Source: a virus (lineage: Duplodnaviria; Caudoviricetes). Taken from it: DNA of 28,915 bases. The DNA is taken from positions 1 to 28,915 of IMG/VR virus record IMGVR_UViG_3300017747_000976. One strand, written 5' to 3'. A model generated the notes under the pieces. The model was not told where the DNA came from and searched no databases. It saw only the letters and a list, made by a program, of their open reading frames with translations. The translations under genes were made by a program, and so were the position numbers. Shown one piece after another: positions 1-28,915 of this stretch (the first letter of the stretch is position 1; each line of letters begins with the position of its first letter).

Positions 1-135
1 CAGGTTGGGGATCGGGTTTGGTATCGGGTCAGAAGTCAGGTCAAGGGTCGGGTTAGAGATCAGGTCTGGGAGCAGGTCGAAAGTCAGGTCTGGGATTGGG
101 TCAGATATCAGCTAGAACAGGAACTAAACCAATGA
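1..135 (+). CDS. QVWD-tetrad repeat mini-protein 1 (5'-truncated by window edge)
   Basis: Manual translation of frame 1 gives [44 protein letters not shown]. Stop TGA 133-135 overlaps ATG 132-134 of the next gene (ATGA). Not in the ORF track. Confidence 0.75.
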
Positions 136-422
136 AATCTGTTAAGGTTCGGGTCAGGGATCAGGTCAGGGATCGGGTCAGGGATCAGGTCGTGGATCAG
201 GTCTGGGGTCAGGTCTGGGATCAGGTCTGGGATCAGGTCAGGGATCAGGTCAGGGGTCAGGTCTGGGATCAGGTCTGGGGTAAGGTCGGAGGTCAGGTCT
301 GGGATCAGGTCAGGGATCAGGTCTGGGTTCAGGTCAGGGATCAGGTCTCGGTTCAGGTCAGGGATCAGGTCTGGGATCAGGTCAGGGGTCAGGTCATAGA
401 TCAGGTCTGGGATCAGGCTCGA
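1..422 (+). repeat. 12-bp tandem repeat array A, consensus GATCAGGTC(T/A)GG
   Basis: Directly visible. 23 units at 147-422 and more degenerate units at 1-111. Confidence 0.97.
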
Positions 423-455
423 AAGGAACTAAACAAAGGCCTTTCAATTCTCTAA
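132..455 (+). CDS. QVWD-tetrad repeat protein 2 (107 aa, 23 tetrads)
   Basis: Start moved from 96 to ATG 132. MKSVK N-terminus matches the paralogs, AGGA SD lies at 119-122, and it is ATGA-coupled to the upstream gene. Ends [10 protein letters not shown]. Confidence 0.8.
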
Positions 456-470
456 ATCATCGTGTAATCT
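442..470 (+). promoter_or_regulatory. candidate sigma70-type promoter for the DUF6745 cassette
   Basis: TTTCAA-N17-TAATCT upstream of SD AGGAG (494-498) and ATG 507. The -35 element is weak. Confidence 0.35.
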
Positions 471-506
471 ATCAAAAGCGAACATAGCAAATAGGAGCTA
501 TACATC

Positions 507-1382
507 ATGGCAAACGAGAAGATTAAGAGCTTGACTAAGCAGCAGGAAGCTCTCTTTCCTGTCTATGTTGAACGGTGGAAAAAGATCGGCCTTTCGACGG
601 AAAGAATGGATAGAGAGGCCGCCATCGCTGCCGCGAAGAAGGCCTATCGTTTGGTAGGTCTGAAGGAGCCTACCAACTTCTACTTTACCAAGTCTCCTAT
701 CGACGCGGTAAACTTCATTAAGAAGAATTTGGACAAGAAAAGCTCTAAGTCTGAAATCTTCGGACAAATGATCTATGGCTGTCACGAGGCCCCTTGGCTT
801 AGTTTCTACTCATTCTTCAAGGAACAGTGCAATCTCGAAGTCTGTAACAAGCTCGAAGGCTTGATGGAGTTGGCCGATCATACAGGTTGGCTGTCTGTGT
901 ATGAAGATACTGTAGTCTTTCAAGAAAAGCCCACCGTCATTCACTTCGACGATCAAGACAGGCTTCATTGCGAGACTGGTCCTGCCGTCGAGTACGAGGA
1001 TGGTTTCGGTATCTACGCTTGGCATGGTGTTTCCATTCCTAAAGAATGGATCGAAAAGCGCAGCGAACTAACGCCTAAGATCGCCCTCGGTTGGTCTAAC
1101 ATCGAACAGCGCCGAGCCGCTTGTGAGATTGTGACATGGGCGCGAATTCTCCGCGAGCTTAATGCTAAGGTGGTCGATGCCGATGACGATCCGATGATTG
1201 GAACGCTTGTCGAAGTGGACATTCCCGATGTAGGTACTGAGAAGTTTCTCAAGGTCATTTGTGGGACTGGTCGTGAGTTTGCTATCCCAGTTCCACCCAC
1301 TATGACGAAGGCTCTTGACGCAAACGCTTGGACCTTCGATCTCGACGGTGATACTCTGCGTCAGCTTGAGGTACGTACCTAA
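507..1382 (+). CDS. DUF6745-like protein (291 aa) without internal tetrad repeats
   Basis: Recognisable motifs LTKQQEALFPVYVERWKKIGLST, SP, YGCHEAPWLSFYSFF, RLHCETGPAVEYEDG..YAWHGV, NIEQRRAACEI, VICGTGREFAIPVP..ALDANAWTF. SD AGGAG. Confidence 0.75.
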   Translation: MANEKIKSLTKQQEALFPVYVERWKKIGLSTERMDREAAIAAAKKAYRLVGLKEPTNFYFTKSPIDAVNFIKKNLDKKSSKSEIFGQMIYGCHEAPWLSFYSFFKEQCNLEVCNKLEGLMELADHTGWLSVYEDTVVFQEKPTVIHFDDQDRLHCETGPAVEYEDGFGIYAWHGVSIPKEWIEKRSELTPKIALGWSNIEQRRAACEIVTWARILRELNAKVVDADDDPMIGTLVEVDIPDVGTEKFLKVICGTGREFAIPVPPTMTKALDANAWTFDLDGDTLRQLEVRT

Positions 1383-1415
1383 ACAATTCAGATCATCCAG
1401 AAAGGAAAACAGACT

Positions 1416-1769
1416 ATGAAAACCTTCACCAAAATGGCCGCCCAAGGCGACTTCATTATCATGCGTATCAAGGCCCTGCCGAAGGGTCTGGTTAAGGTTG
1501 CTCCAGTTCAGGGCAAGCATATCGTCGCTCACTCCGAGACTGGTCACAATCATGTCATGGAAGCAGAGCATGTGACTGCGTACAAGAGCGAGAAGATCAC
1601 AGATGACAGTAAGTTGTTTGAACTGTTCTTCTCGGTAGAAAAGGACACGCCTATCGAACACTTGCGCTCGTTCGATACTCACGAAACGTTGCTGGTCCCT
1701 GCTGGCGACTACATTGTGAAGCGTCAGCGCGAATACGTGCCGGAAGGCTTCCGCAAGGCTGCCGACTAA
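1416..1769 (+). CDS. His-rich small protein, typical downstream partner of DUF6745 genes
   Basis: Motifs QGD, AHSETGHNH, H-x4-THE, PAGDYIVKRQREY. SD AAGGA upstream. Confidence 0.7.
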   Translation: MKTFTKMAAQGDFIIMRIKALPKGLVKVAPVQGKHIVAHSETGHNHVMEAEHVTAYKSEKITDDSKLFELFFSVEKDTPIEHLRSFDTHETLLVPAGDYIVKRQREYVPEGFRKAAD

Positions 1770-1792
1770 TCGCTAAGAATAATTCAAAATGT

Positions 1793-1853
1793 AAATGGCG
1801 TCTTGGGGTTCCTGCAAGTTATGAATAAGGTATCTCAAGACGCCATTTTATTT
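1793..1853 (+). terminator. long stem-loop (intrinsic terminator or RNase III-type processing site)
   Basis: Perfect 13-bp inverted repeat AAATGGCGTCTTG (1793-1805)/CAAGACGCCATTT (1836-1848). Extends to about 21 bp with two G-U pairs and one mismatch, 14-nt loop, T-rich 3' tail. Confidence 0.75.
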
Positions 1854-1879
1854 CAGACTACAGAGAAGGAGCTTCTTAA

Positions 1880-2119
1880 ATGAGAAGCATCAAGGATCAG
1901 GTCTGGGATCAGGTCTGGGATCAGGTCTGGGATCAGGTCTGGGATCAGGTCTGGGATCAGGTCAGGGATCAGGTCAGGGGTCAGGTCTGGGATCAGGTCA
2001 GGGGTCAGGTCTGGGATCAGGTCTCGGTTCAGGTCAGGGATCAGGTCTGGGGGCAGGTCAGGGATCAGGTCATGGATCAGGTCTGGGAACAGGTCTGGGA
2101 TCAGGTAAAAAGGAATTAA
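1880..2119 (+). CDS. QVWD-tetrad repeat protein 3 (79 aa, 18 tetrads)
   Basis: SD AAGGAG 1866-1871. MRSIK followed by 18 DQVW-like units. Confidence 0.8.
   Translation: MRSIKDQVWDQVWDQVWDQVWDQVWDQVRDQVRGQVWDQVRGQVWDQVSVQVRDQVWGQVRDQVMDQVWEQVWDQVKRN
1895..2110 (+). repeat. 12-bp tandem repeat array B (18 units), first five identical GATCAGGTCTGG
   Basis: Directly visible, same consensus as array A. Confidence 0.97.
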
Positions 2120-2123
2120 ATAA

Positions 2124-2312
2124 ATGAAGTCTGTCACGGAACAGGTCAGGGATGATATCTGGGATCAAGCTGACGAGCAGATAGATAATCAGGTCAAGTA
2201 TAAGGTCTGGTTTAAGGTCTGGGAGTGGGTTGAGGGCGGGATTTTGGATCAGATTGAGGAGCAGACCAAGGAGAAAATCTTGGACCAGATTCACAAGGAA
2301 CTAAACCGATGA
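2124..2312 (+). CDS. diverged QVWD-tetrad protein 4 (62 aa, 13 tetrads)
   Basis: MKSVT...KELNR with the 4-residue register retained. SD AAGGA at 2110-2114. Confidence 0.75.
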   Translation: MKSVTEQVRDDIWDQADEQIDNQVKYKVWFKVWEWVEGGILDQIEEQTKEKILDQIHKELNR

Positions 2313-2497
2313 AATCTGTCAAAGATCAGGTCTGGGATGAAGTTGAGATGCCAAGCTGGAACTATATCAAAGATCAGGGCTGGATAAATGTCTGGGATCA
2401 AGTTAACGAGGGGATAGGGTATCCGGTCGAGGATCAGGTCAGGGAACAGGTCTGGAGGCAGGTCTGGAATCAGGTTAAAAAGGAATTAAACCAATGA
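2309..2497 (+). CDS. diverged QVWD-tetrad protein 5 (62 aa, 13 tetrads)
   Basis: MKSVKDQVW...QVKKELNQ, ATGA-coupled on both sides. Confidence 0.75.
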   Translation: MKSVKDQVWDEVEMPSWNYIKDQGWINVWDQVNEGIGYPVEDQVREQVWRQVWNQVKKELNQ

Positions 2498-3027
2498 CAC
2501 GAACAATTCTTCATACTAGCCTTGCGGTTATAGCTTTTGGGTTTCTGTTCTTGGGTTTCAAGGAACCTTACAATCCCCCACAAGAACCTATAAAACAAAT
2601 CTATACAGAAGAAGATTTACATTGGTTGACAATGAACATTTATTTCGAGGCCCGCAACCAACCCCTTGCAGGAATGTTGGCAGTTGGACAAGTTGTATTG
2701 AACAGAGTAGAGCATCCTAATTATCCTAAAACTGTAAAGGATGTTGTAACCCAAGCCAAATTAAATGCCAACGGACAACCCATAAGAAACAAATGCCAGT
2801 TTTCTTGGTACTGTGACGGAAAGAAAGACGAGATAAATAAAACTGATAAACTCTATTCAAAAGTAGAGTATGCTGCCCGTCTTGTGTTAGAGAGACGTAT
2901 TCCAGACTTGGTAGATGGAGCGACCCATTACCACACTATCAAGGTCAGAAGAGAGTGGGGATATCCCTTGACAACAGTAATAGAAGATCATATTTTTTAT
3001 AGAAAACCAACTCCAAAGGGAGCCTGA
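2494..3027 (+). CDS. SleB-like cell wall hydrolase (Hydrolase_2) with N-terminal hydrophobic anchor/signal
   Basis: NIYFEARNQ, AVGQVVLNRV, YP.TV..VV.Q, CQFSWYCDG, GATHYH, I.DHIFY. Confidence 0.9.
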   Translation: MTRTILHTSLAVIAFGFLFLGFKEPYNPPQEPIKQIYTEEDLHWLTMNIYFEARNQPLAGMLAVGQVVLNRVEHPNYPKTVKDVVTQAKLNANGQPIRNKCQFSWYCDGKKDEINKTDKLYSKVEYAARLVLERRIPDLVDGATHYHTIKVRREWGYPLTTVIEDHIFYRKPTPKGA

Positions 3028-3032
3028 AATAA

Positions 3033-3197
3033 ATGAACAGCCCTATTCTTATCGTTATCGTTACTTTTATATATGCCCTAGAAGCTCTCCGTCTTGTCTA
3101 TATCGGACAGTCTGGGCTAGGCCTAACCTTCTTTGGTTATACGATTGCTAACATAGGCTTGATTTGGGCTATCTCTCAGAGTTCATCGAGCCAGTAG
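3033..3197 (+). CDS. small membrane protein (54 aa, two hydrophobic segments)
   Basis: Manual translation MNSPILIVIVTFIYALEALRLVYIGQSGLGLTFFGYTIANIGLIWAISQSSSSQ*. Fills the intergenic gap, GGAG upstream. Confidence 0.6.
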   Translation: MNSPILIVIVTFIYALEALRLVYIGQSGLGLTFFGYTIANIGLIWAISQSSSSQ

Positions 3198-3200
3198 CAA

Positions 3201-3662
3201 ATGAAAGACAAACATATTCAGGCGTACATGGCAACGGCACATGCGTTTGCTAATTGTTCGTCGGCCCAGAGGCTGCACGTAGGCTGCATCATTGTAAAGG
3301 ATGACCGTATCATATCCATAGGATACAATGGTATGCCTTCCGGTTGGACAAACGAGTGCGAGGATTTGTCTTTCTTTTCTGACACCGGCAAGCAGCTTAT
3401 AGCTCCCCTGCTGGTGACAAAAAAGGAAGTTCTGCACGCCGAAACAAACGCCATAGCCAAGCTGGCGAAAGAGGGCGGAGGGGGAAGAGGAGCCACAGCC
3501 TTTATTACCCACGCCCCCTGTCTCGACTGCGCCAAAATAATTTTCCAATCAGGGATTATTAGTGTATACTATGCCCAAAAATATAGGTCGGAAGATGGCC
3601 TAAGTTTTCTGGAGAAATGTGGTATACCTTGCACACAAGTGAAGGTAAATTTTAATAACTAA
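3201..3662 (+). CDS. dCMP deaminase (ComEB-like)
   Basis: IISIGYNGMPSG, HAETNAI, THAPCLDCAK Zn motifs. Confidence 0.9.
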   Translation: MKDKHIQAYMATAHAFANCSSAQRLHVGCIIVKDDRIISIGYNGMPSGWTNECEDLSFFSDTGKQLIAPLLVTKKEVLHAETNAIAKLAKEGGGGRGATAFITHAPCLDCAKIIFQSGIISVYYAQKYRSEDGLSFLEKCGIPCTQVKVNFNN

Positions 3663-3681
3663 AACAAGGAGTTACACAGAT

Positions 3682-4140
3682 ATGACCTTTTCGCTAAAGT
3701 CCTTCCTTCGCTTTGAAAATACACTCGGCCATCTTTTTGGCGAGTGTAATGTTACAACAAAAGAAAAGAGTGACGCCACTTACTGGGGATACCACCTAGT
3801 CCTAAACTGCGCCGCTTGTGAAATTCCTAAAATTACGAGTAAGAAAAATGTTGATAAGTTCACCCGTGAATTGGTGAAACGTATTGACATGAAGGCATAT
3901 GGCGATCCTCAGATCGTTAAATTTGGTACAGGAAACAAGGCAGGGTTTACGCTTGTCCAGCTTATCGAGACAAGTAACATTTGCGCCCATTTCTGCGATG
4001 GCTCTGGCGATATGTACCTCGATGTATTTTCCTGCAAGCCGTTTGAAAGAGAAACTGTTGAAAATACAGTTAAAGAATTTTTCAATCCACAAAGCATGAA
4101 TGGAACCTTCCTTCTGCGTAACGCCCAAGACAAGGTATAG
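3682..4140 (+). CDS. speD: S-adenosylmethionine decarboxylase-like pyruvoyl proenzyme (SpeD family)
   Basis: WGYHLVLN, G.TLVQLIETSNICAHF (self-cleavage region), YLDVFSCKPF. Confidence 0.75.
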   Translation: MTFSLKSFLRFENTLGHLFGECNVTTKEKSDATYWGYHLVLNCAACEIPKITSKKNVDKFTRELVKRIDMKAYGDPQIVKFGTGNKAGFTLVQLIETSNICAHFCDGSGDMYLDVFSCKPFERETVENTVKEFFNPQSMNGTFLLRNAQDKV

Positions 4141-4145
4141 CAGTT

Positions 4146-4397
4146 ATGCCGCGCGATTACAAGAAGGAATATGCCACCTATCATTCTTCTTCAGAGCAAA
4201 AGAAAAATAGGGCGCAACGTAACGCTGCCCGACGCGATCTTGAGAAAGAGGGTCGCGTAGAAAAGGGCGACGGTATGGAAGTAGATCATAAAGTAGCCAT
4301 CAAAAACGGAGGGGGTAACACCAAGAAAAACCTTCGTGTTACAAACAAAAAGACTAACAGAGGCTGGCGTAAAGGCAAATCAGGTTATACTCCATAA
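4146..4397 (+). CDS. small HNH endonuclease-like protein
   Basis: RDYKKEY...RN.ARR...GDG.EVDHK....GG.N...NLRV.....NR. Confidence 0.7.
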   Translation: MPRDYKKEYATYHSSSEQKKNRAQRNAARRDLEKEGRVEKGDGMEVDHKVAIKNGGGNTKKNLRVTNKKTNRGWRKGKSGYTP

Positions 4398-4415
4398 AAT
4401 AAATTAGGATATAAT

Positions 4416-4718
4416 ATGAAAATAGTTCTGGTTGAATGGTACGATGCCCAGTCTGGGCCTATAGGGTGGAAACCCATGAGAGAAGTCTTGACCATCGAGC
4501 CAGCACTGAGTAAAAGTGTAGGCTATCTGTTGAAAGAAGTAAAAAATGGTAAGCACTCCTACATCGTCGTATGTCCACACTTTACAGGCGTTGGATATAA
4601 GAATATAGACGGTGATGGAGAAATTGCAATACCTAAGTCATGGATTAAACGAATCGTTGTTCTCATGGACGATAAGGACGTTAAGCATGAACATCTTCTA
4701 CCTCGATCAAAAAGCTAA
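4416..4718 (+). CDS. hypothetical phage protein (VEWYDA motif)
   Basis: ORF with SD AGGA. The W-x-DA...S-x-G...IP pattern is common in phage hypotheticals. Confidence 0.65.
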   Translation: MKIVLVEWYDAQSGPIGWKPMREVLTIEPALSKSVGYLLKEVKNGKHSYIVVCPHFTGVGYKNIDGDGEIAIPKSWIKRIVVLMDDKDVKHEHLLPRSKS

Positions 4719-5175
4719 GATAGCCGCCGCCTACCACTGTGATAAGCACGTTGTTAAGATGATCCTAGAGTCGGCACAGTTGCTCTCTACGGCCCACCAT
4801 ATCGTTGATGGAGAGCCTTCTATCGAGTGCTATAAGGCTACTCATAAGAACCATCCCTCTGCCGTCTGGGCGCGACAGACAGGGCTTAACTATCGCTGGC
4901 TTTGGGAGCTTACTGAGAGCCTTTGCAGAGAATATACCCTTCGCTATGAGAAGACCCACAAGGTAGAGAGTTCTGGGCTGTTGCAGAGACTAGAGTATTT
5001 TCCCCGTAAGCTAGAGGCAGGCACTTTTTCAGAGCCTCCGCAATGTATGCCAGACGAGTATAAAGTTGCCGATAACTCTGTAGAAGCCTACAGAAACTAC
5101 TATAGGGGAGCCAAAGCTGGCTTTGCCGTATGGTACAGAAACCCAGAATTAAAACCTGCATGGTGGACACCATAA
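4687..5175 (+). CDS. pyrimidine-dimer DNA glycosylase / endonuclease V-like protein
   Basis: Start moved to ATG 4687 (MNIFYLD). HCDKHVVKMILESAQLLSTAH, THKNHPSAVW, PPQCMPDEYK, AYRNYY. Confidence 0.7.
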   Translation: MNIFYLDQKAKIAAAYHCDKHVVKMILESAQLLSTAHHIVDGEPSIECYKATHKNHPSAVWARQTGLNYRWLWELTESLCREYTLRYEKTHKVESSGLLQRLEYFPRKLEAGTFSEPPQCMPDEYKVADNSVEAYRNYYRGAKAGFAVWYRNPELKPAWWTP

Positions 5176-5191
5176 TAGAAAGACGAACAAA

Positions 5192-5347
5192 ATGGATAAT
5201 GAATTAGGAAAACTATTTAGTAAAAGAAATCCCCTTTACAAAAGAGAAATTCGTAGATACTATAAAGACCTTATGACCTTTTTTAAGATTATGGGTATTA
5301 CTATTTTACCTGTTATCTTATACTACATTATCATATGGAGTTTGTAA
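5192..5347 (+). CDS. small protein with C-terminal transmembrane helix (51 aa)
   Basis: Manual translation MDNELGKLFSKRNPLYKREIRRYYKDLMTFFKIMGITILPVILYYIIIWSL*. Fills the gap. Confidence 0.45.
   Translation: MDNELGKLFSKRNPLYKREIRRYYKDLMTFFKIMGITILPVILYYIIIWSL
5235..5263 (+). promoter_or_regulatory. sigma70-type promoter
   Basis: TTTACA-N17-TACTAT with an A-rich upstream tract. Confidence 0.55.
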
Positions 5348-5348
5348 A

Positions 5349-5540
5349 ATGGGCTTGTTAGACGAGAAACCTAATGTTTTATTTTTCTACATTTACAGAA
5401 ACTACGTAGAGCGGTCAAGAGAATTTGAGAAGCTGGATGTAAATGAAAAGCTTCAAGAAATTCGCCGCGCAAAAAATCGCTTGACAGTGTTAGAAAATGA
5501 CGTTATCAATGATATTGAGGCTCTACGGAGACGACCTTAA
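5349..5540 (+). CDS. hypothetical protein
   Basis: ORF track, GGAG upstream. Confidence 0.5.
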   Translation: MGLLDEKPNVLFFYIYRNYVERSREFEKLDVNEKLQEIRRAKNRLTVLENDVINDIEALRRRP

Positions 5541-5555
5541 AAGAGGCTTCTAAAG

Positions 5556-5741
5556 ATGATTGTTAATAACTATAATAATAATATCAACTTACTGTCTCTT
5601 ATAGAGTCTACTATAGAGGTCTTATCAGATGTAAAGTTGAATGAAGAAATGAACTATAAGAATTTCATTTCTATTTTGTCTTTACACAAAGAGTGGTCTT
5701 CTGTATATGAGTCCTTAAAGAAAGGTTCTCTAGAGGAATAG
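5556..5741 (+). CDS. hypothetical protein
   Basis: ORF track, GAGG upstream. Confidence 0.45.
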   Translation: MIVNNYNNNINLLSLIESTIEVLSDVKLNEEMNYKNFISILSLHKEWSSVYESLKKGSLEE

Positions 5742-5743
5742 AA

Positions 5744-5953
5744 ATGTCTGATACCTTCAACTATAAGAAATACTCAGAAATCCCTGAACAGATAAAAGAG
5801 TATATGTTAGTTGTGACAGGGGAAGTATCTATAGAGAACGTATCCCTTGACGACATCAACACATTTCTCAATGGTTTATTTGAATGGGAAAAAGAAATAG
5901 CCTTTGAGGAAATTGCTAGTAGATCATTGAATAGAAATTACAACCTACACTAA
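5744..5953 (+). CDS. hypothetical protein
   Basis: ORF track, GAGGA SD. Confidence 0.55.
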   Translation: MSDTFNYKKYSEIPEQIKEYMLVVTGEVSIENVSLDDINTFLNGLFEWEKEIAFEEIASRSLNRNYNLH

Positions 5954-5958
5954 ACATC

Positions 5959-6366
5959 ATGAACCTAGACAGAACAAAGAACCTTCTGCTGAACATTGCA
6001 GAGGACATTTCCTATCCTGTTAGGAATTACCGTCTAGCCTCTGCTGTTATCTTTAAGAACCAGATTGTCAGTGTAGGTGTTAACAGCCAGAAGACCGATC
6101 CTTTTCAAACGAAGTATATGAAGAACCCATTCTCCATCTACATTCATGCGGAAGTGTCTGCTGTCAAGAATGCTCTAAAAAGAATTGATTTAGACGACTT
6201 CAAGAAAAGTAGTCTGATCGTTGTTCGTATAAAAAGAAACGAAACTAACACGGCCTTTATTCCTGCTATGGCAAAGCCTTGCATGGGTTGTATGTCGTGT
6301 ATATCTGAATTTGGAGTGAAACATATTCACTTCACCAACGAAGAAGGTAACTTGGTGCAGCTATGA
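5959..6366 (+). CDS. second Zn-dependent cytidine/deoxycytidylate deaminase-fold protein
   Basis: IHAEVSAV and AKPCMGC (HxE...PCxxC). Confidence 0.8.
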   Translation: MNLDRTKNLLLNIAEDISYPVRNYRLASAVIFKNQIVSVGVNSQKTDPFQTKYMKNPFSIYIHAEVSAVKNALKRIDLDDFKKSSLIVVRIKRNETNTAFIPAMAKPCMGCMSCISEFGVKHIHFTNEEGNLVQL

Positions 6367-7019
6367 AAGCCGAATTAGTCGATAGCATGGGTAGTGATAT
6401 TTCTGTCTGTAATGCAGCAAGGGTTTCTTTTGATAAGCAAACAGACTGGGATTATTTTCATGGTGAAAAAGTTCTAAAGTCTGCTGATCTTAAACTGATC
6501 GAATATCTTGCAAAGCACAATCACTACACCCCATTCACTCATTGCACTATTACCCTGCGAGAGACTGTCCCTATTTTTGTAGCGAGACAGCGTTTCAAGC
6601 ATACGGTAGGGTTCAGTTACAATGAAGTTTCTCGTCGCTATGTCGATAGTACCCCTACATTCTACTTTCCTAAAGAGTGGAGAAAGCGGGCGGAGAACAA
6701 GAAGCAGGGTAGCAGCGATGAGATTGTAGTTTACAAAGACTATCCGGTAGGTTATAGCTATGCCGTGAAAACCTGTCTAGCTGCATATGAGGCTATGCTA
6801 GAACAAGGGGTAGCTCCTGAACAGGCTCGAATGGTTCTACCACAGTCTATGTATACTTCCTATTTTGTGACTGGTTCTCTATACGCCTATGCCAGAGCCT
6901 ATAAGCTACGTTCTACAGACGATGCTCAGGCTGAGATCAGAGAACTAGCCCAGCAGTGGGACACTATCCTTTCTAAACTATACCCCATCTCTTGGTCTGT
7001 GTTAAAAGAGGAACGCTAA
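6363..7019 (+). CDS. thyX: FAD-dependent thymidylate synthase
   Basis: NAARVSF, HYTPF, PIFVARQ..KH....SYNEVSRRY, GVAPEQARMVLP, AQAEIR. Confidence 0.95.
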   Translation: MKAELVDSMGSDISVCNAARVSFDKQTDWDYFHGEKVLKSADLKLIEYLAKHNHYTPFTHCTITLRETVPIFVARQRFKHTVGFSYNEVSRRYVDSTPTFYFPKEWRKRAENKKQGSSDEIVVYKDYPVGYSYAVKTCLAAYEAMLEQGVAPEQARMVLPQSMYTSYFVTGSLYAYARAYKLRSTDDAQAEIRELAQQWDTILSKLYPISWSVLKEER

Positions 7020-7020
7020 A

Positions 7021-7170
7021 ATGGTTGGTAGTTCAAAAATCAAAGGCACCACTAAAAACCAAATCAACAGCAGACATCTTGCTACAAGTATCGGACGGTC
7101 TAATAATGCGAAACCTAAGAATAAGCATAAGCGTAGATCGTGGAAAAAATATCGTGGGCAGGGTAATTAA
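7021..7170 (+). CDS. small basic protein ending KKYRGQGN (49 aa)
   Basis: Manual translation MVGSSKIKGTTKNQINSRHLATSIGRSNNAKPKNKHKRRSWKKYRGQGN*. SD GAGGA upstream, no overlap with neighbours. Confidence 0.7.
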   Translation: MVGSSKIKGTTKNQINSRHLATSIGRSNNAKPKNKHKRRSWKKYRGQGN

Positions 7171-7181
7171 GGAGAATAGCA

Positions 7182-7532
7182 GTGTCTAACCCACCGGACG
7201 ATAAACCTAAAGATTCTAACATTGTCTTTTTCATTCAGGAAATTCTTGACAGGCACATCAAAGGTAAAGTGTCTATTGGTGCTTTGGAAAGATACGAGAT
7301 GATGGAGTTAGGCTTTGATCCTAATAAACCAGAAGATGTAAAAAAGTATAAAGAGTTCATTGATTCAACATTCAAGGAGTTTATTCGGGCAACGTCTGAG
7401 AACCCCGATATGCTAGTTGATTACTTTAATGAACCGGACGACGATGACGAAGACTACGAAAAGGATATTGAGTTTATTCCCGAATTTGAACTAGACGATG
7501 ACGAAGAAGAAGAAGAAGAGGAAGATAAATAA
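7182..7532 (+). CDS. hypothetical protein with highly acidic C-terminus
   Basis: SD AAGGAG, GTG start, D/E-run tail. Confidence 0.65.
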   Translation: MSNPPDDKPKDSNIVFFIQEILDRHIKGKVSIGALERYEMMELGFDPNKPEDVKKYKEFIDSTFKEFIRATSENPDMLVDYFNEPDDDDEDYEKDIEFIPEFELDDDEEEEEEEDK

Positions 7533-7535
7533 ACT

Positions 7536-7718
7536 ATGAGTAATCTCTGGGCCAAAGACAAAAAGAAACTATTCAGAGAAATCTACCACCAGTACCTAGA
7601 AGAAGGGTATGATCACAAGTTGGCTAAGAGGTTAGCCGAAGAAGAGGTGGCTGAAATACACGCTGAAGATCATAGGTTCATTCGTAACATTTTAAAAGCA
7701 GAATACGAGGACGAATAA
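7536..7718 (+). CDS. hypothetical phage protein
   Basis: ORF track, packed gene order. Confidence 0.65.
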   Translation: MSNLWAKDKKKLFREIYHQYLEEGYDHKLAKRLAEEEVAEIHAEDHRFIRNILKAEYEDE

Positions 7719-7933
7719 TGTCCATTTACAAACTGGTACGAAAGTCAACCTTCAAAGAAGAGTGTGTTGACTCCTGTGAATCAAGAGACGATCTTGAAAC
7801 GCTTGTCTCCTCTCATCGACTCTTGACAGAACATCTTGGGTTCCTTACAAGAACACAAGAAGACGGCTTCGACGTTCTAAAGGATTCAGGGGTTGTGGTA
7901 TATAAATACAGGATCAAGGAAAATGGAAAATGA
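7718..7933 (+). CDS. hypothetical protein
   Basis: TAATG coupling, GAGGA SD. Confidence 0.55.
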   Translation: MSIYKLVRKSTFKEECVDSCESRDDLETLVSSHRLLTEHLGFLTRTQEDGFDVLKDSGVVVYKYRIKENGK

Positions 7934-9617
7934 AGATAGCGTTATCACTAAAGCCCATCAGCCTTGCGAGGACTGTGGCTCTAGTGACGCACTAGCTATC
8001 TATAGCGACAATCATACGCACTGTTTTAGCTGCTTAAAGACTAGGTTCCCTAAGAAATCTTTCTTTGAAGAAGTAGAGGACGACGAAATGTCAGACGAGT
8101 CGGTTGCTAAAATCTACAGTAATGATACCCAAGCCCCTGTCGTTAGGGGGTTTATCTCGGAAATTAAAGACCGTAAGATCAGTAAGGATACTTGTGAGAA
8201 GTACGGGGTCCGCATTGTCCAAGATCAAACAGGGACTGTCTCTCAGCATCTTTACCCATACTATGATCGTAACAGCAACCTTGTAGCTTTCAAGGTACGT
8301 CACGTTGCTAACAAGGAATTTGAGGCACAGCCTAGAGGTGGTTTAGGCCGTGCTATTCTTTTCGGAGAGAACACCTGCCAGCAGGGTGGAAAGTATGTCA
8401 CCATTTGCGAAGGCGAGCTAGACGCGCTAGCGGCTTATGAAATGCTTGGCAGTAAGTGGCCTGTCGTCTCTATTAGGGACGGCGCTGCCTCAGCCGTTAG
8501 GAACTGCAAGAATAGCTATAGCTTTCTTAACAGCTATGAGAACATTGTTATTTGTTTCGACAACGACGAGCATGGGCGCAAGGCTGCTCAGGCCGTCGCA
8601 GAGCTATTCGAGCCTAATAAGTGCAAGATAGTATTCATGGACTTGAAAGACGCCAGTGACTATCTGAAGGCTGGCAGACGCGAAGACTTTGTGAAGGCTT
8701 GGTGGGCTGCTAGAACCTTTACTCCTGCTGGTATTATCAATCTTAAAGACTATGGCCCAGAGTTATACGATGAGAACAGCCAGCAAACCTGTCTCTATCC
8801 GTTCGACGGTCTTAACGAGAAACTCTATGGCATTCGTACAGGCGAGTTAACTACAGTTACCGCCGGTACTGGCACGGGTAAGTCCTCAGTAATGCGGGAA
8901 CTTATGCACCATATTCTAAATCATACCAATGAGAATATTGGTGTTATCTCTCTCGAAGAGAATGTACGTTCGACTATTTTCCATCTTATGTCAGTGGAAG
9001 CAAATGCTCGTCTGTATATCCGAGAAGTCCGTGAGGCTTTCCCGAGGGCTGACTTAGAGAAGTGGCAGAACGCTACTGTAGGGACCGGACGCTTCTTCGC
9101 CTTCGATCACTTTGGTTCGCTAAAGACTGAAGAAATCCTTGCCCGCATTCGCTACATGATCAAGGCTCTGGACTGCAAATGGGTCTTTCTGGACCATCTT
9201 TCCATCCTCGTGTCTGGTCTTGAAGGCATGGACGAACGCCGGAATATCGACATTCTAATGACGAAGCTCCGTAGCCTTGTGGAAGAAACTAACTGCGCCT
9301 TGCTGCTCGTTAGTCATCTACGCCGCACAACTTCTGACTCCGGCCATGAGGAAGGCAAGGAAGTATCTCTTGCCCACCTACGCGGAAGCCAGTCGATTGC
9401 TCAGTTGTCTGATACTGTTATCGCCCTAGAGCGGGATCAGCAGTCCGACGATCCTAACATTGCGAATACTACTACCATTCGCGTTCTCAAGAACCGCTAC
9501 GCTGGCGAGACTGGAGTAGCCTGTCACCTATTCTTCAATAAGGAAACAGGACGCTTGACAGAAGTATCTAAGTTGGGGGATAATGGTCAGGGAGATTCTT
9601 CAACAACGGAGCTATAA
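7923..9617 (+). CDS. T7 gp4-like primase-helicase
   Basis: Start moved to ATG 7923 (SD AAGGA or AGGA upstream). Zn finger C-x2-C...HCFSC, TOPRIM EGELDAL and FDNDEHG, Walker A AGTGTGKS, LDHLSI, VSHL, LRGSQSIAQLSD, KNRYAG. Confidence 0.95.
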   Translation: MENEDSVITKAHQPCEDCGSSDALAIYSDNHTHCFSCLKTRFPKKSFFEEVEDDEMSDESVAKIYSNDTQAPVVRGFISEIKDRKISKDTCEKYGVRIVQDQTGTVSQHLYPYYDRNSNLVAFKVRHVANKEFEAQPRGGLGRAILFGENTCQQGGKYVTICEGELDALAAYEMLGSKWPVVSIRDGAASAVRNCKNSYSFLNSYENIVICFDNDEHGRKAAQAVAELFEPNKCKIVFMDLKDASDYLKAGRREDFVKAWWAARTFTPAGIINLKDYGPELYDENSQQTCLYPFDGLNEKLYGIRTGELTTVTAGTGTGKSSVMRELMHHILNHTNENIGVISLEENVRSTIFHLMSVEANARLYIREVREAFPRADLEKWQNATVGTGRFFAFDHFGSLKTEEILARIRYMIKALDCKWVFLDHLSILVSGLEGMDERRNIDILMTKLRSLVEETNCALLLVSHLRRTTSDSGHEEGKEVSLAHLRGSQSIAQLSDTVIALERDQQSDDPNIANTTTIRVLKNRYAGETGVACHLFFNKETGRLTEVSKLGDNGQGDSSTTEL

Positions 9618-9618
9618 A

Positions 9619-11343
9619 ATGGAAGTCGTGTTGGATATCGAGACGGATGATCTCAACGCTACTACCATCCATTGCATCGTTGCTAAGGATATCTCTACCG
9701 GAAGTATCTATACGTTTAAGAAAGAGGAGTGCTACAGGGACTTTCCAGCCTTTGCAAGGAATGTCGAAAAGTATATCATGCACAATGGTTTATCTTTCGA
9801 CGCCCCTGTGCTGAATAGGCTGACAGGTGTGGGTATCAAAGTATCTCAAGTAGTGGACACTCTCATTCTGTCTCAGCTTCTCAGTCCGGTTAGAGACGGC
9901 GGGCATTCTTTGGAGTCATGGGGAGAACGGCTGGGTTTTCCTAAAATTGACTTCAAAGAGTTCTCAGAGTTTACTGAGGAAATGTTACAGTATTGCATCA
10001 ACGATGTGAACCTAACTCATAGGCTCTACATCGCCCTGCTGCCAGAGCTTCGTAATATATCTACAGAGTGCGTAGACCTAGAGCATACTATTCGTGTTCT
10101 TATTAATGAGCAGGAGAAGAATGGCTTTACTCTGGATATTCAGAAAGCCCTTATTCTCATTAGTAAACTGAAAGACAGAGCCAATGCTATCGAACGGGAA
10201 GTTCAGGAAATCTTTCCTCCAATGCCCGTCGCAGTAAAAGAGGTTACGCCTAAGTTCAAGAAAGACGGCACTCTGTCTAATGTAGGTCTAAAGCATATCG
10301 GCGAAGACCTTTCGTGCGTAGCTGGTCCTCATACGTCTATTGAGTATCAGGAGTTTAACCTTCAGTCTCGCCAGCAGATCGTTCGTCGTTTGATGTTACG
10401 GGGCTGGCAACCTGAGAAGTTTACTGACAAAGGCCAAGCCACAGTAGACGAGACTGTGTTGATGGCTGTAGATATTCCAGAAGCCAAAAAGATTGCTGAA
10501 TATCTATTACTAGAAAAACGAGTAGCACAGGTTCAATCGTGGCTTGATCTTGTGCAGAATGATGGAAAAGTTCATGGCAAGGTTCTCACGCTTCGCGCCA
10601 TCTCGGGAAGAATGGCGCACCATAGCCCAAACGTGGCTCAGGTCCCTGCTAAATATTCTCCTTACGGTAAAGAATGTAGGGAGTGCTGGACCGTTAGCGG
10701 GCCTGATTTGGTTCTTGTTGGTTGCGATGCTTCTTCACTGGAGCTACGGGGGTTAGCCCACTATCTCCAAGACCCTAACTTTACGAAGGAAGTGGTCGAG
10801 GGCGATATTCATACTGCCAATCAAAAGGCTGCTGGATTAGAGACCAGAGATCAAGCCAAGACGTTTATCTACGCCTTCATCTACGGTGCCGGTCCTGCTA
10901 AGATTGGTAAGATTGTAGGTGGGGATGCCAATAGAGGCCGAGAGTTAATTGACAAGTTTCTAGAGAACGTCCCTGCTTTGGCAACCTTTAGAGCTAAGGT
11001 GGACCGGATTGCTAAAACAGGCTTTCTTCCGGGTCTTGATGGCAGGAAGTTAGTTGTTCGTTCTGAACACGCGGCAGTCAACCTGCTTATTCAAGGGGCT
11101 GGTGCCGTAATCTGTAAACAGTGGCTCATTGAAATACATAAGCTCAAGAAAAAACATGGGATTGATGCCCGTCTTGTAGCTTCTATTCACGATGAGTACC
11201 AGTTTGAGGTGCCTAAGTTACAGGCAGAGGCTTTTGGAAAGCTCACAAAACAAGCGATGAAGAGCGTAGAGAACATTCTAAAGGTGCGGTGCCCACTAGA
11301 TAGTGAGTACCACATTGGTAATAACTGGTCTGAGACACATTAA
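9619..11343 (+). CDS. family A DNA polymerase (T7-like, 3'-5' exonuclease plus polymerase)
   Basis: Start moved to ATG 9619. Exo I DIET, Exo II HNGLSFD, Exo III YCIND, motif A DASSLELR, motif B RDQAKTFIYAFIYG, motif C HDE. Confidence 0.96.
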   Translation: MEVVLDIETDDLNATTIHCIVAKDISTGSIYTFKKEECYRDFPAFARNVEKYIMHNGLSFDAPVLNRLTGVGIKVSQVVDTLILSQLLSPVRDGGHSLESWGERLGFPKIDFKEFSEFTEEMLQYCINDVNLTHRLYIALLPELRNISTECVDLEHTIRVLINEQEKNGFTLDIQKALILISKLKDRANAIEREVQEIFPPMPVAVKEVTPKFKKDGTLSNVGLKHIGEDLSCVAGPHTSIEYQEFNLQSRQQIVRRLMLRGWQPEKFTDKGQATVDETVLMAVDIPEAKKIAEYLLLEKRVAQVQSWLDLVQNDGKVHGKVLTLRAISGRMAHHSPNVAQVPAKYSPYGKECRECWTVSGPDLVLVGCDASSLELRGLAHYLQDPNFTKEVVEGDIHTANQKAAGLETRDQAKTFIYAFIYGAGPAKIGKIVGGDANRGRELIDKFLENVPALATFRAKVDRIAKTGFLPGLDGRKLVVRSEHAAVNLLIQGAGAVICKQWLIEIHKLKKKHGIDARLVASIHDEYQFEVPKLQAEAFGKLTKQAMKSVENILKVRCPLDSEYHIGNNWSETH

Positions 11344-11358
11344 TCTTGGAGAACTTCT

Positions 11359-11589
11359 ATGAAGTATGTTACGGTTGACGTTTATCTAGATGAGTTCAGC
11401 GACGATGAACTTATTGAAGAAGTACAAAGGCGCGGTTATGACATTGTGGACAAGTACTCTAATCTGAGTAAAGAAAGTCTTAAAAAGCTGGCAATCGAAA
11501 TGTTAGTATACCGCACTAACGGAAACGAAAAAGCCTTAGACGAGTGTGTTAAAATCTTCATCGAGAGAGCTAGAGGAATTACAGTATGA
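11359..11589 (+). CDS. hypothetical protein
   Basis: ORF track, GGAG SD, DEFSDDELIEEV.RRG pattern. Confidence 0.6.
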   Translation: MKYVTVDVYLDEFSDDELIEEVQRRGYDIVDKYSNLSKESLKKLAIEMLVYRTNGNEKALDECVKIFIERARGITV

Positions 11590-12095
11590 TTGAGGTTCCC
11601 ATTTCAATTGACGATATTTATAAAGCGCGTCTTATGTCAGATGAAATGGGGCGCTTGAACAATTCCATTACTGCTGGTGGCGGTAACATCTATGGGTTTC
11701 TAGGAGAAATTCTGGTAAGTAATTACCTAGAGCTTCCTTTAGGAAATACTTACGACTATGACATGAAGACGGCGGCGGGTAAGACCCTAGACGTAAAGTC
11801 CAAGCGTTGCACAAGTAAGCCTAAGCCTACCTACGAATGCTCCGTAGCAGCTTTCAACACCAAGCAACGCTGTGATTACTATGTCTTTACCCGTGTTCTT
11901 TCGTCCTTGACAAAGGGTTGGCTTTTGGGTTATAAATCTAAAGAGGAATACTTTTCTAAGGCTAACCTGCTCAAGAAGGGAACACTTGACCCCTCCAATA
12001 ACTTCACTGCAAGGGCCGATTGTTACAATCTTGAGATTAGTTCTTTAGATAGTATGGAAGATTTGAAAAAACTATTGACAACTTCTTCCAAGTAG
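11586..12095 (+). CDS. putative PD-(D/E)XK nuclease-like protein
   Basis: G.LGE...DYD......LDVKSK restriction-like motif spacing. Confidence 0.5.
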   Translation: MIEVPISIDDIYKARLMSDEMGRLNNSITAGGGNIYGFLGEILVSNYLELPLGNTYDYDMKTAAGKTLDVKSKRCTSKPKPTYECSVAAFNTKQRCDYYVFTRVLSSLTKGWLLGYKSKEEYFSKANLLKKGTLDPSNNFTARADCYNLEISSLDSMEDLKKLLTTSSK

Positions 12096-12103
12096 AGTAA
12101 CTT
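12075..12103 (+). promoter_or_regulatory. sigma70-type promoter upstream of ssb
   Basis: TTGACA-N17-TAACTT preceded by an A-tract. Confidence 0.6.
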
Positions 12104-12151
12104 ACTATTTCTAATAGAGCTAAATGCTCATCTGAACAGGAGACTGAAATA

Positions 12152-12634
12152 ATGACTGAGAACACCGAAACTACCCTAAAGAAATCCAAGTACCGTATCA
12201 TTACTGGTAAAGTTTATTGGGCAGCATTAGTAGAGCCTAATACAACCTATGAGCCGACTTGGCGAGTGGATGTTGTTCTTGATCCAGCTACAAAGAAAAT
12301 CGTCGAAGGCGATGGTCTGACTATCTACAACAAAGGCGATGATCGCGGCGACTATATCTCTCTAAAGCGTAAAGTGTTTAAGAACGATGGTTCTAAGCGC
12401 GAGGCTCCAGAAGTTGTGGACGCACAGACAAAGCGTTGGAACGGTCAGCTTATCGGAAATGGTAGCCTTTGCAACATTAAGTATAAGCCCTATGACTGGA
12501 ACCGTAACGGCAAGTCCGGTTTCTCAGCAGAGCTTGTAAGTGTTCAGGTTATTGATCTGATCCCTTACTCGAAGGGCTTTACTCCGGTTGATGGTTATTC
12601 AATCGAAGACGAGAAAGAAGTCGTAAACCTGTAA
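12152..12634 (+). CDS. single-stranded DNA-binding protein (T7 gp2.5/DUF2815-like)
   Basis: G..YWA....PNT, P.VVDA, LIGNGS..N, VQVIDL, acidic C-terminus. SD AGGAG, replication module context. Confidence 0.8.
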   Translation: MTENTETTLKKSKYRIITGKVYWAALVEPNTTYEPTWRVDVVLDPATKKIVEGDGLTIYNKGDDRGDYISLKRKVFKNDGSKREAPEVVDAQTKRWNGQLIGNGSLCNIKYKPYDWNRNGKSGFSAELVSVQVIDLIPYSKGFTPVDGYSIEDEKEVVNL

Positions 12635-12651
12635 AGTAAGCGTAACACGGG

Positions 12652-12727
12652 GCTATCGTTTTTGGATAGCATTCGTTGGTGGGTGTAGGAGTGGGACCAC
12701 CAACACTATAAAGTGGACATATTACAC
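12652..12727 (+). other. structured intergenic element (two hairpins, possible pseudoknot)
   Basis: GCTATC/GATAGC (12652-57/12665-70) and GTTGGTGG/CCACCAAC (12675-82/12697-704). Loop GTGTA is complementary to TACAC at 12723-27. Confidence 0.45.
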
Positions 12728-12747
12728 AAACTAAAGAGGCTAACACC

Positions 12748-12984
12748 ATGATTTCTAACGAACTTCGTATCCTAAAGGCGCTACGTCAACGTCGCCGCGT
12801 TACTCGTAAGACTGCTATCGAGAATGGCTGGGCAGAGAACCTAACTGCCACCATTTCCCGTCTTCGTGCTTTTGGCTTTGTAATCGAAGCCCTTCGCGCC
12901 AAGACCCCAGAAGGCGAGATGTATACCCGTTATCGTCTGGTATCTTCTCCTAAGAATAGCCCGCTACTGGCTAAGGCCGCTTAA
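12748..12984 (+). CDS. small basic winged-helix DNA-binding protein
   Basis: IL.AL.....VT...A........L.A.ISRLR..G..I...YRL pattern. SD GAGG. Confidence 0.7.
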   Translation: MISNELRILKALRQRRRVTRKTAIENGWAENLTATISRLRAFGFVIEALRAKTPEGEMYTRYRLVSSPKNSPLLAKAA

Positions 12985-13007
12985 GGCCTAGGCAGGGGCA
13001 ACAGTTA

Positions 13008-13856
13008 ATGAAAAACATCGACACGCTAGTAGAGGACATCTATACCCTCTTCACAAGCGACTCAAAAACAACAATAAAAGAAGAAGACCTAAAAGAGTTT
13101 GCCGATGGTGTTTCAAAGGCTGTTGCCTCTGCTCTTTCTCGCAGTCGTAAGGAACGAAACAATCTTCGCCTGTCTATGATCGGTCAGCCAAACAGAAAAG
13201 TTTGGTATGAGATTAATGGCGCTCCTAAGAGAGACCTTACTGGTCCTACACTCATTAAGTTTCTGTACGGCGATATTCTAGAACAGCTTCTTATTCTGCT
13301 AACTAAAACCGCAGGACATACGCTAGAAGACCCTCAAAAGGAAGTGCAGGTCAATGGCGTTGTAGGACACCACGATGCTATCGTAGATGGTGTTATGGTT
13401 GACTTTAAGAGTGCTTCACCATTTAGCTTTAAGAAATTCAAAGAGAACACTGTAGCAAACGACGATCCGTTTGGCTATGTAGCGCAGCTTTCTTCTTACG
13501 CTAAAGCCTCTAACAAAACGAAAGCAGGGTTCATTGCCATTGATAAGGTGGGCGGAGAGATTGCCTTTGCTCCCCTTCACCAAATGGATATGATCAATCC
13601 AGATATTCGCATCGATGAGCTACGGGCAATGCTCGAAGACCCAATGCCTCCTGAGAGATGCTACGAGCCTGTCCCAGACGGTAAGTCTGGTAATATGAAG
13701 CTGGCTGTAGGGTGCAGCTTCTGTGACTTTAGGGACCATTGCTGGGGTTCTGCCAACGGCGGTAAGGGTATCAGAACATTTACTTATTCTACAGGCCCTC
13801 GTTACTTAGTAAAAGTCATCAACGAGCCTGATGTACCCGAAGTAACTGATGCCTAA
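13008..13856 (+). CDS. PD-(D/E)XK / Cas4-like exonuclease
   Basis: LRLS.IG, KFLYGDILE, GH.DA.VDG..VDFKSAS, GY..QLS.Y, CSFCDFRDHCW. Confidence 0.85.
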   Translation: MKNIDTLVEDIYTLFTSDSKTTIKEEDLKEFADGVSKAVASALSRSRKERNNLRLSMIGQPNRKVWYEINGAPKRDLTGPTLIKFLYGDILEQLLILLTKTAGHTLEDPQKEVQVNGVVGHHDAIVDGVMVDFKSASPFSFKKFKENTVANDDPFGYVAQLSSYAKASNKTKAGFIAIDKVGGEIAFAPLHQMDMINPDIRIDELRAMLEDPMPPERCYEPVPDGKSGNMKLAVGCSFCDFRDHCWGSANGGKGIRTFTYSTGPRYLVKVINEPDVPEVTDA

Positions 13857-14232
13857 GAAGTTTAGATCAGGGTCTGAGGAGAGGTTATTCAGTTTTCTAA
13901 AGAGTAATAAAATAACCCATAGATACGAACCCTACAAAATACCTTTTAAAGTATCTCTAGTTCGTAAGTATCTCCCAGACTTTGTTCTTGCTAACGGAAT
14001 TATTTTAGAAGTTAAAGGACGCTTCACCACAGCAGATAGAATGAAGCATCTCTACATCCGAAAAGATAATTTATTTCTCGATATTCGCTTTGTCTTCGAT
14101 AACCCCAAGTCCAAACTCTATAAAGGGTCTAAGACAACTTACGGGGATTGGTGCGATAAACACGGGTTTGAATATTGCTCCAGTAAAGATGTTAATGTAA
14201 TTTTAAAATGGGCTAAAGAAAAACTTGAGTAA
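13849..14232 (+). CDS. T7 gp3-like endonuclease I (Holliday junction resolvase)
   Basis: FRSG.E, Y.PDF.L.NGI.LEVKGRF...DR.KH, DIRFVF, TTYGDWC.KHGF. Confidence 0.92.
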   Translation: MPKKFRSGSEERLFSFLKSNKITHRYEPYKIPFKVSLVRKYLPDFVLANGIILEVKGRFTTADRMKHLYIRKDNLFLDIRFVFDNPKSKLYKGSKTTYGDWCDKHGFEYCSSKDVNVILKWAKEKLE

Positions 14233-14560
14233 TAGTAAGATTAATCTTGACTTAGAGGAATTTATAGATCATAACGCTCCCCCAGAAAAACTTCTTTTTC
14301 TATGCGTTCTTCTACAAGCGATCCTCGATGCAACTAAACCGCAATCAGACAATGAGCCTGAAGAAGAGGTCGTCGCAAGACGAAATGCTCAGGCTTGGTT
14401 CTTTGCCTCAGTAGGTGTTACGGCAGAGGATTTTCTAACTGTCTGCGATCTTGCTGGTGTAGACTCTAAGAAAATGCGAGGCTTTGCTTTTAAGGTTCTT
14501 CGGTCTAAAGAAGTTAACTACGTTAGAAAAAGAATCAATACCGTTCTGTCTTTCAAATAG
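14225..14560 (+). CDS. hypothetical phage protein
   Basis: EK.LF..V..QA..DA...A.AWF...DF..VCDLAG pattern common in phage hypotheticals. Confidence 0.65.
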   Translation: MSNSKINLDLEEFIDHNAPPEKLLFLCVLLQAILDATKPQSDNEPEEEVVARRNAQAWFFASVGVTAEDFLTVCDLAGVDSKKMRGFAFKVLRSKEVNYVRKRINTVLSFK

Positions 14561-14570
14561 AGGACTGCTG

Positions 14571-14879
14571 ATGTCAAAAGTGGAAGAACTGCCTGTGTCA
14601 AGAGAACCTGATTACTCTTTCAACGAAGATATGATTTTGGTAGATATCAAGAAGTATATCGACCAGACGTATACACAGCACTATGCCTCAAGTAACTACC
14701 AAGCTACGGATACGATCATCGACGCTGGCTATGGCGATGGTTTTATTATGGGAAACATTCTAAAGTATTGGAAGCGTTACGGTAAAAAAGAGGGTCGCAA
14801 CAGAAACGACTTGTTGAAGATCATCCACTATAGTATAATGATGCTTTCCCTTCACGATAAAACTTATCGGCAACCTTGA
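14571..14879 (+). CDS. DUF3310/SaV-like protein (T7 gp1.7 nucleotide-kinase-related)
   Basis: Start moved to ATG 14571 (SD GAGGA). HY......D...G...GF..GNILKY..R.GKK....DL.K..HY. Confidence 0.7.
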   Translation: MSKVEELPVSREPDYSFNEDMILVDIKKYIDQTYTQHYASSNYQATDTIIDAGYGDGFIMGNILKYWKRYGKKEGRNRNDLLKIIHYSIMMLSLHDKTYRQP

Positions 14880-14899
14880 TCTAAGGAGACAGCATTATT

Positions 14900-16804
14900 A
14901 TGTCAAATTACCTTCCAACAGACTATCAGAATTTCATTGCTTTATCTCGCTACGCTCGCTGGCTACCTGAACAGAATCGTAGAGAGAGTTGGTCTGAAAC
15001 GGTAAAGCGGTACATTGATAATGTTGTCCGCCGTGTAATTTCGGATGACGAAAAGACGATCAATACTCTAGAGAAAATGATCCTTAATCTGGAAGTCATG
15101 CCCTCTATGCGTATGATGATGACGGCTGGCTCTGCGCTGGACAGGGATAACACCTGTGCCTACAACTGTTCTTACATGCCTATCGACGATCCTAAAGCCT
15201 TCGACGAGGCTATGATGATCTTGCTGTGTGGGACGGGTGTTGGCTACAGTGTAGAATCTAAGTATACGAATAAGCTACCAGAAATCCCTGAAAAACTCTT
15301 CGTCTCAGAAGATGTTATTAAGGTGCATGATTCTAAGGAAGGATGGGCCAAAGCCTTCCGTAAACTACTGGCAATGCTCTATAGCGGCGAAATCCCTAAA
15401 TGGGATGTGTCTGGCGTCCGTCCTTCGGGTGCCCGCCTAAAGACTTTCGGTGGCCGTGCGTCAGGTCCTGAGCCTCTTGTAGAGCTATTCAAGTTCTGTG
15501 TTGAAACCTTTAAGAAAGCCGCTGGCCGCAAGCTCAGTACTCTTGAGTGTCATGACATTATGTGTAAGGTGGCAGATATTGTAGTGTCTGGGGGTGTTCG
15601 TCGTTCGGCAATGATCAGCCTATCCGATCTTCAGGACGATCATATGCGCCGCGCTAAAAGCGGTGAATGGTGGACCTATTCTCCGCATCGCGCCCTTGCC
15701 AATAACTCGGCTATCTACGAGGAAAAGCCAGATACAGAGACTTTCATGCGCGAGTGGCTGTCTCTTGTAGAAAGCAAGTCTGGCGAACGCGGTATCTTTG
15801 CCCGCTATGCAGCAATCAAGCATGCTGAAAAGAATGGCCGTAGAGACACAGATTATGAGTTTGGCACCAACCCCTGCAGCGAGATCATTCTCCGCCCCTA
15901 TCAGTTCTGTAATCTAACTGAGGTGGTTGTTCGTCACTCAGATACAGAAGAGAGCCTAAAGAAAAAGGTATGGGCAGCTACTGTTTTGGGAACCATCCAG
16001 TCTACCTTCACAAACTTCCCCTATCTGCGTAAGATTTGGAAGCGGAATACCGAAGAGGAACGGTTGCTAGGCGTCTCTCTGACCGGCATTATGGACGCAC
16101 CTATCACCAATAATCCTTCTGCTGAACTTCTTCGCGCCTTACGCGACCATGCCGTAGAAGTAAACAAAGAATGGGCTGCCAAACTTGGTATTCCTCAGTC
16201 TACAGCCGTTACCTGCTGCAAGCCGTCAGGCACGGTCAGCCAGCTAACAGACGCCTCCAGCGGCATTCATGCCCGCCATAGCCCCTACTATGTTCGCACA
16301 GTTCGCTGTGACATTAAAGACCCACTAACCAAACTAATGGCTGATGCTGGTATTCCTAACGAGCCAGAGAAGTTCCATCCTGACAGGGTTGTAGTTTTCT
16401 CCTTTCCAATGAAGGCTCCCAAAGGGGCGGTTACTAGAAATGACATGACTGCCATCGAGCAGCTAGAGATGTGGAAGACTTACGCCTTGAACTGGACGGA
16501 ACACAAACCCTCTGTCACAATCTCCGTAAGGGACCACGAGTGGGTTGCCGTAGGTGCTTGGGTATACGAGAACTTTGATATTTGTTCTGGTATTTCCTTC
16601 CTGCCACACTCGGATCATATCTACGATCAAGCCCCCTATCAGGACTGCACAGAAGAGGACTACCAAAACCTAGCCGCTAAGATGCCCGCAAGTGTTGATT
16701 GGTCGCGTATTTCCCAGTATGAGAACCAAGACAACACGACAGGAAGCCAGCAGCTTGCCTGCACGGCTGGCGTCTGTGAAGTCGTAGACCTAGTTCAAGG
16801 ATAA
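14900..16804 (+). CDS. nrdJ: class II (adenosylcobalamin-dependent) ribonucleotide reductase
   Basis: PSMR, YNC, GTGVG, GGVRRSA, GTNPCSEI (thiyl Cys), FCNL, KPSGT, C-terminal ACTAGVCE. No adjacent beta subunit gene. Confidence 0.9.
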   Translation: MSNYLPTDYQNFIALSRYARWLPEQNRRESWSETVKRYIDNVVRRVISDDEKTINTLEKMILNLEVMPSMRMMMTAGSALDRDNTCAYNCSYMPIDDPKAFDEAMMILLCGTGVGYSVESKYTNKLPEIPEKLFVSEDVIKVHDSKEGWAKAFRKLLAMLYSGEIPKWDVSGVRPSGARLKTFGGRASGPEPLVELFKFCVETFKKAAGRKLSTLECHDIMCKVADIVVSGGVRRSAMISLSDLQDDHMRRAKSGEWWTYSPHRALANNSAIYEEKPDTETFMREWLSLVESKSGERGIFARYAAIKHAEKNGRRDTDYEFGTNPCSEIILRPYQFCNLTEVVVRHSDTEESLKKKVWAATVLGTIQSTFTNFPYLRKIWKRNTEEERLLGVSLTGIMDAPITNNPSAELLRALRDHAVEVNKEWAAKLGIPQSTAVTCCKPSGTVSQLTDASSGIHARHSPYYVRTVRCDIKDPLTKLMADAGIPNEPEKFHPDRVVVFSFPMKAPKGAVTRNDMTAIEQLEMWKTYALNWTEHKPSVTISVRDHEWVAVGAWVYENFDICSGISFLPHSDHIYDQAPYQDCTEEDYQNLAAKMPASVDWSRISQYENQDNTTGSQQLACTAGVCEVVDLVQG

Positions 16805-16809
16805 TAGCC

Positions 16810-17076
16810 GTGAAAATCGAAATTCCCGCTAATTTTAAAGAAGAGGTCGTACTTGCCTCTCTGGAAGAATGTCTAACTGATGTAACGAAAACTCTGTCAG
16901 ACCTTAAAGAAAAGGGTAAAAAGAGAAAACTTACAAAGATCGAGAAAGAAGATGTCAAATACTTTACCGATCTTTTTAAGGCCCTGCTAGTGGTTCTTAG
17001 CTACTACCTTCCTCAAGATGAGGCGAGTAAACTTATAAAGGCTTGTAGTGAAATTGCGGGTGTAGCTCAACGGTAG
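16810..17076 (+). CDS. hypothetical protein (3' end overlaps the tRNA)
   Basis: SD AAGGA, GTG start. Confidence 0.6.
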   Translation: MKIEIPANFKEEVVLASLEECLTDVTKTLSDLKEKGKKRKLTKIEKEDVKYFTDLFKALLVVLSYYLPQDEASKLIKACSEIAGVAQR

Positions 17077-17129
17077 AGTTCTAGCCTTCCAAGCTAGCTG
17101 TAGGGGTTCGATTCCCCTTACCCGCTCCA
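17056..17129 (+). tRNA. tRNA-Gly (anticodon TCC), CCA encoded
   Basis: Acceptor GCGGGTG/TACCCGC, D-arm GCTC..GAGT, anticodon arm CTAGC-CTTCCAA-GCTAG, T-arm AGGGG-TTCGATT-CCCCT, 3' TCCA. Confidence 0.95.
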
Positions 17130-17142
17130 AATTAAAAAGTAC

Positions 17143-17172
17143 TTGACTAACCTGTAAATCCCGTAGTATAAT
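17143..17172 (+). promoter_or_regulatory. sigma70-type promoter of the glycosylation module
   Basis: TTGACT-N18-TATAAT, A-rich upstream, SD AGGA before ATG 17197. Confidence 0.7.
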
Positions 17173-17196
17173 TTACTAAAATAACAGGAAAGAACT

Positions 17197-17958
17197 ATGT
17201 TCAACAAACTTCCGACTATCTACATTGGCTATGATCCTACTGAAGAACTGTACTGCCATGTTCTGAAGAAGTCTATCGAAAGCCATACCAAAACCCCCTA
17301 TAATATTGTGCCTATTGTTCAGTCGGAGGTTCGCAGAGCCGGTCTCTATTGGCGTTCGGGAGAGCTAACAGAGACTGGCGTTGTCGATACTTTCGATAGG
17401 AAGCCCTTCTCTACAGAGTTTAGCTTTACTCGCTTTCTGGTCCCTATGCTAAACCAGTATAGCGGACTAGCCTTGTTCATGGACTGCGATATGTTTGTCC
17501 GTTCCGATATCGATGAAATCTTCGATACGGCAGGAGCGAACAGCAGCGTAGCTATTAGCTGCGTTAAACATGACTACCACCCATCCGACACATCCAAGAT
17601 GGGGGGTAAGGTTCAAACAGTTTACTCCAGAAAGAACTGGTCATCTTTTGTCTTATGGAACTGTGATCATCCTGCGACTAAAGAACTGACCGTTGGCGAT
17701 GTTAACACGAAGTCAGGTTCGTGGCTACACTCTTTCTATTGGCTAGAGTCCGAGCATATCGGTTCTATCAGCCATGAGTGGAACTGGCTTGATGGGCATA
17801 GCCCCGAGAACGTAGAGGCTAAGAATGTACATTTCACAACCGGCGGTCCAATTTATAAAGATTGGAAGCCTTCACGCAACATCGATTCTAAATATGTCAA
17901 AGAGTGGAAAGACTTTTATTTAGGACATTTAAAGGTAGAAAAAAAGAAATATGATTAA
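17197..17958 (+). CDS. GT-A fold glycosyltransferase (GT8-like)
   Basis: IYIGYD, STEFSFTRFLVP, ALFMDCDM (DxD), RKNWSS...WNC.H, EWNWL, VHFT.GGP. Confidence 0.85.
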   Translation: MFNKLPTIYIGYDPTEELYCHVLKKSIESHTKTPYNIVPIVQSEVRRAGLYWRSGELTETGVVDTFDRKPFSTEFSFTRFLVPMLNQYSGLALFMDCDMFVRSDIDEIFDTAGANSSVAISCVKHDYHPSDTSKMGGKVQTVYSRKNWSSFVLWNCDHPATKELTVGDVNTKSGSWLHSFYWLESEHIGSISHEWNWLDGHSPENVEAKNVHFTTGGPIYKDWKPSRNIDSKYVKEWKDFYLGHLKVEKKKYD

Positions 17959-20239
17959 TGTTGTAACTTCATTTAGTTCAGACGGATATAAAACTTACGC
18001 CAAGAATATGCTCCTTTCAGTCATTAAGAACTGGAAGAATGATTTAAAACTAACAGCATATTATCATGACTTTCCAGAAGACTTGATAAAAGACCTTCCT
18101 AAATCTCCACTTATTGAATATCGTAATCTAAACGATATCAAAGATATGCTAGACTATCGAGAGCGTATGAAGCAGTATGACGGTACTATGGGAGGAAAGA
18201 CCCCGTACAACTGGCGTATGGACGCTATCAAATGGTGCCACAAAGTCTATGCTATGACAGACTGTGCGTTCCGTCTAGCAGACGAGAAGAAGAAGGCAGG
18301 ATGGCTTGTCTGGCTGGATGCCGATACCGTAACAACAAAGCCTCTTTCAGCAGAGCGCCTAGCGCCCTTCCTACCCGAGAAAGCAGAGCTAGCTTATTTA
18401 GGGCGAAAAGATGTAGACTACAGTGAAACTTCTTTTGTAGGTTTCAATCTTAGTAAAGAATCTCCTCTACTTCTTCTGGGCGATCTTCGAGGATGCTATG
18501 ACATTGGAGAAGTTATCTCTTACAGAGAGTGGCACGATGGCTTTATCTTTGATCGTCTACTAAAGATTTATATGGCTCATGGGCTACTTGTCCATAATCT
18601 AACACCCAATGTTACTGGCCTAGCGGCATTCCAACAGTCTCCTCTTGCCCAGTATATGACACACTTCAAGGGCAATCTTAAGAACCCCATTCCAGATAGT
18701 GTAGCTCCTGACGTAAACCTACCAAGATATAAGCAGTTGGCTACACTTGTACGTACCTATGCTAAAAATAAGATTGTGGAAGTGGGTACATGGAATGGTG
18801 GTAGAGCCATTGAAATGTCCCTAGCGGCCTTCGAGAAGCATAACAAAGTTCACTATGTAGGCTTTGATCTTTTCGAGGAAGCCACAGCAGAATCGGATAA
18901 AGTAGAACTTAATTCTAAAAGACATAATACTTTTACATCTGTTAAGAACCGTCTCTCTGAGTTCGGAGAGAAGATGAAGGCGCAAGGCAAAACATTTACA
19001 TTTGAGTTATACAAGGGTGACTCTAAGAAGACCCTACAGAAGGCTAAGAAATCTCTTCAGAATGTTTCCTTTGCTTATATCGATGGTGGACATAGTGAAG
19101 AAACGGTACGAAGTGACTATAAGTATTTAAAGCATTCGCCAATCGTCGTCTTTGACGATTACTTCTCAAAAGACATTGATGGGAATATTCTCGGTGAAGA
19201 ACATCAAGGAACTAACAGATTATTTGAGGAGCTTAAGGCTAATAAGAAGGCTAAACAAACGTGCATCGTTCTACCGTCTAACGATAGAGTGCAAGGTGGT
19301 GGAATTACGCATCTGGCTGTGTATGTTCAAGATACTGCGCTCCCGCCTCTACCGCAAGAACTTCTAAGGATTCCTATTGTTGTACGCCCTAAGGATTGTA
19401 TGCCAAAGGACTACATTATCAACAATATTAATGAGAACATTAAACTCATTAAGAAGTGGGGAATTGCTCGCAACTGTAATCCAAATCCAGAACATGCGAT
19501 CATTGTATCGGCAGGACCTTCTCTAGACTACGATGAGCTACGTCGCGTTATTAAAGAAACTAAGGGCGTTGTTCTATCTGTCAAGCACAGTTATCCGCAC
19601 CTTCTAAAAGAGAAAATCCCTCAGTGGGGCTGCATCATTCTAGACCCCCGTACAATTGACGGAGTGTCTACTCATGGCATTGTACGCAAAGAACTCTTTG
19701 CTAAGGTAGACAAGAAGACTAACTTCTTTGTAGCCTCTATGACCGATCCTTCCGTTACTAAATATCTGATGGAACGGACGGATAATGTACATGGCTGGCA
19801 TGCCTACTCGGAAGCTATTCGAGAAGCATCGAAAGACCCCAGAACATTTGCCATTGACAGCAAGGCGAAGCTATCTAAGGACACCACCTTCGTTACAGGT
19901 GGAACCTGTGCGGCTATGCGTGGGGTTGGTCTTATGCACATTCTAGGCTTTAGAAACTTCCATCTATTCGGATTTGACTGCAATATTCCGAAGATGACTG
20001 CTAAGATGAAGGAGGAGAAGCTAGACGGCAAGCCTAAACATATGCCTGTAGAAACGAACGGTAAGAAGTTCTGGACAACAGGAGAGCTTCTAGCTATGGC
20101 ACAAGACTGTGAACGCTTATTCAACAATGCTCAGGTTGATGCTAACATTCAAGTATATGGAAGAAATACGTTAGTGCATGAAGTCTTTAGAAACTCGCAC
20201 CACGCAAAACTTCCCTACTATCTTGATTACTTTAAGTAA
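17951..20239 (+). CDS. three-domain protein: GT-A-like transferase, class I SAM methyltransferase, Maf/DUF115 (MptE-like) domain
   Basis: N-terminal VVTSF...HKVYA...WLDAD...ETSF...EWHD...H.KG. Middle VEVGTWNG, GFDLFE, KGDS, IDGGHS, VFDDY. C-terminal IIVSAGPSL, DPR, FFVASM, GGT.AA, LGFRNFHLFGFDC. Confidence 0.75.
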   Translation: MINVVTSFSSDGYKTYAKNMLLSVIKNWKNDLKLTAYYHDFPEDLIKDLPKSPLIEYRNLNDIKDMLDYRERMKQYDGTMGGKTPYNWRMDAIKWCHKVYAMTDCAFRLADEKKKAGWLVWLDADTVTTKPLSAERLAPFLPEKAELAYLGRKDVDYSETSFVGFNLSKESPLLLLGDLRGCYDIGEVISYREWHDGFIFDRLLKIYMAHGLLVHNLTPNVTGLAAFQQSPLAQYMTHFKGNLKNPIPDSVAPDVNLPRYKQLATLVRTYAKNKIVEVGTWNGGRAIEMSLAAFEKHNKVHYVGFDLFEEATAESDKVELNSKRHNTFTSVKNRLSEFGEKMKAQGKTFTFELYKGDSKKTLQKAKKSLQNVSFAYIDGGHSEETVRSDYKYLKHSPIVVFDDYFSKDIDGNILGEEHQGTNRLFEELKANKKAKQTCIVLPSNDRVQGGGITHLAVYVQDTALPPLPQELLRIPIVVRPKDCMPKDYIINNINENIKLIKKWGIARNCNPNPEHAIIVSAGPSLDYDELRRVIKETKGVVLSVKHSYPHLLKEKIPQWGCIILDPRTIDGVSTHGIVRKELFAKVDKKTNFFVASMTDPSVTKYLMERTDNVHGWHAYSEAIREASKDPRTFAIDSKAKLSKDTTFVTGGTCAAMRGVGLMHILGFRNFHLFGFDCNIPKMTAKMKEEKLDGKPKHMPVETNGKKFWTTGELLAMAQDCERLFNNAQVDANIQVYGRNTLVHEVFRNSHHAKLPYYLDYFK

Positions 20240-20244
20240 GTAGT

Positions 20245-20802
20245 ATGAAAAACAAAAGGCCAGAAGTCGGTTTACTAGAGAAGCATGAGAAGTTTGCTCA
20301 AGCTTATGTTATCTATCGTAATGCGACGGAGGCTGCTAAGGTAGCTGGCTATTCTCCAACTTCTGCCCATAATCAGGGCTGCCGCTTGGCTAACGATCCT
20401 CGTATTAAGAACAGGATCGAGGAGTTGGAGAAAGAGCTTGAGACCCGTATTAATGTTATTGAGGAGATCGAGCAGCAGTATGTAGCGGCTAAACAGAACA
20501 ATCATACCAATACTGCGCTAAAGGCCCTAGAGCTTCTCTCTAAAGTCAATACGAAAAAAGAAGAGATTGTTCCATCTACTATTCTGGAACTTGAGGCGGA
20601 TATTGTTAAGTATCTTGAGATTTTGGGGGAAGAGAGAGCAAGTAAGATATTCTTAGAATGCTCTTGGTTTAAGGGGGTAGAACAAGAAGAAACGGAGGAT
20701 GCCGATATTACTACCGACGATCCTCCGTCAGATGAAGAAGACCTTGAAGATTCAGGTCTTTCCCCTTCCCCACCTATTCCTTCTTCTGGCTCGCGGCAAT
20801 AA
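20245..20802 (+). CDS. terminase small subunit-like HTH protein
   Basis: EKFAQAY....NATEAA..AGYS..SA..QG.RL...P.I..RI, ALKALELL. Confidence 0.8.
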   Translation: MKNKRPEVGLLEKHEKFAQAYVIYRNATEAAKVAGYSPTSAHNQGCRLANDPRIKNRIEELEKELETRINVIEEIEQQYVAAKQNNHTNTALKALELLSKVNTKKEEIVPSTILELEADIVKYLEILGEERASKIFLECSWFKGVEQEETEDADITTDDPPSDEEDLEDSGLSPSPPIPSSGSRQ

Positions 20803-21304
20803 TCTTATTCTTTTCTGCACTACCTGAGCTACTACCAAAGTAGTAGGAAACTACTGTACTAGCAGTACCCCCAAGCCAGCCGATAGCAATGTTGATAAAG
20901 CCAATATCAGCCATACGTGCCTGTGGCAGAAATGTTACAAGGCCAATGTAGGAAAAGAAAGACACGAGAGTAATGAAGCCTAGAATGGCTGGCATTCTAT
21001 CTTTAAGGGCTATCTCTCGTTGTCTGGCTGAATCCCTGTCCCCAGCAGAAATACGCTCTAGATCGATGTCTAGGGCCTTCATTTGTACCTTAAAATCAGC
21101 ATCTACTTTCTTAAGAGCCGCTAGCTGTTCTGGCGTAGCGTTGGCTAGGGCTGCCGACATCTCTTCCTCAGAACCGTCTGGCCTGCCCAGTAGAGCTTCA
21201 CTGAGAGCCTTTGCCGCCATGCCGCCTAAAGGACCACCCAAAGCCGTCCCTAATGCGGGGGCTACAATGCCTAATACATCTTTTGCTAGCTTACCTAAGT
21301 CCAT
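20774..21304 (-). CDS. holin-like membrane protein (3TM / GTA-holin type)
   Basis: VAPALGTALGGPLGG, DRDSARQRE, two hydrophobic helices, VVSYYFGSS. Adjacent to the endolysin. Confidence 0.75.
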   Translation of the reverse strand: MDLGKLAKDVLGIVAPALGTALGGPLGGMAAKALSEALLGRPDGSEEEMSAALANATPEQLAALKKVDADFKVQMKALDIDLERISAGDRDSARQREIALKDRMPAILGFITLVSFFSYIGLVTFLPQARMADIGFINIAIGWLGGTASTVVSYYFGSSSGSAEKNKIIAASQKKE

Positions 21305-21694
21305 TTAATAACTCCATATTGTAGGTCTTAATACCGAAGAACTACTTTCCATAGTATCCAGATGAATAAATCTTTTAGCTGGACCACCCTTCTGGGACAC
21401 ACCAATGCCGGTAAAGCCTAGCTGGAGAGCTAGGTGTACGATCCTGTAGGCGTCTGTGCCATACACAAGGATATCCACAGCCTTACCATAGATATGAGGG
21501 GATTGAGGAGCGCCACCAACAGAGGCGTTATGTTCCTTACTTCTATAGGCAGAAGAGAGAGTAATTGGTTTACCATACTGTTTTCTAAGCTGGAGGAGCT
21601 TCTGCATGAAAGCTTCGTCCATAGCGCATTCTCCAGAGGCTTTGCACTTCAGTTCGTCTCTGCTGAAGAACTCCCAACTACCTTGTTCCGGCAT
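21305..21694 (-). CDS. peptidase M15A endolysin
   Basis: FS..E..C, LR...G.P....SAYR...HN..VGG...S.H..G.AVDI, FIHLD. Confidence 0.9.
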   Translation of the reverse strand: MPEQGSWEFFSRDELKCKASGECAMDEAFMQKLLQLRKQYGKPITLSSAYRSKEHNASVGGAPQSPHIYGKAVDILVYGTDAYRIVHLALQLGFTGIGVSQKGGPAKRFIHLDTMESSSSVLRPTIWSY

Positions 21695-21935
21695 CTACAA
21701 TTCTTTCTAATAGCTTATCAAGCTTACTATCCAGACGATCAAGACGATCTAGAAGCTTCTCCATGTCCCGATCTACATCGATCTTAAGAGCATACTCTCG
21801 TGCCATCTCTTCTCTAGTAATTGAAATGATCTTCTTAGTGTCGGAAATCTCAGAGTTAACGCCCCTAACCCACCACACGATAAGTCCGGCTACACCACTA
21901 AGAATTAAATTCCAAATTAAATTGATATCTGGCAC
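21678..21935 (-). CDS. small protein with N-terminal transmembrane helix and coiled coil
   Basis: GTG start, hydrophobic N-terminus, TREE.AREY, LDRLDSKLDKL. Confidence 0.7.
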   Translation of the reverse strand: MPDINLIWNLILSGVAGLIVWWVRGVNSEISDTKKIISITREEMAREYALKIDVDRDMEKLLDRLDRLDSKLDKLLERIVDAGTR

Positions 21936-21937
21936 GA

Positions 21938-24900
21938 CTATTCACCCCTATCTTTAATTTTTGTTAATGGTGTCTTTTTCAAATCACTATACAAATCAAT
22001 ATAATTTTTAAAATCGTATTGCGGGTTTAGTGTTCTAACCATATTTATCGTATCTTCAGATAGCTCAAAGGGTGAATACATATCATTGTAAGCAGCCCTA
22101 ATTTCGTCTATCTGCTTTCTATTCAACTTGTCTAAAGGATATCTTCCCTGTCTAGAAAAACCTCTAGCAATGTCTTCTTCTGTAAGTCCCAGCCTCTTAA
22201 ACATTTCTGTATATTCTTTTAAAAGTAACTTTTTATCTACGTCCTTTTTAAAGTCACGCTTAAGAATTTTGTCAACTTCTGGGAAGTCTTCTGGTAAAAG
22301 GTTTCTACGAGTAATAGCTTCTTTAAACTTATCACCGGACGTATCAATGTCTTTTAAGATGGGCTGTAAGATGCTTCTCGTATTTGAAGTTAAATCTAAC
22401 GTATTCTTTTTTACTCCGGCAATATCTAAAAATAAATTTGGATTTAAGGCGCTATCGTAGTCGCTAATCTCCCTACCGGTTCTTTCCATGAAGACGGCCT
22501 CCGAAAGGGGAACACCTAGTTGCTTTGCTTTAGCTTCTTCAAACTGATATCTTTTTGTAAGTAATGACGCAAATCCCGGATCAAATACAGCGCCCAATGT
22601 AGCAGCGCCCTGTACTAGAGGTGCGTCAGGATCAATATCAAAAGCACGAGCAATTCCTTTGATGGTTGCTCCTAAGGCCGTACTTTCAGGATATATTTTT
22701 AATTGCTCAGGATCACCTGAAGACATTGCTATTAAACCTTCAGTAAGCATGGACGTACCAACATAAGGAGATACAACTCTATCAAGCATAGAAAGAGCCG
22801 CTTGTTGGGTTATTTTTTCTGTGTCAGGAGTTTTTCCTGAAAGGTTTCCTATAGTTGAGTGTAATGCTTTAGCTGCTAGCCTAATACTTTCAAATGGGTT
22901 TACTGCGCCAAGCATAACTCTTTCAACTTCCTTTGTACCCCTCTCCTTATTTTCTTTAATAGGGCTTAGGAAAATTTGATTAGTACCTTTAAAGTAAGGC
23001 TTATCAACAGCTTTAATGGCTTCTAGTTGTTCATCAGTAATCCCATAAATTTGAGCCGATACGCTTTCAAGAATGTCGGGCAAAAGACCACCAACAAATG
23101 TAGTACCCGCTAGTCTTTTTAAAGCAGCGGCACGAAGTACCTGATTACCGCTTGCTAAATCATCTAAACTATACTTGACTAAATTTTTAGAAATTCTAAC
23201 CATTTCAGCAGCAAAGCCGACAAAGCTGCCGATAGGCGCAGCGCGGAGAGCCTGAATAGCTTTAGACAGCATAAAGTAGTTAGGCATCAAGTCCCTTGTT
23301 CTCTGCGCCGCCATATCAGCTATTTCTTTTTGTGTCAGATTCGGAAAAGCACTTCTAAGATAGTCCTTTGTTCTTTCGTAATGAACAATTTTAAAAAGAC
23401 TATCTTCCCCTTCATATAGTTTTGTAATTTTGTTATTTGTAAGTGTATTTGTAAATTTAGAAATATCTGAAACACTTTGTAAATTTCTTCTCATTGTGTT
23501 TGTCTGCACACTAGAGGATACTACACCAGCCCTTTCTAGTTCTCCAAGATACATACCTAAGTCTTTATTTGACATCCCTTTTAACTTGGAAAAAACTGCT
23601 TGGAAAGCTGGACTAAATCCTTTTCCAAAAAATGGGTTCATACCGTTAGCCGCGAGTAGAGCCATGTTGCCGATTATGTTGTTTCCATGCGTTCCCGGAT
23701 TATAAGCCGTTTTAGCTAATTGTGATGCACCCTTTGCTGCTGCAAAGACATTGAGAAAGGAAGGTAGGTTATCGTAGTTATTGAAATCCTTTAGAGCATC
23801 ATAGTAATTAGGATCAATATAGATACTCCTTGCTATGGGGTTTTGAATATATTTTTCAGCAGCTTGTGGCGAGAAAATTCCCTTAGCATGTTCTAAAGCT
23901 AGGCTCCTTAAGTCTCCACGACCCTGTGCGGCGCTTTGTCTAATAACCTGATTTGTCCCAACAAAGTGATTTGCAATATCGGACATAAAATCATGTTCCG
24001 CTTTCATTTCTGCTAGCTTAACATAAGTTTTGGTGTAGTTTACAAAGGGGTCTTTAACTTCTCCCCATAATGCTCTAATGGCTGGATCAATATTTTGTCT
24101 TTTCATAGCAGATTTAGCTGTTCCAGCAAACGCACCACCACCCACCTTTCCTGTTAAAATATCAAAAAAGGCATCTTTTTCTTTATTATTAACAAAAGCT
24201 AATTCAGAAAGTTTATCGAGAATTTCATCAGAAGTTGCATTAGGGAATTTAGCTCTCAAAACATTTGCTACATTATCTAAGTTCTGTTGCATTTCTGGAT
24301 CAGATAAATTTTTACCCATACGGTAATCTTCAAACGCTTCTTTAACTTTTGAAGAATAGTCTAGATCATCATAAATTTTATATGATCTAGTTAAAACAAC
24401 GTCATTGTTAAGAAACTTATAACTTAATGCACCTTTAAAAACATTGTTACCAAGATGGTCAGAGAACCTTCTTTTGTTATCTACCATTTCTTGAACAATG
24501 CTACGCATTTCTGGGCTTAGAGAACCAATTGCAGCAGAATCTCCAGCTAGAGCCAGATTTAAAAGTTCTTCTCTTTGATCTGTGGGTAGAGCAGCAAGGG
24601 GGGTGTTTCTTGCCTTAACTTCTTTTTCAACAATTTTTTTTAGGTCATCAGCATATCCGTTCGCTTCTTCTAAAGCCGCACGAGCTTCGTTGTCCCTTTT
24701 TAGAACAATATTAAGAGCGCCGTCATCTAATCCTCTTCTAGACGAGAAGTACTTACTTCCTAATTTAGAAACTGTTTGTCCAACCTTTGTTCTATCAAAA
24801 AGCTTTTTGGCTCCCAGAAGACCTGCGAAGCCGCCAGCAAAAGCTGTCTCATACCCCAGATTTTTTAAAAGTTCATCCGCATACATTTGAAGTTGTGGGT

Positions 24901-25618
24901 TTTCTGGATTATTCTCTAATTCCTGAAGAAGTTGTTCTCCTTCTGGAATACTATTTAGTTTTTCTAACGCATACTCTTGCTGATCTGTCAATGCTGTTTC
25001 AGTCAAAGCAGCGGCACCGATGCCTCCAGCTACATTTCCATACGTTAAGTTTCTAAATCCCGGAAGAGTTTTAGAAAGGGGAGCGGCTAAACGAGTACCG
25101 CCTAAAAGAGCCTTAGAACCATATTGTATGACTTTTAGTACAGGACCGAAACCAACAAAGAAGGACGCAACCTTTCCCCCAATATCCTCCGCCTCCCCTA
25201 AAAGACCATCGCCATGATAAGGGTCTAAAAATCTTTCAGCTTCATCTAAAACAGCATTAGTCGGCTCTTCTCCGAAAACTGTAGACGCTACATTTTTAAT
25301 ATTTTCTTTTAGGTCAACACCTGTAAATGTTTTAGTAAGGTCTTGTACAGCACCTAAAACCTCGCCAGCAGTTCTTCCTCCAAATCTCTGTGCTGCTCCA
25401 AAAGCTCCTATATCGGACAAGGGCCTAAAATCAGTAACTCCGGCCTTGCGTTCGTCGTCATATTGTTTATAGGCAGAGAAAAACTCTGTGGGATCAATAC
25501 CCTGCTGACGCAAGAAGTTATCCTGAAGTGTTTCGTCTTGACGAACTTCAGGAAACTCCTTGACTAAATTTTCAAAGCTTTCTCTAGCTTTTTGAAAAGT
25601 ACTTGTTCTAATATCCAT
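21938..25618 (-). CDS. large internal virion / DNA ejection-type protein (1226 aa)
   Basis: Long ORF, apparently helical, in the late arm just before the lysis genes. No catalytic motif recognised, so function is by position. Confidence 0.6.
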   Translation of the reverse strand: MDIRTSTFQKARESFENLVKEFPEVRQDETLQDNFLRQQGIDPTEFFSAYKQYDDERKAGVTDFRPLSDIGAFGAAQRFGGRTAGEVLGAVQDLTKTFTGVDLKENIKNVASTVFGEEPTNAVLDEAERFLDPYHGDGLLGEAEDIGGKVASFFVGFGPVLKVIQYGSKALLGGTRLAAPLSKTLPGFRNLTYGNVAGGIGAAALTETALTDQQEYALEKLNSIPEGEQLLQELENNPENPQLQMYADELLKNLGYETAFAGGFAGLLGAKKLFDRTKVGQTVSKLGSKYFSSRRGLDDGALNIVLKRDNEARAALEEANGYADDLKKIVEKEVKARNTPLAALPTDQREELLNLALAGDSAAIGSLSPEMRSIVQEMVDNKRRFSDHLGNNVFKGALSYKFLNNDVVLTRSYKIYDDLDYSSKVKEAFEDYRMGKNLSDPEMQQNLDNVANVLRAKFPNATSDEILDKLSELAFVNNKEKDAFFDILTGKVGGGAFAGTAKSAMKRQNIDPAIRALWGEVKDPFVNYTKTYVKLAEMKAEHDFMSDIANHFVGTNQVIRQSAAQGRGDLRSLALEHAKGIFSPQAAEKYIQNPIARSIYIDPNYYDALKDFNNYDNLPSFLNVFAAAKGASQLAKTAYNPGTHGNNIIGNMALLAANGMNPFFGKGFSPAFQAVFSKLKGMSNKDLGMYLGELERAGVVSSSVQTNTMRRNLQSVSDISKFTNTLTNNKITKLYEGEDSLFKIVHYERTKDYLRSAFPNLTQKEIADMAAQRTRDLMPNYFMLSKAIQALRAAPIGSFVGFAAEMVRISKNLVKYSLDDLASGNQVLRAAALKRLAGTTFVGGLLPDILESVSAQIYGITDEQLEAIKAVDKPYFKGTNQIFLSPIKENKERGTKEVERVMLGAVNPFESIRLAAKALHSTIGNLSGKTPDTEKITQQAALSMLDRVVSPYVGTSMLTEGLIAMSSGDPEQLKIYPESTALGATIKGIARAFDIDPDAPLVQGAATLGAVFDPGFASLLTKRYQFEEAKAKQLGVPLSEAVFMERTGREISDYDSALNPNLFLDIAGVKKNTLDLTSNTRSILQPILKDIDTSGDKFKEAITRRNLLPEDFPEVDKILKRDFKKDVDKKLLLKEYTEMFKRLGLTEEDIARGFSRQGRYPLDKLNRKQIDEIRAAYNDMYSPFELSEDTINMVRTLNPQYDFKNYIDLYSDLKKTPLTKIKDRGE

Positions 25619-28328
25619 TTTTAAACTGTAAAGGTGATTTAAGAGCTTCTTCTAACTTTCTTATGCCGACTACATCCTTTGTGTAATTATCATACAGTTT
25701 TTCTAGTAACCTTGCTTCTTCAGTTTTATAGTCTCCTATATCCGTCATAATACTTGGATTGGTCTTTTGAATATAATCTCTAATTCTTATTTTAAGCTGA
25801 CGGGGCAGAGCAACTGGTAAATCAAAGCCAGACGGTACTTTAAATTTATTGGCAAGTTCTTTTGTTATCTCTGCTACGGGTATACCAAATTCAGTTTCTC
25901 TTGAAGTTCCGCGCGGTGTTGCATAGTAGTCTGCTTTTGCTAAATTTTCTGCGCGAGCCGCTTGGGCTGTAGCTTGGGATTCTTGAGCTTTTGTAACTCC
26001 AGAACCAAGAGTATATTCAGTTGCCAGAGCTTTGCCAACAGCATTGATCTGTTTTTCTTTATTAAGCAGTGCTTCCTTAGCGGCCTCAAATTTACGTTTA
26101 GCTTCGTCATTGCTAATGTCAAATTTCTTAGCAATTAAGCTTAGTTTTTTATCTGAGATTGAAGACAGTTCTTTTCTTTGGTCTTTAATAAGTCTTTGCT
26201 GTTCATCTACAAGTTTCGAGAAATCTTCGGTAGAGTTACCGAGAGCCCTAGACAAATCAACCATAAATCCACCAGTTTCCTTTGGAGAGGCAAAAGAAAA
26301 GGCAGTCTTGGCTAGAGTCAGCCAAGTCTTTTTATCAATAGCCTCTTTTCCAGATTCAAATTCTTTTTTGACCTGTTCTTCTTCTTCCTGAATTTTACGT
26401 CCTCTTTCTGAGAACATGCTCATAAGTTCATTGTAGCCTTCTTGGTCTGTTCCATATTTATCGGCAGCCTCTTGTTGCTGTTTGTAGACTTCCCGCAAAC
26501 CAGCTTCTCTATCTTTTTCTGTTTTAATAAGTTGTTCTCTAGCTGCGGTACCCTCCTCAGATGTTTCATAAAGAGCGGGGCCAAAAATTATCTTTCTTTG
26601 CTCTTCCCTACTAAGAATAGGCGGTTCTGCCAACACTACTGGTACTACTGATCCTTCTGCTCCTCCTCCTCCTCCTGCCGGTGGTCCTCCTGCCGGTGGT
26701 CCTCCTGCCGGTGGTCCTCCTGCTCCTCCTCCTCCTGCTTGAGGTCCTTCTGCTTGAGGTTCTTTTGCTCCTTCTAGTGCAGCAGCCCTACCACTATCAG
26801 CGTTTCCTGCTCCTACTCCTGCTGTTGATGTAGGGGTTCTTACAAAATACCTATTAGCTACATTAATCGCAGGACCAAAAACAGGTACTGTTCCTCTAAC
26901 CAGTTCTTGAGTTAAGCGGGGTGTATCTACTTGAGGAGTTGGTACCGCAGGACCTTGTGGTTGAAAATCGGTTGCTGTTGTTTGATCAGGCTGTCTTGGG
27001 GAAAGAGGAATATAAGCGGTACGTTGAATATCTCCTTTTGTTATTTGTCTGACTTGACCAGAAGGAAGAGTAATATAAGCATACCCTAGCCTGTCAATAT
27101 CTTTTAAGGCTGCGGTTTTTTTATCCTCAGGAAGTCCTAATTGATCCAGAATAGAACCACCTTTTTGCATTTTAACGGTTTTTCCGCCATGCTTACGTCT
27201 TACAATAATAGAAGCAAGACCTTTACCGTCACCAACTTTACCGCCCTCATTAAATAGACCAAAGGATTTACCCAAAGCCGCAGTACCTACACCAAGACCA
27301 GTAATCTGCTGGAGAGTAGAAGGTGCTGGAGTATATTTTGTTACTGTTGTATTCGGGTCCATAGCATAACCGCGAATGATCGAAGAGTACTGCTGTAGGG
27401 TTTGTTCTGGGAAGGCTTTCTCAGCCTCGAACTGCTGACGAGCAATATCAAGTGCAGCCTGAGATTGTGCCTGACGCATACCACCAGCTTGCTGCAAGGC
27501 CCCTAGCTCTTGTAGCCCTGTAGAAACGGCAGTAGGAGCCATCTGAGCAAACTGCGCTCCGCCTGCTAGCTGACGCTGGCGCTGTTCTGCAAGCCTACGT
27601 TGGGCATCTTCATAGGCACCGGCAAGACCGCGAGCCTGAATATCACCCAACTGTGTCTGTAGATTACGGGCAGCTTCTGCTTCTAGAATAGCCTGACGAG
27701 AACCGCCAAAAGCTCCTCTTTGAACAGCTTCCGAAGCTAGTTGTTGTCCTGATACATCAGCTTGACGGCGAGCCTCACGTTGCTGAATGTCTACAACCTG
27801 CTGCATGTAGGGAGACATATACTGAGAAACTTCTTCGCCTGTGGGGGTCATAGCTGAAGCGGCAGTAAGACGAGCGGCAGGGTCTAGATACTGCTGGCTA
27901 GTGCCGACAAGCCCAGAAATACCCTGCATAGCTCTTTGTTGCTCTGGAGTAAATTCTGCAAGCTGCTGTCCTTGATAAGGACGATATCCTTCTTCTGTGC
28001 GCTTCTCCTGAATAGCTTGAGATTTAGCAAGAATATCTGTAATATAAGGTTTTAATTCAGCAGGAATTTCCATTGTTTGAGATGTCGAAGAAGGGGCTGG
28101 CGCAGGAGAGCCCCCTCCCTTACCATACTGACGCAGACCTGTAATCTCGTTGACAGTTCCAGAACCGCCAAGAGCTTTAAGAATAGCAGCTTCTTGAACA
28201 TTAATATGAGCAAGCTCAGTATCTCCATCTGTGCCATGACCGGATAGATCGTGGTAGAGACAGTTGAGTAGCTCAATCTTATCCCTTACGGATAGTTCCG
28301 AAATTTCTGTCTTGAGGTCTTCAATCAT
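25608..28328 (-). CDS. internal virion / pilot-type protein (906 aa)
   Basis: GDTELAHIN..EA..LKALGGSGT.N..TGL N-domain, Q/A-rich region with YMSPY and GAFGGSR, G/P linker, coiled coil. Confidence 0.65.
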   Translation of the reverse strand: MIEDLKTEISELSVRDKIELLNCLYHDLSGHGTDGDTELAHINVQEAAILKALGGSGTVNEITGLRQYGKGGGSPAPAPSSTSQTMEIPAELKPYITDILAKSQAIQEKRTEEGYRPYQGQQLAEFTPEQQRAMQGISGLVGTSQQYLDPAARLTAASAMTPTGEEVSQYMSPYMQQVVDIQQREARRQADVSGQQLASEAVQRGAFGGSRQAILEAEAARNLQTQLGDIQARGLAGAYEDAQRRLAEQRQRQLAGGAQFAQMAPTAVSTGLQELGALQQAGGMRQAQSQAALDIARQQFEAEKAFPEQTLQQYSSIIRGYAMDPNTTVTKYTPAPSTLQQITGLGVGTAALGKSFGLFNEGGKVGDGKGLASIIVRRKHGGKTVKMQKGGSILDQLGLPEDKKTAALKDIDRLGYAYITLPSGQVRQITKGDIQRTAYIPLSPRQPDQTTATDFQPQGPAVPTPQVDTPRLTQELVRGTVPVFGPAINVANRYFVRTPTSTAGVGAGNADSGRAAALEGAKEPQAEGPQAGGGGAGGPPAGGPPAGGPPAGGGGGAEGSVVPVVLAEPPILSREEQRKIIFGPALYETSEEGTAAREQLIKTEKDREAGLREVYKQQQEAADKYGTDQEGYNELMSMFSERGRKIQEEEEQVKKEFESGKEAIDKKTWLTLAKTAFSFASPKETGGFMVDLSRALGNSTEDFSKLVDEQQRLIKDQRKELSSISDKKLSLIAKKFDISNDEAKRKFEAAKEALLNKEKQINAVGKALATEYTLGSGVTKAQESQATAQAARAENLAKADYYATPRGTSRETEFGIPVAEITKELANKFKVPSGFDLPVALPRQLKIRIRDYIQKTNPSIMTDIGDYKTEEARLLEKLYDNYTKDVVGIRKLEEALKSPLQFKNGY
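26660..26760 (-). repeat. 15-bp tandem repeat x3 (CCTCCTGCCGGTGGT on +, 26671-26715) flanked by (CCT)n runs; encodes an AGGPP/poly-Gly linker
   Basis: Directly visible. Confidence 0.9.
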
Positions 28329-28332
28329 CTTT

Positions 28333-28755
28333 TTAAAGTTCCTTAACTAAAACGGTTACGTATTTCCTGTAACCCAGCTTGTTTAAGATTTTAGTCCAGC
28401 CTTCACGACCGGCACATTCAATATATTTAATTCTATTTTCTTTACAGAACTTCTCTAGAGGTTCTGACCAAGAATCGAGCCAGTTTTCTAAAGTGTGTGG
28501 CTCTGCACCAGTCAAATGGATTTGTAGATGTTTTTGATTTGGGTAAACGACGATCTGGGTTGTAAAGGCCAGTTCGATCCTTTTTTCCTTTTCGTTAAGA
28601 CCTAACCAAAGCTGTTGCTGGTCACATCTTAAGTACTGTTTAACATCTTCCATTAGGACTTCGCCAACATTAGTTTCAATGGCTTTTTGCAGAAGATGTT
28701 GAATATGCGGAAATACTGCGTCTATATACTGTCGTTCTACTCTATATACGATCAT
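28333..28755 (-). CDS. hypothetical late protein, possible GNAT-like fold
   Basis: QLW, TQIVVYP..K.L, G......W, C......IE..GR.GW.K.L...GY pattern typical of genes preceding pilot proteins. Confidence 0.6.
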   Translation of the reverse strand: MIVYRVERQYIDAVFPHIQHLLQKAIETNVGEVLMEDVKQYLRCDQQQLWLGLNEKEKRIELAFTTQIVVYPNQKHLQIHLTGAEPHTLENWLDSWSEPLEKFCKENRIKYIECAGREGWTKILNKLGYRKYVTVLVKEL

Positions 28756-28759
28756 ACAT

Positions 28760-28915
28760 TTATGCGACGAGGCTAGCTAATCCCCCGTCACCCTTTGTTT
28801 CTTTTTGTTGTTTTTCTGTGCCAAAGGCTTTTTTACGAGATTGTTTTACGAACATATCAATCTTATTAGCACCTGCTTCTGAAGAGCCATTACCAATAAT
28901 TGCTACAACATCTGC
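28760..28915 (-). CDS. C-terminal part of a virion protein (5'-truncated by window edge)
   Basis: Manual translation ...ADVVAIIGNGSSEAGANKIDMFVKQSRKKAFGTEKQQKETKGDGGLASLVA*. Not in the ORF track. Confidence 0.7.
   Translation of the reverse strand, partial: ADVVAIIGNGSSEAGANKIDMFVKQSRKKAFGTEKQQKETKGDGGLASLVA

Follow-up and report, generated by a model that had tools for sequence, protein, structure and literature searches.

Free-standing mini-genes built of Gln-Val-x-x tetrads and an equivalent tetrad tract inside the DUF6745 protein are mutually exclusive among the relatives of the phage locus described here. The locus lies in a 28.9-kb record, a fragment of a T7-like podophage from freshwater; we refer to this whole stretch of DNA as the window. 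We tentatively propose, with a confidence that falls a little short of even, that a constant pair of proteins, DUF6745 and a small His-rich partner, works with a recognition helix that diversifies, can be exchanged and is provided in trans by the minis, probably in phage-host conflict. The reasons for this proposal are the mutual exclusion of tracts and free minis, the intact, overlapping reading frames of the minis, the constancy of Gln-Val together with the excess of variation at x-x, the turnover of minis between strains, and the linkage of core and partner. The observations made in a preliminary description of this DNA were largely confirmed, and the interpretation given there was, overall, partly supported.

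Organization of the locus

Seven open reading frames, namely five minis, the core and the partner, had been listed in the preliminary description, and all were recovered (Table 1). A profile built from 60 minis gave six matches in the record, corresponding to the five mini-genes, with two matches inside mini 2. The four complete minis begin MKSVK, MRSIK, MKSVT and MKSVK, as expected from the M(K/R)S(V/I)(K/T) start previously noted, and the earlier unit counts of 23, 18, 13 and 13 are correct if the first S-[VI]-x-x unit is omitted, as opposed to the counts in Table 1, which include it. Each of the five minis had a higher period-4 score than any of 2000 residue shuffles; the scores ranged from 19.5 to 77, compared to at most 7 for 538 frames taken elsewhere in the window.

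Table 1. Features of the DUF6745 locus, with positions in the window
Feature	Position	Strand	Remarks
Mini-gene 1	1..135	+	truncated by contig start; 11 tetrad units; profile E 4.7e-11
Junction	119..135	+	AGGA ribosome-site-like motif, spacer, ATGA start/stop overlap
Mini-gene 1/2 overlap		+	mini 1 stop overlaps mini 2 ATG
Mini-gene 2	132..455	+	107 aa; 24 Q-V-x-x units
DUF6745 (PF20530) core	507..1382	+	291 aa
Linker in core	699..773	+	25 aa; site of tetrad tract in fused homologs
Partner (phrog_27831)	1416..1769	+	117 aa, all-beta, His-rich; begins 33 nt downstream of core
Long RNA hairpin, then U-rich run	1787..1853	+	between partner and mini 3; -30.7 kcal/mol, z -6.35, 0/200 shuffles
Mini-gene 3	1880..2119	+	79 aa; 19 units; most regular of the five
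Mini-gene 4	2124..2312	+	62 aa; 14 diverged units
Mini-gene 5	2309..2497	+	62 aa; 14 diverged units
Cell-wall hydrolase gene	2494-3027	+	ATG overlapped by mini 5 stop

The junction between minis 1 and 2 is repeated at 2111-2126, 2295-2312 and 2480-2497, and this AGGA-spacer-ATGA motif encodes the "KELN" tail. A KELN-type end had been ascribed to all four complete minis; it is present in three, but mini 3 ends in ...QVKRN because its junction is one base shorter, and in a strain variant an extra base at 2109 gives KKELNK at this end. KELN was rejected as a functional tail: a similar ending occurred in only 18 of 301 minis, tails varied by lineage, and 158 of the 301 minis overlapped the start of the next mini. 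The KELN end is mostly the ribosome site of the next gene, a by-product of the junction rather than a protein motif. The hairpin between partner and mini 3 may be a terminator or an RNase III-type site. A promoter scan was at chance level (5 hits, compared to 3.1 ± 1.7 expected).

The DUF6745 core and its partner

The core matched PF20530 at E = 5e-34, with 117.8 bits compared to a curated cut-off of 27 (residues 88-283 over model positions 8-199 of 206), confirming its assignment to DUF6745. It consists of a helical N-terminal part, a β-hairpin middle and an α/β C-terminal part with a conserved E-x-R-T at the end. The SP motif lies at residues 63-64 and YGCH at residues 90-93, which places the 25-residue linker. 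As had been suggested, this linker is plain, with a tetrad score of 4 compared to 20-232 in fused forms, and in homologs the internal tract is found at exactly this site, between SP and YGxH, in linkers of 81-261 aa. In most cases the fused tract exceeds the length of a single mini (median 64 aa), which speaks against our proposal. The length of the short linker is set, with 21 profile-measured residues in 40 of 61 clusters. A search for longer homologs yielded two proteins with long Ala/Thr-rich inserts and no additional Pfam domain.

The His-rich partner beside the core, also described previously, is conserved: it was found within the locus in 75 of 79 clusters, and within 1 kb in 69. Its invariant residues are H39, E41, H46, H82, R84, D87, H89 and the terminal D117, and we derived the signature QGD ... 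HSETGHxH ... QREY ... terminal D, which is outside the Pfam definition. The partner is predicted to carry a metal site. Clustering of neighboring genes revealed no constant gene other than the partner; DUF932 was present in 10 clusters, cell-wall hydrolase in 7, ERF in 6 and YqaJ in 6, and there were no recurrent defense-related neighbors of the core apart from DUF932. The largest neighbor clusters consisted of frames on the reverse strand of the core and partner genes.

The predicted models were confident for both core (pLDDT 92.6) and partner (pLDDT 86.3). Fold searches against the PDB gave best VIA Z scores of 4.4 and 3.7, respectively, within the common range, and no Foldseek match at E 0.001; this result is evidence neither of fold novelty nor of any difference between folds. 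PDB sequence searches with the core and partner alignments produced nothing credible, the best being a split match to an ABC substrate-binding protein (E 0.0036). Searches of PADLOC and NCBIfam at E 0.1 assigned neither core nor partner to a family, and the minis matched only low-complexity noise. In the ESM Atlas, the partner matched only unnamed viral clusters, and the core had no usable named match. The previous designation of the core as an enzyme thus found no backing from fold or family, and the His/Glu/Asp cluster sits in the partner. Neither the DUF6745 family (PF20530, phrog_31813) nor phrog_27831 is named in the literature searched, nor did these searches give a relevant hit for a phage system with such a tetrapeptide repeat.

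Free minis and internal tracts among relatives

Among core clusters with at least 1 kb of flank, free minis occurred at 30 of 41 short-linker loci, but at 0 of 12 tract-bearing loci (Fisher p 5e-6). An earlier tally had given 30/41 and 1/8 (p 0.002), after which one alternative-frame artefact was removed by hand and four tracts missed by the score were added. In 10 whole records with a fused core, 7 of them at least 90% complete, every match to the mini profile was inside the fused gene and none was free. The predicted anti-correlation between internal repeats and free minis therefore holds as a count, but was not significant phylogenetically, since there were only two independent pairs on starred branches (sign test p 0.5). 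With 51 short-linker clusters falling in one clade, the contrast rests on few independent events. On the tree, short-linker cores occupy several positions (8 changes). Minis that use a Q-L alphabet (L069, L078) are found near fused cores of the same alphabet (L171, L175, L188), at an open fork with support 87.

No mini was seen in the flank of 11 of the 41 short-linker clusters. Three of these have minis that are located elsewhere or are diverged: nine in L072, 8-14 kb from the core, two in L063 and two to three in L030. The complete 62.6-kb L076 record contained only two to three units, inside its own core, and no Q-V minis, and no minis were found in the L189 assembly. When the search was anchored on the repeat instead, stand-alone tetrad genes were not found to be independent of DUF6745: 39 of 42 viral loci had a DUF6745 or DUF6745-like gene, either in frame or within their record, as did the records of 16 of the 17 loci with a free mini, the other being a 13%-complete fragment. 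Two narrow DNA patterns recovered one and zero loci.

We considered the possibility that the minis are real proteins that function independently of the core, by binding host or competitor proteins on their own or by serving as decoys or sponges for them. In this case they would be fission products of DUF6745 that have stayed in the vicinity through descent and joint expression, with the shortened core and its partner working alone. Consistent with this, core and partner occur without Q-V minis in L076 and in the complete genome of the Microcystis phage Ma-LMM01, which also lacks a tetrad tract, so that the core-partner pair can exist without the repeat module. Furthermore, minis can be as far as 14 kb from the core and dispersed ones are sometimes on the opposite strand; around a single core there can be as many as 25 profile matches, seemingly more than a single docking site would need; and the records of L206 and L233 contain no PF20530 match and have the tract joined to a short domain of another kind. 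However, decoys should be equally useful in genomes with a fused core, from which free minis are absent, and the near-constant presence of a DUF6745 or DUF6745-like gene in records with a free mini likewise argues against independent action. We regard this explanation as unlikely, although it deserves to be taken seriously.

Coding constraint, diversification and strain turnover

The minis had been described as diversified, and this was borne out by the repeat units, in which the coding frames are intact, Gln-Val is kept and x-x is diversified at amino-acid-changing positions. The 2759 units of 220 free arrays contained no internal stop codon, all 13 stops being at gene ends. In the Gln column (2759 positions) there was one stop, at a gene end, compared to 64 changes to Arg and 70 to Lys, and column 3 had five stops, all at gene ends, compared to 86 CGG, 105 TTG and 138 TCG codons. 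Gln was conserved in 91% and Val in 87% of free units, and in 42 of 43 free and 26 of 26 fused loci, variation at nucleotides 7, 8, 10 and 11 of the 12-nt unit exceeded that at the fourfold-degenerate Val position.

These tests bear on the idea that the minis are functionless, near-neutral by-products of an expanding 12-bp coding minisatellite, copied together with its start and ribosome site. Such an origin would fit the high DNA repetition of two of the five minis (75-81% identity at a 12-nt lag), the fast gain and loss of minis between strains, and tails that are mere products of overlap. However, minis 4 and 5 hold their register although their lag-12 DNA identity is down to 52% and 44%, and the idea has already been largely refuted by the codon tests: stops are confined to gene ends, and amino-acid-changing positions vary more than the synonymous one. 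We consider it very improbable.

Compared to the related locus L002, the core, partner and flanking genes are 89-98% identical, whereas the best matches of the minis are only 39-69%. Strain contigs showed minis gained, lost or replaced beside a near-identical core, and in one variant of mini 2, 24 nt are missing near 396-421. Contigs of the public DNA run X1, possibly the source of the record, were identical to 366-1923 and 2022-3000, and shorter pieces of the window were matched by contigs of runs X2, X3, X4, X5 and X10. Among the contigs listed, none spans the repeat interiors at ~234-366 and ~1923-2022, so that for the two minis of greatest regularity the exact numbers of units are those of the record alone. 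DNA mimicry was not supported as a general rule: three minis in the window are acidic (-4 to -6), but the median net charge over 301 minis is 0.

Another possibility is recognition between phages, or self-recognition, in which core and partner form an effector keyed by the x-x code of a tract, and free minis are keys or antidotes that neutralize or redirect the DUF6745 of co-infecting phages. The same code is diversified in both forms, and free minis draw on a wider alphabet than fused tracts (the entropies of columns 3 and 4 are 3.3 and 3.1 bits in free units, 2.1 and 1.7 bits in fused ones). With their short, chained and quickly changing genes next to a conserved pair, the minis are reminiscent of poly-immunity arrays. 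Unlike phage types can also carry near-identical cores: the core is 70% identical to that of L003, whose neighbors look T4-like, as opposed to the T7-like phage here. On the other hand, the PDB fold searches found no toxic or enzymatic fold for either protein, and antidotes would benefit phages with a fused core as well, although these lack free minis. Such a role seems to us rather improbable.

Comparison with known systems

The DUF6745 relatives (PF20530; phrog_31813) gp38 of the Mycobacterium prophage prophiGD102-1 and gp174 of Ma-LMM01 are each adjacent to a phrog_27831 partner (gp37 and gp175, respectively), as in the window. The N- and C-terminal domains and the insertion site are common to these relatives and the present core, but here the tract is out of the core, in five separate chained genes. 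In Ma-LMM01, both gp174 and gp175 belong to the genes with middle transcription, according to PMC5780444.

Transcription activator-like effector (TALE) repeats combine constant scaffold residues with one variable residue pair per repeat, in a unit of ~34 aa that reads DNA bases. These repeat-variable diresidues resemble the x-x pair of the minis, but a 4-residue unit is too small for the TALE fold.

A further likeness is to mycobacteriophage Tweety gp54, described in PMC2884959 (with Che8 gp57 and PMC gp51) as having a 12-bp unit that encodes two fixed and then two variable residues, varying at the first and second codon positions. Its tetrapeptide thus has two fixed and two diversifying residues, as in the minis. 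Passages of PMC9262239 and PMC8549241 present Tweety gp54 as a counter-defense protein directed against prophage defenses and tuned by repeat number, and the latter, a review, calls it obscure how the variable tetrapeptide tract does the tuning. There are also differences: the Tweety unit is Ala-Ala-x-x, the tract lies within the protein, and the copy number of the repeat in a single gene does the tuning, compared to a panel of genes here, and the portions of PMC2884959, PMC9262239 and PMC8549241 cited above mention no partner. The core showed no homology to the flanking domains of Tweety gp54 (hhalign probability 0.1, E 0.74), which itself had no Pfam match. Bordetella phage BMP-1 bbp36 (VR2) is a non-essential gene with a variable-number repeat, as outlined in PMC2884959. 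As far as its description goes, it differs from the minis in having a 24-bp unit that is internal.

Proposed mechanism and implications

In the arrangement that we tentatively favor, the constant pair would be the DUF6745 protein and its His-rich partner. The minis would bind the core in trans, docking in place of the lost tract and presenting several exchangeable recognition surfaces. The Gln-Val side would pack against the core or against itself, and x-x would make up the side that recognizes the target. The partner would bind metal and may be the catalytic part. By analogy with Tweety gp54, the target would probably be a host defense or some other protein of the host.

More broadly, although we consider it somewhat doubtful, DUF6745 and its partner may represent an undescribed system that is widespread in phages and whose two folds had no match in the PDB searches. 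Its choice of target would be encoded by residue pairs along a Gln-Val-x-x helix, and several phage lineages would independently have turned one built-in tract into a multi-gene adaptor library. Both proteins are common in environmental phages, with 482 protein clusters for DUF6745 and 901 for the partner. If true, one constant effector could be re-aimed at many host defenses or rival phages, with diversity generated on the scale of entire mini-genes through slippage and recombination. The free minis offer variable modules that nature has already separated, which makes binding and specificity testable one small peptide at a time and offers a handle on how a variable tetrapeptide tract tunes counter-defense, the question raised for Tweety gp54. 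If the adaptor model holds, the minis would constitute a new way for phages to store specificities, and possibly a small programmable binding scaffold.

The repeat genes of the window

The five mini-genes, the DUF6745 core (PF20530, phrog_31813) and its His-rich partner (phrog_27831) lie where the preliminary description had placed them, and a domain HMM check bore out the assignment of the core. The core interval described there as free of repeats is indeed a 25-aa linker. The complete minis contain 23, 18, 13 and 13 four-residue units by the original count, which omits the opening S-[VI]-x-x unit, or 24, 19, 14 and 14 with it; the KELN-type end attributed to all four is present in three, mini 3 ending in KRN. 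Every mini had a period-4 score above all 2000 shuffles, and the background score among 538 other frames of the window was at most 7. In the DNA behind "KELN", an AGGA resembling a ribosome site is followed, after a spacer, by an ATGA overlap, and in a strain contig an extra base at 2109 changes the tail to KKELNK. Of 301 distinct minis taken from related loci, 158 run into the start of the next mini and 132 have no nearby mini start; endings like NAEIS or NEIR come from reading the opening codons of the next gene in another frame.

Features of the window and of related loci (L numbers)
Sequence	Positions	Strand	Feature
Window	1..135	+	Mini 1, partial
Window	132..455	+	Mini 2
Window	507..1382	+	Core, 291 aa
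Window	699-773		Core linker
Window	1416..1769	+	Partner, 117 aa
Window	1787-1853		Long, strong RNA hairpin after partner gene, z -6.35
Window	1880..2119	+	Mini 3
Window	2124..2312	+	Mini 4
Window	2309..2497	+	Mini 5
Window	3201-3662; 5959-6366		dCMP-deaminase-family genes
Window	3200-3510		311 nt of first deaminase-family gene missing from one strain contig
Window	17197-20239		Glycosyltransferase-8-like gene; 762-aa gene with methyltransferase and MptE-like domains
L020	5734-6849		N-terminal half of partner continuing in frame into core, apparently via deletion relative to L021
L045	4705-4935		Small gene adjoining short-linker core
L052	1483-2424; 3033-4043		Tandem short-linker DUF6745 paralogs, minis in between
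L058	3993-4356; 7009-7541		Small genes adjoining short-linker core
L072	7369-7781		Small gene adjoining short-linker core
L151	7469-8419		DUF932 gene
L168	1286-2032		Unrelated 248-aa ORF, C-terminal Ser-Ala-Ala-x repeat (SAAR, SAAE, SAAW), 3.3 kb from fused DUF6745
L197	5612-6586		Core with C-terminal extension bearing QQGDV motif like partner N-terminus
L206	9805-10179	-	Q-V-x-x tract fused to different C-terminal domain of ~50 aa
L233	9733-10140	-	As L206

Internal tracts and free minis

The best 120 of 482 core homologs, examined for size, were 285-306 aa long, which makes the short form a large class. Core-anchored loci (79 viral, 80 metagenome and 28 genome) were collected, the first two sets being the best 80 of 216 and of 518, a choice that favours cores with a short linker; a further 42 viral loci were anchored on the repeat, and three annotated records were added. 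The 227 cores formed 117 clusters at 90%, with window copies (L001, L084 and L085) excluded.

For co-occurrence, a core-anchored locus was counted only if its linker could be classified and 1 kb or more of sequence was present on each side. As the proposal that the repeat had moved out of the core would predict, free minis accompanied 30 of 41 short-linker clusters and 0 of 12 with an internal tract, where the detector recognises only x-[VLI]-x-x units and Ala-Thr free minis near L174, L177 and L182 would escape it. Two clusters with other long inserts had none. A first version of the count gave 30/41 and 1/8. An apparent mini beside the tract-bearing core of L168 came from reading the Ala-rich repeat of an unrelated ORF in another frame; we excluded it manually, and four tracts missed by the period-4 score were added via a periodicity test.

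The mini profile had no match outside the fused gene in ten of ten whole fused-core records, nor in the Mycobacterium prophage prophiGD102-1. Seven of the 11 short-linker clusters without flanking minis were searched as whole records: L072, L063 and L030 contained minis, and none were found in L008 and L041 (both fragments), L189 or the complete L076. The profile likewise found no Q-V minis in the Microcystis phage Ma-LMM01. The 54-76 aa genes adjoining the cores of L058, L045 and L072 look like old minis whose register is mostly gone; in L063, a related record, two small genes match the profile (E 2e-5 and 1e-4).

The repeat-anchored loci comprised 23 internal tracts, 15 with free minis and a core in the locus (that of L217 a weak, shortened match) and one with the core 10.8 kb off. 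The other three had no DUF6745 match: one 13% fragment and two genes with the tract fused to another short domain. PF20530 is absent from both records with the ~50-aa domain, L206 and L233; a scan of L206, rated complete, gave no Pfam match for that domain. That minis act alone, as binders or decoys, is unlikely; we somewhat favour binding to the core in trans.

In a quick IQ-TREE of 105 C-terminal core domains, the short-linker state needs eight changes. One clade holds 51 short-linker clusters, leaving only two independent pairs on the starred branches (sign test p 0.5), and Fisher values therefore overstate the contrast between tracts and minis. The short-linker core of L197 lies deep among fused forms and Q-L minis occur near Q-L fused cores, which suggests that the short-linker state and minis may have arisen repeatedly. 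The arrangement itself is real, and the minis very probably derive from the core tract by splitting.

Selection and turnover

The codon test took a single locus from each cluster, for a total of 220 free arrays with 2759 inner units. All 13 in-register stops were at a gene end. Gln made up 91% of column 1 and Val 87% of column 2; picking arrays at ≥50% Gln inflates this constancy, but not the stop deficit. Columns 3 and 4 carried 3.3 and 3.1 bits, versus 2.1 and 1.7 in 31 fused tracts. Nucleotides 7, 8, 10 and 11 of the unit varied by 0.59, 0.49, 0.52 and 0.42, compared to 0.20 at the fourfold-degenerate Val position, and exceeded that position in 42 of 43 free loci in within-locus comparison; fused loci showed the excess in 26 of 26, carried by nucleotides 7 and 11 alone. 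A study of gene 54 of mycobacteriophage Tweety describes the same pattern, taken there as selection for variation (PMC2884959). That the minis are neutral repeat by-products is very improbable.

L002, the nearest relative of the window, shares 89-98% identity with it in the core, the partner and four flanking genes, and 39-69% in the best mini matches. Differences among strain contigs are 24 nt missing from mini 2, a near-identical core preceded by another set of minis and, weakly (depth 2), a skipped mini 3. A phage-versus-phage key and antidote system appears improbable. Fused tracts of L174, L177 and L182 use an Ala-Thr-x-x alphabet and further fused cores Ser-Val, Ser-Leu, Ala-Val or Gln-Leu; the fixed pair thus differs between lineages, while the logic of two fixed and two variable positions is kept.

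Core, partner and genome setting

Both structure models were of high confidence: that of the core had a pLDDT of 92.6 and a pTM of 0.78, and that of the partner, which is all-beta, a pLDDT of 86.3. Neither matched a solved fold, and no named families were found beyond DUF6745 and the two unannotated PHROGs. The C-terminal part of the core has conserved polar residues (H154, 99%; N198, 98%; R202, 98%; C252, 91%) and a terminal E-x-R-T. The partner, which 75 of 79 clusters have in the locus, has invariant H39, E41, H46, H82, D87 and H89, a near-invariant H44 and, in 133 of 137 sequences, Asp as its last residue, residues consistent with a predicted metal site. In Ma-LMM01, the homologous gp174 and gp175 are transcribed from 3 h, as middle genes (PMC5780444).

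The L197 locus yielded no separate partner, and its core is possibly a partial core-partner fusion, which may hint at contact between the two. The partner-core join of L020 may be genuine or may come from faulty assembly. Downstream of the partner, 11 of 54 short-linker clusters have a hairpin with z below -3; L002 has no such hairpin there. Second to the partner, the neighbour that recurs most often is a DUF932 gene, which 10 clusters have within 4 kb of the core.

The window, an entire IMG/VR record of 28,915 nt with an estimated completeness of 49%, encodes a primase-helicase, family A polymerase, ThyX, class II ribonucleotide reductase and terminase small subunit, with the core, partner and minis at its left end, upstream of the replication genes. 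Its polymerase is nearest to those of Pelagibacter phages HTVC103P and HTVC104P (about 50% identity), and the best-matching DNA sources are freshwater and drinking-water metagenomes. Two dCMP-deaminase-family genes occur in this small genome, and the genes at 17197-20239 are probably a DNA or surface modification module.

Relation to known systems

Variable tetrapeptide tracts within phage proteins are already known. The literature searched contained no precedent for such a tract released as a panel of free genes, nor any mention of DUF6745, PF20530, either PHROG or QVWDQV, although subscription papers or supplements might mention them. In Tweety gp54, repeat number tunes a counter-defence, according to two reviews (PMC9262239, PMC8549241). 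Tweety gp54 is not homologous to the core; the repeat of the L168 ORF resembles its unit.

In the model that we consider the most likely, core and partner would form a constant unit and the tract the variable recognition element of the pair; here that element would reside in separate, translationally chained genes, whose products would dock on the core and be exchangeable. We hold this chain as a whole tentatively, at slightly below even chances. A counter-defence role, proposed by analogy with Tweety gp54, is possible but a little less likely still.
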